From an uncultured Acidobacteriota bacterium (lineage in GTDB: Bacteria > Acidobacteriota > Thermoanaerobaculia > Multivoradales > UBA5704): a DNA stretch of 64,000 nucleotides. Where the stretch lies: positions 1,824,001 to 1,888,000 of the forward strand of contig OY969474.1 of the NCBI GenBank assembly GCA_963700145.1, in the 5' to 3' direction. The number at the start of each line of letters is the position of its first letter. Positions within the stretch are counted from its first letter, which is position 1. Made by a program: the position numbers and the translations under genes. Positions 1 through 64,000 of the stretch are shown here, one piece after another. The notes beneath the pieces are model-generated. The model worked only from the letters and a program-made list of their open reading frames with translations. It had not been told where the DNA came from and searched no databases.

Positions 1-94
1 GAGCCAGCTCAAGGAGCTGACCCGCGGCGAAGGACAACCAGCCGACCACTACCAGGGCAACAGGACCGAGCCTGACGAACACGTCTTTGGCCAT
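1..94 (-). CDS. N-terminal part of a probable exported protein, truncated by the window edge
   Basis: ATG at 94 on the minus strand, preceded by a GGAG RBS. Translation MAKDVFVRLGPVALVVVGWLSFAAGQLLELA resembles a signal peptide. Not in the ORF track. Confidence 0.45.
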   Translation of the reverse strand, partial: MAKDVFVRLGPVALVVVGWLSFAAGQLLELA

Positions 95-328
95 GGTCAA
101 CACTCCTTTCTGCCTTTCGGCATCCGAAGCGCTGCCAGGGTTGCCCTGCTCCGCCAACGGCTTACGCTGCACTGGCCCGCATCGCTATGGGGCCTCAGCG
201 TGTACCTAGGCGCGAACTCGGGTGTCCGCCGTAGGCCCGGGGTTGGCCGCCCAACCTATCCTGCTCGTGTATGTAGCCATGACCCATGGCCTCTTGGCGG
301 GGTCTCGTCGAAGGGGCACGGCTTTTTA

Positions 329-1417
329 TCACTGAGGCGCGGAAGCCTGGCAGTAAACCCTTTTTGTGCTGATATTAGCTCGACAGGTAACGTTACCTCC
401 ATTGAATTGGAGATCGGAGTTCACCGCAAAGGCCGTTTTCTTACCACCTTGCTGAACATAGCCAGTCAATGTCATCTTGTAGTATCCCTGCGGCAAACTC
501 ATGAAAGTCGCATATCCAGACCTGAAAAGGGCACTCCCCGAGCCACCCTCCCTCCTGAGAAAGTTTGTTGACTCATCACCCACAAGTTGAACCCTGAACT
601 CCGTCACCGTCAGATCGAGCACCTCTCCGTAGGTCACTGCCACGCCTAGGCTGCCAGTATCGCGGGCTGCCCTTCTTTGCGCAGGAGGAACTGGGCGCCT
701 GCCGAAACTTTTGCCCTTGAGCAGAAATACTTCGCCTCTGATCTCCAAACTGCCTAGGGCGCTCACCCCATGTTGATCGCCGTAGAACAGAATTTCTCTT
801 GCACCATCTGGAAGTCGCATCACCGAGTACGCTTTCGCCTCTAAGAGATCGCCCAACTCGGGACTGCTTAGCCTGTAGAAAGCTACCTCGTTAGGTGAGC
901 CGGGAACCTTCTCTACCTTATAAGGCTCATCAGTAAACAGAAAGCGTACCGTGTCGGATACGTCCAGGAAGTTCCAGTAACCAGCCAACTTCTTCACACT
1001 CTCGTAGTCCGTCAAGTCCTTGTTACTCTTCCTCCGATGATACTCCGTTGTGGTTCCATTTGTTGTCACCATGACGAGCAAATCGGGATTTTTAATAGTC
1101 AGATCAAGCTGCGCGAAGCCTTCTTCGTCCGCAAACTTCAGAAACAGTATGGCCGTCTCGCTGTTCCCAATGATAGAGTAAGCGGCATTGAGGCCGTCAA
1201 TTTTGTAGAAAGTCAGATTGAAAGTGTCGAAGTCGTGAACAAACCCTACATTCTCTGTGAACTCAACCAGCATGTCAGAGTTGCCGACCTGCCACTTACC
1301 CAAGACTGCCTTGACACGGGCATTGTCGGTCAAATTTTCTTTCTGAGCATAGCCCGAGCCCGCGCAAAGGATCAAAACTAGGAATGGTGCGACCAATCTA
1401 CCGTAGCGTGGTTCCAT
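329..1417 (-). CDS. Secreted hypothetical protein in a lower-GC segment
   Basis: ORF 329..1564. Likely start MEPRYGRLVAPFLVLILCAGSGYAQ follows a GGAGG RBS and has a signal-peptide pattern. Codon usage is visibly more AT-rich than the rest of the window. Confidence 0.7.
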   Translation of the reverse strand: MEPRYGRLVAPFLVLILCAGSGYAQKENLTDNARVKAVLGKWQVGNSDMLVEFTENVGFVHDFDTFNLTFYKIDGLNAAYSIIGNSETAILFLKFADEEGFAQLDLTIKNPDLLVMVTTNGTTTEYHRRKSNKDLTDYESVKKLAGYWNFLDVSDTVRFLFTDEPYKVEKVPGSPNEVAFYRLSSPELGDLLEAKAYSVMRLPDGAREILFYGDQHGVSALGSLEIRGEVFLLKGKSFGRRPVPPAQRRAARDTGSLGVAVTYGEVLDLTVTEFRVQLVGDESTNFLRREGGSGSALFRSGYATFMSLPQGYYKMTLTGYVQQGGKKTAFAVNSDLQFNGGNVTCRANISTKRVYCQASAPQ

Positions 1418-2045
1418 TTCACCCTCCATATTGCGGCAAACCGGCGACAGCCGCGACGGCCAACCTCGGCTTCGAACGACTCGCCGAGGCCCGCGCATGT
1501 CGGTATAGCCGCCAGATGGGTGTCGTCTAGGTTCCGGCGGGGCCCCGAATGCCCGGTGCTCCATGCGTGTGGCTTGTCAGTTAGGCACTATAACAGGAGA
1601 GGAGGCACGAGCTCCCTCCGGCGAGGGGGGTCGCCTGAGGTGCGCCAGCGGACGCGGCGGCTGAGTGTCCTGAAGCTCGCGACGCCACGGGCGGGCGGTT
1701 TGAGGGCGCCTGGGACCTGAAGCTTTCCGAGCTGCTTTCAGAGCGTGGCGGTGCGCGCTCTCGCTCTCCCCTCTTGGAGCGGCTGGAGGTGGAACGGTCT
1801 GTGGGCGGTGAGCGGAGGGAGCGGGTGCCGAATTGCGGCGGTCGGGGCGGTGACTCCGGACGGCGGGGTTCGGCCTCGGGCAGGACTACGAGGCGGAGGG
1901 TGCGCGGGGGGAAACTCGTAATCCGGGCGGCTGGAGTCGGGGAGGCTGCCGCGGGCTTGGTGGCGACCGCCGAAGGGCCGGCGGCGGACGCCTTGTGAGG
2001 CGGCGAAGAGCGGGAATCCGACCGGGGAGAGTGGGAATCGGACCG

Positions 2046-2297
2046 GGGCAAGCGTACTTTTCACGAGTACGTTCGTACCGGCCGTCGGTACGCTTGTACT
2101 TTGCCAAAGTACATATGTACCGCGCGTCGGTACGCTTGTACTTTGTAAAAGTACACTTGTACCGGCCGGCAGTACGCCTGTACTTTGAAAAAGTACGCCT
2201 GTACCGGGCGAAAGTACGTTTGCACCGGGCATCGGTACGCTTGTACCAGACGAAAGTACGCTTGCACCGGCCGTCGGGACGCTCGTACCGGGAGAAT
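2046..2297. repeat. Degenerate tandem array of about 12 x 21 bp with GTAC-N4-GTAC core
   Basis: Units start every 21 bp at 2067, 2088, 2109, 2130, 2151, 2172, 2193, 2214, 2235, 2256 and 2277, with a partial unit at 2046. Example units: gtacgttcgtaccggccgtcg and gtacgcttgtactttgccaaa. Confidence 0.9.
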
Positions 2298-2498
2298 TCC
2301 CCCTGATCCGGCCGAGAAGTACGTCCCTCTCTGCCAACATCCCGTGAGACAGCAGAGCGCTGCCGAAATAGGGTAGAGGGCGGAGAGAGGCGAAGGCGAT
2401 GAGGCGATCGTTGGCGAGGCAGAAGGAGTGGGGGGTCCGGGGGGCGGACCCGGGGGTGGCTGGGGAGGCCGGGGGAGTGGGAGGAGAGGCCTCCCCAG

Positions 2499-3957
2499 GG
2501 GGTTGTCCCTCCCGCTGTTGAAAGAGCAATGAGGTGAAGGCGGCTCCTCGGCCCACCTGATCGAGAATCGGGTTGGTCGAATAACCGGCCCCGCCAGGGG
2601 GCCAAGGAGCCGTGATGAAGACGAGAGCAGAAAGGCGGGTGGTGTGGCAAGGGGGCCGTGCGGCGCGCATCAGCCACGGGCTACAAGCGCTGCTGCGGCC
2701 GATGGTCGAGGGCATCGAGGCCAGCCGCCAGGGGCTGCTGGAGCTGTTTCACGCCGCGGGCGTCGAGGCCCTGGGGCGGCAGCTCGCGGACGAGGTCGAG
2801 GCCGTCGTCGGTCCGAAGCGTCGGCGCAATCCGACCCGCGAGGCGTACCGCTGGGGCTCGACGGCGAGCGAGTTCGTGCTGGGTGGCCGCCAGGTGGCGC
2901 TGCCGCGACCGCGCGTCCGGCGACGCGACGGTGGCGAGATGAGCTTGCCTTCGGTGCGCGCCTTTCAGGACGAAGATCCCTTCACGGAGCGGGTGATCGA
3001 GCAGGCGCTGGTCGGCGTCTCGCAGCGCCGCTACGGTCGGAGCTTGGAGCCGCTCGCAGAGTCGGTGCCGGAGCGCGCGACGAGCAAGAGTGCGGTCCAG
3101 CGCCGGCTGGTGGCGGGGACGCGTCGTCTGCTGGGCGCGTGGCTGCGCCGAGACCTGTCGGACTTCCAGCCCCTGATCCTGATGATCGACGGGCTGGAGG
3201 TGGCCGGCCACACCCTGGTGGTGGCACTCGGCATCGCGCGCGACGGGACCAAGCGGGTGCTCGGCCTGCGTGAAGGCGCGACGGAGAACGCGGCGCTCTG
3301 TACCGGCCTGCTCCAGGAGCTGTTGGAGCGAGGCCTCGCGATGCCGCCGCGCTTCTTGGCGGTGCTCGACGGCGGCAAGGGGCTGCGCAAGGCCGTGCGC
3401 GCCGTCTTCGGGGACGCAACCCACGTCCAGCGCTGCCAGCTCCACAAGCGCCGCAACGTCCGCGACCACCTGCCCAAGCAGCTCCAAGCCCGGGTCGACC
3501 GCCTGATGGTCGAGGCCTACCAGAGCGCTCGCTTCGACCTCGCCAAGCGTCGCCTCGAGCAGCTTGCCCGCTGGCTCGAGCACGCAGGCCACGCGGGCGC
3601 CGCGGGCAGCCTGCGCGAGGGCCTCGACGAGACCCTCACCGCCTTGCGGCTGAAGCTGCCCGACGCTCTGCGCCGGTTGCTCGCCTCGACCAACGCGATC
3701 GAGAACACGATCGGCTCGATCCGTACGACGACGCGCAACGTCAAGCGCTGGCGCGGCGGCGACATGGTGCTGCGCTGGGTCGCCCTGGCGCTGTGTGACG
3801 CGGAGGCTGGCTTCCGGCGTGTCAAGGGACATCGGCACCTCGGGGCTCTCGAGCTCGCGCTCGCGGCGATCGAGGAACCGACGAACACCAAGGCCGTGGC
3901 ATGATCAACCGAGCCGCTTTCCCTCTTTCGGCTTTCAACAGGGAACGGGGCATCCCC
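2499..3957 (+). mobile_element. IS256-family insertion sequence
   Basis: Imperfect terminal inverted repeats flank the transposase: left GGGGTTGTCCCTCCCGCTGTTGAAAG (~2499-2524) versus reverse complement of the right end GGGGATGCCCCGTTCCCTGTTGAAAG (~3932-3957). No clean target-site duplication seen. Confidence 0.85.
2612..3904 (+). CDS. IS256-family (Mutator) DDE transposase
   Basis: Motifs LMIDG, VLDGGKGLRKAV, VQRCQLHKRRNV and STNAIE match IS256 transposases. Confidence 0.92.
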   Translation: MMKTRAERRVVWQGGRAARISHGLQALLRPMVEGIEASRQGLLELFHAAGVEALGRQLADEVEAVVGPKRRRNPTREAYRWGSTASEFVLGGRQVALPRPRVRRRDGGEMSLPSVRAFQDEDPFTERVIEQALVGVSQRRYGRSLEPLAESVPERATSKSAVQRRLVAGTRRLLGAWLRRDLSDFQPLILMIDGLEVAGHTLVVALGIARDGTKRVLGLREGATENAALCTGLLQELLERGLAMPPRFLAVLDGGKGLRKAVRAVFGDATHVQRCQLHKRRNVRDHLPKQLQARVDRLMVEAYQSARFDLAKRRLEQLARWLEHAGHAGAAGSLREGLDETLTALRLKLPDALRRLLASTNAIENTIGSIRTTTRNVKRWRGGDMVLRWVALALCDAEAGFRRVKGHRHLGALELALAAIEEPTNTKAVA

Positions 3958-3959
3958 CC

Positions 3960-4043
3960 GCTCCCCCGGTATCGAGCCCTGATACCTAGGTAGCACCGGC
4001 CGATACCCCCGTAGCGAGCGCCGATACCCAGGTATCGACGGTT
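3960..4043. repeat. Short tandem array of 4 x 21 bp with GATACC-N2-GGTATC palindromic core
   Basis: GATACC at 3981, 4002 and 4023 (21-bp spacing), with a degenerate unit at 3960. Abuts the right end of the IS. Confidence 0.75.
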
Positions 4044-4044
4044 C

Positions 4045-4920
4045 CTACCCCGCCGGCCGCTCGCCCGGCGCCGGGGCCTTGCGCTGCGCCGGGGCGGGGC
4101 CGCGCTCGCCGAAGATCCAGACCGGCTCCGGCTTCTTCGCCGGCTGCCACTGGAGACCGAACTCCTCCGTCGCCGCTTCGCGGATGCGCGCCACCGCCTC
4201 CTCCGGGGAGTCGGTGACCACGATCCGCTCGAGGTCGGCGGCGGCGATCGTGCCGCGGCGCACCATGGTGTCGCGGAGGAAGGCGATCAGCGGCTGCCAG
4301 TAGTCGCTGCCCATGAGGATCAGCGGGAAGTCCTTGATCTTGCCGGTCTGGATGAGGGTGGCGCACTCGAAGATCTCGTCCATCGTCCCGAAGCCGCCGG
4401 GCAGCGCCACGAAGGCGTAGGAGTACTTGACGAGCATCACCTTGCGGACGAAGAAGTAGCGGAACTCCAGCCACTGGTCGAGGTAGGGGTTGGGCTGCTG
4501 CTCGTGCGGCAGCGTGATGTTGCAGCCGATGTTGCGGCCCCCGGCTTCGCGCGCGCCGCGGTTGGCCGCCTCCATGATCCCCGGGCCGCCGCCGGTCATC
4601 ACCGTGAAGCCGGCCCTGGCGAGCCGCGCCCCGACCTCCTGCGCCAGCGCGTAGTACGCGTGGTCGGCGGCGAAGCGGGCCGAGCCGAAGACGGTGACGC
4701 ACGGGCCGGCGAAGTGGAGGGCGCGGAAGCCGCGCACGAACTCGCCGAGGATGCGGAAGAGGCGCACCAGCTCGGCGAAGCGCGACTGCGGGCCGGCGAG
4801 GAAATGCCCTTCCTCGGCGCTCTCCGTGCGCTTTCCCCACTCGGGCCGCCCGGGGACGTCCGGGGCGGGCGCCGCGGGGTCCCCGGGGCGGGGCAGCTCC
4901 TCCGGTCCGCTCTCCTTCAC
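4045..4920 (-). CDS. LOG family (TIGR00730) Rossmann-fold protein
   Basis: VTVFGSARF, TGGGPGIMEAANRGA, FRYFFVRKVMLVK and PGGFGTMDE motifs. GTG start at 4920 is estimated. Confidence 0.9.
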   Translation of the reverse strand: MKESGPEELPRPGDPAAPAPDVPGRPEWGKRTESAEEGHFLAGPQSRFAELVRLFRILGEFVRGFRALHFAGPCVTVFGSARFAADHAYYALAQEVGARLARAGFTVMTGGGPGIMEAANRGAREAGGRNIGCNITLPHEQQPNPYLDQWLEFRYFFVRKVMLVKYSYAFVALPGGFGTMDEIFECATLIQTGKIKDFPLILMGSDYWQPLIAFLRDTMVRRGTIAAADLERIVVTDSPEEAVARIREAATEEFGLQWQPAKKPEPVWIFGERGPAPAQRKAPAPGERPAG

Positions 4921-5041
4921 GGCGAGGCAGTGTAGCAACCCAGTTGCCAGGAGCCCGGCGCCGGCGCGCCGGACAATCGCGGCGCCTTGCCGCTGGAAAC
5001 CTCTTTGCTTGCTATGCTCTGGCCCTCCGGGCCCGTTCCGC

Positions 5042-6433
5042 ATGAACCGCAGACGACGACTCCGCCGGAGCCTCCCCCTGCTCGGGGGCGCGGCTCTCCT
5101 GACGCTCCTGCTGCTGGCGCCGCGCGCCGCCGCGCCCGCGGCACAGCAGCGGCCGGGGCCGCGCTTCCCCAACGTCGTCGTCGTCACCATCGACACCCTG
5201 CGCGCCGACCACCTCTCCGGCTACGGCTACCGCCGCGCCACCACCCCCAACCTCGACCGCTGGATGGCCTCGGGCGCGCGCTTCGTCCAGGCGCGGACCG
5301 TCGAGCCGCTGACCAACCCGGCCGTCTGCTCGATGTTCACCTCGCTCTACCCGCACGAGCACGGCGCGACGCGCAACGGCCTCGCCATGCGCCCGGGGCT
5401 GCCGTCGGCGGCGGCGGCGCTCCGCCGGCGCGGCTACCGCAGCGCCGCCTTCGTCGGCAACTGGACGCTCAAGGACCGCATCTCGGGGCTGGGGGACCAC
5501 TTCGAGAGCTACCACGAGCTCTTCACCCGCAAGCGCTGGTTCGGAGTGTTCAAGGGGGAAGCGACGGCCGAGGACCTGACGGACGCATCGCTCGACTGGC
5601 TGGCCGACCACCAGCAGGCGCGCCCTGGGCCGTTCCTGCTCTGGGTCCACTACGTCGAGCCGCACGCCCCCTACCGGCTGCAGGCGGGGTTCGCCGGGCG
5701 GCTCGGCATCGCGGCGGCGGGCGAGCCGCCGCGGCAGGACCGCTACGACAGCGAGATCGCCTTCGCCGACCACCACGTCGGGCGCCTGCTGGCGGCGGTC
5801 GAGCGCGACGCCGCGCTCGCCGCCAACACCATCGTCCTCTTCACCGCCGACCACGGCGAGAGCCTCGGCGAGCACGGCGCCTGGGGGCACGGGCGCCAGC
5901 TCTACGACACGACGCTGCGCATCCCGCTGGCGATCGCCTGGCCGGGGCGGATCCCGCCGGGGGTGATCGAGGCGCCGGCCTCCAACCTCGACATCGCCCC
6001 GACGCTGCTCGGGCTCGCCGGCCTGCCGGTGCCGGGCGGCTTCCGCGGCTTCGACTGGAGCGCCGTGCTGCAGAGTGGCGCGGCGCCGCCGCGTGGTCGC
6101 GTCGTCTGGTTCCAGGCGCACAAGGGGGCGGTGCTGAGCCAGCAGGAGGCGCGGGCCGGGGCGCGCCGGCGCGGCCTCCTCGAGGTCGCGCTCCTCACCG
6201 GCATGCGCAAGGAGATCCTGCGGCTGGAAGGGACGCGCCGCTGGCTCTTCGACCTGGCGCGCGACCCGGCCGAGCGGCGCGGCCAGGCGGCGGACGCCGG
6301 CGCCGCCTCCGCCGAGCTGCGGCGCTGGATGACCCAGGTGCAGCAGGGGCTGGCCGCCAGCGACCGCCTGGCCCCGATCGAGCTCGATCCGGAGAGCGTC
6401 GAGAAGCTCCGCGCGCTCGGCTACGCGGAGTAG
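5042..6433 (+). CDS. Exported sulfatase-like hydrolase (alkaline phosphatase superfamily)
   Basis: Signal peptide, then PNVVVVTIDTLRADH, HYVEPHAPY, TADHGE and C-terminal LRALGY. The nucleophile position is T-x-P rather than C/S-x-P-x-R. Confidence 0.88.
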   Translation: MNRRRRLRRSLPLLGGAALLTLLLLAPRAAAPAAQQRPGPRFPNVVVVTIDTLRADHLSGYGYRRATTPNLDRWMASGARFVQARTVEPLTNPAVCSMFTSLYPHEHGATRNGLAMRPGLPSAAAALRRRGYRSAAFVGNWTLKDRISGLGDHFESYHELFTRKRWFGVFKGEATAEDLTDASLDWLADHQQARPGPFLLWVHYVEPHAPYRLQAGFAGRLGIAAAGEPPRQDRYDSEIAFADHHVGRLLAAVERDAALAANTIVLFTADHGESLGEHGAWGHGRQLYDTTLRIPLAIAWPGRIPPGVIEAPASNLDIAPTLLGLAGLPVPGGFRGFDWSAVLQSGAAPPRGRVVWFQAHKGAVLSQQEARAGARRRGLLEVALLTGMRKEILRLEGTRRWLFDLARDPAERRGQAADAGAASAELRRWMTQVQQGLAASDRLAPIELDPESVEKLRALGYAE

Positions 6434-6459
6434 CCGCCCCGAGGCGGCGACCGCTCCGC

Positions 6460-7299
6460 GTGAAGCTCTGGGCGATCGCCGACCTTCACCTGCGCTACGA
6501 GGTCAACCGCAGCGCGCTGCAGGCGCTCCCCGCCTACCCCGAGGACTGGCTGATCCTGGCCGGCGACGTCGGCGAGACCGAGGAGCAGCTCGCCTTCGCG
6601 CTCGAGGTCCTCGCGCCGCGCTTCGCGCGCCTGCTCTGGGTGCCGGGCAACCACGACCTGTGGGCCATGCCGGGCAGGAGCGGCGAGCCGCGCGGCGAGC
6701 GGAAATACCAGCGGCTCGTCGCCGTCTGCCGCGCCCGGGGCGCGCTGACCCCGGAGGACCCGTTCGCCGACTGGCCGGGACCGGGCGGCCCCTGCTCGGT
6801 CGCCCTCCTCTTCCTGCTCTACGACTACAGCTTCCGGCCCGACCACGTGCCGCTCGCCGAGGCGGTGCGCTGGGCCGCCGAGGAGAACGTCGTCTGCTCC
6901 GACGAGGTGCTCCTCGACCCCGAGCCCTACGCCGGCCGTGCCGAGTGGTGCGCCGCGCGCTGCGACGCCGCCGAGCCGCGCCTCGCCGCGGCGGCGGCGC
7001 GCGCGCCGCTCGTCCTCGTCAACCACTGGCCGCTGCGGCGCGACCTCGCGGTGCTGCCGCGGGTGCCGCGCTTCACCCTCTGGTGCGGCACCCGCCGCAC
7101 CGAGGACTGGCACCGCCGCTTCCGCGCCCTGGCGGTGGTCTACGGCCACCTGCACATCCGCGGCAGCCACCACCGCGACGGCGTGCGCTGCGAGGAGGTC
7201 TCGCTCGGCTACCCGCAGAACTGGGAGCCGCGGCGGGGCATCGCCCCTTATCTGCGGCAGATCCTCCCCGGGCCCGATGGCGACAACGGAGCGGGCTAA
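6460..7299 (+). CDS. Calcineurin-like metallophosphoesterase
   Basis: AIADLH, LAGDVGE, VPGNHDLW and YGHLH motifs in the 3' part of ORF 4987..7299. Confidence 0.88.
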   Translation: MKLWAIADLHLRYEVNRSALQALPAYPEDWLILAGDVGETEEQLAFALEVLAPRFARLLWVPGNHDLWAMPGRSGEPRGERKYQRLVAVCRARGALTPEDPFADWPGPGGPCSVALLFLLYDYSFRPDHVPLAEAVRWAAEENVVCSDEVLLDPEPYAGRAEWCAARCDAAEPRLAAAAARAPLVLVNHWPLRRDLAVLPRVPRFTLWCGTRRTEDWHRRFRALAVVYGHLHIRGSHHRDGVRCEEVSLGYPQNWEPRRGIAPYLRQILPGPDGDNGAG

Positions 7300-7364
7300 G
7301 TGATAACGTTCCCACCCGGCCGGCGAGCCGCCTCCGCGCGCGCCTCCCGCCGTCCCCCAAACGG

Positions 7365-8366
7365 ATGAAACGGATCGGCATCCTCTTCGGCCAGGAGAGC
7401 ACCTACCCGCAGGCGTTCATCGAGCGGGTCAACGCCAAGCAAGCGGACGGCATCGTCGCCGAGCCGGTGCGCATCGACAAGCTCCTGCAGGGGGAGGACA
7501 GCGGCTATGCGGTCATCGTCGACCGCATCTCGCAGGACATCCCCTTCTACCGCGCCTACCTCAAGAACGCCGCCCTCAACGGCACGGTGGTGGTCAACAA
7601 CCCCTTCTGGTGGAGCGCCGACGAGAAGTTCTTCAACAACTGCCTGGCGACCAAGGTCGGCGTGGCGGTGCCGAAGACGGTGCTGCTGCCCTCGAACCAG
7701 CACCCCGCCGACACCGACGCGCGCTCGATGACCAACCTCGCCTACCCGCTGGCCTGGGAAGAGATCTTCGCCTACGTCGGCTTCCCGGCCTACTTCAAGC
7801 CCTTCGCCGGCGGCGGCTGGAAGAACGTCTACCGCGTGCGCGGCCCGCAGGAGCTGTACGAGGTCTACGGCCAGACCGGGCAGCTGGTGATGATGCTGCA
7901 GGAGGAGATCGTCTTCTCCGAGTACTTCCGCTGCTACTCGGTGGACCGGCGCGAGGTGCGCATCATGCGCTACGACCCGCGCGCCCCCTTCCACGAGCGC
8001 TACGTGCGCAACCCGCCGCCGATCGAGCCGGACCTCCTCGAGCGGCTGATCGGCGACGTGCTCAAGCTCAACCGCGCCCTCGGCTACGACCTCAACACCG
8101 TCGAGCTGGCGGTGCGCGACGGCATCCCCTACGCCATCGACTTCTGCAACCCGGCCCCCGACGCCGACCTGCACTCGATCGGGCCGGAGAACTTCGAGTG
8201 GATCGTCGAGGCGACCGCCAACATGGCGATCCGCCAGGCGCAGGAGCAGGTGCCCGGCCGCTTCAACCTGGTCTGGGGGGACTTCGTCCGCTTCACCCGC
8301 GGCTTCGCCGAGCCCGGCGCGGCCGGCAAGCCGCGCCCCGAGCCGGCCGCCGCGGCCACCCCCTGA
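7365..8366 (+). CDS. ATP-grasp fold ligase (RimK/GshB-like)
   Basis: Starts MKRIGILFG. Contains DEKF, VPKTVLLP, YFKPFAGGGWKNVY, MLQEEI and TVELAVRDGIPYAIDFCNPAP. Confidence 0.8.
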   Translation: MKRIGILFGQESTYPQAFIERVNAKQADGIVAEPVRIDKLLQGEDSGYAVIVDRISQDIPFYRAYLKNAALNGTVVVNNPFWWSADEKFFNNCLATKVGVAVPKTVLLPSNQHPADTDARSMTNLAYPLAWEEIFAYVGFPAYFKPFAGGGWKNVYRVRGPQELYEVYGQTGQLVMMLQEEIVFSEYFRCYSVDRREVRIMRYDPRAPFHERYVRNPPPIEPDLLERLIGDVLKLNRALGYDLNTVELAVRDGIPYAIDFCNPAPDADLHSIGPENFEWIVEATANMAIRQAQEQVPGRFNLVWGDFVRFTRGFAEPGAAGKPRPEPAAAATP

Positions 8367-8383
8367 CGCCCGCCAGCCCCACG

Positions 8384-9523
8384 ATGCCCTCCCTCCCACC
8401 CTTCACGCTCGGGATCGAGGAGGAGTTCCAGCTCATCGATCCGGAGAGCCGGGACCTACGCTCGCACGTCTACCAGCTCCTCGAGGACGGCAAGGAGATC
8501 CTCAAGGACCAGGTCAAGGCCGAGCTGCACCAGTCGATCGTCGAGGTGGGCACCGCGATCTGCCGCGACATCGACGAGGCGCGCTCCGAGGTCGTCCGCC
8601 TGCGCTCCGGCCTGGCGGCTCTGGCACGCAACCGCAGGCTCACCATCGCCGCCGCCGGCACCCATCCCTTCTCGCACTGGCAGGACCAGGAGATCACCGA
8701 CCTGCCGCGCTACCACGAGATCATCGAGGACATGCAGCAGGTGGCGCGCGCCAACCTGATCTTCGGTCTGCACGTCCACGTCGGGGTCGAGGACCGCGAG
8801 CTGGCGATCCAGATCATGAACACGGTGCGCTACTTCCTGCCGCACATCTACGCGCTGTCGACCAACTCCCCTTTCTGGGAAGGGCGGAACACCGGCTTCA
8901 GGTCCTACCGCAGCAAGATCTTCGACCGCTTCCCGCGCACCGGCATCCCCGACAACTTCCGCAGCCGCGGCGAGTACGACAGCTACCTGGCGCTGCTGAT
9001 CAAGACCGGCTGCATCGACAACGGCAAGAAGATCTGGTGGGACATCCGGCCGCACCCCTTCTTCGACACCCTGGAGTACCGCATCTGCGACGTGCCGATG
9101 CGGGTGGACGAGACGGTGGCGCTGGCGGCCCTGATGCAGGCGATCACCGCCAAGGTCGCCAAGCTGATCAAGCAGAACCTCGGCTTCCGCCTCTACCGGC
9201 GGCTGCTCATCAACGAGAACAAGTGGCGCGCCGCGCGCTACGGCATCTCCGGCAAGATGATCGACTTCGGGCGCCAGACGGAGGTCGACACGGTGGACCT
9301 GATCCACGAGCTGCTGGAGTTCGTGGACGACGTGGCGGACGAGCTGGGGAGCAGGAAAGAGCTCGCCTACATCGAGGAGATCCTGCGCGGCGGCACCGGC
9401 GCCGACCGCCAGCTCGCCACCTGGAACAACACCAACGACATGAAGGCGGTCGTCGACCACATCGTCTGGGAGACCCACCTCGGGCTCTCCCCCGGCGTGC
9501 TCGGCGCAGCGCAGCAGGCGTGA
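8384..9523 (+). CDS. ybdK: Carboxylate-amine ligase, GCS2/YbdK family
   Basis: FTLGIEEEFQLID, FGLHVHVG, NSPFWEG, WWDIRP, LEYRICD and NKWRAARYG motifs. Confidence 0.92.
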   Translation: MPSLPPFTLGIEEEFQLIDPESRDLRSHVYQLLEDGKEILKDQVKAELHQSIVEVGTAICRDIDEARSEVVRLRSGLAALARNRRLTIAAAGTHPFSHWQDQEITDLPRYHEIIEDMQQVARANLIFGLHVHVGVEDRELAIQIMNTVRYFLPHIYALSTNSPFWEGRNTGFRSYRSKIFDRFPRTGIPDNFRSRGEYDSYLALLIKTGCIDNGKKIWWDIRPHPFFDTLEYRICDVPMRVDETVALAALMQAITAKVAKLIKQNLGFRLYRRLLINENKWRAARYGISGKMIDFGRQTEVDTVDLIHELLEFVDDVADELGSRKELAYIEEILRGGTGADRQLATWNNTNDMKAVVDHIVWETHLGLSPGVLGAAQQA

Positions 9524-9537
9524 GGAGGAGGGAACCG

Positions 9538-10548
9538 ATGCTGACGGCAGTGACGGCGGGCGCCGAGCTCGCCCCGGGGGCGCGCAACGCGATCCACACC
9601 TGCCTGCGCCTCCGGCCGGAGGAGCGGATCACCCTGATCACCGACCGCGAGTCGATCGAGATCGCGGCGGCGCTGGCGCAGGAGGTCGAGGCGGTGGGCG
9701 CCGCCTACACGCTGATCGTGCTCGAGGACCACGCGCCCCGCCCGCTCGCGGCGATGCCGGCGCCGGTCCTGACCGAGCTCGAGCGCTCGCAGGTCTCGGT
9801 CTACGCCGCCTCGGCGCTGCCCGGCGAGCTGCCGGCGCGCATCGCCATGACCGAGGTGATCAATCGCCGCGGCATCCGCCACGCCCACATGGTCAACATC
9901 GACCGGCAGATCATGCTGGAGGGGATGCGCGCCGATTACCTGGAGGTGGACGCGCTCTCGACCCGGCTCATCGTCAAGGCGCGGGGGGCGCGCGCGATCC
10001 GCGTCACCTCCCCCGGCGGCACCGACCTGACCGCCACCTTCTCGCCGCGCCTGCGCTGGATCAAGACCAGCGGCATCATCACCCCCGACAAGTGGGGCAA
10101 CCTCCCGGGGGGCGAGATCTTCACCTGCCCGGCGGGGGCCGAGGGGCGGTTCGTGGTGGACGGCGTCGTCGGCGACTACCTGTGCCGCAAGTACGGCGAC
10201 CTGCGGGCGACGCCGCTGGCGATCGAGGTCCGCGGCACGCGCATCGCCTCACTCGCCTGCGACGACCCCGAGCTCCTCGCCGAGTTCCGCGCCTACACCT
10301 CGACCGACCGGAACAGCGACCGCGTCGGCGAGTTCGCCATCGGCACCAACGTCGCGGTGCGCGACGTCATCGGCAACATCCTCCAGGACGAGAAGATCCC
10401 CAGCGTCCACATCGCCTTCGGCCACCCCTACGCCGAGCACACCGGCGCCGACTGGCTCTCCACCACCCACATCGACTGCGTGGCGCGCGAGTGCAGCATC
10501 GCGATCGACGGCGAGCCGGTGATGGAGCGGGGCCGGTTCCTGATCTGA
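9538..10548 (+). CDS. M29-family aminopeptidase
   Basis: GNLPGGEIFTCP, GEFAIGTN, ILQDEK, HIAFG and HID motifs. Strong GAGGAGG RBS. Confidence 0.85.
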   Translation: MLTAVTAGAELAPGARNAIHTCLRLRPEERITLITDRESIEIAAALAQEVEAVGAAYTLIVLEDHAPRPLAAMPAPVLTELERSQVSVYAASALPGELPARIAMTEVINRRGIRHAHMVNIDRQIMLEGMRADYLEVDALSTRLIVKARGARAIRVTSPGGTDLTATFSPRLRWIKTSGIITPDKWGNLPGGEIFTCPAGAEGRFVVDGVVGDYLCRKYGDLRATPLAIEVRGTRIASLACDDPELLAEFRAYTSTDRNSDRVGEFAIGTNVAVRDVIGNILQDEKIPSVHIAFGHPYAEHTGADWLSTTHIDCVARECSIAIDGEPVMERGRFLI

Positions 10549-10565
10549 CCGCGGGCCGTTAGCCC

Positions 10566-11768
10566 ATGGACCCGGCGCTCCGCCGCGCCTTCAACGCCGC
10601 CTTCAGCGAGGAGAAGTACCGGGCCGTCGTGCGCCAGCTCGACGACGAGCTCGGCTTCCCCGTCCCGTTCCGGATCAGCGAGACGCCGATCTTCCTCACC
10701 CCCGAGCTGACGGCGGAGCTGGCGGCCGCCGCCGAGGAGATCGTCGCCGCCGTCACCGCGCCGGAGTACCTGGCCGCGGCCGAGCGCGCCGTGCCCCCGG
10801 AGCTGGCGGTCCCCGGCGCGGAGGGGCGGCCGCCCTTCGTGCAGGTGGACTTCGCGCTGGCCGAAGGCGAAGGCGGGCGGATCGAGCCGCGGCTCATCGA
10901 GCTCCAGGCCTTCCCCTCGCTCTACGCCTTCCAGTGGCTTCTCGACCGCATCTACCGCGAGCACTACGACATCGCGCCCGGGCTCGCCAGCTACTTCGAC
11001 GGCCTCGACCACGACGGCTACGCGGCGCGCCTGCGCGAGACGATCGTCGCCGACTGCGACCCCGAAGAGGTCGTGCTCCTCGAGATCGAGCCCGAGCGGC
11101 AGAAGACGCGGCCGGACTTCGCGGCCACCGAGCGTCTCCTCGGCGTGCGCAGCGTCGACGTGCGCGAGGTCGCCGAGCGCGGCGGCCGCCTCTCCTACCG
11201 GCGCGACGGCCGTGAGGTGCCGATCCGCCGCCTCTACAACCGGGTGATCTTCGACGAGCTGGTGCGCCGCGGCCTGCCGCGGGAGCCGCTCTTCACCGAG
11301 CCGCTGGACGTCGTCTGGGTGGGGCATCCCAACTGGTACTTCCGCATCAGCAAGTTCTCGCTCCCCTTCCTGCGCAGCCGCTACGCGCCGCGGGCGCACT
11401 TCGTCTCCGACCTCGCGGCGGCGCCGGACGACCTCGGCGACTACGTGCTGAAGCCGCTCTACTCCTTCGCCGGGCTGGGGGTGGAGCTGGACGTCACCCC
11501 CGAGCGCCTGGCCGCGCTGCCCCGCCCCGAGGAGTGGATCCTGCAGCGGAAGGTCGTCTACGCGCCGGCGATCGAGACCCCCGACGGCCCGGCCAAGGCG
11601 GAGGTGCGCATGATGTTCCTCGGCACGGATCGCCTGCGCCTGGTCAACAGCCTCGTGCGCATGAGCAAGGGCGCGATGATGGGCGTCGACTTCAACAAGG
11701 CCAAGACCTGGGTCGGCGCCAGCGTCGCCTACCACCCCGAGATCCCCGGCCCTAACCGTCAGCGGTAG
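10566..11768 (+). CDS. Circularly permuted ATP-grasp / glutathionylspermidine-synthase-like protein
   Basis: VDF...PRLIELQ, IRRLYNRVIFDE, GHPNWYFRISKFSL, YVLKPLYSFAGLGV and WILQRKV give a CP-ATP-grasp-like pattern. Confidence 0.65.
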   Translation: MDPALRRAFNAAFSEEKYRAVVRQLDDELGFPVPFRISETPIFLTPELTAELAAAAEEIVAAVTAPEYLAAAERAVPPELAVPGAEGRPPFVQVDFALAEGEGGRIEPRLIELQAFPSLYAFQWLLDRIYREHYDIAPGLASYFDGLDHDGYAARLRETIVADCDPEEVVLLEIEPERQKTRPDFAATERLLGVRSVDVREVAERGGRLSYRRDGREVPIRRLYNRVIFDELVRRGLPREPLFTEPLDVVWVGHPNWYFRISKFSLPFLRSRYAPRAHFVSDLAAAPDDLGDYVLKPLYSFAGLGVELDVTPERLAALPRPEEWILQRKVVYAPAIETPDGPAKAEVRMMFLGTDRLRLVNSLVRMSKGAMMGVDFNKAKTWVGASVAYHPEIPGPNRQR

Positions 11769-12607
11769 AAGAACCGTAGCGCCTGCGGCAGGCGGCGGCG
11801 CCAGCTCGTCTCGCTGTGCGTTCCGCGGCTGTCGCAGCGCCAGAGCAGGCGGTCCGGACCGTAGCCGCGGCCCGCGAGCTGGTCGGCGAGGACGGCGGCG
11901 AGCGGCCGCAAAGTGCCGCGCCCCTCGCGGGCGCCGCAGTCGAGATAGATGCGCGACACCGGCGGATTCGGGCGGGCGGCGATCTCGTCGAGAATCGCGC
12001 CTTCGGCCACCCAGAGCGCCGGCGACATGGCGAGCGCGCCGCCGAAGGCCTCGGGGTGGCGGAAGTGCGCGTAGAGCGCGGCGAGGCCGCCCATCGAGGA
12101 GCCGCCGACGATCGTGCCGGCCAGCGAGGGGTGGAGCGGGTAGGCCGCGGCGAGCGCCGGCAGCAGGGTCCCCACCGTCCAGTCGAGCAGCAGGTCGAGC
12201 CGCCCGGGCTCGCCGCGCACCGGGAAGGGCGAGAGCTCGCCGATCCGCGCCGTGCCGCCGTGGTCGATGCCGGCGATGATCGGCGCCGGGCGCCGCGCCT
12301 TCGCGAGCTTCTCGACGGCGGCGTGCAGGCGCCAACCGCCGGCATACGAGGGCGTGTCGTCGAAGAGGTTCTGGCCGTCGAACATCAAGAGGAGGTGGCG
12401 CGTTTCTTCCGGTGTGAAGTCCCGCGGCAGGTAGAGGCGGAGGCGCCGCGGCGCCAGCCCCGGCACCGGGTACGGCCCGAGCACGTGGACCTCGCCCGGG
12501 CGTAAGCTCGCCAGCGCACCTGGATCGAGCGCGGCGAGGGCCGGCGGCTCGAGGGTCGGGGCGACAGCGTCTCCGACGGTTTCGACGTCGTTCACGCCCG
12601 GAATCAT
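11759..12607 (-). CDS. Alpha/beta hydrolase, esterase family
   Basis: LMFDGQNLF, nucleophile elbow GGSSMGG, YLDCGAREG and HSETSWRRR. Confidence 0.85.
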   Translation of the reverse strand: MIPGVNDVETVGDAVAPTLEPPALAALDPGALASLRPGEVHVLGPYPVPGLAPRRLRLYLPRDFTPEETRHLLLMFDGQNLFDDTPSYAGGWRLHAAVEKLAKARRPAPIIAGIDHGGTARIGELSPFPVRGEPGRLDLLLDWTVGTLLPALAAAYPLHPSLAGTIVGGSSMGGLAALYAHFRHPEAFGGALAMSPALWVAEGAILDEIAARPNPPVSRIYLDCGAREGRGTLRPLAAVLADQLAGRGYGPDRLLWRCDSRGTHSETSWRRRLPQALRFFYR

Positions 12608-12632
12608 AGCGGCCGCCCGTGCGGCGCAGCGG

Positions 12633-13529
12633 TCAGGCGGCGGCCGCGCGCGTGCCCGCCGCGTCCAGGAACTCGACCACTTCGGCCACGACACGCGCGT
12701 CGCGCAGCAGCCGCCGGTGCCCGAGGCCTTCGACGCGGACGAAGCGCGAGCCCGGCCACGCCGCGGCGACCCGGCGGCCGTGCTCGAAGGGGACGTCGAG
12801 GTCGCCGGCGTCGTGGACGACCAGCACCGGCAGGTCGAGGTCGCGCGCCACGCGCGGCACGCTCCACTCCTCCCAGGTGCCGCCGATCTCGGCGCGGATG
12901 AGCTCCACCACCCGCGCCGCCCGCGCGCCGCGGAAGCCCAAGGAGTGGGCCACGATCCAGGCGAACTCCAGCGGCTCGGCGCCCGGCGCCAGCAGCGCCA
13001 CGGCGTCGGCGGCGAGCCCCTGGCGCAGGGCGTAGACGGTGGCGGCACCGCCCAGCGAGTGGGCGACGATCCCGGCCGGCGGTCCGGTCAGCTCGGCGAC
13101 GGCGCGGATCGCGGCGGCGAAGTCGAGGGCGGTGGCGCGGCGGCCGGTCGAGGCGCCGTGCGCCGGCATGTCGAAGGCGACGGCGCGGAAGCCGGCGGCG
13201 ACGAGCCCCGGCACGAAGCCGGCGAGCTGCGCCGCCTGCCCTTCCCAGCCGTGGACGAGCAGCACCGGCCGCCCTTCGCCCCAGCTCCAGCCGGCCAGTT
13301 GCTGGCCGGCGGCGGCGAGGCTCCACGAGCGGCGGGCGAGGCCCGGCACCTCGGGCGCTGCGGGTCGGCCCAGCCGGCGCGGGGTGAAGAACTGGCGCGC
13401 GGCCCAGCGCTCGGCGGCGGCCGGCGCAACCGCCGAGGCGGCGCGCAGACCGGCGCGCACGACGCGGAGCGCGAGCGGCGCGGGACGAACGGTCGTGCTT
13501 TTCTTGGACGTACCGGCGGCGGCGGACAT
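12633..13529 (-). CDS. Alpha/beta fold hydrolase
   Basis: LLVHGWEG, DMPAHG, AHSLGG, HDAGD and GLGH catalytic motifs. Preceded by a GAGGAGAG RBS. Confidence 0.88.
   Translation of the reverse strand: MSAAAGTSKKSTTVRPAPLALRVVRAGLRAASAVAPAAAERWAARQFFTPRRLGRPAAPEVPGLARRSWSLAAAGQQLAGWSWGEGRPVLLVHGWEGQAAQLAGFVPGLVAAGFRAVAFDMPAHGASTGRRATALDFAAAIRAVAELTGPPAGIVAHSLGGAATVYALRQGLAADAVALLAPGAEPLEFAWIVAHSLGFRGARAARVVELIRAEIGGTWEEWSVPRVARDLDLPVLVVHDAGDLDVPFEHGRRVAAAWPGSRFVRVEGLGHRRLLRDARVVAEVVEFLDAAGTRAAAA
13485..13500. promoter_or_regulatory. Second copy of the putative TetR operator, inside the hydrolase 5' coding sequence
   Basis: ACGAACGGTCGT at 13485-13496 is the exact reverse complement of 14145-14156. 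Confidence 0.55.
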
Positions 13530-13545
13530 GGCTCTCTCCTCTCTC

Positions 13546-14133
13546 TCAGGGTCGGACGGAAGCGACGAGGCGGTCGTAGGCGGCGCGGGCGCGCCGCGGC
13601 GCCTGCGGGTCCTGGAGCAGACGCTTGGCGTTGTGGTAGCCGAGGATGATGCCGTAGAGCTCGAAAGCGAACTGGCGGGGATCGAGGTCGGAGCGGAAGT
13701 GCCCCTCCTCCACCGCCAGCCGCGCCGCCTTGGCGAGGGTGTCGAACCAGTCGCGCTTCGCCCCCACCAGGAACTCGCGCTGCGGGCCAGGGCGGTCGTC
13801 AAACTCGACCTCGGCGGCGATCAGGACGCAGCCCCCCGGCATCCCGCCGGCGTCCCAGTCGAGCCAGCGCTCGAAGAAGGCGCGGATGCGGGGCTCGCCG
13901 CGCGGCGCCGCGAGGCCGGGGCGCACGACGACGTCCTTGAACCGCTCGACCGCCGCCTGCAGCACCTGGAGCTGCAGCTCCTCTTTCGAGCCGAAGTGGG
14001 CGAAGAGGCCGCTCTTCGAGAGGCCCAGCTCGGTCGCCAGGCCGCCGATCGAGAGGCCGTCCAGGCCGTCGCGGCTCGCCAGGCGCACCGCCTGGTCGAC
14101 GATGCGCTCCTTGGTCTCGGCGCCCCTACCCAT
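13546..14133 (-). CDS. TetR/AcrR family transcriptional regulator
   Basis: HTH region SIGGLATELGLSKSGLFAHFGSKEELQL and C-terminal PGGC motif. Confidence 0.93.
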   Translation of the reverse strand: MGRGAETKERIVDQAVRLASRDGLDGLSIGGLATELGLSKSGLFAHFGSKEELQLQVLQAAVERFKDVVVRPGLAAPRGEPRIRAFFERWLDWDAGGMPGGCVLIAAEVEFDDRPGPQREFLVGAKRDWFDTLAKAARLAVEEGHFRSDLDPRQFAFELYGIILGYHNAKRLLQDPQAPRRARAAYDRLVASVRP

Positions 14134-14139
14134 GCGGAA

Positions 14140-14169
14140 ATAGTACGACCGTTCGTTTTTCGCTGTCAA
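14140..14169 (-). promoter_or_regulatory. Sigma70-like promoter of tetR (probably leaderless) with an operator in the spacer
   Basis: Minus strand reads TTGACA-N18-TACTAT-N6-ATG. The pseudo-palindrome ACGAACGGTCGT lies between the boxes. Confidence 0.65.
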
Positions 14170-14966
14170 GCCGGCAGCGCGGCGACCCGCTCCAGGAGCT
14201 CCCGCACCTCGCCCGGATCGTGGAGGGAGTAGGCCGCGGCGGTCGGGCGCGGGTGGTCGGCGACCAGGATGCCGACGCCGGTCTCCGCCACGGCGCGGAA
14301 AGCGTCCTCGTCGGTGAGGTCATCGCCGACGTAGAGCGGCACGCCGCGCCCGCCTTCGAGGCCCCAGGCGGTGAGGAGCCAGCGCAGCGCCTCCCCCTTG
14401 TCCCAGGCGACCGCCGGCCGTAGCTCCCAGACCTTCTTGCCCGCCGCCTTGCGCAGCACCGGGTGCGCGTCAGCCGCGCGGTCGACCGCGGCCTCGATCG
14501 CCGCCAGGTCTTCCGGCCGCGCCAGCCGCCAGTGGACGGCCACGCTGAAGCGCTTCGGCTCGACCAGCACGCCCGGGAACCCGCGGAGCGCGCGCTCCAG
14601 CTCCGCCGCCGCGGCGCCGATCTCCGCCGGCGTCCCCTCCCCCACCTCGTGCCGCAGCTCCCGTCCCGGCCCGCCGCCCGCGATGTCGAAGCCGTGGCTG
14701 CCGGCGTAGACGATCTCCGGCAGCCGGACGAGCGCCGCCACGTCCTCTCGCCCGCGCCCGGAGAGCACCGCCAACGGAAAGCGCCGCGCCAAGCGCGCGA
14801 GGAGGTCGCGCACCCCGCCGTCGAGCACCGCCAGCTCGGGGCGGGCGACGATCGGCGTCAGCGTGCCGTCGTAGTCGAGGAAGAGGACCGGCCGACCGGC
14901 GCGCAGCCGCCGCTCGATCTCCGGCCACCGCTCGAGGGCCGAGGGGGGCAGCGCCGCGGCGCCCAC
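14166..14966 (-). CDS. otsB: Trehalose-6-phosphate phosphatase
   Basis: LFLDYDGTLTPI, LSGR, YAGSHG, WDKG and YVGDDLTDEDAF HAD motifs. Adjacent to otsA. Confidence 0.95.
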   Translation of the reverse strand: MGAAALPPSALERWPEIERRLRAGRPVLFLDYDGTLTPIVARPELAVLDGGVRDLLARLARRFPLAVLSGRGREDVAALVRLPEIVYAGSHGFDIAGGGPGRELRHEVGEGTPAEIGAAAAELERALRGFPGVLVEPKRFSVAVHWRLARPEDLAAIEAAVDRAADAHPVLRKAAGKKVWELRPAVAWDKGEALRWLLTAWGLEGGRGVPLYVGDDLTDEDAFRAVAETGVGILVADHPRPTAAAYSLHDPGEVRELLERVAALPA

Positions 14967-14967
14967 C

Positions 14968-16470
14968 TCAGAGCTCGATCCAGGCGTCTTCGAGGTCGAG
15001 TTGCGGGAAGTACTCCTTGGGGGTGCGGAAGTCGTCCGGCGCCTCGCCGAGCGCCGTCTTCAAGTAGACGTCCACCCACCAGAAGATGTCCTGCTGGCGC
15101 AGGATCTCCTGCATCGCGCGCATCCGCCGCAGCCGCTCCTCGGCCGGCAGGTAGAGCGCGTAGTGCAGGGCGTCGGCCATCCCTTCGATGTCGTGCGGGT
15201 TGACCAGCAGGGCCCCGACCTGGAGCTGCGCCGCCGCGCCGGCGAACTCCGAGAGCACCAGCGCGCCGTGGCCGTCCACCTGGCAGGCGCAGAACTCCTT
15301 GGCCACCAGGTTCATGCCGTCCTTGAGCGAGGTGACGAAGCCGACCCGCGCCATGCGGTAGAGCGCCACCAGGTCGCGGCGCGGCAGGTGGCGGTAGTAG
15401 TAGTGCACCGGCACCCAGCCGGCGGTCGAGAACTCGCCGTTGATCTCGCCCACCAAGCGCTCGACCTTCGCCTTCAGCGCCTGGTACTCGGCCACCCCCT
15501 CGCGGCTCGGCACCACGAACTGCATCAGCCGCGCCTTCTCGCGCAGGTCGGGGTAGCGCTCGAGGGCGTTGCGGAAGGCGAGGAGCCTCTCGGGGAGCCC
15601 CTTGGTGTAGTCGAGTCGGTCCACCCCGACGACCAGGTCGTACGGGCCGATCCGCCGCCGCAGGTCCTCCATCCGCCGCTCGACCTCGTCGGAGAGCGCG
15701 GCCTCCTCGAAGGAGGCGTAGTCGATGCCGATGGGGAAGGCGCCGACGCGCACCGTTCGCTCCCCCACCTTCACCTTGTCGGCGGCGCCGCCGTGGACGG
15801 TGCGCACCTCGGGCAGCAGGTGCTTCAAGCAGGTCATGAAGTTCCGCTTGTCGCGCGGCGTCTGGAAGCCGAGGAGGTCGTAGGCGAGCATGGCCGCGAG
15901 GACCTGGCCGCGCCAGGGGAGCTTCAGGAAGATGTCGAGCGGGGGGAAGGGGATGTGGAGGAAGAAGCCGATGCGCCGCGCCGCGGCCTGCGGGCGAAGG
16001 AACTCGGCGACGTGGATCAATTGGTAGTCCTGCACCCAGATGAAGTCGTCGGGCAGCCCGTGCTCGACCACCGCGTCGGCGAACTTGCGGTTGACCTCGA
16101 GGTAGGCGTACCAGTAGGCCGGGTCGAAATCGCAGGAGCCGGTCAAGTCGTGGAAGAGGGGCCAGATCACGGCGTTGGAGAAGCCCTCGTAGAAGAGCTT
16201 GACCTCGCGCTCAGAGAGCAGGATCGGTTCGAGCTCGTAACCGCGCTCGCGGAAGCCCTCGGCCATGAGCTGCTCCCACTCGCCGCCCTTCTCCAGCGCC
16301 ATCCCCGGCCAGCCGATCCAGACGCCGCCGCGGTGGGAGAGCACCGGCGCCAGGGCGTTGATCAGGCCGCCCGAGCCCGGCTTGAGCGACCAGCCGGTCT
16401 CGGTCTTTTCGAGCACCACGGGAAGGCGGTTGGAGACGACGAGGAGACGGCGAGAGAGGGGAGGGCTCAA
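14968..16470 (-). CDS. otsA: Trehalose-6-phosphate synthase
   Basis: [47 protein letters not shown] and LSEFAGAA. Confidence 0.96.
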
Positions 16471-16525
16471 GCGAACGGCATTGTAGCCCTCGCGCCGAGC
16501 CGCGGGGTGCTACGATCGGGCGCAA

Positions 16526-18835
16526 ATGGGACGTAATCTAGCCGCCGCAGCGCTCCCGGACACCGCCGCCGCGCCCGGCACGCTCGGTTGGCTCGTCGAC
16601 GAGCTCCGCCACGACCCGCGGCTGGGACCCCAGCTCGTCCACGCGGCGCACCTGCCCGGCTCGGCGGCCCGCTTCGCGCCGCTCGCGCCGCCGCTGCCGC
16701 CGCGGCTCGCGCAGGCCCTCGCCGGCGCCGGCGTGCCGGGGCTCTGGACGCACCAGGCGGAGGCCCTCGCCGCCGTCCGCCGCGGCGAGGACGTCCTCGT
16801 CACCACCCCCACCGCCTCCGGCAAGTCGCTCGTCTTCCAGGTGCCGCCGCTCGAAGAGGCGCTCGCCGGCGGTCCCGGCCGCGCTCTCTTCCTCTTCCCG
16901 CTGAAGGCGCTCGGCCAGGACCAGCGCGGCAAGTTCCTGCGCCTCGCCGCCGCCTGCGGCCTCGACGAGGAGGCGGCGGGCTGCGCCATCTACGACGGCG
17001 ACACGCCGCGCGGCGAGCGCAACGCGATCAAGCGGCGCTTCCCGCGCGTCGTCGTCACCAACCCCGACATGCTGCACTTGGGCATTCTTGGCGCCTGGAC
17101 CGGCTGGGGGCCCTTCTTCGCCGACCTGCGCTGGATCGTCCTCGACGAGCTACATACCTACCGCGGCATCTTCGGCAGCCACTTCCACCACGTGCTGCGG
17201 CGCCTCCTCCGCCTCTGCCACGCGGTCGGCGGCGATCCGGTGCTCGTCGCCTCCTCGGCCACCGCCGCCAACGCCGGCGACTTCGCCGCCGAGCTGGCCG
17301 GCCGCCCCTTCCACTGGATCGCGGAGTCCGGGGCGCCGCGCGAGGGGCGCCACCTCCTCCTCTTCCGCCCGGCGGCGAGCCCCTACACGCTGGTCCTCGA
17401 GCTCTTCGCGCGCCTGCTCGCGGCGGGGCTCAAGACCATCGTCTTCACCAAGGCGCGGCGGATCACCGAGCTGCTCTACTCCTGGCTGCGCGCGCAGTCG
17501 CCGGAGCTCGCCGCGCGCGTCGCCAACTACCGCGCCGGCTTCCTGCCGGAAGAGCGGCGGCGGATCGAGGGCGACCTCTTCGCGGGGCGGATCGACGGCG
17601 TCATCTCGACCTCGGCCCTGGAGATGGGGATCGACGTCGGCGGTCTCGACGCCTGCATCCTGGTCGGCTATCCGGGCAGCGTCATGGCGCTCTGGCAGCG
17701 CTCCGGGCGGGTGGGGCGGGCGGACCGCGAATCGCTGACCGCGCTCGTCGCTCTCCCCGACGCCCTCGACCAGTTCTTCCTCGATCATCCCGACGCGCTC
17801 CTGGGCCGCCCGTGCGAAAGGCTGATCGTCGATCCCGGCAACGACCTCGTGGCGCGCTCGCACCTCGTCTGCGCCGCCTCCGAGCTGCCGCTCGATCCCG
17901 CCGGCGCTCCCGACGACCGCGCCTGGCTGGCGCGCCACGCGCCGGTGGTGAGCGAGCTGGTCGGCCGCGGCGAGCTGCTGGAGCGCGGCGACGGCGGCGA
18001 GCTCTACGCCCTCCGCCGCCGGCCGCAGCGCGGAGTCGAGCTGCGCGGCGCCGGCATGCCCTACGACATCCTCGACGCGCGCGACGCGCGGCCGATCGGC
18101 ACGGTGAACGGCGTGCGCGTCCTCCACGAGTGCCACCCCGGGGCGGTCTACCTCCACGCCGGGCGGCAGTACCTGGTCGAGGAGCTGGACCCCGACGGCC
18201 GCCGCGTGGTCGCCGCGCCCGTCGAGCTCGACTGGTTCACCACGCCCCTGACCGAGAAGGAGACCGAGGTGCTGGAGATCCTCGCCGAGCGGCGCGACGG
18301 CCGGCTCGCCGCCCGCCTCGGGCGCCTGGAGGTCACCGAGCGCGTCGTCGGCTACGAGCGCAAGCGGGTGCACGGCCAGGAGGTGCTGGACCAACACCCA
18401 CTGGAGCTGCCGCCGATCGTCTTCGAGACGGTGGGTCTCTGGTGGGAGGCGCCGCGGCCGGTCGAGGAGGCGCTGCGGCGGGCCGGGGAGCACTGGGGCG
18501 GCTCGCTACACGCCGCGGAGCACGCGGCGATCTCGCTCCTGCCGCTTGTCGCCCTCTGCGACCGCGGCGACGTCGGCGGCATGTCCTTTCCCTACCACCC
18601 GCAGGTCGGCTGCGGCGCCGTCTTCCTCTACGACGGCCACCCGGGCGGCATCGGCATCGCGGCGCGCGCCTTCGCCGACCTGCCGGGGCTGCTCGGACGG
18701 GTGCTTTTGCTCCTCGACTCGTGTCCCTGCGACGCCGGGTGCCCTTCCTGCGTGCAGTCCCCGAAGTGCGGCAACGGCAACCGCCCGCTCGACAAAGGGG
18801 GCGCGGCGCACGTCCTGCGTCTCCTGCTCGGCTGA
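16526..18835 (+). CDS. DEAD/DEAH-box helicase with C-terminal DUF1998 Zn domain (MrfA/YprA/SftH-like)
   Basis: TPTASGKS, DELH, SAT, STSALEMGIDVG, QRSGRVGR, LYDGHPGGIG and CPCDAGCPSC. Confidence 0.9.
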   Translation: MGRNLAAAALPDTAAAPGTLGWLVDELRHDPRLGPQLVHAAHLPGSAARFAPLAPPLPPRLAQALAGAGVPGLWTHQAEALAAVRRGEDVLVTTPTASGKSLVFQVPPLEEALAGGPGRALFLFPLKALGQDQRGKFLRLAAACGLDEEAAGCAIYDGDTPRGERNAIKRRFPRVVVTNPDMLHLGILGAWTGWGPFFADLRWIVLDELHTYRGIFGSHFHHVLRRLLRLCHAVGGDPVLVASSATAANAGDFAAELAGRPFHWIAESGAPREGRHLLLFRPAASPYTLVLELFARLLAAGLKTIVFTKARRITELLYSWLRAQSPELAARVANYRAGFLPEERRRIEGDLFAGRIDGVISTSALEMGIDVGGLDACILVGYPGSVMALWQRSGRVGRADRESLTALVALPDALDQFFLDHPDALLGRPCERLIVDPGNDLVARSHLVCAASELPLDPAGAPDDRAWLARHAPVVSELVGRGELLERGDGGELYALRRRPQRGVELRGAGMPYDILDARDARPIGTVNGVRVLHECHPGAVYLHAGRQYLVEELDPDGRRVVAAPVELDWFTTPLTEKETEVLEILAERRDGRLAARLGRLEVTERVVGYERKRVHGQEVLDQHPLELPPIVFETVGLWWEAPRPVEEALRRAGEHWGGSLHAAEHAAISLLPLVALCDRGDVGGMSFPYHPQVGCGAVFLYDGHPGGIGIAARAFADLPGLLGRVLLLLDSCPCDAGCPSCVQSPKCGNGNRPLDKGGAAHVLRLLLG

Positions 18836-18887
18836 AGCGGCCTTTTCGGCACAGAAATTGAAGGGTTACTAGTCGGGGAGGTGTCCC

Positions 18888-19259
18888 ATGGCACTGACGA
18901 CCGGCAGTCATCAGGCGTACCGCATCCTCCACTTCGGCTTCACCGTCGCCCCGATCATCGCGGGGCTCGACAAGTTCACTCACATCCTGACCGACTGGAC
19001 GCAGTATCTGGCGCCGTTCATCCCGCAGACGCTGGGCATGTCTGCGGACACGTTCATGATGATCGTGGGCGTGATCGAGATCGTCGCCGGCCTGCTGGTC
19101 GCGGTGAAGCCGCGCTTCGGCGGCTACCTGGTGGCGGCCTGGCTCTTCGGGATCATCGTCAACCTGCTGATCCTGGGCAGCTACTTCGACGTCGCGCTGC
19201 GCGACCTCGGGTTGATGCTCGGGGCGCTGGCGCTGGCGCGGCTGGCGGAGGACGCGTGA
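18888..19259 (+). CDS. DoxX-like small membrane protein
   Basis: Several hydrophobic helices with AGLDKF, VGVIEIVAG and DVALRDLGL motifs. Confidence 0.75.
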   Translation: MALTTGSHQAYRILHFGFTVAPIIAGLDKFTHILTDWTQYLAPFIPQTLGMSADTFMMIVGVIEIVAGLLVAVKPRFGGYLVAAWLFGIIVNLLILGSYFDVALRDLGLMLGALALARLAEDA

Positions 19260-19747
19260 GGGCGACGCGCGACCCGTGGGGCGGGGTGACGGTCGCGCTG
19301 GCCGCGGCGGCGGTACTGGCGGTCGTCGGCTGCTCGGGGCTCGGGTTGGAGCAGGTCTTCGAGCAGCCGACGGTGCGGTTGACGGACCTCGAGGTGGAGC
19401 GCGTGAGCCTCGACGGGGCCGATCTGCGCTTCGATTTCGAGGTCGAGAACCCGAACCCGATCGGGCTGCCGCTGGGCGGCATCGATTACGAGCTGCGCAT
19501 CGACGGTGAGCGGTTGCTCGACGGCCTCGACCGCCGCGGCCTGGAGATCGCGGCGCGCGGCGAGACACCGGTGGACCTACCGCTGACGCTCCGCTTCGCC
19601 GACCTACGCCGCGTTTGGCAAAGCGTGCGCCAGCCGGGGCGGTCGCGCTACGAGCTGGACGCTGACTTTCTCTTCGATGTACCGGTGATTGGCGAGGTAA
19701 GGGTTCCGCTTCGGCGTAGCGGCGACTTGCCCGAGCTCATTCAATAG
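19256..19747 (+). CDS. LEA type 2 / WHy-domain lipoprotein
   Basis: GTG overlaps the upstream stop. Lipobox-like VVGC, and VENPNPIGLPLGGIDYEL (NPN motif). Confidence 0.8.
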   Translation: MRATRDPWGGVTVALAAAAVLAVVGCSGLGLEQVFEQPTVRLTDLEVERVSLDGADLRFDFEVENPNPIGLPLGGIDYELRIDGERLLDGLDRRGLEIAARGETPVDLPLTLRFADLRRVWQSVRQPGRSRYELDADFLFDVPVIGEVRVPLRRSGDLPELIQ

Positions 19748-19769
19748 AAGATCCCGCGCGGGGCGGATA

Positions 19770-19946
19770 GTGCCGCGTGAGATGCCGGGCCACCCGGCCC
19801 GCGAAGAGGCGCGCCCGCTTCGCGGGTTCCTGGTTGGAAGAGGAAGTGGCGGATGAGTCGGGTCGGCTTCGTTCGCGTGCGGTAGTGGCCCCCTCACCGG
19901 AACGCGCCGCTTCGCGGGCCTCTGGCCCGGCACATCACGCGGCGCC
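19770..19946. repeat. Long imperfect inverted repeat (about 45-bp arms)
   Basis: Left arm GCCGCGTGAGATGCCGGGCCACCCGGCCCGCGAAGAGGCGCG pairs with right arm CGCGCCGCTTCGCGGGCCTCTGGCCCGGCACATCACGCGGC. Confidence 0.6.
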
Positions 19947-20000
19947 ATGACTCGCAACTCTGAAGTGACGTCCGTTAGAGAAAAGAGGGGACAACCCTCC

Positions 20001-20107
20001 TTGTCATCCTGAGCGAGAGCGAAGGATCTGGGCGAGGGGCGGCGCGATGCCGGTGAGTCTTCGCGCCACCCAGCCCCCAGATCCCTCGCTCACGCTCGGG
20101 ATGACAA
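20001..20107. repeat. Palindromic interspersed element (TTGTCATCCTGAGCG...CGCTCGGGATGACAA type)
   Basis: Arms TTGTCATCCTGAGCGAGAGCGAAGGATCTGGG and CCCAGATCCCTCGCTCACGCTCGGGATGACAA are near-perfect reverse complements. Confidence 0.8.
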
Positions 20108-20320
20108 AGGGGGGCTCCACCGCCGGTTCTAGGGCCCGCAGGTCTCTGGAGCGCCGGGCGCTCCGTCCGCTCCCCCTGGCAGGCCACCGTGCGAGGCGCC
20201 GAAGCCACCTCGGTGTTTGCCGGCAACCCCCTCTGTACCAGCACGCGCAGCGCGGACACAAAGGAGCGCCCGGTGCGGAAGAGAGCCTGCGGGACCCCAC
20301 ACCGGAACGGCCGCAGCAAG

Positions 20321-20839
20321 CTATCTTTTCTTGCGTTTTCCGCCGAGCTCTTCGTGCAGCAGCAAATGCCGATACCCGCGATACCAGTAAACAAGAGGCG
20401 GGCCGAGAGGCTCGGGGGTGCCGCTGGCTTCTACGGAGCCGACGTAGATGGTGTGGGTGCCGGCGCGCAGGCGGCCGGCGATCGTGCAATCGAGCCAAGC
20501 CAGCGAATCCTCCAGGATCGGCGCCCCGGTAACCGCCGTCGTCCAGCTTCCTTCCTCGAAGCGGTCCTCGTCCTTGAGCCATGCGAAGCGGTTCGAGAGC
20601 TCCATCTGCTCCTGGCGCAGGACATTCACCGCGAACACCGCCCCCTCCTCCTCCAGCATCGGCCACGCCTTGTGCCGGTTGTCGATCACCACCGTCACCA
20701 GCGGCGGGTCGGCCGAGACCGAGGCGAAGGCCGAGACCGTCAGGCCGTGGATCCGGTCGCCGGCGCGGATCGTCGTGATCGTGACGCCAGCCGGGAAACG
20801 GCAGAGAGCGTTGCGGAACTCCTCCGAGCTGATGGGCAT
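20321..20839 (-). CDS. Flavin reductase family protein
   Basis: FRNALCRFPAGVTITT, GLTVSAFASVSADPPLV, GTHTIYVG and PLVY motifs. Confidence 0.93.
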   Translation of the reverse strand: MPISSEEFRNALCRFPAGVTITTIRAGDRIHGLTVSAFASVSADPPLVTVVIDNRHKAWPMLEEEGAVFAVNVLRQEQMELSNRFAWLKDEDRFEEGSWTTAVTGAPILEDSLAWLDCTIAGRLRAGTHTIYVGSVEASGTPEPLGPPLVYWYRGYRHLLLHEELGGKRKKR

Positions 20840-20848
20840 GCGCCCATC

Positions 20849-21484
20849 CTATGCGGCGGCGAGGCGCTCCGCGACCCGCCGCAGGTCCGCGACGAGCTGC
20901 TCCCGCGCCGCCTCGCGCGCCGCACGGTCGGGCATGCGTAGGACCGCCGAAGGGTGGAGCGTCGCCAGCAGCCAGCGTGCCTGCGGCACCTCCAGGAAGC
21001 GCCCGCGCTCCTTGGTAATGCGGAAGGCGGGGCCGAGGAAGGCCTGCGCCGCGGTCGCGCCTAGGCAGACGATCCCCTCCGGTTTGACGAGCGCCAACTC
21101 CGCCTCCAGCCAGGGTCGGCAGGCGCGCACCTCGCCGAGGGTCGGCTTCTGGTGGATCCGCCTCTTGCCGCGCAGCTCGTGTTTGAAATGCTTGACGGCG
21201 TTGGTGAGAAAGACCTCGCCGCGCGGGATGCCGGCCTCGGCGAGGGCGTCGTCGAGGACGCGCCCGGCCGGGCCGACGAACGGCTTGCCTTGCAGGTCCT
21301 CCTGGTCCCCCGGCTGCTCCCCCACGAGCAGGGCGCGCGCGGGACGCGGGCCGGCGCCGAGCACCGCCTGCGTCGCCCCCTTGTAGAGGTCGCAGGCGGT
21401 GCAGTGTTGCGCGGCCCGGGACAGCGCCGCGAGCGACAGCCGCGGCGGGATGAAGCTCTCGGCCGGAGGGTGGACCTCCGCCAT
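20849..21484 (-). CDS. udgX: UdgX-family uracil-DNA binding protein (family 4 UDG-like)
   Basis: CTAC Fe-S ligands, GEQPGDQED, TNAVKHFK, KRRIH R-loop signature and HPS. Confidence 0.9.
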   Translation of the reverse strand: MAEVHPPAESFIPPRLSLAALSRAAQHCTACDLYKGATQAVLGAGPRPARALLVGEQPGDQEDLQGKPFVGPAGRVLDDALAEAGIPRGEVFLTNAVKHFKHELRGKRRIHQKPTLGEVRACRPWLEAELALVKPEGIVCLGATAAQAFLGPAFRITKERGRFLEVPQARWLLATLHPSAVLRMPDRAAREAAREQLVADLRRVAERLAAA

Positions 21485-21495
21485 CGAGCGTGCCG

Positions 21496-22188
21496 TCAGG
21501 CCTTGGCCTTGAGCAGCACGTCCACCCGGCGGTTGAGCTGGCGGCCGGACTCGGTGGCGTTGCTCGCCACCGGGTAGCCCTCACCGTACCCCTCGGCGAC
21601 GATGCGCTGGCCGTCCACGCCCTGCTGCGTCAGGTAGCGCTCGACCGAGGTGGCGCGGCGCTCGGAGAGGGCGTCGTTGTGGGCGTCGCTGCCGGTCGAG
21701 TCGGTGTGCCCCTGCACCACGACCGCCGTCTTCTTGTACTCGGTAAGCACGTCGGCGACCTGCTCGAGGGTGCCGCGGCCGGAGGAGTCGATGGTCGCCG
21801 AGTCGACGGCGAAGAGGACGTCGGAGTCGAAGTGGACGAGGAGGGTCTCCTTGTCGACGCGCTCGACGGTGGTGCCCGGGATGCGCGCGATCTTCTCCTC
21901 CTGGGCGTCCATGTAGGCGCCGATGCCGGCGCCGACGCCGGCGCCGATCGCCGCGCCGACCAGGATCTCGTCGGCCTCGCGCTTGCCGGCGGCGACCGCT
22001 CCGGCGGCGCCTACCACCGCGCCGATGCTGCCGCCCTTGACGGTCTTGTCGCGCTTGGTCATGTACGGCTCGTTGCGTCGGGTACGTGGCGCGTCGTTGC
22101 CGCCGCCGGCGCAGGCGGCGAGGAGGGAGGCCGCGAGGAGGGCGGCCACCGAGGCGGTGAACGAGCGGGACCTCGTGGTGTTCTTCAT
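21496..22188 (-). CDS. OmpA-family lipoprotein
   Basis: Lipobox LAAC, glycine-zipper segment, VQGHTDSTG, LSERRA and NRRVD. Confidence 0.93.
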   Translation of the reverse strand: MKNTTRSRSFTASVAALLAASLLAACAGGGNDAPRTRRNEPYMTKRDKTVKGGSIGAVVGAAGAVAAGKREADEILVGAAIGAGVGAGIGAYMDAQEEKIARIPGTTVERVDKETLLVHFDSDVLFAVDSATIDSSGRGTLEQVADVLTEYKKTAVVVQGHTDSTGSDAHNDALSERRATSVERYLTQQGVDGQRIVAEGYGEGYPVASNATESGRQLNRRVDVLLKAKA

Positions 22189-22308
22189 GGCGGTGTCTCC
22201 TTTTCGGTCGCCCCGGCCGGGATAGCGCCGGCGCCGGAAGCCTGTTCTTCAAGGGCTGTGCCATTGTTCGCTAGAGTGGCGGCGCTGGAGCCCGGGAGGA
22301 ACGCACTT

Positions 22309-25300
22309 TTGGCACCCTCCAAGATCCTGGACGCGCTCTCCCGCTGGCCGGTCGCCCGGCAGCTCCGCGATGGCGACTGGACGGCCCTCGCCGGCCCCGC
22401 CCGCTCCCCCCGCACCGAGGCCCTCGCCCCCCGCACCGAGCGGGCCGACCGGGTGGTGCGCTCGGTCTGCCCCTACTGCGCCGTCGGCTGCGGCCAGCTC
22501 GTCTACGTCCAGGACGAGCGGATCACCGACATCGAGGGGGACCCGGACTCGCCGATCTCCCGGGGGTGCCTCTGCCCCAAGGGGGCGGCCACCTTCCAGC
22601 TCGTCACCGGCTCGCACCGGGTGAAAACCGTCCTCTATAGAGGACCCTACGGGACCGCCTGGGAGGCCATCCCCCTGGAGCGGGCGATGGACATGGTCGC
22701 CGAGCGGGTCAAGGCGGCTCGCGAGGCCACCTGGGAGGAGCGCCGCGCCGACGGGGCTCCCCTGCGCCGCACGATGGGCCTCGCCCACTTGGGCGGCGCC
22801 ACCCTCGACGACGAAGAGAACTACCTGATCAAGAAGCTCTTCACCGCCCTGGGGGTCGTCCAGATCGAGAACCAGGCCCGGATATGACACTCCGCCACGG
22901 TCCCCGGTCTGGGGACCTCCTTCGGGCGCGGCGGCGCCACCACCTTCCAGCAGGACCTCCAGAACGCGGACTGCATCGTGATCCAGGGGTCCAACATGGC
23001 GGAGTGCCACCCGGTGGGGTTCCGCTGGGTGATGGAGGCGAAGGCCCGCGGCGCGAAGGTCGTCCACGTCGACCCGCGCTTCACCCGCACCAGCGCGGTG
23101 GCCGACCTCCACGTGCCGCTGCGGGCGGGGAGCGACATCGCCTTCCTGGGCGGCCTGGTGAGCTACATCCTCGAGGAGGAGCGCTGGTTCCGCGACTACG
23201 TCGTCCACTACACGAACGCGGCGACCCTGGTCTCCGAGGACTTCCGCGACACCGAGGAGCTGGACGGCCTGTTCAGCGGCTGGGACCCGGAGAGCGGCCA
23301 CTACGACCCCAGCTCGTGGGCCTATGAAGGGGCCCCGGCCTCCGTGCCGACGGCGCACCGCGAGACGACGACCGGCGAGCCCGGCCCCGAGCGCAGCAAG
23401 CACCGCAAGCCGGCACGCACCGACCCCACCCTGCAGCACCCGCGCTGCGTCTTCCAGGTGCTACGCCGCCACTTCGCGCGCTACACGCCGGAGATGGTCG
23501 AGGAGGTCTGCGGCGTGCCGCGCGCCCTCTTCCTGCGCGTCGCCGAGACGATCTGCGCCAATTCCGGGCGCGAGCGGACGACCGCCTTCTGCTACGCCGT
23601 CGGCTGGACGCAGCACACGGTCGGCGTGCAGTACATCCGCACCGCGGCGATCGTCCAGCTCCTGCTCGGCAACGTCGGCCGCCCCGGCGGCGGCATCCTC
23701 GCGCTCCGCGGCCACGCCTCGATCCAGGGCTCGACCGACATCCCGACCCTCTACAACCTCCTTCCCGGCTACCTGCCGATGCCCAAGGCGCCGGCGGACC
23801 GCGACCTCGCGGCCTACCTCGAGCACAACACCGCCGAGACCGGCTGGTGGCACGAGCTCCCGAAGTACGCGGTGTCGCTGCTCAAGGCCTGGTTCGGCGC
23901 GGCGGCGACGGCTGTCAACGACTACCTCTTCGACGCGCTGCCGGCGATCGACGGCGACCACTCGCACATGGCGACGGTGGCGGCGATGGCCGACGGGAAG
24001 GTCAAGGGCTACTTCCTGATGGGCGAGAACCCGACGGTCGGCTCGATGCACGGCGGCCTTCAGCGCGCCGCCATGCGCCGGCTCGACTGGGTCGTGGTGC
24101 GCGACTTCGCGGTCACCGAGAGCGCCGAGGACTTCTGGCGCGAAGCGCCGGAAGAGGTCGAAACCGAGGTCTTCTTCTTCCCCTGCGCCGCGCACACCGA
24201 GAAGGACGGCACCTTCACCAACACGCAGCGGCTCCTGCAGTGGCACCACAAGGCGATCGAGCCGCCGGGAGACTGCCGCAGCGAGCTGCACTTCATGCTC
24301 CACCTCGGAAGGCGGCTCAAGGCGCTCTACGCCGGCTCGACCGACGCCAAGGACCGCGCGCTCCAGGCGCTGACCTGGGACTACCCCACCGTCGGCCCGT
24401 ACGACGAGCCGGACGCCGCGGCGGTGCTGGCCGAGATCAACGGGTACCGCGTGGCGGACGGGGCGCCGGTCGCCGGCTTCGGCGAGCTGGCCGCCGACGG
24501 TTCCACCGCCTGCGGCTGCTGGATCTACTCCGGCTGCTGCGCCGGCGGCGAGAACGGCCCGGCGCGGCGGCGGCCGGCCGGCGAGCAAAGCTGGGTGGCC
24601 CCCGACTGGGGGTGGGCGTGGCCGGCCAACCGGCGGCTCCTCTACAACCGCGCCTCGGCCGATCCCGAGGGGCGCCCCTGGTCGGAGCGCAAGCGCTACG
24701 TCTGGTGGGACGAGGCCGCCGGCCGCTGGACCGGGCACGACGCGCCCGACTTCCCCGTCGACCGTGCGCCTTCCTACCGGCCGCCGCGGGGCGCGCGCGG
24801 CGTGGCGGCGATCGGCGGCGCCGACCCCTTCGTCATGCAGTCCGACGGCCACGGCTGGCTCTTCGCGCCGAACGGCCTCCTCGACGGCCCCCTGCCGACT
24901 CACTACGAGCCGCAGGAATCGCCGATCGAGAACCCGCTCTACGCCCAGCAGCGCAACCCGGCGCGCCTCGAATGGCGGCGCCGCGACAACCCTTACCACC
25001 GCGCCGCGGGCGACCCGCGCTACCCCTACGTCCTCACCACCTACCGCCTGACCGAGCACCACACCGCCGGCGCCATGAGCCGCTGGCTCTCCTGGCTCGC
25101 CGAGCTGCAGCCCGAGCTGTTCTGCGAGGTCTCGCCGGAGCTGGCGGCCGAAAAGGGGCTAGCGCACGGCGGCTGGGCGACGATCTCGACGGCGCGCACG
25201 GCGATCGAGGCGCGGGTGCTCGTGACGCGGCGGCTGCCGGCGATCCGGCTCAAGGGGCGCGTCGTGCACCAGATCGGCCTCCCCTACCACTGGGGGAGCA

Positions 25301-25428
25301 AGGGGCGGGTGCGTGGCGACGCGGCCAACGAGCTGATCGGCTTCGTCGCCGACCCCAACGTCTCGATCCAGGAGTCGAAGGCCCTCACCGCCGACATCGC
25401 GCCGGGGCGGCGGAGCCGGAGCGCCTAG
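22309..25428 (+). CDS. fdnG: Formate dehydrogenase alpha subunit, selenocysteine-containing (in-frame UGA at 22885-22887)
   Basis: TTG start follows a GGAGGA RBS. Contains CPYCAVGCG and ENQARI-UGA-HSATVPGLG, in frame with ORF 22978..25428 (GSNMAECHP, ALRGHASIQG, TYRLTEHH). Confidence 0.92.
22899..22917 (+). promoter_or_regulatory. Bacterial SECIS hairpin
   Basis: Stem-loop GGTCCCC-GGTCT-GGGGACC begins 11 nt after the in-frame UGA. Confidence 0.85.
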
Positions 25429-25430
25429 CC

Positions 25431-26225
25431 GTGGCCGTCGGTTTTTTCACCGACACGACCGTCTGCATCGGCTGCAAGGCCTGCGAGGTGGCCTGCAAGG
25501 AGTGGAACCAGCTCCCCGACGACGGCTTCCACTTCACCGGCATGTCCTACGACAACACCGCCGCCCTCGGCGCCTCCACCTGGCGGCACGTCTCGTTCGT
25601 CGAGCGGCCGGTGGCGCTCTCCGAGCAGCTCACGGGCCTGGGGCAGTTCTCGTGGCTGATGATGTCGGACGTCTGCAAGCACTGCCAGCGCGCCGGGTGC
25701 CTGGAGGCCTGCCCCACCGGCGCCATCCTGCGCACCGAGCACGACACCGTCTACGTCCAGCCCGACATCTGCAACGGCTGCGGCTACTGCGTCACCGCCT
25801 GCCCGTTCGGGGTGATCGACCGGCGCGAGGACGACGGCCGCGCCTGGAAGTGCACGCTCTGCTACGACCGGCTCAAGGGCGCCCTGACGCCCGCCTGCGC
25901 CAAGGCCTGCCCCACCGACTCGATCCAGTTCGGCGAGCTCGACGAGCTGCGCGAGCGGGCGGCGCGGCGGCTGGCGGTGCTCCACGAGCGCGGCGTCGGC
26001 GAGGCCTGGCTTTACGGCGCCGACGCCGCCAGTCAGCCGGGAACTGGCGGCTTGAACGCCTTCTTCCTCCTCGTCGACCGGCCGGAGGTCTACAACCTGC
26101 CGCCCGAGCCGGTCGTGCCGACCCACCGCGCCGGCGAGGCCTGGGGGGCGATGGCGCTCGCCGCGCTCGGCATGGCGGCTGTGGCGCTGGGGTCCGTGCT
26201 GGCAACCCGATCCGGCCGCGGATGA
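25431..26225 (+). CDS. fdnH: Formate dehydrogenase iron-sulfur (beta) subunit
   Basis: CIGCKACEVACKEWN, CKHC...CLEACPTG, CNGCGYCVTACPF and KCTLC...CAKACPT, plus a C-terminal hydrophobic helix. Confidence 0.9.
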   Translation: MAVGFFTDTTVCIGCKACEVACKEWNQLPDDGFHFTGMSYDNTAALGASTWRHVSFVERPVALSEQLTGLGQFSWLMMSDVCKHCQRAGCLEACPTGAILRTEHDTVYVQPDICNGCGYCVTACPFGVIDRREDDGRAWKCTLCYDRLKGALTPACAKACPTDSIQFGELDELRERAARRLAVLHERGVGEAWLYGADAASQPGTGGLNAFFLLVDRPEVYNLPPEPVVPTHRAGEAWGAMALAALGMAAVALGSVLATRSGRG

Positions 26226-27250
26226 CCGATTCCGGCGGCGACGGCCGCTACGTCGATCCAGAGCTCGGCCTCCTCCTCGGCGAAGGCGCGGCGCAGCGGA
26301 TCGCGGCGGGCGAGGCGCGCGAGATCTGGCGCGACGTCGCCGCCAGCCTCCCCGCTCCCGGCGAAGGGCCCACCTACTACGACCGCCCGGTCCTCAAGGA
26401 GCCGGTCTGGATCTGGTCGGTGCCGGTCTACTTCTGGGCCGGTGGCACGATGGGAGCGGCGCTCGCCCTCGGCGGCGCGGCGCAGCTCGCCGGCGGCGAG
26501 GAGCTGCGCCCCTTCGTCCGCCGCTGCCGCTGGGTCGGCGCCGTCGGCGGCGCGGCGAGCGCCGCCCTCCTGATCCACGACCTCGGCCGCCCCGAGCGCT
26601 TCCACCACATGCTGCGGGTCTTCCGCCCGACCTCGCCGATGAGCGTCGGCTCCTGGGTCCTCGCCGCGGCGTCGACCCTGGCCGGCGGCGCCGCCCTCCT
26701 CGGCCGCCGCCGCGGCCTGCTGCGCGGCGCCGGCGACCTCGCCGGCCTCGGCGCCGCCCTCCTCGGCCTGCCGCTCGCCGGCTACACGGCGGTCCTCGTC
26801 GGCAACACCGCGGTGCCGGTCTGGCTGGCGGCGCGGCGAAGCCTGCCGTTCCTCTTCATCGCCTCCTCGATGTCGGGGGCGGCATCGTTTTTCGACCTAG
26901 GCTCCCTCAGACCGCGCGAGGCGAGGATGGTGCGCGCCTTCGGGATCGCCGGCAAGGCCGCCGAGCTGGCGGCGATGGCGGCGGTCGAGAGCGAGGCGGG
27001 ACGCGTCGAGCGGGTCGGGCGGCCGCTCCGCGAGGGGGTCTCCGGCGCCCTCTGGACCGCCGCCAAAGTGCTCACGGCCGCCAGCTTGGCGGCGACCCTC
27101 CTCCCCCGCCGCTCGCGCCGCGCGGGCCTCGCCGCCGGCCTCCTCGGCACTGCCGGCGCCCTCGCCCTCCGCTTCGCGGTCTTCCACGCCGGCAAGGCCT
27201 CCAGCCGCGATCCCCGGGCGACTTTCCTCCAGCAACGCGGCGGCGCCTGA
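26222..27250 (+). CDS. nrfD: NrfD/PsrC-family membrane anchor subunit
   Basis: YYDRPVLKEPVW, LLIHDLGRPERF, SPMSVGSW and YTAVL...W motifs, with many TM helices. Confidence 0.88.
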   Translation: MTDSGGDGRYVDPELGLLLGEGAAQRIAAGEAREIWRDVAASLPAPGEGPTYYDRPVLKEPVWIWSVPVYFWAGGTMGAALALGGAAQLAGGEELRPFVRRCRWVGAVGGAASAALLIHDLGRPERFHHMLRVFRPTSPMSVGSWVLAAASTLAGGAALLGRRRGLLRGAGDLAGLGAALLGLPLAGYTAVLVGNTAVPVWLAARRSLPFLFIASSMSGAASFFDLGSLRPREARMVRAFGIAGKAAELAAMAAVESEAGRVERVGRPLREGVSGALWTAAKVLTAASLAATLLPRRSRRAGLAAGLLGTAGALALRFAVFHAGKASSRDPRATFLQQRGGA

Positions 27251-27416
27251 ATCTCTTTGGTGCCGACTTGCGAAACTTCTCCTGCCTGGGCGATACTCGG
27301 TTGTCCCGATCCGCTCACTGCAGGACACCATCAGGTGCAGAGCCGTCAAGCTAAGCTATAGACGGCCATCTATTTACGGCCGGCACGCCGGCCATCGGAC
27401 GGAGAGGGGAGAAAAC

Positions 27417-27680
27417 ATGAAGCGTTCGCTTATCCGATCCTTGACAGCCCTGGCCGTGACGACTTTGCTTATGCTCGCACTCGCTCCAGCAGCAAACGCC
27501 GCCCCCTGGGGGCTGGCGGTCGAAAGCGGCTTTCGCGGCGCCGGCTGGTTCGAGAGCGCGCGCGAGTGGCTCCAGAGGCTCTTCGGGATGCAGTCGCCCG
27601 CTCCGAAGGCCAAGCAGAAGGCAGTGCAGCCGACCGGCTGCGGCATCGATGGGAATGGGAACCCGACTCCCTGCAGATAG
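27417..27680 (+). CDS. Small secreted peptide precursor 1 (87 aa, C-terminal GCGIDGNG...C)
   Basis: Purine-rich RBS, signal peptide ending ANA, Trp-rich amphipathic segment and DGNG motif. Lies 23 bp upstream of a TPR gene. Confidence 0.7.
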   Translation: MKRSLIRSLTALAVTTLLMLALAPAANAAPWGLAVESGFRGAGWFESAREWLQRLFGMQSPAPKAKQKAVQPTGCGIDGNGNPTPCR

Positions 27681-27703
27681 CTCTCCCTCGGAGGTTGAGT
27701 GCG

Positions 27704-29068
27704 ATGAAGGATCACCCGACCCCACGTGACCTCGAGGACTTCCTCGAGGGTTCGGCTCCCCCCGAAGTGAACCGGGGGGTGGTGCGCCACCTCCTCGCCG
27801 CCTGCACGGCGTGCCGCGGAGCCCTCCAGAGCATGGGATGGCGACCCGAGCGCCTCGAGCGCATCGTCTCCCTGGGCACGAGCAATCCGGAGGAGCTTCC
27901 GGAGTGGACGGTCGGGACCGAGAACCACGACTACGATCGCGCCTTCAGGAGGGCCTGGGAGGCGTGCGTGCAGGAGCTCCATTCGCCGACACCGCAGCGG
28001 CCCTCGCCTGCAGTCGACAGCGCCGACGAGGACCTACAGGTCGAGGAGCTTCTCGTGGGCGCCGAGGATCGTGTCCCCGAGTCCCGTCTGGTCGAGCTGC
28101 TCCTGGCACGCAGCCACGCCGCGCGCTATCGCGATGTCAGGGCGATGCTGCGCTGGGCGCGGTTGGCGCGGATCCTCGCGGAGCGTTGTGACGCAGCCGC
28201 CGCGGGAGGCGAGATCGCCCTCTTCGATTTGAAGGCGCGCGCTTGGGGACAGTGCGGGAATGCGTTGCGCGTGGCAGGCCGTCTGCGTGAAGCGGCAGCG
28301 GCGCTCGATCGATCCGGGACCTATGCTGCCCGGGGAAGTGGGGATGTCGCATTCAAAGCCCAGCTTCTGAGCTGGACCGCGAGCTTGCGGATCTTCGAGC
28401 GGCGATTCGACGACGCGATCACGCTGCTCGACGAAGCCGCTCGCATCGCCCGCAACCTCGGGATGCGAAGCGAGCTGGCGTGGTATCTGTCGAACCGGGC
28501 GCTCGCCACCGTCTACTCGGGCGACCCGGAGACGGCGATCCACATCCTGGACGAAGCGATGCCGCTGATCGATCCTGCGGAGCCCCACCTTCTCGTGGCC
28601 ATCTATCACAACCTGATCTACTGCTACGTCGAGGCCGGGCGGTTGCAAGAGGCCTTGGCGTTGATGCCGCGGACCCGCAGCGTCGGCGAGGAGATCGAGG
28701 ACGAGCTGCTGGGGCTCCGTCTCCTCTGGCAGGAAGCGCGGATCCTCTGCGAGCTCGGGCTCCTCGAGGAGGCCGAAGCCCAGTTCTCGCGCGCCCGCGA
28801 CGGGTTCCTCGAGCGCGACCTCTCGTACGAAGCGGCCGTCGTCTCCCTCGACCTCACGGCCGTCTACGTCAAGCTCGGCCTGCACACCGAGGTGCGCCGC
28901 ACGATCGGCGACATTCTGCCCATCTTCAGCAGCCTCCGCGTCGGCCGCGAGCTCCTCGCCTCGCTCATCCAGCTCCAGCAGGCCGAGGACCAGACCCAGG
29001 CCCTCCAGCTCATCCGCGCCCTCTCCCGCGAGCTCGTCGCCGGGCCCAAGCTGCCGCCGTCGGTTTGA
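27704..29068 (+). CDS. Zinc-finger (zf-HC2-like) / TPR-repeat protein 1
   Basis: GGAGG RBS. N-terminal HLLAACTAC, helical TPR-like repeats (AWGQCGNALRVAG) and C-terminal YEAAVVSLDL...ILPIF. Confidence 0.85.
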   Translation: MKDHPTPRDLEDFLEGSAPPEVNRGVVRHLLAACTACRGALQSMGWRPERLERIVSLGTSNPEELPEWTVGTENHDYDRAFRRAWEACVQELHSPTPQRPSPAVDSADEDLQVEELLVGAEDRVPESRLVELLLARSHAARYRDVRAMLRWARLARILAERCDAAAAGGEIALFDLKARAWGQCGNALRVAGRLREAAAALDRSGTYAARGSGDVAFKAQLLSWTASLRIFERRFDDAITLLDEAARIARNLGMRSELAWYLSNRALATVYSGDPETAIHILDEAMPLIDPAEPHLLVAIYHNLIYCYVEAGRLQEALALMPRTRSVGEEIEDELLGLRLLWQEARILCELGLLEEAEAQFSRARDGFLERDLSYEAAVVSLDLTAVYVKLGLHTEVRRTIGDILPIFSSLRVGRELLASLIQLQQAEDQTQALQLIRALSRELVAGPKLPPSV

Positions 29069-29094
29069 CCGCGGCCGTCCGCCCGGCCCGGCCT

Positions 29095-30126
29095 CTAGGT
29101 CCCCAGCTTCTCCCAGTCGCTGTCCGGGGCGTCCTGGGCGATGGCCAGGCCGCCGTCTGAGCCGACGAAGACCGGGTCCTTGACCACCCGCACCTTGCCG
29201 CCGCCGACCTCGGCGAGCGCGCGCTCGAGGCGCGGCCCGAGGCCGCGGACGAGGCCGGTGCCGCCCGAGAGGACGACGTTGTTGCGCACCCGTTCCTGGT
29301 ACTCGGGCTCGACGCGCGACAGCAGATCGAGCATCGACTCGACGAGCGGCGGCAGGACGCCCTCGCAGGCCTGGCGCATCTCGGCGGTGATGTCGATCTG
29401 CGTCGGCTTGCCCTCCACCGGCACCGTCACCACGACCGGGGCCTTGGTGTCGCCGACGAAGCTCGCCTCCTCCTTCCAGGCGCGCACCATGTGGATCGAG
29501 AAGCGCGCCTGCGGCTGCCGCTCGCGCAACAGGCGGAAGAGCTGCTCATCGATCCAGTCGCCGGCCACGGTCAGCGTGCGCTGGTCGTCCTCGGTCGGCA
29601 GGCGGCCGTTCATGACGCAGAGGTCGGTGGTGCCGGCGCCGATGTCGATGATCATCGAGTGCAGCAGCGCCTCCATGCCGTAGGCCACGGCGAACGGCTC
29701 GGAGACGATGAGCAGGTTGTCCACCGCCCCCTGCAGCGCCTTGCGCACGTGCTGCTTGTTGACCCGCAGCGCCTCGGCCGGCACGCCGACGACGGCGCGC
29801 ACCTTGGCGCCGTTGCGCGCCGCCGGGTCGACGCCGGCCAAGCCCAGGAGGTGGCGCAGGAGCTCGCGCACCGCCGCTTCGTCTTTCTCCGAGCCGTCCT
29901 TGATCAGCCCCGCTTCCAGCGGCCGGTGGAGGTCGAGCATGGTGCGGTTGTCGAGCGCCTCGCGGCCGATCAGCACCGGGCGCTTGAGCACCTTGCGGGC
30001 CACCATGTCGAGCGGCCAGCCGACGTAGCTGTCCACCACGTGGCGCTGGCCGTTGGAAGCGGAGATCGAGCTCCTCGAGGTGCCGAGGTCGATCCCCACG
30101 AGCACGACGTCGGGGCGGTCGGTCAT
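29095..30126 (-). CDS. mamK: MamK-like bacterial actin
   Basis: GIDLGTS, AVVGVP, VSEPF.V.YG, IDIGAGTTD.C, DQ.TL..AG..IDE, PEYQ..V..N.V.SGG, VKDP.F.G and W..LG follow the MamK pattern (recalled from memory) rather than MreB. Confidence 0.8.
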   Translation of the reverse strand: MTDRPDVVLVGIDLGTSRSSISASNGQRHVVDSYVGWPLDMVARKVLKRPVLIGREALDNRTMLDLHRPLEAGLIKDGSEKDEAAVRELLRHLLGLAGVDPAARNGAKVRAVVGVPAEALRVNKQHVRKALQGAVDNLLIVSEPFAVAYGMEALLHSMIIDIGAGTTDLCVMNGRLPTEDDQRTLTVAGDWIDEQLFRLLRERQPQARFSIHMVRAWKEEASFVGDTKAPVVVTVPVEGKPTQIDITAEMRQACEGVLPPLVESMLDLLSRVEPEYQERVRNNVVLSGGTGLVRGLGPRLERALAEVGGGKVRVVKDPVFVGSDGGLAIAQDAPDSDWEKLGT

Positions 30127-30131
30127 CGCGG

Positions 30132-31157
30132 TCAGATTCCTTTCTGGGCGGCGGCGACGCCGGCGGCATAGGTGCGCACGCCGGCGGCGAGCGCCTCGGC
30201 GATCGCCTGCCGGTAGTCGGGGCTGGCGAGCAGGCGCGCCTCCTCCTCGTTCGAGAGGCAGGAGACCTCGGCCAGCACCGAGGGCATCTCGGTGGTGATG
30301 AGGACGATGAAGGGGGCGGCCTTGACGCCGCGGTCCTGGAGCGCCGGGTTGGCCGGGGCGAGCGAGCGGACGAGCGACCCCTGGAGCACCTCGGCGAGTC
30401 GCCGCGACTCCACCTGGCGCACGTCGGTGTAGATGCGTTCGAGGAGCGGCTTGAGGTCCGCCAGCGAGTAACCCGAGTCGTGGTTCTCGGCGGCGGCGAG
30501 GCGGTTGACGATGGGGTCGTCGCTGGCGCCGGCGTAATAGGTCTCGACGCCGCGCGCCGCGCGGTCCTCGATCCAGTTGAGGTGGATCGAGAGGAACAGG
30601 TCGGCGCCGGCCTCGTTGGCGAGCCGCGCCCGCTCCTTGAGCGGCACCTCGCGGTCGCCGCGGCGGGTCAGCACGGGCTCGAAGGCGTCGGCCGCGAGGC
30701 GGCGCGCGAGGCGGCGGGCGATGTCGAGCGTCAGCTCCTTCTCGAGCGGCCCCTGCGCGGCGCGGGTGCCGAGGCTGGCGCCGCCGTGGCCGGGGTCGAT
30801 CGCCACCCGCCGCACCGCGAGCGGGAAGACCGCGGGGTCGATCGGCCGCGGCGCGGGGAGGAGCGCGGCGGCGCGGGCGGCCGACGGCACCGCGAGCGCC
30901 GGCGCGGCGGCAGGGGTCGCCGCGGCGGCCGCCCGGGGGGCCTCCCGGCCGCCGCGGCCGCCGAGGAGCTGCGAGGAGCCGTAGAGCGCCACCGGCAGCA
31001 GCAGCACCACACCGAGGCGGAGCACCTCGCGCCCCAGCCAGCGCCGGCGCCGCCGCCGCGGCGGCAGGCCGTGGATCAGCTCGAGGTTCTCTTGCACGAG
31101 ATCGCGGAGCAGACGGCGCTTGCGCCGGGCGGAGAGCGCGGGCAGACCCAACGGCAC
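30132..31157 (-). CDS. Membrane-anchored N-acetylmuramoyl-L-alanine amidase (Amidase_3)
   Basis: N-terminal TM helix, then IDPGHGG, EKELTL, FLSIHLN, GVETYY and MPSVLAEV. Confidence 0.92.
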   Translation of the reverse strand: MPLGLPALSARRKRRLLRDLVQENLELIHGLPPRRRRRRWLGREVLRLGVVLLLPVALYGSSQLLGGRGGREAPRAAAAATPAAAPALAVPSAARAAALLPAPRPIDPAVFPLAVRRVAIDPGHGGASLGTRAAQGPLEKELTLDIARRLARRLAADAFEPVLTRRGDREVPLKERARLANEAGADLFLSIHLNWIEDRAARGVETYYAGASDDPIVNRLAAAENHDSGYSLADLKPLLERIYTDVRQVESRRLAEVLQGSLVRSLAPANPALQDRGVKAAPFIVLITTEMPSVLAEVSCLSNEEEARLLASPDYRQAIAEALAAGVRTYAAGVAAAQKGI

Positions 31158-31223
31158 GACGGCGGCGGTTCCTCGGAAGTTGCTCGATTAAATACGGTTG
31201 CGGAGTGTACTACAGCTCGCGCC

Positions 31224-32639
31224 TCAGCCCCGGCCCAAGCGCACGACAAGCGCGCCGTCCACCTCGCGGACGGCGCGAACCACGACCCCGCGGTCGGCCA
31301 GGTCGAGCACCAGGTGGAGCTCGTCCTCTCCCGGCAGCACGTGGTGGCCGGTGCGCACCTGCTTCAGGTGCGGCGAGCCGACGGCGAGGAGGGCGCGGCC
31401 GAACGGGCGCTCGACGCCGCGGATGCGGAAGACCTCGCGCGGCGCCGGGCCGTCGAGGCGGTCGCGGGCGTAGCCGCCGGCCGCGATCGGCCCGTCACCG
31501 CGGATCGTCACCTCCGTCTCGCCGTCCACCTGCCGCCAGTCGATGCTGCGGATCGCGGTGAGGCGGACCGTGGGTGCCGGCGCGGGCGCGGCGGCGGCCG
31601 GCGGAGGGGCGGCCGGCTCCGCGAGGGTCGGCGGTTCGGCGCCAGGAGCGGCGGCGGCTGCCGCGGCGGTGTCGTCGCCGACGAGCGCCGGGAGCGGCTC
31701 CGGGATGGCGTCGTCCGAGGCGGCCGCCGCGGACGCCGGCGCTCCGGCCGGCGGCGCCGCCGGCGTCTCGGCGGTGGCAGTGGCCGAGCGCGCCGCCGGC
31801 CCCCGCTCGGGCGCCGCGCCGTCGCCGCCGAGGAGCCCGAAGCGGCGCATCAGGGGCTCCTGGAAGGCGAAGGCCGCCACGCCCAACGCGACGACCGCCA
31901 GCACCGCGGCGAGAGCGGCGATCCGCCGTGGGCTCCTCCGCTCGGGCGGGGGCGCGGCGGCGGCGTACGTGGCGAGCGGCGCCGGCGGCACCGGGAGAGG
32001 GGGCGGAGGCGCGGCGAGCGGCGCCGGCGCCGGCGCGACGATCGGCTCGACCGGCGGCCCGAAGGTCCGCGCCGCGAGGTCCGGCAGCGAGAGCGAGGCG
32101 AGCGCCGGGTTGGAGACGACGGGAAGAGGGACGGCGGCTACTTCCACTTCCACGTCGCCGGCCTCTTCCACGTCGCCGGCCTCGCTCGCCTCGTCCGCGG
32201 TGTCCAGCTCGCCGCTCTCGCTCTCCGCGACCGCCGCCGCAGCGCTCGTTTCCGCCTCCGGCCCCTGCTCGACGTCGAAGGGAATCCCCCCCTCGTGGAT
32301 GTACTCGTCCACCATCTTGTAGATCAGCTCGCGGCTCCCCTTCGACAGCCGCAGGAAGCGGATCCCCATGCCCGCGGGCTTGGCGGCGCCCTGGTCGTCG
32401 CTGCGGGTCCAGACGACCTCGCCGGTGCCCTTGATCAGCGGGTAGCCGTCGCCGAGCTGGAACTCGAAATCGAGGAGGGTCCCGACCGGCGAGGGGGCCT
32501 GCGTCTTGACGAACAGGCCCCCCGGCGAGACGTTGGAGGAGTACTCGCTGATGAAGCCCGAGAAGCGCTCGAAGCGGAGCTGTACCCGCGTCTCGAGCGG
32601 TACCCGGCGGGAGTCCCGCGAGGTGGCGTAATCCGTCAT
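31224..32639 (-). CDS. PilZ (TIGR02266-type) - linker - TM - AMIN-like domain protein
   Basis: RDSRR (RxxxR) and NVSPGG (NxSxxG) PilZ motifs plus GMGIRF. Pro/Ala linker, one TM helix, C-terminal LDGPAPREVFRI...VRTGHH...LHLVLDL AMIN-like domain. Confidence 0.8.
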   Translation of the reverse strand: MTDYATSRDSRRVPLETRVQLRFERFSGFISEYSSNVSPGGLFVKTQAPSPVGTLLDFEFQLGDGYPLIKGTGEVVWTRSDDQGAAKPAGMGIRFLRLSKGSRELIYKMVDEYIHEGGIPFDVEQGPEAETSAAAAVAESESGELDTADEASEAGDVEEAGDVEVEVAAVPLPVVSNPALASLSLPDLAARTFGPPVEPIVAPAPAPLAAPPPPLPVPPAPLATYAAAAPPPERRSPRRIAALAAVLAVVALGVAAFAFQEPLMRRFGLLGGDGAAPERGPAARSATATAETPAAPPAGAPASAAAASDDAIPEPLPALVGDDTAAAAAAAPGAEPPTLAEPAAPPPAAAAPAPAPTVRLTAIRSIDWRQVDGETEVTIRGDGPIAAGGYARDRLDGPAPREVFRIRGVERPFGRALLAVGSPHLKQVRTGHHVLPGEDELHLVLDLADRGVVVRAVREVDGALVVRLGRG

Positions 32640-32717
32640 CAATGACTGCTCAATTGCAGGAGTGGAGAGAGTAGTGCCCCGGACCGGGGCAGTCAACAAC
32701 CGACGCGCCCGCCGGCG

Positions 32718-33989
32718 TCAGGTCGTGCGGCGGCGCTCGCGCTTCAGGAACTCGGCGAGGTGGCGGGCCAGCTCGAGGGTGAGGGTCTCCTCCTCGGCGG
32801 CGTGCTGGAACATGAGGAGAGCGGCCATCGCCTCGCGGTGCACCTCGCGCGACTCGAAGACCGGCAGGAGCTCGGCGGCGAGCTGCTTGAGCTCGGCGGT
32901 GCACCCCTCTTGGGCGTAGAGCATGGCGAGGTCGAGCGAGACGAGCGCCGCGTCGTAGCCCATGCCGCGTTCGAAGAACTCCTTCTGCACCTCGCGGAAC
33001 GACGCCTCCGCCGCGCCCAGCCGCCCGAGGCCGAAGGCGATGCGCCCTTCGGCCCAGGCGACGCGGACGAGGTCGAGAGGGTTGCGCTGGTCGAGCGCGA
33101 CGCGGCGCAGCTCGGGCAGCGCTTCTTCGGCCTCCCCGTGCTTGCCCGCGGCGATGAGCAATGCAACCAGATTCAGGTGGGAGCAGAAGATGAGACGCGG
33201 CTCGCGGAGCGGATCGAGCAGGGGGCTGGCCTCGTGCAGGAACGCGATCGCGGGCTCGAACTCTCCCTGCTCTTCCAGCACCGAGGCCTTGTTGATGAGG
33301 GACCTGCCGGCGCGGTGGAGGTCGCCCAGCTCGCGGAAGATGTCGATCGCTTGATCGAGCAGGGTCAACGCCTCGCCGAACCGCCGCTGGCCGCGCCGGA
33401 GCGACGCTTTCAGGTCGTAGACCTCGGCGCGCACCTTGAGATTGCCCGTCGTGCTCGTCGCCAGGAAAGTCTCGGAGCGCCGAAACGCCTCGTCGGCGCT
33501 CCACAGCTCCCCGAGCACCCGCCGAGCGTTGCCCAGATGAGCCCAGCACTTCGCTCGGAGGTCGGTGACCCAGTGCGGGTCGTAGGCTTCGCCGGGAAGG
33601 AGGTCGGCGATCCGGACGCCGAGCTCGGCGAACGAGACGGCTTCGGCCGGGTCGTCCAGGGCCGCCTCCAAGCTGCGCTTCAAGAGGAGCTGACAGAGCC
33701 CCCACGTCTGCAGCTCGCCGTCCTGGTCGATGCGCGCGAGCCGCTCCTCGAACGGCAGATCGGCTAGACGGGCGAGCTGCTCCGGGGCGCGCAGCCCTTC
33801 GTTGACCACAATCACTTCGTTCCAGTGCTCGACCTGCTCTTGGAGGCGCAGGATCTCCTCGCAGCGCTCGCGACAGGTAGGACAGTGGGCGAGGAAGTGA
33901 GGAATGACGTGTCGCTGGAGATCCTCGTACGGCAGCTCTCCGGAAAGCCAGCTCGCGAGCGCCTCCATCGACAGATGTTCATTCCTCAC
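32718..33989 (-). CDS. Zinc-finger (zf-HC2-like) / TPR-repeat protein 2
   Basis: GTG follows a GGAGG RBS. N-terminal HFLAHCPTC, CWAHLGNARRVLG and C-terminal YDAALVSLDL...LLPVF make it a clear paralog of 27704..29068. Confidence 0.85.
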   Translation of the reverse strand: MRNEHLSMEALASWLSGELPYEDLQRHVIPHFLAHCPTCRERCEEILRLQEQVEHWNEVIVVNEGLRAPEQLARLADLPFEERLARIDQDGELQTWGLCQLLLKRSLEAALDDPAEAVSFAELGVRIADLLPGEAYDPHWVTDLRAKCWAHLGNARRVLGELWSADEAFRRSETFLATSTTGNLKVRAEVYDLKASLRRGQRRFGEALTLLDQAIDIFRELGDLHRAGRSLINKASVLEEQGEFEPAIAFLHEASPLLDPLREPRLIFCSHLNLVALLIAAGKHGEAEEALPELRRVALDQRNPLDLVRVAWAEGRIAFGLGRLGAAEASFREVQKEFFERGMGYDAALVSLDLAMLYAQEGCTAELKQLAAELLPVFESREVHREAMAALLMFQHAAEEETLTLELARHLAEFLKRERRRTT

Positions 33990-34078
33990 TCCGATGCCTC
34001 CTAGAGGTAACAGAGTCCGGGCAGCCGGTGCCCCTTCTAGATCATCTGTTTCCAAACTCGGCGATTTCGTGACAGGGA

Positions 34079-34294
34079 CTAGCCGTTCGGATCTCCCGCC
34101 AGCCCCTCCTGCTCCCAGATCCCCGCCAGACCCCTCCACACCCGCTCCACGGCCTCCAGCATCCAAGTACGGCCCGGGGCGGTGATCCGCCCTTCGTGGC
34201 GGTCCCGGCCGCGGCTCCAGGCGGCGGCGGGGACGGTGCCGAGGGCGGCGAGCAGGACGAGGGCGGCGAACGCCCGGTTCCATCTCCTAGACAT
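34079..34294 (-). CDS. Small secreted peptide precursor 2 (71 aa, C-terminal EGLAGDPNG)
   Basis: GAAGGAGA RBS, signal peptide ending AAA, Trp-rich amphipathic segment, ends in DPNG. Directly upstream of TPR gene 2. Confidence 0.7.
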   Translation of the reverse strand: MSRRWNRAFAALVLLAALGTVPAAAWSRGRDRHEGRITAPGRTWMLEAVERVWRGLAGIWEQEGLAGDPNG

Positions 34295-34500
34295 GGTCTC
34301 TCCTTCTTCCCGGGGCGGGTCCCTGGACGCTCTAGTGCGGCCCGGGCCAAGCCTCCAGAAACAAAGTTGACCCGTCCGGAACAAACGTGACATCGGAGGA
34401 GATAACTTTTCGCCCTTTTCGGCACCCCTTGGCCGCCATTTGGATCGCCGCCCGGCAGGCGCTGTGGTACAAAGGGCCGACTTTTTCGCCCGGAGGGACA

Positions 34501-35727
34501 ATGACGACCGCGCTGATGGAGACGACGAAGGCCCAGGAGCTGGTCGCGCTCGAGGAGCGCTACGGCGCCCACAACTACCACCCCCTGGACGTGGTGGTGG
34601 CGCGCGCCGAGGGCTGCTGGGTGTGGGACGTGGAAGGCCGCAAGTACCTCGACTTCCTGGCCGCCTACTCGGCGGTCAACCAGGGACATTGCCACCCGAA
34701 GATCGTCGCGGCGCTGGTCGAGCAGGCGCAGAAGGTGACGCTCACCTCGCGCGCCTTCCGCAACGACCAGCTCGGCCCCTTCTACAAGGAGCTGTGCGAG
34801 CTGGCCGGCTTCGCCAAGGCGCTGCCCATGAACAGCGGCGCCGAGGCGGTGGAGACGGCGATCAAGGCCGCCCGCAAGTGGGCTTACACGGTCAAGGGCG
34901 TGGCCGAGGGGCAGGCAGAGATCCTGGCCTTCGAGAACAACTTCCACGGCCGCACGACGACGATCGTCAGCTTCTCGACCGAGGAGCAGTACCGGCACGG
35001 CTTCGGACCCTTCACCCCCGGCTTCCGGGTGCTCCCCTACGGCGACGCCGAGGCGGTCGCCGCGGCGATGCACTCGAACGTGGCGGCGGTGCTGGTCGAG
35101 CCGATCCAGGGGGAGGCCGGGATCGTCGTCCCGCCGGCCGGCTTCCTGCGCCGCCTGCGCGAGATCACCCAGGAGCACCGGGCCCTCCTCATTGCCGACG
35201 AGATCCAGTCAGGACTCGGCCGCACCGGCCGGCTCTTCGCCTACGAGCACGAGGGGATCCGGCCGGACGTCGTCATCCTCGGCAAGGCGCTCTCCGGCGG
35301 GGCTTACCCGGTGTCGGCGATCCTCGCCGACGACGAGGTCATGGGGGTCTTCAGGCCCGGCGACCACGGCTCGACCTTCGGCGGCAACCCTTTGGCCGCC
35401 GCCATCGGGCGGGCCGCGATGCGGGTCCTGGTCGAGGAGCGGCTGGTCGAGAACTCGGCGGCGATGGGCCCCTACTTCCTCGAGCGGCTGCGGGCGATCC
35501 GCTCGCGCCACGTCAAGGAGGTGCGGGGCGTCGGCCTCTGGATCGGCGTCGAGCTCCACCGCGAGGCCGGCGGCGCCCGCCGCTTCTGCGAGGCCCTGCA
35601 GCAAGAGGGGCTCCTGTGCAAGGAGACCCACGACCACGTCATCCGCATCGCGCCGCCGCTGACGATCCAGAAGGACGAGATCGACTGGGCGGTGGAGCGG
35701 CTGGAACGGGTGCTGACGACGCTGTAA
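34501..35727 (+). CDS. rocD: Ornithine--oxo-acid aminotransferase
   Basis: [57 protein letters not shown] and HGSTFGGNP. Confidence 0.95.
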
Positions 35728-35732
35728 AGAAA

Positions 35733-35759
35733 ACGCCCGGCACGTAGGCCGGGCGCTAC
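35733..35759. repeat. REP-like palindrome, copy 1
   Basis: ACGCCCGGCACGTAGGCCGGGCGCTAC is identical to 44450-44476. Its reverse complement starts GTAG followed by a hairpin. Confidence 0.75.
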
Positions 35760-36643
35760 CTTACGTTCTCTGGCAGCCAGGCCTCGCCGCCCGGGTCGTG
35801 CATCTCCCAGTAGGCGAGGCGGTCGCACTTGGCGAGCTCGTATGTCGTTCCCTCGTGGTCGGCGAAGCGCCGCAGGCGGTGGGGCGCCGCCTTCTCGAAG
35901 GTGTAGGCGAGGAATCGCTTGCCGGCGGTGAGACGGAGGGTCACCTCGTCGCCGGCCTCCCGGCGCTCCAGCGCGTAGCTCGTCGGGCGGAACTCGGCGA
36001 AGCGGCCGTAGAGAAGGGAGGGGAAGACGTCGAGGGTCGCCGGCGCCGGGCCGGCGACGTAGTCGCGCAGGTGCGCCGGCAGGCCGTCCTGCGGCAGCGC
36101 TCCGGCCGGCCAATCCATCGCGCGATCCCCTTGGCCGTCGAAGTACGAGTGGGTCTCGAGCCGCCCGCGCACCATGTCGGCGCTGGCGACGCCGCAGGCC
36201 TCCGAGCTGGTGGCGGCGATCTTGCGCAGCGCTCCCGAATCGCGCCGCAGGTAGACGCTCCCCATCTGGTGGTAGGTGTAGATGCCGGTCGGCACGTCGC
36301 GCACGTGGTTGAGCTTAAGGACGTCGAAGCCGTCCGGGCGCGGTTGGTCAGCCTTGACCTCGAGGTCGGGGGCCCAGGGCTCCTTGACCAGGATGAGCAG
36401 GGCGCGGCCGGGGTAGTGCTTGCCGTAGCGCGCCCAGGACACCTCGTAGGCGCAGAACTCGGCCTTGCCGTCGTCCCAGAGGCGGGCGTGGCGCCAGGCC
36501 GGGTCGCCCGGCGGCGGCGCGGCGAGCTCGCCGGCCGGCGCCGCGGCGGCCGCCGAGCGCGGCTCGGCGACGTCGCTGCGGATCGCCCAGACGACGAGCG
36601 CCAGAAAGGGCACCGCCGCCAGCGCTTTCCAGAAGGTCTTCAC
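35756..36643 (-). CDS. Conserved hypothetical exported or membrane-anchored protein
   Basis: GTG after GGA. N-terminal hydrophobic helix, then globular-looking sequence (WDDGKAE...ARYG, VLKLN, TGIYTY, EACG, HSYF). Confidence 0.7.
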   Translation of the reverse strand: MKTFWKALAAVPFLALVVWAIRSDVAEPRSAAAAAPAGELAAPPPGDPAWRHARLWDDGKAEFCAYEVSWARYGKHYPGRALLILVKEPWAPDLEVKADQPRPDGFDVLKLNHVRDVPTGIYTYHQMGSVYLRRDSGALRKIAATSSEACGVASADMVRGRLETHSYFDGQGDRAMDWPAGALPQDGLPAHLRDYVAGPAPATLDVFPSLLYGRFAEFRPTSYALERREAGDEVTLRLTAGKRFLAYTFEKAAPHRLRRFADHEGTTYELAKCDRLAYWEMHDPGGEAWLPENVR

Positions 36644-36714
36644 TCCAGGGCTCCCTCGGAAGATCGAGAACGTGCGGCCGGCGGGCGCCGGCCGTTCTGC
36701 CAGTATACGGCGCG

Positions 36715-38309
36715 ATGAAGTGCCCCGGCAGCGCCCCCGCCTCGCCACGCTCTCGCCGCGCGGCGTTGGCAGCGCTCGCCGCCCTGGCGCTCGCCTGCGC
36801 CGGTCCCGGCGGCGGCGAACCGCGGAACGAGACGGACCCGCCCCGCCCCTCCGGGACGCTGCGTGTCGCCCTCCGCGCCGCGCCCCGGACGCTCAACCCC
36901 AACACCTGGGACGAGGCCGCCGGCTCGGTCGGCCGCAACCTCTACAACCAGCTCGTCTCCCTCGACACCGACCTCCACCCGATCCCGGACCTCGCCCGCT
37001 CCTGGGAGGTCTCGGCGGACGGTCTCGCCTACACCTTCCACCTCGCGGAAGGGGTGACCTGGCACGACGGCCGCCCCTTCGGCTCCGGCGACGTCGCCTG
37101 GACCCTGCGCGCGCTGCGCTCCGAGAAGGCCTTCGCCGGCGACCTCGCGGCCCGCATCGCCGCGGTCGAGACCCCCGACGCCGCGACCGTCGTCGTCCGC
37201 CTCACCGAGCCCTGGGCGCCCTTCCTCACCACCCTCGCCTGGTATGGCACCTACATTCTGCCGCGCCATCTCCACGCCGGCGCCCCCTTCGGCGAGGCCG
37301 CCGCCGACCGCGCGCCCGTCGGCACCGGCCCCTTCCGCCTGGCGGCCTGGGAGCCGGAACGGATCGTGCTCGCCGCCAACCGGCGCTACTTCCGTCCGGG
37401 GCCGCACCTGGAGCGGCTGGTCTACCGCGTCCTCGCCGAGCCGGACGCGGCGTCGGCCGCCCCGGTCCTGCGCGGCGAGATCGACTACCTGGCGCTGCGG
37501 CCGCGGCCGGACCTGATGCAGGCGCTGCGGCGGGCGCCCGAGCTGGTCCTCGACAGCCGCCCGAGCGACGCCCGCTACTACGCCGGCTTCAACGTCCGGC
37601 GCCCGCCCTTCGGCGACCTGCGGGTGCGCCGCGCCGTCAACATGGCTCTCGACCGCGAGGCCCTCGTCGAGCGCGTGCTCGCCGGCTACGGCGCCCCGGC
37701 CTACGGCTTCTACACGCCGGCCGTCGCCTGGGCCTTCAACGAGCGGGCGCGGGCGCCGGCCTTCGACCCGGCGGCGGCCGCGGCGCTGCTCGACGCCGCC
37801 GGCCTGCGCCCGGGCGCGGACGGCGTCCGCTTCTCCGCCACGCTGGTCTGCCCCGACGCCGCGCCGTACACCGGCCTGGCGCGCGAGATGACGCGGCAGC
37901 TCGCGGCCGTCGGGATCGCGCTCGACGTCGAGGCGCTCACCGTCGACCGCTACCTCGACCGGCTCCTCGGCGGGCGCGACTTCGACCTCGGCCTCATGGG
38001 CGGCAGCCACGGCCCGGACCCCGCGAACCTGGAGATCCGCTTCGGCGCCCGCGGCAAGCAGCAGTTCATGGGCTACGCCGACCCGGCACTGGATCGGCTG
38101 CTGGCGCGCGGCGCCCGGCAGACCGACCCGGCGCTGCGCGCCCGCGCCTACGACCAGGCGCAGGCGCTCCTGGCGCAGACGCTGCCGATGGCGCCCCTCG
38201 CCGAGGCGGTGGGGTTCGTGGCCTACCGGCGCGGCCTGGCCGGGCTGCCCCAGGGCGACGCGCGCGGCCTCGTCGCCGGCGGCGACTTCAGCCTGGCACG
38301 GTGGCGGCG

Positions 38310-38313
<4 letters not shown>
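36715..38313 (+). CDS. ABC-type substrate-binding lipoprotein, family 5 (peptide/nickel)
   Basis: Lipobox LAC, PDLARSWEVSADGLAYTFHL..GVTWHDG, PVGTGPF and VRRAVNMALDR. Confidence 0.9.
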
Positions 38314-40814
<2,501 letters not shown>

Positions 40815-40882
40815 TGAGGTCTGCGCCCTGCGGCTCGACCTCCCTCCGGTCGCTTGACCCGGCCGCTGGCCGGCTCAAGGGA

Positions 40883-41863
40883 TCACCGCGGCGCCGCACA
40901 CGCCCAGCGCGCCGCCCCCAGCACCGCCGTTTCCTCGTTGAGCACCACCCGGATCGGCACGCGCTCGAGGAGGTCCCGGAAGCGCCCCTTGTCGCGGAAG
41001 GCGCCGACGAAGGTGCCGTCGGCGAGCTTCGGCAGGAGCTTCGGGGCGATGCCGCCGCCGACGTAGACGCCGCCGGTCGCGAGACCCACCAGCGCCAGGT
41101 TGCCGGCGGCGGCGCCGTAGGCGGCGGTCCAGAGGTCGAGGGCGCGGGCGCAGAGGGCGCACCGTCCGGCCTGCGCCGCCTCGGCGATGACCGGCGTCGC
41201 GTCCCCCTCGGGGTCGGCGAGGGCGTCCGCCACCTCCGGCGTCTCCTCTCCAAGCCCCTCGTCGCGCAACGCCTCGTAGACGTGCCGCAGCCCCGGCCCG
41301 GAGACGACGCGCTCGACGCTGACGTGCCCGCCCCAGCGGCTGCGGAGGCGCCGCCAGACGGCGGCCTCCTCGTCCGTGCGCGGCGCGAAGTCCATGTGCC
41401 CCCCTTCGGAGGCGAGCGGCCGGCACCCGGCGGGCAAGAGCGCCATGCCGAGGCCGGTGCCAGCGGCGATCAGGGCGAGCGTGCCGTCCGGCTCGGGCTC
41501 GCCCGGCTGGAGGACGGCCAGCTCCTCAGGGCCGAGGAGCGGCAGGCCGTAGGCGGTGGCGACGAGGTCGTTGATCAGCTCGACCCGCCCGATCCCCGCG
41601 GTGCGCTCCAGCGCCGCGCCGTCGACCAGCCAGGGGAGGTTCGTGGTCTCGGCCCGGTTGTCGAGGACCGGCCCCGGGATGCCGAAGGAGGCGGCCGCGA
41701 CGCCGCGCTCGCCGGCCAGGAACTCGGCGACGATCGGCCCGAGCCCCGGATAATCGGCGCTCGCGAACTGCGCCGTGCGGAGGAGGCGCGGCGGGCCGTC
41801 GCCGGCGGGCTCGTAGAGGGCGAGGTTGGTCTTGGTGCCGCCGACGTCGCCGGCCAGGATCAC
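40883..41863 (-). CDS. glk: Glucokinase
   Basis: ILAGDVGGTKT, TNLPW, LINDL, AAGTGLG, SEGGH, VSVERVVSG and FRDKGRF. Confidence 0.93.
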   Translation of the reverse strand: MILAGDVGGTKTNLALYEPAGDGPPRLLRTAQFASADYPGLGPIVAEFLAGERGVAAASFGIPGPVLDNRAETTNLPWLVDGAALERTAGIGRVELINDLVATAYGLPLLGPEELAVLQPGEPEPDGTLALIAAGTGLGMALLPAGCRPLASEGGHMDFAPRTDEEAAVWRRLRSRWGGHVSVERVVSGPGLRHVYEALRDEGLGEETPEVADALADPEGDATPVIAEAAQAGRCALCARALDLWTAAYGAAAGNLALVGLATGGVYVGGGIAPKLLPKLADGTFVGAFRDKGRFRDLLERVPIRVVLNEETAVLGAARWACAAPR

Positions 41864-43554
41864 CGCGGCGCCCTCTCCAGCGCCTCGAGGCCGGCGAGTG
41901 GGTCGGCGCCGAGGTCCACCCGCAGCACGCTGCGGCCGCGCTGGAGGAGGGCACGGCGGTCCCCCTCGGCCTGCGCCGCCAGCAGCTCGCCGAAGCCGTA
42001 ACCCGCCTCGGGCACCGCCAGCTCCGAACGCGGGCGGTCGACGAGCTGGAGGAAAAGGCCGCCGTCCGGCCCTCCCTTGTGGAGCTGGCCGGTCGAGTGC
42101 AGGAAGCGCGGGCCGTAGCCGGCGGTGGCGGCGAGGCCGGTCGAGTCGCGCAGCGCCCCCTGGAGCCGGCGCAGCGCGGCGGTCGCCGCCGGCGCCGGCG
42201 CGAGGTAGGCGTGGAGGGCGAGGTAGCCGCCGGGCTGCGCCCCCTCCAGCCAGGCGGCGAGAGCGCGGTCGAGCCCGGGCTCGGTGACTGAAACCGCCTT
42301 GCCGGCGGTGGAGACCGCCTTCCCGTCGGGCGAGACTGCCGCCTCTCCGGCGGCCGGCTCCCGCTCCGCCGGCGACGCCATCGCCGCCCGCGCCAGGTCC
42401 TTGGCGAGCTGGACGTCCGGCTGATCGAAGGGGTTGATGCCGAGGACCGCGCCGGCGGCCGCCACGGCGATCTCCCAGCGCAGCATCTCGGCGCCCAGCT
42501 CGGCGCCCGCCGCGATCTCGAAGAGGATCGCCGGGTGGCCGGCCTCGGCCAGCCGCTCGACGTGCTGGCGGGCGAAGTCGTCGCCGGCGCCGGCCAGCGC
42601 CACGAACACCCGGTCGCCGCCGTAGGCCGCCGGCGCGGCGGGAGGCTCGGCGACGACCGGCACGATCCCCTTGCCCTCCTTGCCGGTGCTCTCGGCCACC
42701 AGCTGCTCGATCCAGTCGGGGAAGAACTCGAGCCCGGGCGCCGCCGCGAACGTCAGCTTGTCGCGGCCGGCCAGGGCCAGCTCGCCGAGCGCGGCGCCGA
42801 GGGCCAAGGCGGCGTTGTCGCGCGCCGGCGTCGAGGGGCCGCAGGCGGCGGCGAGGCGGCGGGCCGAGGCGAGGAGCCCGGCGACGTCGGCGCCGATCCC
42901 GACCGCCGGCACCACCCCGAAGACCGAGAGCGCGCTGTAGCGCCCGCCGACGTCCGGCGGCGCCTCGAAGGTGCGGCGGAAGCCGCGCTCGCGCGCCAGC
43001 TCGGCGAGCGGCGTCCCCGGGTCGGTGATCGCCGCGAAGCGCTCCCCGGGCGCGGGGAGCTTGCGCCGCGCCAGGTCCCAGAAGGCGCGGAAGAAGGAGA
43101 GCGTCTCGGTCGTCGTGCCCGACTTGCTCGACACCAGGAAGAGGGTGTGCGCCAGGTCGAGCCGCGCGGCGAGCCTCTGCACGGCGTCCGGATGAGTGCT
43201 GTCGAGGACGGAGAGGCGGGGGTGGCCGGGGCGGGGGCCGAGGATGCGCGCGAAGACCTCGGGCGCCAGGCTCGAGCCCCCCATGCCGAGGACGACGAGG
43301 TCGCGCACTCCCTCGGCGGCGAGCGCCTCGCCGAAGCCCTCCAGCTCGGGCAGCGCCGCCGCCATCGTCTCGGGGAGCGCCAGCCAGCCCAGCCGGTCGG
43401 CCAGCTCGGGGAGCGGCTCGGGCGACCAGAGGGTCGGGTCGCGAGCCCAGAGCCGGCGTGCGAAGTCCTCCTCCTGCCAGCGCGCCAGCCGCGCCTCCGC
43501 CGCGCGCCCGTGCTCGCCGAGCCGCAGCTCCATGCCGTCGAAGTTCCAGCGCAT
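41860..43554 (-). CDS. pgi: Glucose-6-phosphate isomerase (Tal-Pgi-type PGI module)
   Basis: LGMGGSSL, SSKSGTT.ET, VGGRYSALS, EQLVAESTGK, NPFDQPDV and GPRFLHSTGQLHKGG. Confidence 0.9.
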   Translation of the reverse strand: MRWNFDGMELRLGEHGRAAEARLARWQEEDFARRLWARDPTLWSPEPLPELADRLGWLALPETMAAALPELEGFGEALAAEGVRDLVVLGMGGSSLAPEVFARILGPRPGHPRLSVLDSTHPDAVQRLAARLDLAHTLFLVSSKSGTTTETLSFFRAFWDLARRKLPAPGERFAAITDPGTPLAELARERGFRRTFEAPPDVGGRYSALSVFGVVPAVGIGADVAGLLASARRLAAACGPSTPARDNAALALGAALGELALAGRDKLTFAAAPGLEFFPDWIEQLVAESTGKEGKGIVPVVAEPPAAPAAYGGDRVFVALAGAGDDFARQHVERLAEAGHPAILFEIAAGAELGAEMLRWEIAVAAAGAVLGINPFDQPDVQLAKDLARAAMASPAEREPAAGEAAVSPDGKAVSTAGKAVSVTEPGLDRALAAWLEGAQPGGYLALHAYLAPAPAATAALRRLQGALRDSTGLAATAGYGPRFLHSTGQLHKGGPDGGLFLQLVDRPRSELAVPEAGYGFGELLAAQAEGDRRALLQRGRSVLRVDLGADPLAGLEALERAPR

Positions 43555-43619
43555 CCACGCCTCCCCGTTCGACTCTACGCGATCCGCGGCGCGCGACTCG
43601 CATGCTACGATCGCGCGCC

Positions 43620-43985
43620 ATGCAACGGGTGGCGATCGCGCTGCTGCTCGCGCTCGCCGCCTGCGCGCGCACGCAACCGGCGGCGACCGCCAGCCGCGGC
43701 GCGACCTACACGGTGCGCGGCGTCGTCGTCGCGCTGCCCGCCGGCGGCGGCGGCGACCTGACGCTGCGCCACGAGGCCCTGCCGCACTTCGTCGACCGCG
43801 GCGGCGAGCGCGTCGGAATGATTGCCATGACCATGCCGTTCCCGCTCGCCGCGGAGGTGGCGCTGCCGGGGGTCGCCGTCGGGGACCCGGTCGAGTGCAC
43901 GCTGCGGGTGGACTGGGAGGCGGAGCGGCCGGCCGAGCTGATCGCGGTGCGGGAGCTGCCGGCGGGCACCCGCCTGGCGATCTAA
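43620..43985 (+). CDS. CusF-like copper-binding lipoprotein
   Basis: Lipobox LAAC, HEALP...MIAMTMPF and VGD.V. Confidence 0.75.
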   Translation: MQRVAIALLLALAACARTQPAATASRGATYTVRGVVVALPAGGGGDLTLRHEALPHFVDRGGERVGMIAMTMPFPLAAEVALPGVAVGDPVECTLRVDWEAERPAELIAVRELPAGTRLAI

Positions 43986-44020
43986 CGATTCAATCAGACG
44001 ATCGACAAGGAGCGAGAGCG

Positions 44021-44464
44021 ATGGCGGTACGCAGTGCGAACGCGGCATGGGAGGGGGGGCTCAAGGACGGGCAGGGCACGATGGCGCTCGGGAGCGGCGC
44101 CTACGAAGGGCGGTACTCCTTCGGTTCCCGCTTCGAGGAGGCCCCGGGGAGCAACCCCGAGGAGCTCCTCGGCGCGGCGCTCGCCGGGTGCTACTCGATG
44201 GCCCTCGCCGGGGCGCTCGGCCGCGCCGGCTTCTCGCCGGAGCGGATCGCCACCGCGGCCAAGGTGCACATCGAGAAGCTTCCCGCGGGCGGCTTCGGCG
44301 TCACCCGGATCGAGCTCGACAGCGAGGCCCGCGTGCCGGGGATCGACGACGCGGCCTTCCAGGAGCAGGCGCGCCAGACCAAGGAGACCTGCCCGGTCTC
44401 GAAGGCGCTGGCAGCGGTCGAGATCGCGCTCAACGCGCGGCTGGCGACGACGCCCGGCACGTAG
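44021..44464 (+). CDS. osmC: OsmC family peroxiredoxin
   Basis: W.GGLKDG.G, SRFE..PGSNPEELLGAA..GC.SMAL and CPVSKAL. Confidence 0.93.
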   Translation: MAVRSANAAWEGGLKDGQGTMALGSGAYEGRYSFGSRFEEAPGSNPEELLGAALAGCYSMALAGALGRAGFSPERIATAAKVHIEKLPAGGFGVTRIELDSEARVPGIDDAAFQEQARQTKETCPVSKALAAVEIALNARLATTPGT

Positions 44465-44476
44465 GCCGGGCGCTAC
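44450..44476. repeat. REP-like palindrome, copy 2 (overlaps the osmC stop)
   Basis: 27-bp identity with 35733-35759. Confidence 0.75.
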
Positions 44477-44513
44477 GCGGACGGCGAGCGGCGCCGCCCG
44501 GCGCCGCTTCGCC

Positions 44514-44542
44514 TTGACTTGACTTGCTTCGGGCTCTACTCT
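44514..44542 (+). promoter_or_regulatory. Candidate sigma70 promoter for the bactofilin gene
   Basis: TTGACT-N17-TACTCT lies upstream of the GGAAGGAG RBS and the GTG at 44581. Confidence 0.45.
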
Positions 44543-44580
44543 CACATTCCCAATCGTCGATAAGAAGGAAGGAGAGTCCC

Positions 44581-45222
44581 GTGGTCCAGTGGAAGAAGCC
44601 CGACAGCGATCCACCTGCGCCGGAGCCCGTCTCCGCCCCCCCGCGCGCTTCCTACGCCACCCCGAACCCCCCGCCCGCCACGACTGCTCCCACCGCCGCA
44701 CCGGCCCCGGCCGCGCGCGGCGAGCGCGCCACGATCGGCCCCTCCATCTTCATCAAGGGCGACTTGGCCGGCGAGGAGGACCTGATCATCGAAGGGCGCG
44801 TCGAAGGGCGCGTCGATCTGCGCCAGCACAACCTGACGGTCGGCAAGAACGGCCGCGTCAAGGCCGACCTCGTCGGCCGCGTCGTCACCGTCGAGGGCGA
44901 GGTGGACGGCAACGTCTTCGCCGAGGAGCAGGCGGTCGTCCGCACCTCGGGCACCGTGCACGGCAACATCACCTCGCCGCGGGTGACGCTCGAGGACGGC
45001 TCGAAGTTCAAGGGCTCGATCGACATGGAGACCAAGGCGCCGCCGCGCAGCGTGCAGGCGGCGGCCGGCGACCGGCCGCGCCGCGACGAGAGCGCCGCCC
45101 GCGAGGCGCCGCGCGACGCCACGCCCGGCACCGGCCCGGCCCGCGCGCCGGAGACCGCGACGGCGACCGCCGGGGCGGGCGCGGCGAGCGCCGGCGCCGC
45201 GGCGGCACGGACGACGGCCTGA
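44581..45222 (+). CDS. Bactofilin (polymer-forming cytoskeletal protein)
   Basis: TIGPSIFIKGDL...DLIIEGRVEG...VTVEGEVDGNV...GSKFKGSIDM beta-helix pattern with Pro-rich tails. Confidence 0.92.
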   Translation: MVQWKKPDSDPPAPEPVSAPPRASYATPNPPPATTAPTAAPAPAARGERATIGPSIFIKGDLAGEEDLIIEGRVEGRVDLRQHNLTVGKNGRVKADLVGRVVTVEGEVDGNVFAEEQAVVRTSGTVHGNITSPRVTLEDGSKFKGSIDMETKAPPRSVQAAAGDRPRRDESAAREAPRDATPGTGPARAPETATATAGAGAASAGAAAARTTA

Positions 45223-45926
45223 TGAGCTGGCTCTCCGTCCTGCGCAAGCGCGAGGCTCCCGCCGCGCCCCAGGCGGCGCCGGAACTCCACCGCTCGCTCG
45301 CCTTCGCCGAGATGCTCGACGGCGTGCGGCCGGACCACAAGCTGCAGGTGCTCGACCTGGGGCCCGCGGTGGGCGGCAACGTCGAGTTCCTCCGCCGCTT
45401 CGACTGCAAGCTCTACATCGAGGACCTCTACGCCGCTCTCGCCGGCCGCTCGGCCGGCGAGGACGGCGTGCGCCACCAGGGGATCGAGGACCTGCTGCCG
45501 CTGCCGGAGACCGCCCGCTTCGACCTGGTCCTGGCCTGGGACCTCTTCAACTACCTCGAGCGCGAGGAGCTGCGGCGGCTGGTGCGCCACCTCGCCCGCT
45601 ACTGCCGGCCGGGGGCGGTGCTCCTCGCCATGGTCTCGATCCACAAGCAGATGCCGGCGCAGCCGATCCGCTTCCGCATCGTCGACGACCGGAGCCTGCT
45701 CTACGAGCTGCGCACGCCGCACCTGCGGCCGTCGCCGCGCTACGCCTCTTACGACCTCTCCGAGATGCTCGAGGGGTTCCACGTCGACCGTTCCTTCCTG
45801 CTGCGCCACGGCATCCAGGAGTACCTCTTCGTCCGCGAGGAGGACGAAGAGACCTGGGTGGCGAAGCCGGAGTGGATGGGCGAGGCAGCGGAGGCGGTCG
45901 CCGCCGCCCCGCCCGGCCCGCACTAG
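45222..45926 (+). CDS. Class I SAM-dependent methyltransferase-like protein
   Basis: VLDLGP and FDLVLAWDLFNYL...RPG motifs. Translationally coupled to the bactofilin gene (TGATG). Confidence 0.75.
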   Translation: MSWLSVLRKREAPAAPQAAPELHRSLAFAEMLDGVRPDHKLQVLDLGPAVGGNVEFLRRFDCKLYIEDLYAALAGRSAGEDGVRHQGIEDLLPLPETARFDLVLAWDLFNYLEREELRRLVRHLARYCRPGAVLLAMVSIHKQMPAQPIRFRIVDDRSLLYELRTPHLRPSPRYASYDLSEMLEGFHVDRSFLLRHGIQEYLFVREEDEETWVAKPEWMGEAAEAVAAAPPGPH

Positions 45927-45938
45927 CCGCCGGGAGCG

Positions 45939-46736
45939 CTACTGCCGCTGCCCCGCGAGCCCCGCGGGGATGAGCTCGATCTCTTCGTAGCCCGCCGGCA
46001 GCGCAAAGCTCGCGTCGGCGATGTCCGTGCGCTCCAGCGCGGTCACCTCCATCGTCGTGCGGGTGACCGTCTCCTTCCCCTTCTTCCCTTTCGTCGTGCT
46101 GACGGTCACGCTCTTGAGCGGGAACCCCTGCACCTTCTTCATCTCCGTCGCGATCAGCTTGTCGAGCTGCTCGTTGCCCGAGCGCGGCGAGGCGCGCAGC
46201 CAGACGCCGAGCCCGACGTCCTGGAGCTGGTCGGTCGTCCACAGGTCCTGCTCGGTGACCACGTCGGAGGTGTTGCCCATGCCCATCACCTTGACGGTCA
46301 CGGTGTAGCTGGTGCGGAACTTGGTGTGGCGGGTGGGGTGGCCGGCGACCCTGCCGCCGTCCTCGTCGGCGAGCTGCTGCACCTGCGGCTCCGAGAAGTC
46401 CATTTTTAGCAGCGACCCCATGGCGCCGCCGGTGAGCGCCCCGGCCATGCCGAGCATGGCCTGGAGGTCCCACTCGGCGTAGGTCTTCTCCTCGGGATCG
46501 ACGAGGTAAATGGTCTTGCCGCCGTCGCGGGTGAGCAGGTAGGTGCCGGCCTCGGTGATCGGCTGGTCGCTGTCGCGGAAGAGGATCTTGGCCTTCTCGC
46601 CGCTCACCCAGCCTTCGACCTTGGTGTTGCCGCCCTGACCGTCGGTCTTGGTGACGGCTTCGTAGCGGAACCCCGCGGCGGCCGGGAGGGCGGCCAGGAG
46701 CAGGAGGGCGGCGAAAGACGACAGGGTACGACGCAT
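45939..46736 (-). CDS. Secreted DUF4412-like protein
   Basis: Signal peptide, IYLVDPEEKTY, GFPLKS and C-terminal FALPAGYEEI. Confidence 0.7.
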   Translation of the reverse strand: MRRTLSSFAALLLLAALPAAAGFRYEAVTKTDGQGGNTKVEGWVSGEKAKILFRDSDQPITEAGTYLLTRDGGKTIYLVDPEEKTYAEWDLQAMLGMAGALTGGAMGSLLKMDFSEPQVQQLADEDGGRVAGHPTRHTKFRTSYTVTVKVMGMGNTSDVVTEQDLWTTDQLQDVGLGVWLRASPRSGNEQLDKLIATEMKKVQGFPLKSVTVSTTKGKKGKETVTRTTMEVTALERTDIADASFALPAGYEEIELIPAGLAGQRQ

Positions 46737-46847
46737 CGTGAGACCTCCGTCTGAGTTCGAGGCGGATTCTCGCACAGCGCCCCCGCGGCGAGGGGGAATT
46801 CGCCCGCCGCCGGGCGTCTTACACTCTTCACTCCGGAGGACGCCCGT

Positions 46848-48059
46848 ATGGCCGCCGACCGATCCACCTCCGAGCGCCCCGCCCCGCCCTCCGACCGCCT
46901 CCGCCGTGCCCTCCAGCTCCTCGCCGAAGAGGCGCGCGAGCGGGTGGAGCGCCATCCGCTGGGGCACCTGCTGCGCGGCCGCGGCGACGCCCTGGAGCTG
47001 CGGCTGGCGCTGCCCAGCGCGCTCCGCCCCGGCGGCCTCGACAAGGTGGCCGCGGAAGCCGCCGACGCTCTGCGGGAGGCGATCCAGGGGCTCCTCGAGC
47101 ACCGCGCCGTCCTGCGCCCCGGGCGGGTCGTCTGCCTGCGCTGCGGCGGCGCCGACTGCGGCCACGCCGCGCCGGCCGCGCCGCGGCAGGTCTTCGCGGG
47201 GTACGGCCCGACCGGCCTCCCCCGCTTCCTCGACTTGGGCGCCTGGCTCCTCGAGCGGCACGACCCCCGGGTCGACCTCCTCTACCGCCAGCCGCCGCCG
47301 CTGCTCGCCGCGGTGGCGACGGGCGCCGAGCTGACCGGAGGGCTCCTCCCGCCCTTCCGCGCCGGCACCGCCGGCTCCTTTCGCCTGCACGGCCAGGTGG
47401 CGGCCGGCTGGTACGCCGGGCCGGGCGCGGGGGGCGCGCCGGAGGCACTGGCGGTGACGCTGCAGGTGGTCTCCTCGCGGGCGACACGCGGCCCGCGGCG
47501 CTACGGCGTCAACGTCCTCGGCGTCGGGCCGCAGGGCGAGCCGCTGGAGCACCTCTGGGACCGCATCGGGGAGATCCCGTGGAGCGACGCCGTGCGCTGG
47601 GCGCAGGCAGCGCTCGACGGCCTCGCCCGCTTGCGCGTCGCGCAGGCGGACGACGGCGCCGAGGTGGCGGCGCGGCTCGACGGCATCCTCCACGGCCTGG
47701 CGCGCCGCCTGGAGAAGGGGCGCCGGGCGCGCGAGCGCAAGACCCGCCACGCCCGCGAGCGCCACGCCGGCGGCGACCGCCCGACGCGCATGGCGCTCGC
47801 CGACCTGGCGCGCGCGCCGCTCGCCGAGGTGCTGGTGGACACCCGCAGCGCCGTCCTCGTCGTCCTCGGCGACCGCGGCCGCGCCCACCTCTTCAGCCCC
47901 GAGGGCCGGCTCGTCACCTCGATCCGCTACGCCCCCGCCGCCATCGAGCGCCGCCGCAAGAGCGGCCTCTGGCGCCCCGCCGACCGCGGCGAGGTCGACC
48001 TCCTCCGCGCCCGTGTCGAAGAAGCGGCGGCCCTGGAACGGGAGCCGGCGGCGGGGTGA
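46848..48059 (+). CDS. Hypothetical protein with a CxxC...CxH zinc motif
   Basis: Long ORF with host-like codon usage. Contains VCLRCGGADCGHA and C-terminal TRHARERH...LVTS. Confidence 0.65.
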   Translation: MAADRSTSERPAPPSDRLRRALQLLAEEARERVERHPLGHLLRGRGDALELRLALPSALRPGGLDKVAAEAADALREAIQGLLEHRAVLRPGRVVCLRCGGADCGHAAPAAPRQVFAGYGPTGLPRFLDLGAWLLERHDPRVDLLYRQPPPLLAAVATGAELTGGLLPPFRAGTAGSFRLHGQVAAGWYAGPGAGGAPEALAVTLQVVSSRATRGPRRYGVNVLGVGPQGEPLEHLWDRIGEIPWSDAVRWAQAALDGLARLRVAQADDGAEVAARLDGILHGLARRLEKGRRARERKTRHARERHAGGDRPTRMALADLARAPLAEVLVDTRSAVLVVLGDRGRAHLFSPEGRLVTSIRYAPAAIERRRKSGLWRPADRGEVDLLRARVEEAAALEREPAAG

Positions 48060-48637
48060 GCGGCAGAGGGCAGGCGGCGCTCCGCGCCGGTGCGCTCGCC
48101 GTCGCCCTCGCGGCCGGCGGGGCGCAGGTGCATCTCGAGCCTTCCCGCGCCGCGAGTGGCACCCGCGAGGGTGTCGGCACGGGCGTCGTGGACTTCCCGC
48201 CCGAGCGGGTGTTCCGCGCCGTCGCCGATCTGGAGCACTGGGAAGAGTGGGTGCCGTTCCTGGTCGAGGCCGGCGCGCGGCGGCTGCCGGACGGCAGGAT
48301 CGAGAGCGCGCAGCGGCTGGAGGCGCCGGCGCTCGGCCGGCCGCTGGTCTTCACGGTGCGCGCGCGAGCCGAGGTCGCGGGCGAAGGCCGCGCCCGCCGC
48401 TGGACGCTCACCTGGAGCCACGTCCCCGGCTCCGGCAACGTCGCCGGCCACCGCGGCTCCTGGACCCTCGCCGAGCACTCCCCCGGCCGCACCCTCGCCA
48501 CCTGTCGCCTCTTCACCGACCCCGGCGGCGACACCCCCGCCTGGGCCATGAACCAGGCCACCCGCAAGATGATCGCCTGGATGTTCGACTCCCTGCCGCT
48601 CCAGACCAACCGCGGCCGGTATCAGGAAAGAGAGTGA
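48056..48637 (+). CDS. SRPBCC/START (polyketide cyclase-like) family protein
   Basis: PPERVFRAVADLEHWEEWVP, GSWTL and TDPGG.TPAW. GTG overlaps the upstream stop. Confidence 0.75.
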   Translation: MSGRGQAALRAGALAVALAAGGAQVHLEPSRAASGTREGVGTGVVDFPPERVFRAVADLEHWEEWVPFLVEAGARRLPDGRIESAQRLEAPALGRPLVFTVRARAEVAGEGRARRWTLTWSHVPGSGNVAGHRGSWTLAEHSPGRTLATCRLFTDPGGDTPAWAMNQATRKMIAWMFDSLPLQTNRGRYQERE

Positions 48638-48860
48638 GGCGACTTCCTCCTAGCCGTCGATCGCGCCGCGCGGCGCGCCGGGAGACCCGGAATCGATCCG
48701 TGACACGCGTGCTCGAAGAGGCTGTTCGAGCCCAACGCGATGCATGCCTCACGCAGCGGCTGAACGAGCTTTTCGCCGATCCTGGGCTCGTCGAGGACAG
48801 ACCCGCGTAGCGGGGGAGCTCGACGCGGCCGGCACCGATTGGAGCGACGAGCGCTGGTGA
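48634..48860 (+). pseudogene. Degenerate antitoxin-like (RHH/MazE-type) remnant
   Basis: NRSVTRVLEEAV...LTQRLNELFADP, then in another frame ELDAAGTDWSDERW-stop overlapping a GTG ATC start. No intact toxin follows. Confidence 0.35.
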
Positions 48861-49033
48861 TCCACGCCACCGAGCGGCCTGCCGGAGGCGCTGCTCAGGC
48901 GACGGGCGTCGCCGGGTAATCTGTCGCGCTTCCCTCGTACTGCGACACTGCATCACCGAAAGGAGGAGGACTCGGCACGGAGGTGGTGCGGGAGGTGACG
49001 CTGAAGCCGATCCCGTAACGCGACCGGGCCTCA

Positions 49034-49306
49034 GGATGATCTTCCCGGGTGTCCGGATCATCTGCCGGAGCGCCGGGATGATCTTCCCAGGCGTCGGGAT
49101 GATTAGCCGGAGTGCCGGGAACATCAACCGGGTTGCCGGGATGATCTTCCCAGCTCTCGGGATGATTTGCCGGAGCGTCGGGATGATTAGCCGAGGTCTC
49201 GGGATGATCAGCCGGACTCTCAGGATTATTAGCCGGAGACTCGGGATGATCTTCCCGAGTGCCGGGATCATCATCCCGAGCGCCGGGAATGCTTTCCGGA
49301 GCGTCC
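49034..49306. repeat. Degenerate tandem array of 13 x 21 bp with near-palindromic CGGGATGATCTTCCCG core
   Basis: Units such as ggatgatcttcccgggtgtcc, ggatcatctgccggagcgccg and ggatgattagccggagtgccg occur at exact 21-bp spacing. Confidence 0.92.
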
Positions 49307-49321
49307 GGCCTGTCTTTCGCC

Positions 49322-49790
49322 CTACCCGAATTCCCCCCGCACGACCCGCCCCAGCCTTTCCACGGCCTCCTGCAGCATCTCCGGGGCGCAGTTGGTGAAG
49401 TTGAGCCGCAGGGCGTTGCGGGCGCCGCGGCCGTCGAGGGTGAAGGCGGCGCCGGGGACGAAGACGACCTGCTCGCGCTCGACGGCGGCGCGTAGCAGGT
49501 CAACGGTGTCGATGCCGCGCGGCAGCTCGACCCAGACGAACATGCCGGCGCTCGGGCTCCCCCAGCGGGTGCCCGCCGGCAGGTGCCGCGCCAGCGCGCC
49601 CAGGAGCGCCGCGCGGCGCGCGCCGTACTCGCGCCACAGCCGCGGCAGGTAGAGCACCCAGTCCGCGTCGAGGGCGCGCAGCGGCGGCACCGGCCGCTCG
49701 CCGTACCAGAGGAAGCCGTACGGGTCGTCCTCGACGATCGGCACCTCGTAGCGCCGCGCCAGCTCGACCAGCCGCTCGCGCGCCGCCGGC
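49322..49790 (-). pseudogene. Truncated, internally deleted PLP-dependent class I aminotransferase (LysN/MocR-like)
   Basis: IVEDDPYG...WVLYL is joined directly to the C-terminal GMFVWVELP...FVPGAAF...LRLNF. The catalytic-Lys (SFSK) region and the N-terminus are missing. Confidence 0.75.
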
Positions 49791-49804
49791 CCGCCGCGGC
49801 GACG

Positions 49805-52120
49805 TCAGAGGAGAAAGGCATAGCCCACCTTGGCGAAGAACGTGCGGTCGGTCTGGGTGAGGTCGATCTCCCGCAGCCCCTGGCGGGTGTCGGTATAGCC
49901 CAGGAAGAGGACGGTCTGCGGGTTGAGCCGCCAGGAAAAGAGGAGCTGCGAGAAGACCCGTTCGCTCTCCGGCTCGACGCGGAAGGTGTAGAGGCCGGGG
50001 TCGCGGGTGATGTCGGTGCGCTGGACGATGGCGCGCACCGCCGTCCGCACGTCGAACTGGTAGACCAGCCGGAGCTGCGAGAGGTGCGCCTCGAAGAGCT
50101 CGCCGCCCGCGACGTCGAGCCACTGCGCCTGGTGCGAGACGTTCGCCGAGAGCCGCCGCCCCAGCCGCCACTGCAGCGCCGGCGTCAGCGACAGCACCTC
50201 GCCCGGGCGGACGTTGTCCACGTCCACCTCGTCGCCGGCGCGGCCGGAGAGCGTCAGCCGCAAGTTGCCGCTGGGGCTCGCCTGGAAAAACCAGCGCAGG
50301 CGGTCGAGCTCGAAGCTGGTGCCGCCGACCAACTCGCGCGTCCTTTCCGCGATCAGCTCGACCGTCGATTGCAGCGCCCCCTGCCAGGTGCCGAAGAGCT
50401 CGAAGGTCTCGTCGGTCAGCCGGCCGCCGTGGTCCTCGGTGCGCAGGCCGCGCAGGCCGGCGTCGATCCGCGTGTACCAGCCGCCGCGCTTGCCGTGCAG
50501 GATGCGCTGGAGCGTGGCCTCGGCGGTCTTGATGTCCACCCGCGGCACGAAGCCGCTGTCGGCGCGGAAGGCCGGGTCGAGGTCGGTGTAGCCGATCGAG
50601 GCGCGCCAGGTCCTGGCCAGGTGCTCGTAGTGCGCGAGGAACCCTTCGCCGCCGAGCTCGTCGAGCGACTGGCGGCGCCGCCGCGCCACCGCCTCAGGGT
50701 AGAGGGTCTCGGAGTGCACGGCCTGGAAGCGCAGGGAGTCGGAGTCCGTGAAGTTGATCTGGCCGTCCACCCCGAGGAGACGGTTGTGGTAGTCGTCCCC
50801 TTCGCGCCCGGTGTAGAGGACACCCAGGAGCGACCGCGCGCCGACGTCGCGGCGGTAGCGGAAGACGCCGCTCGTCACCTCCGTCGCGAGCACCTCGAGA
50901 GCGGAGGCCTGGTTCGAGGGGATGAGCAGGCTGTTGCGGTCGTCCTCGGCGAGGAAGACGCCGAAGGCGCTCCCCCCCTCCTTGCCGGTGAGCTTCACCC
51001 CCCAGGCCGGATCGACCAGCGTGCGGGTGAAGACCGCCTCCAACGGCGTGGTGAAGAAGTCCGCGCCCTCGAGGAAGAAGGGGCGCTTTTCGGGAAAAAA
51101 GAGGGCGAAGCGGGTGTTGACCTCGAGCTGCGCCGAGTCCGCCTCGACCTGCGAGAAGTCCGGGTTGGCGGTGGCGTTCAGGCTCAGGTTCGAGGTGATG
51201 CCCCAGCGCGCCGAGAGCCCGGGCTCGAGGTCCTCGTCGCCCGCCACCAGGTCGCCGCGCAGCGGCACCGCCTGGCGGTCGGTGCGCAGCGCCGTCGCCG
51301 TCGGCGCGATCTCCAGGTTCCGCCCCGAAGAGACGCCGGCGAAGCCGGTGAGCTTGTTCTCGCCGCAGAGCTGGCAGCGCTTGGCACGGAGGTTGAGCTT
51401 CGAGGAGATGCGGTGGACGACGTTGCGCGGATAGGAGCGGAAGGCGAAGAACCCCCAGGTCTGCGCGCCGTGCGTGCGCGGGAAGCGGAGCTGCTGGAAA
51501 GGGACCGCGAACTCGGCCGTCCAGCCCTCGGCGGAGGGGCGCGCGGCGGCGTCCCAGATGGCGTCCCAGGTGGTGTCGGTCACCCGGTCCACCTCGCTGA
51601 AGGAGGCGTCGAACTGCACGCCCAGCGGGTTGACGCGGAACTGGAAGCCGCGGCGCTCGTCGTTGAACGGGTCGAGCTGGAAGCCGACGTAGTCGTCCTG
51701 GAGGAAGCCGTTGATGTTGTCGCGCTCCATCAGGTGGGCGCGGACCGCCTCGGGCTTCGGGTCGCCGACGCGGAAGGCGACGTAGAGCCGGCGGTCGTCG
51801 AAGGTCACCAGGCACTCGGTCGCAACCGGCGGCGGCACGTTGTCGCCGGGGAAGAACTCGTACGGCAGGTCGATCACGGTGGCCGCCGACCAGGCAGGCT
51901 CGTCGAGGTGGCCGTCGATCCGCACCTCGGAAACGGCGGGAGCGACCTCGAAGTGGCGGGAGGCGGGCGGCTCGGCCGCGGCCGGCGCCGGCGTCGGAGC
52001 AGGCGCCGGGACCACCGTCGGCGGGACCGGCGGCTGCGCCGGCGGCGCCTCCTGGCCGACGGCCGGCGCGGCGGCGAGCAGCAGCGGGAGGAGGGCGCGG
52101 GCGAAGCGGCGCCGGCGCAT
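49805..52120 (-). CDS. Secreted CBM9-like + DUF5916 protein (probable outer-membrane barrel)
   Basis: Signal peptide, IDGHLDEPAW, FRVNPLGVQ.D, AEFAVPF..LRF, NPDFSQVEAD, FFPEKRPFFLEG and C-terminal FFAKVGYAF. Confidence 0.85.
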   Translation of the reverse strand: MRRRRFARALLPLLLAAAPAVGQEAPPAQPPVPPTVVPAPAPTPAPAAAEPPASRHFEVAPAVSEVRIDGHLDEPAWSAATVIDLPYEFFPGDNVPPPVATECLVTFDDRRLYVAFRVGDPKPEAVRAHLMERDNINGFLQDDYVGFQLDPFNDERRGFQFRVNPLGVQFDASFSEVDRVTDTTWDAIWDAAARPSAEGWTAEFAVPFQQLRFPRTHGAQTWGFFAFRSYPRNVVHRISSKLNLRAKRCQLCGENKLTGFAGVSSGRNLEIAPTATALRTDRQAVPLRGDLVAGDEDLEPGLSARWGITSNLSLNATANPDFSQVEADSAQLEVNTRFALFFPEKRPFFLEGADFFTTPLEAVFTRTLVDPAWGVKLTGKEGGSAFGVFLAEDDRNSLLIPSNQASALEVLATEVTSGVFRYRRDVGARSLLGVLYTGREGDDYHNRLLGVDGQINFTDSDSLRFQAVHSETLYPEAVARRRRQSLDELGGEGFLAHYEHLARTWRASIGYTDLDPAFRADSGFVPRVDIKTAEATLQRILHGKRGGWYTRIDAGLRGLRTEDHGGRLTDETFELFGTWQGALQSTVELIAERTRELVGGTSFELDRLRWFFQASPSGNLRLTLSGRAGDEVDVDNVRPGEVLSLTPALQWRLGRRLSANVSHQAQWLDVAGGELFEAHLSQLRLVYQFDVRTAVRAIVQRTDITRDPGLYTFRVEPESERVFSQLLFSWRLNPQTVLFLGYTDTRQGLREIDLTQTDRTFFAKVGYAFLL

Positions 52121-52122
52121 CG

Positions 52123-53511
52123 TCAGGCGCCGGCCGGCGCCTCCTCCGCGGCCCGCTCGTCCGGCAGGGGTTCCGGGGCCCGCTCCTCGCGCGCCGGCGG
52201 CTTGTCCCCCACCCGGTCGGGGAGCTCCTCCTCGACGTTGCGCAGCCGCGGGTAGAGGTAGCCCCAGGTCGAGACCGCGAGCGGCAGGATCGCCATCAGG
52301 ATGAAGATCAACGCCATGCCGCGGCCGGGCCCGACGCCGATCAGGCGGCCGACGCTGCCGGCGAGCGCGCCGCCGGGGGCGAGCAGCGGCTCGAACACGC
52401 GGTCGGCGAGCGGGCCGGCGATCAGGTAGCCGAGCGGAGCGGTGAGCTGCGCCGCCATGCGCCGCACCGCGAAGATCCGCCCCTGCATGTCGGCCGGCAC
52501 CTTGCGCTGCCAGATCGCCTGGCTCGAGCCGTTGATGATCGGCACGCCGAGCATCTTGAGGAACGAGGCGGCGGCGATGAGCGGGGCGTACGGGCGGGCG
52601 CCGGTGAGCAGCAGGGCGAGGCCGAAGAGGTAGCCGTAGCCGAGGACGCCGTGGATCTGCCGCCGCGGTCCGCCGGTGAGCGTCATCACGAGGCTGCCGG
52701 CGAACAGGCCGGCGCTCGACACCGCGAGGACGCGGCCGAGGAGCTTCGGGTCGCTGCCGGGCAGCGAGAGGACCATCGGGATGAGGAGCACCGTCCCGAC
52801 CGAGAGGATCAGGTTCATCAGCGCGAAGTAGAGGAGCAGGCCGACGAGCCCCGGCCGCGTGCGGATGAAGCTCCAGCCGGAGCCCGCCTCGCGCCAGAGC
52901 GACCCGCGGGCGGCCCGGCCCTCGGCCGAGGTCTCGGGGTCGGGGATGCGCACCAGGAAGAGAGTCGCGGCGGCGATCAGGAAGGTCGCGAAGTCGATGA
53001 AGATGACGCCGGCCAGGCCGATCTCGACGACCAGCAGGCCGGCCAGGACCGGTGCCACCACCTCGGAGGCGGCGGCGCCGAGCTGCATCATGCCGCTGAC
53101 CCGCCCGAACTGCCGCTTGGGCACGAGGAGGGTGGTCGCCGCGGTGTAGGCCGGCCACTGGATGTGGTTGAAGATCGAGCCCACGCCGACGAGCAGGTAG
53201 ATGTGCCAGAGCTCGAGGGCCTCGGCGCGGAAGAGCAGGGCGATGACGACGGTGCAGAGGGCGGCGCCGAAGTCGGAGAGGAGGAGCGCCCAGCGCCGGT
53301 TCCAGCGGTCCACGAGGGCGCCGAGGAAGGGCGCGACGAGGAGACCGGGCAGCGAGGCGAAAAGGGCGATGAGGGCGAACTTGGTCGCCGAGCCGGTCTG
53401 CTGGTAGACCCAGACGCCGAGCGCGAAGCGGGTGAGCCCCGAGCCGACGAGGGAGACGAGCTGCCCCCCCCACATGGCTCCGAACGCCCGCATCGACGTG
53501 AGACGACCCAT
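52123..53511 (-). CDS. MFS transporter (MefA/DHA3-like efflux)
   Basis: W.GQLVS..GS.LT.FAL..WVYQ.TGS, GALVDRWNRR and QGRIFA, with many TM helices. Confidence 0.92.
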   Translation of the reverse strand: MGRLTSMRAFGAMWGGQLVSLVGSGLTRFALGVWVYQQTGSATKFALIALFASLPGLLVAPFLGALVDRWNRRWALLLSDFGAALCTVVIALLFRAEALELWHIYLLVGVGSIFNHIQWPAYTAATTLLVPKRQFGRVSGMMQLGAAASEVVAPVLAGLLVVEIGLAGVIFIDFATFLIAAATLFLVRIPDPETSAEGRAARGSLWREAGSGWSFIRTRPGLVGLLLYFALMNLILSVGTVLLIPMVLSLPGSDPKLLGRVLAVSSAGLFAGSLVMTLTGGPRRQIHGVLGYGYLFGLALLLTGARPYAPLIAAASFLKMLGVPIINGSSQAIWQRKVPADMQGRIFAVRRMAAQLTAPLGYLIAGPLADRVFEPLLAPGGALAGSVGRLIGVGPGRGMALIFILMAILPLAVSTWGYLYPRLRNVEEELPDRVGDKPPAREERAPEPLPDERAAEEAPAGA

Positions 53512-53615
53512 CCCCACCTCCTCCGGAGGGCTCCGATGCTCCAGTGAGGCGGCGGCGGGGAAAGGGGACAGGCGGGGGCGCTCGCCGGCCCCCGCCGAGC
53601 TGATAGAAACCGCGC

Positions 53616-55232
53616 ATGGAAGAGGACTTAGCGGCAGGGTCGCTCTACGAGCGGGCGCTCGCGGCGCGGCCGGCGGGGGCCCCGGCGGCGCGGCCGCCGC
53701 GCCCGTCGGCGGCGGTCGTCCTCTGGCGCCGCGGGGCGGGCGGCGCGCTCGAGGTCTTCTGGGTCCAGCGCGCCGAGACGCTCGCCTTCATGGGCGGCTG
53801 GCACGCCTTCGTCGGCGGCGCGCTGGCGCGCGAGGACGCCGGTCTCGAGGTCGCCGGCACGGCGCGCGGGCTCGACCCGGGCACCGCCGCCCCCGCTCCC
53901 GAGAGCCTGCTCGACGGCCTGCCCGAGCTGCCGCCCGACCTCGTGCCCGGCCTTCTCGCCGGCGCGCTGCGCGAGCTGTTCGAGGAGACCGGCCTGCTCC
54001 TGGCGCGCGAGCTGCCCCCCACGGCCGAGGAGCCGCTCAGGCTTGCGGCGGCGCGGCGGCGGCTGGTGGCCGGCGAAGCGGGGATGGCGGAGATCCTCGC
54101 GGAGCTCGGCGCCACCCTCGACGCCTCGCGCCTGGTCTACGCCGGCCGCTGGCTGACGCCGCCGTTCGGCCCGCTGCGCTTCGACAACCGCTTCTTCCTC
54201 GCCGAGTGGCCGTACGGGGCGGCGGTGCAGCCCGAGGTTGAGGAAGGGGAGCTGGCAGCGGGCGAGTGGATCGAGCCGGCGGCGGCGCTCGGGCGCTGGC
54301 GGCGCGGCGAGGTGATGGCGGCGCCGCCGGTCCTCCACCTGCTGCGCGTCCTGGCCGAAGACGGCCCCGAGCGCGGCCTGCCGCGCCTCCTCGACCCACG
54401 GGAGGCGAACCTCGGACCCTGTCGCCGCATCGAGTTCCGCCCCGGCTTCCTCGCCTTCCCCATGCGCACGGCGACCCTGCCGCCGGCCACCGCCACCAAC
54501 GCCTTCCTCGTCGGGCACGGCGAGACGGTGCTGATCGACCCCGGCTCGGGCGACCCGGTCGAGCTCGACCGCCTCCATCGCGCGCTGGCGGCGGCGCTCG
54601 CCGCGCCCGGGCGGCGGCTGGCCGCGATCTGGCTCACCCACCACCACCCCGACCACATCGGCGGCGTCGAGGCGACGCGCGCCGCCTTCGGAGTGCCGGT
54701 CCTCGCCCACCCGGCGACCGCCGAGCGGCTGGCGGCGCGCGGGCTGCGGGTGGACGGGACGCTGGAAGACGGCCGGGAGGTGACCCTCGCCGGCGAGCCG
54801 CCGCTGACGCTGCGCGTCGTCCACACGCCGGGGCACGCGCGCGGCCACCTCTGCTTCTTCGACGCGGCAGGAAAGACCTTGGTGGCCGGGGACCTGGTGG
54901 CCGGCGTGGGGACGATCGTCGTCGACCCGCCGGAGGGGGACATGGACGACTACCTCGCCTCGCTCGAGAAGGTGCTGGCGCTGGCGCCCGCCACCCTCCT
55001 CCCCGCCCACGGCCCCGCCGTCCACCACGGCGCCGCCAAGCTCCGCGAGTACCTCGACCACCGCCTCTGGCGCGAAGAGCGCGTCCTCGCCGCCTGGCGC
55101 GCCGGCCTGCGGGAGCCGCAAGTGATGCTCCCCACCGTCTACGCCGACGTCCCCCCCGAAGCCCACCCCCTGGCCGCCCGCCAGATCGAAGCGCACCTCG
55201 CGAGGCTCCGGCGTGCCGGACGGCTGCGTTGA
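53616..55232 (+). CDS. NUDIX hydrolase - metallo-beta-lactamase fold fusion protein
   Basis: NUDIX box ALRELFEETG and W.TP...RFDNRFF. MBL motifs THHHPDH, HTPGH, GD and PAHG. Confidence 0.88.
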   Translation: MEEDLAAGSLYERALAARPAGAPAARPPRPSAAVVLWRRGAGGALEVFWVQRAETLAFMGGWHAFVGGALAREDAGLEVAGTARGLDPGTAAPAPESLLDGLPELPPDLVPGLLAGALRELFEETGLLLARELPPTAEEPLRLAAARRRLVAGEAGMAEILAELGATLDASRLVYAGRWLTPPFGPLRFDNRFFLAEWPYGAAVQPEVEEGELAAGEWIEPAAALGRWRRGEVMAAPPVLHLLRVLAEDGPERGLPRLLDPREANLGPCRRIEFRPGFLAFPMRTATLPPATATNAFLVGHGETVLIDPGSGDPVELDRLHRALAAALAAPGRRLAAIWLTHHHPDHIGGVEATRAAFGVPVLAHPATAERLAARGLRVDGTLEDGREVTLAGEPPLTLRVVHTPGHARGHLCFFDAAGKTLVAGDLVAGVGTIVVDPPEGDMDDYLASLEKVLALAPATLLPAHGPAVHHGAAKLREYLDHRLWREERVLAAWRAGLREPQVMLPTVYADVPPEAHPLAARQIEAHLARLRRAGRLR

Positions 55233-55239
55233 GGGCCGA

Positions 55240-55506
55240 GTGGTGGTGATCTGGACCGAATATCTCAAGTACCGTGCCGCACTGCGAGGCTATGATCTCG
55301 CCGTGATCGAGCAGATCGCGAGCTTCGCTGAGGAGCGGTACTTCGACACCGCCACGCAGCGGATGGTCGCCATAGGGCGGCACGGGGACAGATTGGTCGC
55401 AATTCCGTACGAAGAGAGCGACGAGGGATTGATTCCAATCACCATTCACGCCACCACTCGGCAACAGGTCAACTTCCGCCTGCGTGCTGGAAGGTTCAAG
55501 CCATGA
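55240..55506 (+). CDS. Putative toxin, DUF4258/BrnT-like
   Basis: About 88 aa, lower GC, with YFD...VAIG...LVAIPYE...IPITIH. Overlaps the following DUF2283-like gene (ATGA). Confidence 0.6.
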   Translation: MVVIWTEYLKYRAALRGYDLAVIEQIASFAEERYFDTATQRMVAIGRHGDRLVAIPYEESDEGLIPITIHATTRQQVNFRLRAGRFKP

Positions 55507-55736
55507 GCAAGCCTCAGATGGCGTACTTCGCCGAAGAAGACATCCTCCACCTCGTGATCTCCGAGGAAGAGGAGGCCAACAGCGTCGAGCTGAGTCCCAA
55601 CATCACCGCCGAGCTGAACGGCAAAGGCGAGCTGATCGGGATCGAGATCCTGCACGCGAGCAGCTACGTCCGTGACGCCATCCTGGAAGGCGTGCAGGCG
55701 AAGGTGTTGAACTTGACGACCGCAGGCGAGAGGTAG
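55503..55736 (+). CDS. DUF2283-domain putative antitoxin
   Basis: Y..EEDILHL.I...G.LIGIEIL.AS signature. Confidence 0.8.
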   Translation: MSKPQMAYFAEEDILHLVISEEEEANSVELSPNITAELNGKGELIGIEILHASSYVRDAILEGVQAKVLNLTTAGER

Positions 55737-55754
55737 TTAGCTCTCTACGAGACC

Positions 55755-58262
55755 TCAGTCCCGCGCCAGCACTTCGTGCCGGGCGTTGAGGACGACGCGC
55801 TTGGGTTGGCGGGGGACTTTGAAGGTGGCGTCGATGGGCTTGGTGGTGCTGCCGACCATGGCGATGATGCCGAAGCGCAGGACGTCGCCCTTGCCGAGAT
55901 CGACGTAGAGGGGGAGGAGGACGCGGAAGTCGGGCGAGACGCCCTCCTGGGTCACCGTGCCGCGCACCCGCACCTCGCCCTTGCCGGCCGACTCCAACAC
56001 CAGGTCGTGGGTGTAGCGCGGCAGCTCGGCGCCGTAGACCCACTGGTGGAAGAACCAGTCCATCTTGCCGTCGCCGGTGGCGTTCATCGCCGGCACCATG
56101 TGGCGCTCGACGACCGCCTGGAAGTCGGCGGTCGTCGCCTGCTTCCCCGCGTAGCTCGCCGCGAAGTCCCGCATCAGGGCGATGAAGTTGGCGTCCGGCG
56201 TCTTCGCGGCGCCGTCCCACATCAGCATGCGCAGCATGTGGAGGACGAACCCTCCCTTGCCGTAGACGATCGCCGGGTAGGCGAAGGGGCTGCGCTGCGT
56301 CGCCAGGCGCATCCCCATCGTCATCGGCCCCGCCTGCCAGTTGGGGATGGCGTTGCCGCGTGTCTTCTCGAGCAGGAACCGGCGCGTGCCCTCCCAGAAC
56401 TCGCCGTACCGCCCCCACCCTTCGGCGTGCTGCAGCGCCAAGGCCGACGAGAACTCCGCGAACCCTTCCGAGAGCCACTGGTCGCGCAGCGTGCGGAAGC
56501 CCACCTGGTGCCCCCACCACTGGTGGGCGAACTCGTGGTAGCCGACCTCCTCGACGTAGGCGCCGGCGCCGCCCAGCCCCAGCCGCTGCCGCTGCGTGCC
56601 GTCGAGGAAGGAGAGGTAGGGCATGAAGATGAGCGCCGGCCACGACTGGCCGAAGGTCCACTGCGCCTGCTGCGTGATCGCCACCTGCTTCTGCGGCAGC
56701 GGCCCGAAGTAGGTGGTGAAGACGCGCGCCGAGTTGAGGCCGTCGACCAGGATGCCGTCGGCCAGCCGCTCGGGGATGATCTGCCCCAGCCCTTCGCCGG
56801 CGGCGGGCGAGAACTCCTCCGCCCCCTCGACGTCGGCCGCCACGTCCATGGCGCTGCCCATGAGCGGGATCGCCTGCGTGCGCCGGCTGGTGTAGACCGC
56901 GACCTCGACCTCGGTCTGCTCGTCGGTCCGCGCCTGGCGCTTGAACTTGCCGTAGTTGAAGCCCGCCACCTGCACCGGCTCCGCGGCCCGCCAGACCGAG
57001 ACGCTCTGCCCCTTCTCCTCGCGCAGCTCCTGGCGGGTGCCGACCGAGACCACGTCCTTCCCTTCCGGCACGCGGTAGACGAGCGTGAAGGTGGCCGGGT
57101 CGATGAAGACGCCGAGGTTGGCGTACCAGCTCTCGCGCGCGCCGACGACGAAGGTGCCGTCGCCGACGTCGTCGAGCACCTCGCTGCCGCCGTAGCTCAG
57201 GCGCAGCAGCACCTCCTGCCCCGGCGGCAGCGCCTCGGGGAAGACGACGGCGGCGTCGGGGTCGTCGTCCTTGCCCTCCTGCACCCACGGCAGATCGGTC
57301 CAGGCCGCGGGCTCGGCGCCTCCCGCCGGCGCGAGCGAATACGCCGCCTGCTCGATCCGCAGGTCCTCCAGCAGGTGGACCGGCAGCACCCGCAGGCCGG
57401 GCGCCAGCGCCTTGAAGCGGACGGTCGTCGTGCCCGCGACGTCGGCGTTGCGGGCGACCGTCGTCTCGATCCGGTAGTCGAGGGCGTCGGCCGCCGGCTG
57501 CGCCGGGGTGGCGCGGCCGGCCGCCACCACCGCCGCCGGCTCGGAGAGGTACCAGAGGCCGCCGCTGACGTCGTGCGCCACGAAGAGGAGCGAGTCCTCG
57601 CCGCCCAGGAGCGCCCCCAGCCGCAGCGCCTCGGCGCCGCGCGGATCGACGGCGAGGAGCGCCGGCGGCACCTTCTTCCCTTCCGGGAAGGCGAGGAAGG
57701 CGCCGCCCGCCGCGCCCGGCGGCTCGAGCAGGTCGTGCAGGACGCGGAGGTGGAAGTTGGTCTGGAAGTCCTGCCGCTGCCGCGCGAGGTGCCGCTCGAA
57801 CGCGGCGGCGGCGCGCGGGTCGGAAGCGCCGGTCCGCAGCTCGCCGTGGCGCAGGACCTCGGCCGCGGTGTCGTCGCCGAAGAGGAGGACCAGCGCCTCG
57901 AAGCGGTCCTCGAGCGCCTCGAGCCCGTCGTCGCCGGTGACCAGCGCCAGGTGGCGGCGCTCGGCGGCGGTGGCCGGAGCGAGCCGCCAGCTCCCCTCCC
58001 CCAGGAAGACGGCGCCGACCGTCCGCCCCGCGACCGGGGCCAGGAAGTGGACGGCGCCGGCGTCGAGCCGGAAGCGGAAGACGTCGCGCTCCAGCACCAG
58101 CCCCTGGACCGCCACCGTCCGCCCGTCCGGCCGCGCGGCGCGGAGCGCCGCGTAGGTCGGGTCCGGCGGCGCGGCCGCGGCGGCCGGGGCGGCGGCACCC
58201 CCGGCGAGGAGCATGAGGAGCGCGAGCAGAAGGGGCGGTGCGGGACGGCGGGGGAACGACAT
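55755..58262 (-). CDS. Secreted M1-family (gluzincin) metallopeptidase
   Basis: Signal peptide, HEFAHQWWG...WLSEGFAEF (HExxH-x18-E), YGKG..VLHMLR and WFFHQWVYG. Confidence 0.88.
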   Translation of the reverse strand: MSFPRRPAPPLLLALLMLLAGGAAAPAAAAAPPDPTYAALRAARPDGRTVAVQGLVLERDVFRFRLDAGAVHFLAPVAGRTVGAVFLGEGSWRLAPATAAERRHLALVTGDDGLEALEDRFEALVLLFGDDTAAEVLRHGELRTGASDPRAAAAFERHLARQRQDFQTNFHLRVLHDLLEPPGAAGGAFLAFPEGKKVPPALLAVDPRGAEALRLGALLGGEDSLLFVAHDVSGGLWYLSEPAAVVAAGRATPAQPAADALDYRIETTVARNADVAGTTTVRFKALAPGLRVLPVHLLEDLRIEQAAYSLAPAGGAEPAAWTDLPWVQEGKDDDPDAAVVFPEALPPGQEVLLRLSYGGSEVLDDVGDGTFVVGARESWYANLGVFIDPATFTLVYRVPEGKDVVSVGTRQELREEKGQSVSVWRAAEPVQVAGFNYGKFKRQARTDEQTEVEVAVYTSRRTQAIPLMGSAMDVAADVEGAEEFSPAAGEGLGQIIPERLADGILVDGLNSARVFTTYFGPLPQKQVAITQQAQWTFGQSWPALIFMPYLSFLDGTQRQRLGLGGAGAYVEEVGYHEFAHQWWGHQVGFRTLRDQWLSEGFAEFSSALALQHAEGWGRYGEFWEGTRRFLLEKTRGNAIPNWQAGPMTMGMRLATQRSPFAYPAIVYGKGGFVLHMLRMLMWDGAAKTPDANFIALMRDFAASYAGKQATTADFQAVVERHMVPAMNATGDGKMDWFFHQWVYGAELPRYTHDLVLESAGKGEVRVRGTVTQEGVSPDFRVLLPLYVDLGKGDVLRFGIIAMVGSTTKPIDATFKVPRQPKRVVLNARHEVLARD

Positions 58263-58299
58263 CGACGGCGACCTCGGTTATCCTTGACCCGAGTCTATC

Positions 58300-60237
58300 G
58301 TGCGCTGCCGACGGTCCCTGGCGCTCGCCGCCCTGCTCCTGCTCTGCCCGGCCCTGCCGGCCGGCGCCGCGCGCCTGGGCGCCGAGCTGCGGCTCAACGA
58401 GTCCACCGGCTGGTACCAGATCGAGCCGGTCCTCGCCGCGCGGCCGGACGGCTCCTTCCTCGCGGTCTGGAACGACACGTACGACGCCATCGTCGCCCGC
58501 CTCTTCGCCGCCGACGGCCGGCCGCTGGGCGGCGACGTGGGTGTGGGCGTGCGCACCCTCCCGACGGCGGGCCGGTACCTCTATCAGCCGCGGGCCGTGG
58601 CCCTGGCCGACGGCGGCTTCGCGGTGGTCTGGATGGACGGCTTGACGCTGTTCTCCCGCGTCCTCGGCGCGGACGGCGCGCCGCGCGGCCCGGCGTCCCT
58701 CCTCTCGGTGGCGGAGGAGTCTTACCTCTACACCTCGACCCATCCGCCGTCGATCGCTGCGGCGCCGGACGGCGGCTTCGTCGTCGCCTGGCAGCACGCG
58801 ATGGACTTGCCGCCGGCCGTGTTCGGGCGCCGCGAGCTGGTCCGCTGGCGCCGCTACGCCGCCGACGGCTCGCCGGCCGGGCCGCAGGTCGAGGTCGCGC
58901 CGAGCAACGGCGTCGCCGACTGGCCGCGGGTGGCGGTTGACGCGGCCGGCCGGGTCGCAGTGACCTGGCAGAGTGGGAACATCCGGCTCAATCTCTATGA
59001 CGCGGAGGGGAACCTGGCCGAGGGGCCGGTGGAGATCGGCCACGGCTCCACCCACGGCGGCGGCATCCCGCGGTTCGAGCCCGACGGCGAGCTGGAGGTC
59101 ACCTGGCAGAGCGGCGCCGCCTGCGGCCTCCGCCGCTTCGCGCCCTCCGGGGCGCCGCTGGCCGAGACGAAATGGCTCCACAACACCGACGAGCCGTTCA
59201 GCGGCGACTTCGTGTTGCACGCCGCCGTCGCCGACGGCGCCGGCCATCGCCTGCTCGTCTGGTCCCAGAGGAGCACGCGCGACCCCGACGGCGGCGTCCA
59301 CGCGCGCCTCTACGACACCGCCTGGGACCCGCTCGGGCCGCCGTTCCTGCTCAACGCCGCGGCCCAGGCCCACCAGCTCGACGGCGCCGCGGCCGGGCTC
59401 GAGCGCGGCTTCCTCACCGCCTGGGCCGGGGGCGAGCACGAGTCGGGGGCCGGCGTGCCGCTCGGCCACGAGGGACGGTGCACCGGCGACGGCAGCTTTT
59501 TCGGCATCTTCGCCCGCCACCTCGATCCGGAGGCGTCGGGCGCGGCACCGGAGGCGCTGCTCCTGGGCGACGGGCGCTTCGCGCTGGAGGTGGAGTGGCG
59601 GACCGGCGGCGAGAAGGGGACCGGCCGTCCGCTGCCGCACAGCGACGAGAGCGGCGCCTTCTGGTTTTTCGGCCCGGACAACCCCGAGCTGCTGGTGAAG
59701 CTCCTCGACGGCCGGGCCGTCAACGGCCACTTCTGGGTCTTCCACGCCGCGGCGACGAGCGTCGACTACACGCTGACGGTGACCGACCTCGACACCGGCC
59801 GGCAGAGGCGCTACGAGAAGCGCGTGGGACCGCTGGCCAGCGCCGTCGACACCTCCGCCTTCGCCGCCCCGGGCACGCCCGCCGGCCCGGACAAGAGCGT
59901 CTGCGCGGAGGGCCTGCCGCTGCTCCACCTCGGATACGGTGACTTCTACCTGACGGTGACTTGGCGCGACCCGAAGACCGGCGCCAGCGGGCGGGCCTCC
60001 GGCCAGGCACTGACCCGCGACGGCGGCCTGTTCTTCTTCTTCGGCAACGCCAACCCCGAGATCCTGGTCAAGATGGTGGACGGCCGTCCGGTCAACGGCC
60101 ACTGGTGGTTCTTCCACGCCGCCCTGACCGACCTGGAGTACGAGATCGTCGTCCGCGAATCGGACACCGGCGCCGAGCGCACCTACAAGAAACCCGCCGG
60201 CACCCTCGGCGGCGGCACCGACACCCGGGCGTTCTAG
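58300..60237 (+). CDS. Secreted protein with two C-terminal F(W/F)FF...ELLVK.LDG..VNGH.W.F repeat domains
   Basis: Signal peptide, DGxFxVxW beta-repeats, and two ~95-aa internal repeats each ending DTxAF. Confidence 0.8.
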   Translation: MRCRRSLALAALLLLCPALPAGAARLGAELRLNESTGWYQIEPVLAARPDGSFLAVWNDTYDAIVARLFAADGRPLGGDVGVGVRTLPTAGRYLYQPRAVALADGGFAVVWMDGLTLFSRVLGADGAPRGPASLLSVAEESYLYTSTHPPSIAAAPDGGFVVAWQHAMDLPPAVFGRRELVRWRRYAADGSPAGPQVEVAPSNGVADWPRVAVDAAGRVAVTWQSGNIRLNLYDAEGNLAEGPVEIGHGSTHGGGIPRFEPDGELEVTWQSGAACGLRRFAPSGAPLAETKWLHNTDEPFSGDFVLHAAVADGAGHRLLVWSQRSTRDPDGGVHARLYDTAWDPLGPPFLLNAAAQAHQLDGAAAGLERGFLTAWAGGEHESGAGVPLGHEGRCTGDGSFFGIFARHLDPEASGAAPEALLLGDGRFALEVEWRTGGEKGTGRPLPHSDESGAFWFFGPDNPELLVKLLDGRAVNGHFWVFHAAATSVDYTLTVTDLDTGRQRRYEKRVGPLASAVDTSAFAAPGTPAGPDKSVCAEGLPLLHLGYGDFYLTVTWRDPKTGASGRASGQALTRDGGLFFFFGNANPEILVKMVDGRPVNGHWWFFHAALTDLEYEIVVRESDTGAERTYKKPAGTLGGGTDTRAF

Positions 60238-60256
60238 GAGACGCAGCCGGCGCCGG

Positions 60257-61585
60257 CTACGCCGCGCTGAGGGCGCGGCGGCTGCGGCGTTGGGCGCGAG
60301 CGCGGTCGGGGAGGGGGAGATCGCCGAGGGCCTCCAGCGCGCGGCCGCGGCCGCCGCGGAGGATGGCCAGCACCTCGCGGAACTGCTGCTCGGCGCGCTC
60401 GCGGTGGCCGAGGCGGAGGAAGCAGTCGCCCAATAGCACCCGCACCTGGAAGAGGCCGGGCTCGAGGTAGAGCGCGGCGCGGTAGGCGGCAACCGCTTCC
60501 TGCAGGCGGCCGGTGAGGTCGTGGAGGAGGCCGTGGACGGCGTGGGCGGCGGGGTCGGCCGGGTCGGCGGCGAGGGCCGAGGCCAGGTGGTGCGCCGCGG
60601 TGTCGCGCTCGCCGGCGGCGAGGCAGCGGGCGGCGGCGAGGAGGGGCGTCGGGACGACGACCGGCACCGGCACCGGCCGCGACGGCGGCGCCACGGCGGC
60701 GGGCCGCCCGGCCGGGAGGACCGCGGGATCGCCCGCCGCGTCCTGTCCCGCCGCCGGGGCGGCGCGGTGCCGGTAGGCGTAGCAGTCCCCGAGGTCCACC
60801 GCCGCCAGCCCCTCGTGGATCTGCCAGAGGGTCTCGGAAGCGCCGAGGAAGAGGTGGCCGCCCGGAGCCAGGTGGCGCTCCACCTCCGCCATCACCTGCC
60901 GCTGCAGCGGCCGCCGGAAGTAGATCAGCAGGTTGCGCAGCAGGACGAGGTCGAACGGCCCGCCGGGCAGCGCGTACGGGGGGCGGGCCAGGTTGAGCGG
61001 CCGGTAGTCGATGCGGCGCCGCAGCTCGGGGTCGAGCTCGACCAGGCCGCTGCGTGCGCCGTGCGGCGCCAGCCAGCGCGCGGCCGAGGCCGGCGGCACC
61101 TGCGCCACGGCGCGGGCGTTGTAGACGCCGCGGCGGGCGGCGGCGAGCGCCTCCTCGTCGAGGTCGGTGGCGAGGATCGTCCAGTCGCGCCCGGCCAGGG
61201 CCGGGCTCTCGGCGCAGACGATCGCCAGGGTCGCCGGCTCCTCGCCGCGGCCGCAGGCGGCCGACCAGAGGCGCAGCGGCCGCGCGTCGTCGAGGCCGGC
61301 GGCGAGGGCCGGCAGCAGCCGCTCGGCCAGCGCCCGGAACTGCTGCGGCGCGCGGAAGAAGTACCCCTCCTTGACGGTCAGGAGGGCGACCAGGCGCGGC
61401 CACTCGCCCGGCAGCTCGCCGGCGGCGAGCGCCCGCACGTAGGCGTCCACGCCGTCGCGGCCGGCGGCCGCCGCCCGCCGCTCCGCCACTTCGATCAGGA
61501 ACGGCAGGCGCGACGGCGGCAGGTGGTTGCCAGTCGCCTCGCGCACCAGGACGGCGAGCCGCTGGATCGCAGACTCAGCGCTCAT
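60257..61585 (-). CDS. cheR: CheR-type methyltransferase with C-terminal TPR (WspC-like)
   Basis: LTVKEGYFFR, WSAACGRGEEP, ATDL, FDLVLLRNLLIYF and LFLGASE, plus TPR YRAALYLEP. Confidence 0.92.
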   Translation of the reverse strand: MSAESAIQRLAVLVREATGNHLPPSRLPFLIEVAERRAAAAGRDGVDAYVRALAAGELPGEWPRLVALLTVKEGYFFRAPQQFRALAERLLPALAAGLDDARPLRLWSAACGRGEEPATLAIVCAESPALAGRDWTILATDLDEEALAAARRGVYNARAVAQVPPASAARWLAPHGARSGLVELDPELRRRIDYRPLNLARPPYALPGGPFDLVLLRNLLIYFRRPLQRQVMAEVERHLAPGGHLFLGASETLWQIHEGLAAVDLGDCYAYRHRAAPAAGQDAAGDPAVLPAGRPAAVAPPSRPVPVPVVVPTPLLAAARCLAAGERDTAAHHLASALAADPADPAAHAVHGLLHDLTGRLQEAVAAYRAALYLEPGLFQVRVLLGDCFLRLGHRERAEQQFREVLAILRGGRGRALEALGDLPLPDRARAQRRSRRALSAA

Positions 61586-61700
61586 CGTCGCGCCGTGCTC
61601 CCTCCCCCGCGCAGCGGGGGAGGGCCGGGGAGGGGGGTATCGAAGTCAATTGCCTTGCCGGGTGGGTGGCCAGCGGCAGGCCCGCGTGGGTTTAACCAAT

Positions 61701-63125
61701 TCAAGGGCACACCCGGTTCCGGCCGGCCGCCTTCGCCTCGTAGAGGCGGCGGTCGGCGAGCGAGACGAGGAGGTCGCCGTTCAGCCGCTCGGCCAGCTCG
61801 CCGCTCGCCGCGACGCCGAAGGAGGCGCTGATCCGCACCTCCTCGCGCGTCGGCAGCACGATCGAGCTGCGCTCGAGCGCCTTGCGCAGCCGCTCGGCGG
61901 CCTGGCGCGCCGGGTCGAGGTCGACCGAGGGGAGGACGGCCAGGAACTCCTCGCCGCCGTAGCGCCCGAGGACGTCGGTGGCGCGCAGCACGCGGCGCAG
62001 CGCCGCCGCGCCTTCGCGCAGCACGCGGTCGCCGGCCAGGTGGCCGTGGGTGTCGTTGACCTCCTTGAAGTGGTCGAAGTCGCAGAGGATCACCGACACC
62101 GGGTGGCCGTAGCGGCGCGCCCCTTCGAGCTCGACGGCCAGGCGGTCGAGGATGGCGCGGTGGTTGAGCAGGCGGGTCAGGCTGTCGAGGGTCGAGAGCT
62201 CGCGCAGCCGCTGCGCCAGCCGGGCGTTGTCGAGGACCAGCGCGAGATGCCCGGTCAGGCCTTCGCAGAGGGCCCGGGTGCGCGCGTCGAAGGCCTCCGG
62301 CTCGCGCGGCAGGAAGCAGAGGGTGGCGGCGGCGCCGCGCACCGCCAGCGGGAACCAGACGCAGCGGTCGAGATCGATCGGCTCGCCGTCGCCGCGGCCG
62401 CCGCTGAACTCGACCTCGACCGGCGTCGTCGGCCCGAGCTCGAGGCTCTCGACGAGCCGGCCGGTGAGGTCCTCGAGGTCCTCCTCGCGGATCGGCTCTT
62501 GGAGCAGGACGTGGATCATCGCCTCCTCGCTCTCGCCGACCGCGACGGCGAGGAAGCGGGCCGCCACTACCTGGCCGAGGGTCTCGAGGGCCGAGCGGCT
62601 GGCCTCGTCGAAGTCGGGGGCCGCCATGCCGCGCTCGAGGAGCGTGTTGACCAGCGTCGCCTGGAGGAGGCTGCGGTCGAGCTGCCGCGCCACCCGGCCG
62701 AGGACGTCGAGCGGCCCGGCCGGCGGGCCCTCCTCCGGCGGCGCGGCCGGCGGCGCCTCCCGCGCCAGCCGCTCCACCATCTCGATGAGGGCCTGCGGCT
62801 CGTGGGTCTTGGTCAGGTAGCCGTCGGCGCCGGTGCGCAGGCTCCAGAAGCGCGAGGCGGCGCCCGACTCGCCGGTCAGCACCAGGACCGGGATGTGCGC
62901 CGTCGCCGGGTCGGACTTGAGCAGGCGCAGCAGCGGGAACCCCTCGAGGTTCGGCATGTCGAGGTCGGTGACGACGACGTCCGGCCGCTCGCGCAGGGCG
63001 AACACGGCGCCTTCGACGCCGTCGCGCGCCTCGAGCACCGCGAAGCCGGCGCCGCGCAGCGTGCGGGCGAGGACGGCGCGGGTGACGTCGCTGTCGTCGA
63101 CGATGAGGACGCGGCGCTCGCTCAT
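61701..63125 (-). CDS. Response-regulator diguanylate cyclase (REC-GGDEF, WspR/PleD-like)
   Basis: REC motif LIVDDS...TDLDMP. Also DFDHFKEVNDTHGHLAGD and RATD (I-site) followed by GRYGGEEF. Confidence 0.92.
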   Translation of the reverse strand: MSERRVLIVDDSDVTRAVLARTLRGAGFAVLEARDGVEGAVFALRERPDVVVTDLDMPNLEGFPLLRLLKSDPATAHIPVLVLTGESGAASRFWSLRTGADGYLTKTHEPQALIEMVERLAREAPPAAPPEEGPPAGPLDVLGRVARQLDRSLLQATLVNTLLERGMAAPDFDEASRSALETLGQVVAARFLAVAVGESEEAMIHVLLQEPIREEDLEDLTGRLVESLELGPTTPVEVEFSGGRGDGEPIDLDRCVWFPLAVRGAAATLCFLPREPEAFDARTRALCEGLTGHLALVLDNARLAQRLRELSTLDSLTRLLNHRAILDRLAVELEGARRYGHPVSVILCDFDHFKEVNDTHGHLAGDRVLREGAAALRRVLRATDVLGRYGGEEFLAVLPSVDLDPARQAAERLRKALERSSIVLPTREEVRISASFGVAASGELAERLNGDLLVSLADRRLYEAKAAGRNRVCP

Positions 63126-64000
63126 ACCGTCACCCTCTGCCAGGCGCGCGCCAGCGTCCGCCCCAGCTCGCGCGGCGGCAGCGCCAGCTCGGCGGCGCCG
63201 CGCTCCAGCGCCACCCGCGGCATGCCGAAGACGACGGCGCTCGCCTCGTCCTGCGCCATGGTCAGCCCGCCGGCCTGCCGCAGCGCCAGCAGGCCCTCCG
63301 CCCCGTCCTGCCCCATGCCGGTCAGCAGCACCCCGGCCGCCTGCCGGGGGCAGCTCGCGGCGCAGGAGAGGAAGAGCTCGTCGATCGACGGCCGGTGGCC
63401 GGCGCGCGGCGGGCGCTGGGCGTCGAGGCGGAGCGCGCCGTCCGGCTCGAGCAGGAGGTGGGCGCCGGCGCGGGCGATCCGCACCGCTCCCGGCCGCGGC
63501 GCCTCGCCGTCCGCCGCCAGCCGCACGTCGGCGCGCAGCTCGCGGGCGAGCCAGTCGGCGAAGCCCAGCTCGAAGCCGGCGGCGATGTGCTGCACGACGA
63601 GGACGCTGACCGGCGGGTCGGGGAGCAGCTCCGCCAGCAGCTCGCGCAGGGCGGCGGGGCCGCCGGTCGAGGCGCCGACCGCGATCCAGCGCAGGTCGTG
63701 GGGGGAGGGCGCGGCGCACGGCGCCGGCGCGCGGCGCTCCCCGGGCTCCGGCGCCGCCGTCGCGGCGCTCCGCGCCGGGACCGCGCCGGCCAGCTCGCGG
63801 ACCATCGCCGGCAGGCCGGCGGCGAGCTGCTCCCAGCCCGCGGGGTCCTCCGGCTTCGGCAGCACCTCCAGGGCGCCGCGGCGGATGGCCTCGAAGCCGG
63901 TCGTCGTCGCGTCGCGGTTGACGAGAGAGGAGAGGACGACGATCGGCGTCGGCCGCCCGGCCATGATCCGCTCGATCGCGGCGTAGCCGTCGACGACGGG
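63122..64000 (-). CDS. cheB: CheB methylesterase (5' end beyond the window)
   Basis: GASTGGP, VQHI, HRPSID, LLTGMGQDGA and VVFGMP. The frame stays open to the window edge. Confidence 0.92.
   Translation of the reverse strand, partial: PVVDGYAAIERIMAGRPTPIVVLSSLVNRDATTTGFEAIRRGALEVLPKPEDPAGWEQLAAGLPAMVRELAGAVPARSAATAAPEPGERRAPAPCAAPSPHDLRWIAVGASTGGPAALRELLAELLPDPPVSVLVVQHIAAGFELGFADWLARELRADVRLAADGEAPRPGAVRIARAGAHLLLEPDGALRLDAQRPPRAGHRPSIDELFLSCAASCPRQAAGVLLTGMGQDGAEGLLALRQAGGLTMAQDEASAVVFGMPRVALERGAAELALPPRELGRTLARAWQRVTV

Follow-up and report, generated by a model that had tools for sequence, protein, structure and literature searches.

Background

The nearest comparison set for the genes analyzed here is the RRNPP(A) family of Bacillota, which includes Rap-Phr, NprR-NprX, PlcR-PapR, PrgX, Rgg-SHP and the phage system AimR-AimP. 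In the passages cited here this family is treated as Gram-positive (PMC10075063, PMC9765709, PMC12998947), and tandem copies of the pheromone within propeptides are described as a known RRNPPA trait (PMC11343458). The zinc anti-sigma factors (ZAS, class I) ChrR, RslA, RsiW, RsrA and DdvA constitute a second set; DdvA, according to the cited excerpt, also joins an anti-sigma domain to TPR repeats (PMC11506125). A third set is formed by ECF42, with its C-terminal TPR extension, and ECF267, with a FecR-like anti-sigma factor bearing TPR repeats; in the cited portion of the source, the TPR repeats regulate an ECF switch or act as its sensor, as they would here (PMC7826278).

In this work we analyze two gene cassettes in a 64,000-nucleotide stretch of an Acidobacteriota genome (the window), which the original prediction had read as an RRNPP-like system. 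Our results bear out a conserved gene pairing, an anti-sigma-type N-terminus and a Rap-like TPR fold, and leave the remainder of that reading as a proposal. The cassettes are members of a large family from soil Acidobacteriota for which a literature search found no published description.

Organization of the two cassettes

Both cassettes are present where they had been predicted, each with a small open reading frame (ORF) 5′ of a co-oriented large gene, and the ribosome-binding sites (RBS) claimed for the small ORFs are found, by direct reading, as purine-rich motifs. In cassette 1, on the forward strand, GGAGAGGGGAG (27401..27411) ends 5 nt before the ATG at 27417 of a candidate pro-peptide gene (27417..27680; P0003, 87 aa by translation), which is separated by 23 nt from the gene for a receptor/regulator candidate of 454 aa (27704..29068; P0001), delineated by translation, Pfam, AF2 and Foldseek. 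In cassette 2, on the reverse strand, GGAAGAAGGAGAG (34298..34310) ends 3 nt before the ATG at 34294 of a candidate pro-peptide gene (34079..34294; P0004, 71 aa by translation), and an 89-nt gap leads to the second receptor/regulator candidate (32718..33989; P0002, 423 aa; translation, Pfam and alignment to P0001). For P0002 we chose a GTG start, preceded by AGGAGG, because the family's invariant first His would otherwise be left out. P0001 and P0002 are paralogs (33% identity, E 9e-52); the motifs reported as common to both all lie inside their alignment, and both proteins begin with the expected H-x4-C-x2-C. The claimed lack of transmembrane (TM) helices agrees with maximum 19-residue Kyte-Doolittle means of 1.28 and 1.52, the corresponding values for the small-ORF N-termini being 1.95 and 1.96.

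In P0003, a signal peptide is followed by a Trp-rich amphipathic helix and then a linker, and the protein ends in a Cys-flanked core. The predicted Sec signal peptide (residues 1-28, with A-N-A then A; 27417..27500, forward strand) was read by eye from a basic n-region, a hydrophobic core peaking at residue 5 and the AxA motif. Translation and alignment place the Trp-rich stretch at W44-G57 (27546..27587) and the core, C75-G-I-D-G-N-G-N-P-T-P-C86, at 27639..27674, with D78 in an invariant column of the peptide family alignment (A2). This core may correspond to the mature peptide, possibly closed into a disulfide loop. P0004 likewise combines a signal peptide with a Trp-rich helix (W44-G58); its last residues are exactly W-E-Q-E-G-L-A-G-D-P-N-G; the candidate mature peptide, E63-G71 (EGLAGDPNG; 34082..34108, reverse strand), was delimited by translation and family alignment and fits the family consensus W-E-x-E-G-x-x-[ILMV]-D-P-N-G. 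BLASTP detects no likeness between P0003 and P0004 (E 0.67); they nevertheless align within the family profile, both also in A2, and a genome-wide search with the peptide profile recovers them at E 8.7e-20 and 3.5e-15, respectively. The peptides thus differ between cassettes, as had been predicted, and keep the D[PG]xG core.

On the same strand, 3′ of cassette 2 (29095..32699), Pfam identifies genes for a PilZ-domain protein (32699-31224), an Amidase_3 cell-wall amidase (31157-30132) and an MreB/actin-like protein (30126-29095), with 18 nt between the P0002 stop and the PilZ start. The related genome G065 keeps the order peptide, TPR, PilZ, amidase, MreB-like, and in G041 the TPR gene is followed by PilZ and then amidase genes. 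Together with cassette 2 these genes may constitute an operon, and they are candidates for its output.

The gene neighborhood also bears on an alternative that had been raised at the outset, a RiPP-like pair in which the small ORF would encode the precursor of a modified natural product and the TPR protein would recognize it or serve as its scaffold. A small ORF resembling a precursor, in which the core is conserved and the leader-like part variable, and Cys pairs open to cross-linking would suit such a system. However, the scanned window neighbors (PilZ, amidase, MreB-like, aminotransferase and SBP_bac_5 genes, and one 330-aa ORF without a Pfam match) contain no modifying-enzyme family detectable with Pfam, and the pair is linked to no gene for a modifying enzyme, a protease or an exporter. 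Since, in addition, the precursor bears a Sec signal peptide instead of a RiPP leader and its partner a regulatory anti-sigma or HTH domain, we regard this alternative as very improbable.

Coding evidence and peptide architecture

At approximately 72% GC, long spurious ORFs are abundant and many overlapping frames are listed, so the small ORFs could conceivably be chance open frames and their pairing an annotation illusion. Against this stand the profile counts, with exactly 13 members in the host genome, all at paralogs, 21-32 matches in each of three related genomes and 4069 matching library representatives at E<=0.001 (300 at E<=1e-10). The three listed strain differences in ORF 1 (27452, 27533 and 27545) all fall at third codon positions, no listed strain indel lies inside it, and RBS motifs precede both small ORFs. 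In one paralog pair, 330 nt are free of indels and the preceding 200 nt are only 30% identical. As far as sequence goes, the profile counts already rule out chance ORFs, to which we assign a negligible probability.

Within the family, a W..W column pattern is common to 33 members of A2, and the core is present in 50 of 51 peptides. It occurs in 2-4 tandem copies in 21/51, is Cys-flanked in 17/51 and has its Gly as the exact C-terminal end in 8/51; public proteins with 3-9 core copies also exist. Two very large secreted proteins, P0129 and P0199, carry about 25-30 DPxG repeats, and DPxG repeats also occur in secreted proteins of 669-731 aa. Given these proteins, the DPxG motif could be a structural or metal-binding repeat.

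Conservation of the peptide-TPR pairing

The host genome encodes 14 full-length TPR-protein paralogs, 13 of which are preceded by a co-oriented small ORF. In each of these ORFs, a signal peptide and a Trp-rich helix precede a (C)x[ILMV]D[PG]xG core in the C-terminal part; the paralog near 3.646 Mb is the sole exception, with no such ORF upstream. A regular expression specifying a signal-like N-terminus and [ILMVG]D[PG]xG in the last 30 residues, run over 71,315 open frames genome-wide, returned 13 ORFs, all but one of them (12/13) just upstream of a TPR paralog. The profile built from those 12 added a thirteenth, at the paralog near genome position 4.275 Mb, and detected nothing else in the genome below E 0.04. 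In three same-family genomes, a peptide ORF lies within 1000 nt upstream of 25 of the 34 zinc-finger/TPR genes (G097, 10/12; G065, 10/15; G041, 5/7), and for the other nine no peptide gene was found. Signal-peptide ORFs of this kind thus recur upstream of TPR homologs in both the host and its relatives, a recurrence that the original prediction had proposed to look for. In four other genomes of the same order (G010, G015, G053 and G020), the profile has no match upstream of any of five zinc-finger/TPR genes.

The reverse search, taking all peptide-profile matches at E<1e-4 in the whole G065 genome (n=19), revealed that 18 adjoin a TPR gene of the family and one has no such partner. Twelve are co-oriented and upstream of a zinc-finger/TPR gene, one is divergent from a family TPR gene, and five are convergent, at 30-75 nt, with HTH_3(XRE)+TPR proteins whose TPR region is recognized by the family profile (E 1e-56 to 1e-64). 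Among 22 TPR homologs from other families of the class, none has a small signal-peptide ORF upstream and nine have one 60-130 nt downstream; the products of these downstream ORFs contain an amphipathic helix and terminate in sequences like IGPPIG, MGFPPG and IHVPIG. The partnership therefore outlasts three gene orders and two output domains. The association of a small secreted-type ORF with a TPR protein is a conserved family trait and not a coincidence of two loci.

In an alternative reading, the TPR protein would be a soluble anti-sigma factor or adaptor sensing something else through its TPR domain, and the small protein its co-transcribed output, working whole outside the cytoplasm in an envelope, adhesive, metal-binding or membrane-active capacity and never meeting the TPR protein. 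ECF operons often include co-transcribed extracytoplasmic genes, and the two proteins are predicted to reside in different compartments. The family-wide conservation of the amphipathic Trp-rich helix, as in a functional mature protein, and the DPxG repeats of the 669-731 aa secreted proteins, suggestive of a structural repeat, point the same way. Yet the pairing survives the change to an HTH output and changes in gene order and orientation; convergent genes are not co-transcribed, so shared transcription alone hardly explains its persistence. The peptides, moreover, diverge fast outside a core of 5-8 residues and, in precursor-like fashion, often end exactly at its Gly or repeat it 2-4 times, and the 13-30 copies that a genome carries in parallel, each paired with a TPR protein of its own, fit specific recognition. 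We consider a regulated product of this kind unlikely, while still the most credible of the alternatives.

Domain architecture of the TPR proteins

P0001 consists of a zinc anti-sigma-type N-terminal domain (residues 1-55; 27704..27868, forward strand; profile match and AF2), a disordered linker and a TPR superhelix. Its candidate zinc ligands are H4, H29, C34 and C37, and those of the equivalent P0002 domain (residues 1-50; 33840..33989, reverse strand; row 2 of alignment A3) are H5, H31, C36 and C39; for comparison we used H6, H31, C35 and C38 of ChrR, which we take to be its ligand positions. Across the 50 N-termini in A3, H4, C34 and C37 (P0001 numbering) are invariant and H29 is conserved in at least 90%. 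The A3 profile matches the solved anti-sigma factors DdvA (3.4e-7), RslA (4e-5) and ChrR (1e-4); all five of its matches below E 0.001 are anti-sigma factors, and no other family appears below E 0.2. AF2 models the P0001 domain as four helices (pLDDT 84), and NCBIfam weakly matches P0002 residues 3-45 to the RseA anti-sigma model (E 0.012). The canonical H-x3-C-x2-C spacing occurs in about 10 of 55 N-termini (by-eye count) and not in the window copies, which have H-x4-C. Pfam zf-HC2 matches just 2 of 20 members (best E 0.024), and Foldseek returns nothing significant for the isolated N-terminal model (best, RsiW, E 2.6).

In the host genome, a gene for an ECF sigma factor (Pfam Sigma70_r2 + r4_2) lies between the peptide and TPR genes at two loci and is divergent at a third, linking 3/14 paralogs to a sigma factor, and among relatives a sigma gene is directly upstream of 8/39 genes. 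With three linked paralogs and only four genes of this sigma subfamily in the host genome, linkage leaves most copies without an assigned output; no sigma gene lies near either window cassette. Profile matches and sigma linkage both uphold the predicted zinc-finger-like N-terminus, and we conclude from sequence comparison that the motif is a true zinc anti-sigma-type domain.

The TPR superhelix of P0001 spans residues 127-445 (28082..29038, forward strand; Pfam TPR_12 3.4e-14, AF2), and the TPR domain of P0002 approximately residues 95-415 (32745..33707, reverse strand; TPR_12 2.5e-12, TPR_MalT 1.2e-9), aligned to P0001 residues 119-441. In the P0001 AF2 model (pLDDT 81.6), 10-residue block means over residues 121-440 are mostly 80-98, with two lower (78 and 69). 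Foldseek yields its best TM-scores against the peptide-bound Rap of phage phi3T and RapF-PhrF (TMq 0.55, TMt 0.66-0.68, rmsd 4.7-5.1 Å), with NprR, RapH/I/J and pLS20 Rap also among the matches; by E-value, LGN/Pins ranks ahead of Rap. The likeness to Rap is at the level of the fold (12-14% identity). The TPR sequence profile matches NprR (2.4e-5) and Rap105 (5e-4) among generic TPR proteins, and a single HTH+TPR member used as query matched no RRNPP receptor. The predicted resemblance to Rap-type receptors is therefore recovered in the structural search, where the modeled TPR domain is closest, by TM-score, to peptide-bound Rap receptors.

Proposed signalling module

We put forward, at even confidence, that the two genes of each cassette form a peptide-signalling module whose output is of the anti-sigma type. 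This best explains the gene pairing, its conservation, the anti-sigma-type N-terminus, the Rap-like TPR fold and the peptide repeats. We infer export, processing, uptake and binding, as well as a sigma partner for the window copies and the direction in which the switch works; the steps would run as follows. The small gene would encode a pre-pro-peptide exported through Sec; removal of the signal peptide and of the pro-region with its amphipathic Trp-rich helix would release a short peptide around [ILMV]-D-[PG]-x-G, the Cys-flanked loop CGIDGNGNPTPC in cassette 1 and a free C-terminal ...GLAGDPNG in cassette 2. The peptide would build up outside the cytoplasm, be taken up again, probably through an Opp/Dpp-type transporter, and dock in the superhelical TPR groove of its cognate cytoplasmic protein, where binding would alter the hold of the zinc anti-sigma domain on a partner ECF sigma factor and switch transcription. 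The host genome would thus operate 13 such channels, each with a different peptide, and in relatives an HTH DNA-binding domain would replace the anti-sigma domain behind the same peptide/TPR pair.

Three SBP_bac_5 genes in the genome, one of them within the window, make peptide uptake conceivable; the window copy is followed by an ORF that is, from its translation, kinase-like, and not by permease genes, and no processing protease or dedicated importer gene is linked to the cassettes. In a diderm host, an exported peptide must either cross the outer membrane or remain within it, and the conserved amphipathic helix counts against a mere pro-region role.

No uptake step would be needed if the TPR protein met the precursor before its export and bound its C-terminal core in the cytoplasm, acting as a dedicated chaperone or monitoring secretion, with an anti-sigma domain that reports export flux and not an external signal. 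TPR proteins are frequent chaperones of secretion substrates, and the two products would share their compartment of synthesis and are encoded by adjacent genes, in cassette 1 only 23 nt apart. A general secretion monitor, however, would not require at least 13 distinct peptide/receptor pairs, and the convergent HTH+TPR partners are closer to pheromone receptors than to chaperones. Tandem cores and Cys-flanked loops also point to an extracytoplasmic mature product, the latter because disulfides form outside the cytoplasm. We accordingly judge sensing before export to be improbable.

Comparison with known systems

The proposed signalling module departs from ECF42 and ECF267, where, in the cited portion of the source, the TPR repeats are fused to the sigma factor itself or to a FecR-like membrane protein, and where that portion makes no mention of a linked peptide gene (PMC7826278). 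With zinc anti-sigma factors it shares an N-terminal helical domain with a His/His/Cys/Cys pattern, recognized by profile in DdvA, RslA and ChrR, and, in part of the family, an ECF sigma gene directly upstream. It differs from them in the H-x4-C-x2-C spacing of the window copies, in the lack of an adjoining sigma gene for most copies, both window copies included, and in a sensor that would be a cytoplasmic TPR domain paired with a peptide gene. DdvA, as described in the cited excerpt, is transmembrane with a periplasmic TPR-CHAT part (PMC11506125), whereas the window copies are predicted to be soluble, without a TM helix.

The RRNPP systems likewise pair a small Sec-type pro-peptide gene with an adjoining gene for a cytoplasmic TPR receptor. 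As in those systems, the modeled receptor fold superposes on peptide-bound Rap, the active part would by analogy derive from the C-terminal end of the pro-peptide, tandem cores are duplicated within the propeptide, as the cited passage describes for RRNPPA (PMC11343458), and many paralogous channels coexist in a genome; G065 even has the classical HTH_3+TPR receptor architecture. Unlike the RRNPP systems of Bacillota, the family resides in a diderm host of the Acidobacteriota, its window copies would act through a zinc anti-sigma domain, an output that is not known from RRNPP, and its peptides keep a D[PG]xG core, often Cys-looped, together with a conserved amphipathic helix. By sequence, the relationship to RRNPP receptors is marginal, the NprR match standing among generic TPR matches. 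The cassette family nonetheless resembles a form of peptide quorum sensing that, in the passages cited here, is so far known only from Gram-positive bacteria.

Results

Two gene pairs, in each of which a small open reading frame (ORF) precedes a co-oriented gene for a TPR protein, are found on opposite strands of the window, where the original prediction had located them. In cassette 1 (forward strand), small ORF 1 (P0003, 87 aa; 27417-27680) has a purine-rich ribosome-binding site ahead of its start, and the TPR gene (P0001, 454 aa; 27704-29068) starts 23 nt past it. In cassette 2 (reverse strand), small ORF 2 (P0004, 71 aa; 34294-34079) is preceded by GGAAGAAGGAGAG, and the TPR gene (P0002, 423 aa; 33989-32718) begins 89 nt past it with a GTG start behind AGGAGG. 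The two large proteins, 33% identical (E 9e-52), are paralogs whose Pfam matches are to TPR families only, and their hydropathy profiles contain no membrane-like segment. The small proteins belong to no Pfam or NCBIfam family and have no similarity to each other by BLASTP, being linked through the family profile only. Each has a hydrophobic N-terminal core by hydropathy, and the n-region, h-region and AxA pattern of these cores lead us to predict that they are cleaved Sec signal peptides. The original prediction interpreted the cassettes as analogous to RRNPP systems, the peptide quorum-sensing receptors of Gram-positives, with a RiPP-like pair as the alternative.

Metagenome contigs from close strains present three listed differences inside ORF 1, all of them at third codon positions; of 11 listed indels, none falls in ORF 1 and eight fall in the non-coding stretches before ORF 1 and between the two genes. 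Beyond those listed, there are 53 further differences. A pair of paralogous peptide genes is likewise free of indels over 330 nt, with 11, 7 and 18 differences by codon position, and the 200 nt upstream of that pair are 30% identical in an ungapped comparison. Two short contigs from an RNA library (X20) cover 27359-27574 and 27699-27941, the starts of ORF 1 and of the cassette 1 TPR gene, and do not amount to proof of transcription. The sequencing runs that contain window sequence come from soil, rhizosphere and root metagenomes, none of them matching more than 0.46 of the sampled words.

The source genome (5.46 Mb, one contig) encodes 14 full-length paralogs of the large TPR protein, all of which carry the N-terminal pattern H-P...L..F..G.L.......V..HL..(x)C..C. 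At 12 of the 14, an upstream scan located a co-oriented small ORF that opens with a signal-like sequence, contains a Trp-rich stretch and carries a C-terminal [ILMVG]D[PG]xG. Applied blindly to all 71,315 open frames in the genome, a regular expression matched 13 ORFs, 12 of which are those upstream of paralogs, and a profile built from the 12 ORFs recovered a 13th peptide ORF, upstream of the paralog near 4.275 Mb, and nothing else below E 0.04. The paralog near 3.646 Mb is the sole one without an upstream peptide ORF. Because scan, blind expression and profile all converge on the paralogs, the association between peptide and TPR genes is not a product of chance.

Several features of these loci deserve mention in their own right. 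The 13th peptide gene (L011; 4,274,656-4,274,890, outside the window) has no stop after ...GGGVDPY, its frame running into the region of the next gene, which may reflect decay of this copy or an error in the sequence. Downstream of the cassettes of the paralogs near 3.385, 3.108 and 3.888 Mb (L037, L039, L043) there is a second, shorter TPR-like frame (275-322 aa) that weakly resembles P0002. Looking for promoter motifs common to the 13 peptide genes in their 220-nt upstream stretches gave only GC-rich hexamers and GCACTA (6/13), and no convincing ECF-type or sigma-54-type promoter was apparent in those stretches. The GCACTA hexamer is located 40-95 nt upstream of the six genes, standing before ORF 2 at 34331-34336 (reverse strand), and three closely related paralogs have TGGCACTAT-N-GAATGCGGGCG in common upstream of their peptide genes.

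The closest named homologs of the TPR proteins are labelled Thermoanaerobaculia bacterium and derive from metagenome-assembled genomes, so that the source lineage probably belongs to this acidobacteriotal class. At E<=1e-20 the family is present in 37 of 101 sampled genomes of the class, a tally that takes in the source genome and an unpublished one (G004). It is expanded in the family of the source genome, with at least 16 matches in each of three relatives (G041, G065 and G097); a further 14 matches come from G020, which belongs to the same order. We fetched 48 stretches around the relatives' TPR genes and scored them with our profiles. Among same-family zinc-finger/TPR genes with a complete N-terminus, 25 of 34 have a peptide ORF within 1000 nt upstream (G097 10/12, G065 10/15, G041 5/7), so that the recurrence of upstream signal-peptide ORFs proposed as a check of the original prediction is seen both here and at 13 of the 14 paralogs of the source genome. 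Several of the relatives' genes lacking a peptide are second tandem copies or directly follow an ECF sigma gene. Across whole genomes, the profile of the peptide alignment yields 21 (G065), 32 (G097) and 29 (G041) matches, two weak ones in G020 and none in G010. Upstream matches to the peptide profile number zero for the five zinc-finger/TPR genes of four other same-order genomes, and this absence of a recognizable peptide from the other genomes of the order examined counts against an RRNPP-like reading.

The arrangement of the pair varies. Of the 19 peptide genes that score below E 1e-4 in G065, 12 precede a zinc-finger/TPR gene in the same orientation, five converge on the gene of a different kind of TPR protein, their 3′ ends 30-75 nt apart, one is divergent from a family TPR gene and one has no TPR neighbor in the 4.8 kb fetched; overall, a family TPR gene adjoins 18 of the 19. 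The five convergent partners match the family profile over their TPR domain (E 1e-56 to 1e-64) and have an HTH_3/XRE N-terminus. An HTH+TPR protein whose gene adjoins one for a small secreted pro-peptide corresponds to the textbook RRNPP arrangement. The HTH_3+TPR combination is also seen in distant homologs of P0001 from the databases, and in a FastTree phylogeny of TPR domains, from which we read no direction of the domain swap, the five HTH+TPR proteins form one clade beside the P0002-like clade. At these convergent loci (L115, L116, L118, L120, L121) the peptides have cores in the form of repeated Cys loops (for example C-T-I-D-P-S-G-A-R-C), and three of them (L115, L118, L121) have a further family TPR gene alongside.

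The TPR homologs examined from other families of the class number 22; nine of them are followed, 60-130 nt downstream, by a small signal-peptide ORF, and none is preceded by one. The 22 include one non-carrier from the unpublished G004. The nine loci are L053, L055, L056, L058, L061, L065, L066, L067 and L068. These downstream ORFs encode an amphipathic Trp/Leu helix and end in IGPPIG, LGPPTG, MGFPPG, IHVPIG or QAPIG, with some repeating the end internally (AGEIHFPPG / GGEIHVPLG). The constants are hence the TPR domain and a neighboring small gene for an exported-type peptide; what varies is the order and orientation of the genes, the core of the peptide and the output domain. That the pairing outlasts changes in all four is, among the comparative evidence, the best argument for a direct joint action of peptide and TPR domain.

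The anatomy of the peptides is precursor-like. In an alignment of 33 members, a signal peptide ending near P-A-x-A is followed by a spacer, by a helix in which two Trp positions are conserved, and by a C-terminal part that often reads W-E-x-E-G-x-x-[ILMV]-D-P-[ND]-G. A survey of 51 peptides (13 from the source genome and 38 from three relatives) found the D[PG]xG core in 50, in two to four copies in 21; its Gly is the exact C-terminus in eight peptides, and two Cys flank the core in 17. The conservation of the amphipathic helix is a point against the RRNPP-like reading. In a library of 1.84 billion proteins, the peptide profile matched 4069 representatives when the cutoff was E<=0.001, a number that falls to 300 at E<=1e-10; most have a length of 85-150 aa. 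Among ten inspected members are precursors containing three to about ten cores, and in five of the ten the cores form Cys loops. Rap-Phr propeptides are described as containing pheromone copies in tandem (PMC11343458). Two secreted-looking proteins (P0129, 669 aa; P0199, 731 aa) contain, between globular-looking ends, about 25-30 xDPxG units in tandem, with Arg/Lys after most of them. They could be polyprotein precursors, or else a structural or metal-binding repeat, and such giant forms warn that the D[PG]xG motif may also occur as a structural repeat.

The N-terminal region of the large proteins, where the original prediction had described a zinc-finger-like motif and referred to the zf-HC2 fingers of ZAS anti-sigma factors, does match established anti-sigma factors, even though the Pfam zf-HC2 model mostly fails on it. 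Across 50 aligned N-termini, H4, C34 and C37 are invariant and H29 is nearly so. Run against 177,635 PDB sequences, a 62-residue profile of this alignment matched DdvA (3.4e-7 and 7.2e-6), RslA (4e-5) and ChrR (about 1e-4, twice) and nothing beyond anti-sigma factors, the next match having an E of 0.23. The window copies have H-x4-C-x2-C, with one extra residue, and the invariant upstream His, while the canonical H-x3-C-x2-C is seen by eye in about 10 of 55 family N-termini. Pfam zf-HC2 is matched by 2 of 20 members only (best E 0.024), with no match for P0001 and none at E<=1 for P0002. A Foldseek search with the isolated N-terminal model (four helices, pLDDT 84) gave no significant match, and RsiW, ChrR and RslA were among the weak hits.

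Sigma factor genes accompany part of the family. An ECF-type sigma gene (Sigma70_r2 + r4_2) is placed between the peptide and TPR genes at two tandem loci of the source genome and divergently at a third; a fourth member of this linked sigma subfamily stands alone. Co-encoded ECF sigma genes are therefore found at 3 of the 14 paralogs, and a sigma gene of this subfamily lies directly upstream of 8 of 39 relatives' genes. Together, the conserved His and Cys residues, the PDB profile matches and this linkage identify the N-terminal region, at the level of sequence, as an anti-sigma-type zinc domain with putative sigma and zinc binding. The profile of the linked ECF subfamily detected no member near the window cassettes, and Pfam no sigma family among the scanned neighbors (beside cassette 2 and downstream of cassette 1); that the window copies have no neighboring sigma gene argues against reading them as RRNPP-like.

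The AF2 model of P0001 (mean pLDDT 81.6) is all-helical, with disorder at about residues 56-125. Its best Foldseek E-value is to the peptide-binding TPR of LGN/Pins (1.3e-6). Its best TM-scores are to peptide-bound Rap proteins, a group against which the original prediction had called for a structural search, namely phi3T Rap in complex with its pheromone and the RapF-PhrF complex (TMq 0.55, TMt 0.66-0.68, rmsd 4.7-5.1 Å over about 338 columns), and RapH, RapI, RapJ, pLS20 Rap and NprR are also among the structural matches. In sequence, the profile of the TPR alignment matches NprR (2.4e-5) and Rap105 (5e-4), both ranked below many generic TPR proteins, and a phmmer search of the PDB with one HTH+TPR relative returned no match. 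The modeled likeness of the P0001 TPR domain to Rap suggests a resemblance of fold and use, and not proven common descent. Prediction of a complex between P0001 and mature P0003 (residues 29-87), using the TPR and peptide alignments, scored 0.10 and 0.06 against a mark of 0.32 in a run without controls, and weighs neither for nor against binding.

The two cassettes (27417-29068, forward; 32718-34294, reverse) flank a cluster that encodes, by Pfam, a PilZ protein, an Amidase_3 cell-wall amidase and an MreB/actin-like protein (29095-32699, reverse). The cluster begins 18 nt past the cassette 2 TPR gene, and cassette 1 converges on its end. G065 (L074) has these genes in the same order, peptide, TPR, PilZ, amidase, MreB-like; G041 (L107) has the part TPR, PilZ, amidase, and in G097 cassette 1 orthologs are found beside an MreB-like gene. 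We regard this conserved cluster as a candidate output. Bearing on the RiPP-like alternative, Pfam analysis of the scanned window neighbors (PilZ, Amidase_3, MreB-like, Aminotran_3, SBP_bac_5 and one ORF without a Pfam match) revealed no RiPP modifying enzyme, leader protease or exporter. The RRNPP-like reading has to contend in turn with the fact that no protease or importer gene is linked to the cassettes.

Elsewhere in the window, an SBP_bac_5 gene of the oligopeptide/dipeptide type (36715-38313, forward), one of three in the source genome, is situated 2.4 kb from cassette 2; it is followed by a long ORF reaching to about 40814, histidine-kinase and receiver-like by translation alone, and permease genes are not there. 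Upstream of cassette 1, at 22978-27250 (forward), translation alone suggests the large, 4Fe-4S and membrane subunits of a molybdopterin oxidoreductase (formate-dehydrogenase-like).

Discussion

An RRNPP-like system is the most likely reading of these cassettes, and we would give it an even chance of being correct. Under such a scheme, the small protein would be exported and processed to a short core peptide, which would be taken up into the cell and bind the TPR groove, and this binding would control the anti-sigma domain. The original interpretation is thereby partly supported: it stands as regards the pairing and its persistence, the domain identities and the precursor-like anatomy of the peptides, and its biochemical steps are all inferred. 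The outer membrane, which any such traffic must deal with, is a further point against it. Synthetic peptides and purified TPR domains would allow a direct test of the reading.

A broader proposal, which we put forward tentatively and consider to have somewhat less than an even chance, is that soil Thermoanaerobaculia run a private pheromone network. In it, 13 to about 30 orthogonal exported xDPxG peptides per genome, linear or disulfide-looped, would each be read by their own cytoplasmic TPR receptor gating an ECF sigma factor (through the anti-sigma domain) or DNA binding (through the HTH), and in the window the network would control the PilZ/amidase/MreB-like cluster as a morphogenesis cluster.

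If true, this would be the first RRNPP-type cell-cell signaling outside Gram-positives and the first peptide-gated anti-sigma factor. It would extend peptide quorum sensing with TPR receptors to a diderm soil phylum, with at least a dozen channels in each genome, and broaden the range of ways in which bacteria are known to communicate; it would also constitute a new form of ECF sigma control, via a soluble ligand-gated anti-sigma factor, and provide a set of short, genetically encoded and probably orthogonal ligand/receptor pairs. The available portions of four sources place the RRNPP family in Bacillota or Gram-positives (PMC10075063, PMC9765709, PMC11343458, PMC12998947), and a term search of the available text of one of them found no mention of other phyla (PMC9765709). 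We found no description of such a peptide/anti-sigma-TPR system in a literature that includes the ECF classification without its supplements (PMC7826278). As covered, that classification states that soluble anti-sigma variants may be missed and mentions TPR only in ECF42 extensions and in the ECF267 FecR-like protein (PMC7826278).

Among known systems, the ZAS factors differ from the window cassettes in that the latter have no sigma gene beside them, and resemble them in the sequence similarity of the N-terminal domain to DdvA, RslA and ChrR. The difference from RRNPP systems resides in the output: the window proteins carry a zinc anti-sigma-type domain in place of an HTH or Rap-type three-helix effector domain, the HTH_3+TPR form being confined to relatives. 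The likeness to RRNPP systems comprises a soluble TPR protein (Pfam TPR_12, no TM-like segment) with a Rap-like fold in the model, and an adjoining gene for a small secreted-type pro-peptide.

Follow-up and report, generated by a model that had tools for sequence, protein, structure and literature searches.

Why does a non-magnetic soil acidobacterium encode a MamK-like actin directly behind a cell-wall amidase? The locus lies in a 64,000-nt stretch at 1.824-1.888 Mb (hereafter, the window) of a single-contig genome that is 95.4% complete. As the initial annotation had noted, three co-oriented genes encode, in this order, a PilZ-TM-AMIN protein, a bitopic Amidase_3 and the actin; all are on the minus strand and have coding-type GC3 (0.92-0.98, with 0.98 for the actin). 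Reading the sequence also confirms the 5 bp between amidase and actin, with AAAGGA about 12 nt ahead of the actin ATG. The features are as follows.

29095-30126, minus strand: MamK-like actin of 343 aa (P0001), amidase-linked subfamily (NCBIfam, PDB and tree matches)
30127-30131, minus strand: 5-nt spacer from the amidase stop to the actin ATG (sequence reading)
30132-31157, minus strand: bitopic N-acetylmuramoyl-L-alanine amidase of 341 aa (P0002; Pfam Amidase_3, PDB alignments)
30174-30806, minus strand: Amidase_3 catalytic domain, amidase residues 118-328 (Pfam)
30483-30500, minus strand: regulatory-helix insert LAAAEN, inside the catalytic domain
30978-31025, minus strand: putative amidase membrane span, residues 45-60, after RRRRRRW (hydrophobic stretch in the sequence)
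31083-31121, minus strand: candidate docking motif KRRLLRDLVQENL in the cytoplasmic N-terminus of the amidase, residues 13-25 (conservation and predicted interface)
31224-32639, minus strand: PilZ-TM-AMIN protein, 471 aa from the ATG at 32639 (Pfam PilZ, TIGR02266)
31227-31559, minus strand: its C-terminal, putatively periplasmic AMIN-fold domain, residues 361-471 (AF2 model)
31863-31922, minus strand: its putative membrane span, residues 240-259, after ERRSPRR (sequence reading)
32310-32618, minus strand: its PilZ domain, with RDSRR at 32604-32618 and NVSPGG at 32517-32534
32718-34283, minus strand: co-oriented TPR protein upstream (Pfam TPR_12 and others), a possible but non-conserved member

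The TPR protein is found upstream and co-oriented, at identity of at least 44%, in about 20 of 80 close loci; weaker matches (30-39%) occur at other positions in further close loci.

Most source annotations call the actin a 'rod shape-determining protein', and Pfam MreB_Mbl matches it with 76.2 bits, both of which would suit a second MreB guiding wall elongation. However, dedicated MreB profiles score below their cut-offs (TIGR00904, 57.8 of 365.75 bits; PRK13927, 72 of 293 bits), against 372.7 bits for the NCBIfam MamK profile NF040964, a match that spans positions 2-331 of 335 and lies below the curated cut-off of 400. At phosphate 1 the actin reads GTSRS and lacks the GTANT of the genome's own MreB, in agreement with the initial annotation. 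Moreover, the branch connecting the actin to this MreB is very long, and a mreB-mreC-mreD-rodA operon is located elsewhere, at about 3.518 Mb; inside the window there is no mre or mam gene, as had been stated for mreC, mreD and the mam genes. A second MreB is therefore a very improbable reading.

The nearest characterised actin is the Magnetospirillum MamK (PDB 5ljv, 5ljw, 5jyg). The alignment with the solved MamK covers the full length (5ljw/5jyg, E 9e-78 for 5ljw, compared with 5e-41 for BeeR 8r2n and 3e-14 for MreB 1jce), identity to Magnetospirillum-type MamK is 39-41%, and all seven motifs that had been listed as MamK-like are present, including the nucleotide-binding ones and the C-terminal W..LG. 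In 55 relatives, D13, G15, T16, D161, G163-T166 and G288 are invariant, and E143 and G289 nearly so; we take E143 and D161 to be the catalytic Glu and Asp positions by their role in MamK. These sequence comparisons support a MamK-like actin rather than MreB. BeeR, a three-stranded actin of Verrucomicrobiota with unknown function (PMC11929497; PDB 8r2n), is also a MamK-related actin of non-magnetotactic bacteria, but the window's actin scores only 203.9 of the 530 bits set for BeeR (NF053558), has no 30-50-residue N-terminal extension, its conserved core beginning at residue 8, and belongs to another clade. The 'big bacteria protein' Bbp is a MamK-like actin of non-magnetic Desulfobacterota and Gammaproteobacteria that is tied to large cells; it differs by its description, which, in the available part of the source, names a hypothetical and a Kelch-like gene as its neighbours but no amidase (PMC10580974).

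Since MamK is the closest among characterised actins, the protein could be a leftover or a silent part of a magnetosome cluster, or the true MamK of an unrecognised magnetic organelle; silent clusters in non-magnetotactic bacteria are recorded in the available part of one report (PMC9938234). Still, the whole-genome check proposed in the initial annotation revealed no magnetosome cluster. The MamI HMM had zero matches in this genome, while it was above the cut-off in 3/3 Magnetospirillum-type control genomes, and the matches to MamP (29.7 of 300 bits), MamQ (107 of 250) and MamO (91 of 800) were sub-threshold, generic, and scattered outside the window. Thus, the mam gene cluster with mamI, mamP, mamQ and mamO, by which MamK is recognised functionally, does not accompany the actin. 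In a quick tree with SH-aLRT support only, all 23 sampled amidase-linked actins, the window's included, form one clade (SH-aLRT 100), and all 10 magnetosome-type rows are in a separate clade (99). The Planctomycetota MamK-like actins form their own clade (95), as do the BeeR-like representatives. By phylogeny, too, the actin is outside the magnetosome MamK clade in this quick tree. The amidase-linked, magnetosome and other MamK-like clades are each well supported, but the order among them is not, so that the tree speaks neither for nor against the ancestral MamK role suggested initially. As the amidase partner is, in addition, conserved at about 170 loci of lineages that are not known to be magnetotactic, a magnetosomal origin or role of this kind seems the least credible explanation of all.

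An amidase homolog is encoded directly upstream of the actin in 171 of 174 loci of relatives from several phyla, and the three remaining loci are at contig ends with less than 80 nt left upstream. This holds for 79/80 Thermoanaerobaculia-type loci, for 14/14 loci of more distant Acidobacteriota with actins down to 49% identity, and for 78/80 loci found with P0126, a sister representative named 'MamK family actin-like protein' by its source; the latter come from Desulfobacterota, Nitrospirota, Aminicenantes, Methylomirabilota, Gamma- and Alphaproteobacteria, and Chrysiogenales. Judged by our start calls, the amidase and actin genes most often overlap by 4 nt (31 loci) or stand 3 nt apart (18 loci). 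No amidase was found near the actin in 80 Planctomycetota loci, nor, in 11 magnetotactic loci, at a distance of up to 8 kb from mamK. Conservation of the three-gene order, to which the initial annotation had pointed as a check, was seen in the window's own clade, where 62 of the 67 testable loci have the PilZ gene upstream; beyond it, the order is reduced to the amidase-actin pair. More distant Acidobacteriota either lack the PilZ gene or have it downstream, and a search with the window's PilZ protein yielded no match in the 80 P0126 loci from several phyla, some acidobacterial Aminicenantes records included. The conserved core is the pair of amidase and actin. Our literature search found no paper that connects MamK-like actins with amidases.

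The pair does not replace the canonical systems, as mreBCD-rodA, FtsA (415.6 bits) and two further Amidase_3 genes coexist with it in the genome. For the same reason, no gap in the gene set points to the cellular role.

The amidase matches Pfam Amidase_3 above the cut-off (158.3 bits) and aligns with AmiA (8c2o, 1e-29), AmiB (3ne8, 7e-27) and AmiC (4bin, 4e-20). The alignment continues through the regulatory insert, where LAAAEN corresponds to the equivalents in AmiA and AmiB (8c2o, 3ne8). In 55 amidases from several phyla, H124, E139, H192, E297 and N225 of the catalytic domain are invariant and E224 nearly so. Opposite the span at residues 45-60, every shown row of the amidase alignment has a hydrophobic stretch, and the Arg-rich stretch ahead of this span suggests, by the positive-inside rule, an N-in topology. 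From its sequence, this is a membrane-anchored Amidase_3 of the AmiA/B/C type, as initially annotated. Unlike the E. coli enzymes, which are soluble and periplasmic, it would have a cytoplasmic tail, and it does not reach the equivalog cut-offs for AmiA, AmiB or AmiC.

What could link a periplasmic enzyme to a cytoplasmic actin? The cytoplasmic N-terminus of the amidase carries the motif [KR]xx[IL]Lxx[VL][YV]xxN, which was found upstream of the actin in 72/72 and 66/73 loci (the regular expression misses 7 of the 73 P0126-type loci), at a background rate of 1-5 matches per ~600,000 residues. Modelling the actin with a membrane-protein tail, as had been suggested, predicted docking: for the actin and amidase residues 1-44, three runs scored 0.79, 0.80 and 0.79, and the best of three controls 0.39. 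The runs had at least 78% of contacts in common, and the partner pLDDT was at least 66. The mark is reached by 58/80 solved complexes and 2/110 mismatched pairs, counts that hold only roughly here, as our own alignments were used for the prediction. In the predicted interface, amidase residues 12-28 meet actin residues 121-176 and the C-terminal helix 329-342, with N24 contacting actin 138-141; we read this predicted surface as the cleft between actin subdomains IA and IIA. A solved counterpart is ParM-ParR, the plasmid-segregating actin and its adaptor, whose terminal helix binds the actin cleft. There, as predicted here, the partner fills the hydrophobic cleft with a short amphipathic helix, but in our case the cargo is a membrane enzyme and not DNA, the actin is of another family, and there is no centromere. 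Because peptides in actin-family clefts have been solved, the high score could owe something to this likeness.

The two genes could instead be merely co-expressed in an operon and perhaps serve a common process, the tail not docking on any filament and the motif serving membrane insertion, oligomerisation or another partner. Gene adjacency by itself is no proof of binding, the complex prediction is a model, and magnetosome MamK, beside which no such partner motif was found, conserves the predicted interface residues about equally well, so that they do not set the amidase-linked clade apart. Co-expression sits less well with the distribution of the motif. Beside the sister actins of Planctomycetota, an unlike protein, a non-amidase of GGDEF-domain type, is encoded just upstream of the actin and ends with the same motif, there C-terminal, in 59 of 77 loci (one seemingly spurious; the regular expression misses 18), while beside magnetosome mamK the motif was found in 0/10 loci. 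In addition, its Asn, N24, is as invariant across the 55 amidases as the catalytic H124, E139, H192 and E297, and the docking score exceeds that of the best control twofold (0.79 vs 0.39). We consider co-expression alone unlikely; the short inner tail of the amidase probably docks on the actin filament, as the model predicts.

The third gene adds a signalling component. PilZ RxxxR and (D/N)xSxxG motifs bind c-di-GMP, and both motifs named in the initial annotation are present, as RDSRR (residues 8-12) and NVSPGG (residues 36-41), in a domain that scores 45.4 bits with Pfam PilZ, above the cut-off, and 85.5 bits with TIGR02266. Both are kept in 64 of 65 PilZ matches of related loci, and the orthologs share a conserved start, M(T/V)DY. 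By family criteria, the protein qualifies as a c-di-GMP receptor, binding being predicted from the sequence. The PilZ-TM-AMIN architecture held for the PilZ domain and the span at 240-259; for AMIN it held by fold, as Pfam AMIN had no match at E<=10 to the whole protein or to its last 128 residues, PilZ being the sole family. Modelled with AlphaFold (pLDDT 93.5), the last 125 residues match AMIN of E. coli AmiC (4bin residues 33-145, Z 13.0, rmsd 2.3 A over 103 residues) and of PilQ (3jc8_Qa, Z 13.0; 4aqz/4av2, Z 11.4), and the best non-AMIN fold reaches Z 8.8. We infer that the PilZ domain is inside and the AMIN fold outside. Other third genes encode REC and SPOR in four Nitrospirota loci, REC and PilZ in one, and SPOR in locus L089. 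Judged by their domains, such genes combine a domain for signalling, putatively inside, with one for wall binding outside, as in PilZ plus AMIN fold or REC plus SPOR. Since the PilZ gene has this upstream place in the window's own clade and is missing or downstream in more distant Acidobacteriota, c-di-GMP gating would be a lineage-level addition and not part of the core. Of the c-di-GMP-gated trans-envelope module proposed initially, the architecture, the amidase-actin link and the predicted tail docking thus stand, and the gating would be restricted to the lineage.

AMIN domains target AmiC and PilQ to the septal wall, and PilZ proteins are known from type IV pilus systems. Accordingly, the genes could have no part in cell separation and could instead open the wall at a site marked by the filament, either to let through a machine that spans the envelope (type IV pili, for example) or to allow a change of shape during development. 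The AMIN of PilQ fits as well as that of AmiC (Z 13.0), and FtsA and the two other amidases could serve ordinary separation. On the other hand, no pilus gene is seen beside the genes in the window, the amidase belongs with the cell-separation enzymes AmiA/B/C in type, and the outer domain that other lineages have instead is SPOR, which binds denuded septal glycan. We regard a role in pili or development as a minor candidate.

On balance, we favour, with some confidence, a module linking cytoskeleton and cell wall, in which the actin would hold the amidase by its tail. The AmiA/B/C-type amidase, with its self-inhibiting helix, would be anchored in the membrane with the catalytic domain in the periplasm, and the MamK-like actin, encoded right after it, would be cytoplasmic. 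The first ~30 residues of the amidase are predicted to form an amphipathic helix that carries the motif and inserts into the actin surface. Polymerised actin could then hold, cluster or move the amidase along a track beneath the membrane, and this track would set the sites where peptide stems are cut off glycan strands. In this lineage, the third protein would add a cytoplasmic PilZ domain with intact c-di-GMP motifs and a periplasmic AMIN-fold domain. The most likely job would be local or septal wall splitting, for daughter-cell separation or shape change, under second-messenger control.

Parts of this scheme have precedents. MamK with adaptors such as MamJ similarly holds membrane-attached cargo, but here the actin scores below the family cut-off, forms a separate clade without magnetosome genes, and has as its cargo a wall amidase that would bear its own docking peptide. 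In the MreB-RodZ elongasome, a cytoplasmic actin is likewise coupled to outer wall enzymes through the inner tail of a bitopic protein; here the coupled enzyme is a hydrolase instead of synthases, the tail is part of the enzyme itself, and mreBCD-rodA is separate. Like E. coli AmiA, AmiB and AmiC with their control by AMIN, EnvC/NlpD and FtsN/SPOR, the amidase has a regulatory-helix insert and an AMIN fold or SPOR in the same cluster, but AMIN is on a separate PilZ protein. The pairing points to an undescribed way to steer wall cleavage from the cytoplasm.

More tentatively, MamK-like actins outside magnetotactic bacteria might constitute a widespread third bacterial-actin system that reads a docking code, [KR]xx[LM][LM]xx[IL][FYV]xxN, on varied cargo. 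In one large multi-phylum clade the cargo would be a self-inhibited wall amidase, so that the filament decides the place and time of the wall cut. The system would be wired to c-di-GMP (by PilZ here, REC-PilZ in a Nitrospirota locus and GGDEF cargo in Planctomycetota), and magnetosome positioning would be one specialisation within a general family of actins that position cargo.

To our knowledge, how bacteria spatially restrict dangerous wall hydrolases is an open question. The known restraints are periplasmic, such as AMIN or SPOR targeting and LytM activators, or act via FtsEX. If our reading is true, the direct tethering of an amidase tail to a cytoplasmic actin filament would introduce a new principle, and a large family of MamK-like actins, labelled 'rod shape-determining protein' in databases, would gain a function. 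The 12-residue motif with its invariant Asn is a testable handle and may allow prediction of partners for other orphan bacterial actins. Finally, the recurring c-di-GMP parts suggest a link from lifestyle signalling to wall remodelling.

The host genome is a single contig of 5.46 Mb that is 95.4% complete and has a G+C content of ∼73%; the window covers its positions 1,824,001-1,888,000. Three co-oriented genes, with a gap of 5 bp between the amidase and the actin, had been reported in the initial annotation, and this arrangement is confirmed on the minus strand:

32639-31224, minus strand, PilZ protein, 471 aa (Pfam PilZ, 45.4 bits)
31157-30132, minus strand, amidase, 341 aa (Pfam Amidase_3, 158.3 bits)
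30126-29095, minus strand, actin, 343 aa (Pfam MreB_Mbl, 76.2 bits)

The amidase stop and the actin start are 5 nt apart, and the third-position G+C is 0.92-0.98 across the three genes. Scanning of 28800-34600 yielded no promoter-like site and one terminator-like site, which is on the opposite (+) strand and is no more than was found in shuffled sequences. On either side of the module lies a gene for a TPR protein. One, upstream and co-oriented (32718-34283, minus strand), precedes the PilZ gene in only some of the relatives; the other, downstream and convergent (27566-29068, plus strand), recurs in many relatives at varying distances. A molybdopterin oxidoreductase gene starting upstream of 22978 and the following gene for an NrfD-type membrane subunit (together 22978-27250, plus strand) are syntenic with the module in many relatives.

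The actin is closest to MamK. It scores 372.7 bits with the NCBIfam MamK profile, below the cut-off of 400, as compared to 203.9 bits for BeeR and 72 bits for MreB. Among solved structures, it matches MamK over the full length (E-value 9e-78), followed by BeeR (5e-41) and MreB (3e-14), and all seven MamK-like motifs noticed initially align with MamK in this comparison. Could it still be a paralogue of MreB? We reject this reading given the difference between the MamK and MreB profile scores and the presence of a separate canonical MreB, with the GTANT motif, followed by MreC, MreD, and RodA, at ∼3.518 Mb of the same genome. FtsA of this genome is also canonical (415.6 bits). Another reading is that the actin is a remnant of a magnetosome cluster. 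To search the genome for magnetosome genes, as had been proposed, we used the NCBIfam profiles NF040963 (MamI), NF040965 (MamP), NF040966 (MamQ), and NF040961 (MamO); NF040962 was discarded, being the profile of an unrelated family (near_HgcAB). MamI had no match anywhere in the host genome, while the same profile scored above its cut-off in all three Magnetospirillum-type genomes serving as a positive control. MamP (29.7/300 bits), MamQ (107/250), and MamO (91/800) yielded weak generic matches scattered over the genome. On the outcome of these four profile searches, the remnant-cluster reading is rejected.

The partner that stays with the actin is the amidase. In loci from species with actins 79-99% identical to the one studied here (hereafter, close loci), an amidase homolog is directly upstream of the actin in 79 of 80 cases, and the sole exception has 59 nt of upstream sequence only. 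Of 401 sampled Acidobacteriota genomes, 30 encode the actin (E-value ≤1e-40): the host genome itself, both other members of the family, 14 of 15 others of the order, 8 of 21 others of the class, and 5 of 362 genomes from the rest of the phylum. Among the 29 matching genomes other than the host, 14 loci were examined, with actins down to 49% identity, and all 14 have the upstream amidase. A search with P0126, the nearest outside actin representative (53% identical), whose cluster includes a protein titled "MamK family actin-like protein [Nitrospira sp.]", yielded 141 species. The best 80 loci, retained for analysis (P0126-type loci), come from Desulfobulbaceae and other Desulfobacterota, Nitrospirota, Aminicenantes, Methylomirabilis, Gammaproteobacteria, Rhodospirillaceae, and Chrysiogenales. 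The amidase is upstream of the actin in 78 of these 80, and the other two have less than 80 nt of upstream sequence. Going by their record titles, two carriers of the pair may be isolates, delta proteobacterium NaphS2 (L119) and Thermodesulfobacteriota bacterium B35 (L103). The conserved unit is the amidase plus the actin.

To place the actin, we constructed a tree of 80 hand-chosen rows from these sets by a quick IQ-TREE run with SH-aLRT as the only support measure and MreB as the outgroup. All 23 amidase-linked actins fall into one clade (SH-aLRT 100). All ten rows with magnetosome-type labels lie in another (SH-aLRT 99); these are six Magnetospirillum-type loci, the MamK-like protein of M. 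magneticum, a metagenomic "Magnetosome protein MamK", a "MamK family" deltaproteobacterial protein, and a Magnetococcales protein. The third clade (SH-aLRT 95) contains Planctomycetota actins, and the fourth one (SH-aLRT 100), BeeR-like rows. The branching order among the four clades is not separated by this SH-aLRT-only tree. A phylogeny had been suggested as a check; in this one, the amidase-linked actins form a clade of their own, outside both the MreB outgroup and the magnetosome-type clade.

Several other MamK-related proteins were seen on the way. Fourteen representatives (P0139-P0149, P0156, P0157, P0160, P0171) are 523-1232 aa long, carry a C-terminal MamK-like actin domain, and form one well-supported clade. 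Their N-terminal 190-900 residues are rich in Lys and Asn and look like coiled coils, and in three scanned proteins this part had no Pfam match. P0191 (768 aa), titled "Magnetosome protein MamK [uncultured bacterium]", by eye combines an FtsZ/tubulin-looking N-terminus, with a GGAGCNAV-type start, and a MamK domain. In Streptomyces (L191, L192), two divergent actin-like genes are located ∼3 kb apart on opposite strands and match the MamK-like queries only weakly, at 26-28% identity.

The nearest solved relatives of the amidase in the window are E. coli AmiA (E-value 1e-29), Bartonella AmiB (7e-27), and AmiC (4e-20). Its alignment with AmiA and AmiB includes the insert carrying the self-inhibiting helix of these two enzymes, and short amidases lacking the insert align only partially; therefore, the enzyme is probably kept off until activated. 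Across 55 aligned amidases, the catalytic residues (H124, E139, H192, E297) and N225 in the regulatory helix are invariant. The host genome encodes two more Amidase_3 proteins, of 716 and 587 aa, neither of them with a Pfam AMIN match. The 716-aa frame (L177:1239-3389; G000:C1, ∼3.2397-3.2419 Mb) carries Amidase_3 at its end, with the best score in the genome (174.6 bits), and over the initial ∼450 residues Pfam gives nothing clear, only a weak Cu_amine_oxidN1 match.

In the cytoplasmic N-terminal tail of the amidase, N24 is the sole residue invariant in the 55-amidase alignment. It lies in the context [KR]xx[IL]L[RKQ]x[VL][YV][EQ][EDQ]N, which is followed by basic residues and then the membrane span. 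A strict pattern matches 141 of the 164 amidase reading frames, and the misses include several near-variants or cut genes. A relaxed pattern is found upstream of the actin in 72/72 close loci and 66/73 P0126-type loci, on the background of 1-5 matches per ∼600,000 residues of other frames. We predicted a complex between the actin and residues 1-44 of the tail, using an own 55-row alignment for each, along with three controls. The complex scored 0.79, 0.80, and 0.79, and the best control 0.39. Of 80 solved complexes, 58 reach the score mark used, as do 2 of 110 mismatched pairs; this calibration is only rough with own alignments. The runs have at least 78% of contacts in common, with the partner pLDDT of at least 66. 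Tail residues 12-28 are predicted to contact actin residues 121-128, 138-141, 152-155, 174-176, and the C-terminal helix 329-342, with N24 placed on residues 138-141. By analogy with other actins, which accommodate partner helices in a cleft between subdomains IA and IIA, this surface would correspond to that cleft. Comparison of interface residues between actin clades revealed no clade-specific signal. The model supports, as a prediction, binding of the amidase tail to the actin.

As an independent line of evidence, the same motif occurs beside the actins of Planctomycetota (P0130 type; 107 species, best 80 loci retained, L193-L272). None of these 80 loci has an amidase within 5 kb of the actin. 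Here, among 77 loci that extend far enough, 59 have the motif, for example KKxLMxxIFxxNL, at the end of the gene immediately preceding the actin, including one case that looks spurious. It is positioned ∼130-300 nt before the actin start. No motif was found beside magnetosome mamK in ten loci. Since the motif accompanies the actin irrespective of the cargo protein and of the protein end that carries it, it seems hard to explain otherwise than as the docking site of the actin. Four of the Planctomycetota upstream proteins were scanned for domains: two clearly contain GGDEF (64.8 and 50.7 bits), one has a weak match, and one has none. The GGDEF-domain partners are a second tie of these actins to c-di-GMP.

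The third gene is more variable. The PilZ protein in the window contains RDSRR and NVSPGG along with a single hydrophobic span and linkers rich in Ala and Pro. The AMIN domain ascribed to it initially has no Pfam match even at E-value ≤10 and is recovered by predicted fold: the structural model of the last 125 residues (pLDDT 93.5, built on 41 orthologs) resembles the AMIN domain of E. coli AmiC (4bin residues 33-145; Z-score 13.0, rmsd 2.3 Å over 103 residues) and the AMIN domains of PilQ (Z-scores 13.0 and 11.4); no other fold exceeds a Z-score of 8.8. Among the 80 close loci, 62 have the PilZ-AMIN gene upstream of the amidase; of the remaining 18, 13 have too little upstream sequence, three retain the C-terminal domain only, and two (L013, L033) have none. 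Of 65 PilZ matches from related loci, 64 retain both c-di-GMP motifs. The distance from the PilZ stop to the amidase match is ∼30-180 nt, except for 378-2306 nt in L073, L008, L039, L038, and L060; these long gaps may reflect insertions, decaying genes, or misassembly. The PilZ frame of L039 stops early.

In more distant relatives, genes downstream of the actin encode a PilZ-AMIN-like protein (L092), a PilZ protein (L093), an AMIN-like protein without PilZ (L084), or a SPOR protein (L089). In Nitrospirota, the actin is immediately followed by a gene for a receiver domain with C-terminal SPOR (L130:7052-8020, L138:7034-8281, L143:4652-5815, L157:7044-8246) or by a receiver-PilZ gene (L135:7018-7770). 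No comparable third gene was seen in most of the Desulfobulbaceae and gammaproteobacterial loci examined. AMIN and SPOR domains bind the septal wall. The recurring pattern is a signalling domain on the inside joined to an outer domain of the septal-wall-binding type. As the third gene changes or is missing farther away, the proposed "c-di-GMP-gated trans-envelope module" is a fair description of the version in this lineage and does not apply to the core; control by c-di-GMP would be an addition made in this lineage.

Related actins have been described. BeeR is a MamK-related actin of Verrucomicrobiota whose function is not known (PMC11929497); Bbp is presented, in passages of PMC10580974, as an actin of big bacteria that resembles MamK and has a Kelch-like gene next to it; and a passage of bioRxiv 10.1101/682252, citing Lefevre 2013, mentions MamK homologs in some non-magnetotactic genomes. 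In the literature searched, we found no link between a MamK-like actin and an amidase, although phylogenies in supplements could already show the clade; for Acidobacteria, the titles, beginnings of abstracts, and some passages searched on MamK-like actins contained nothing on the pair.

The actin-amidase module is real, widespread, and uncharacterised. It is a well-motivated proposal that the filament would dock the amidase by its tail and thereby position the enzyme, and the cellular role of the module may be septal or local splitting of the wall.
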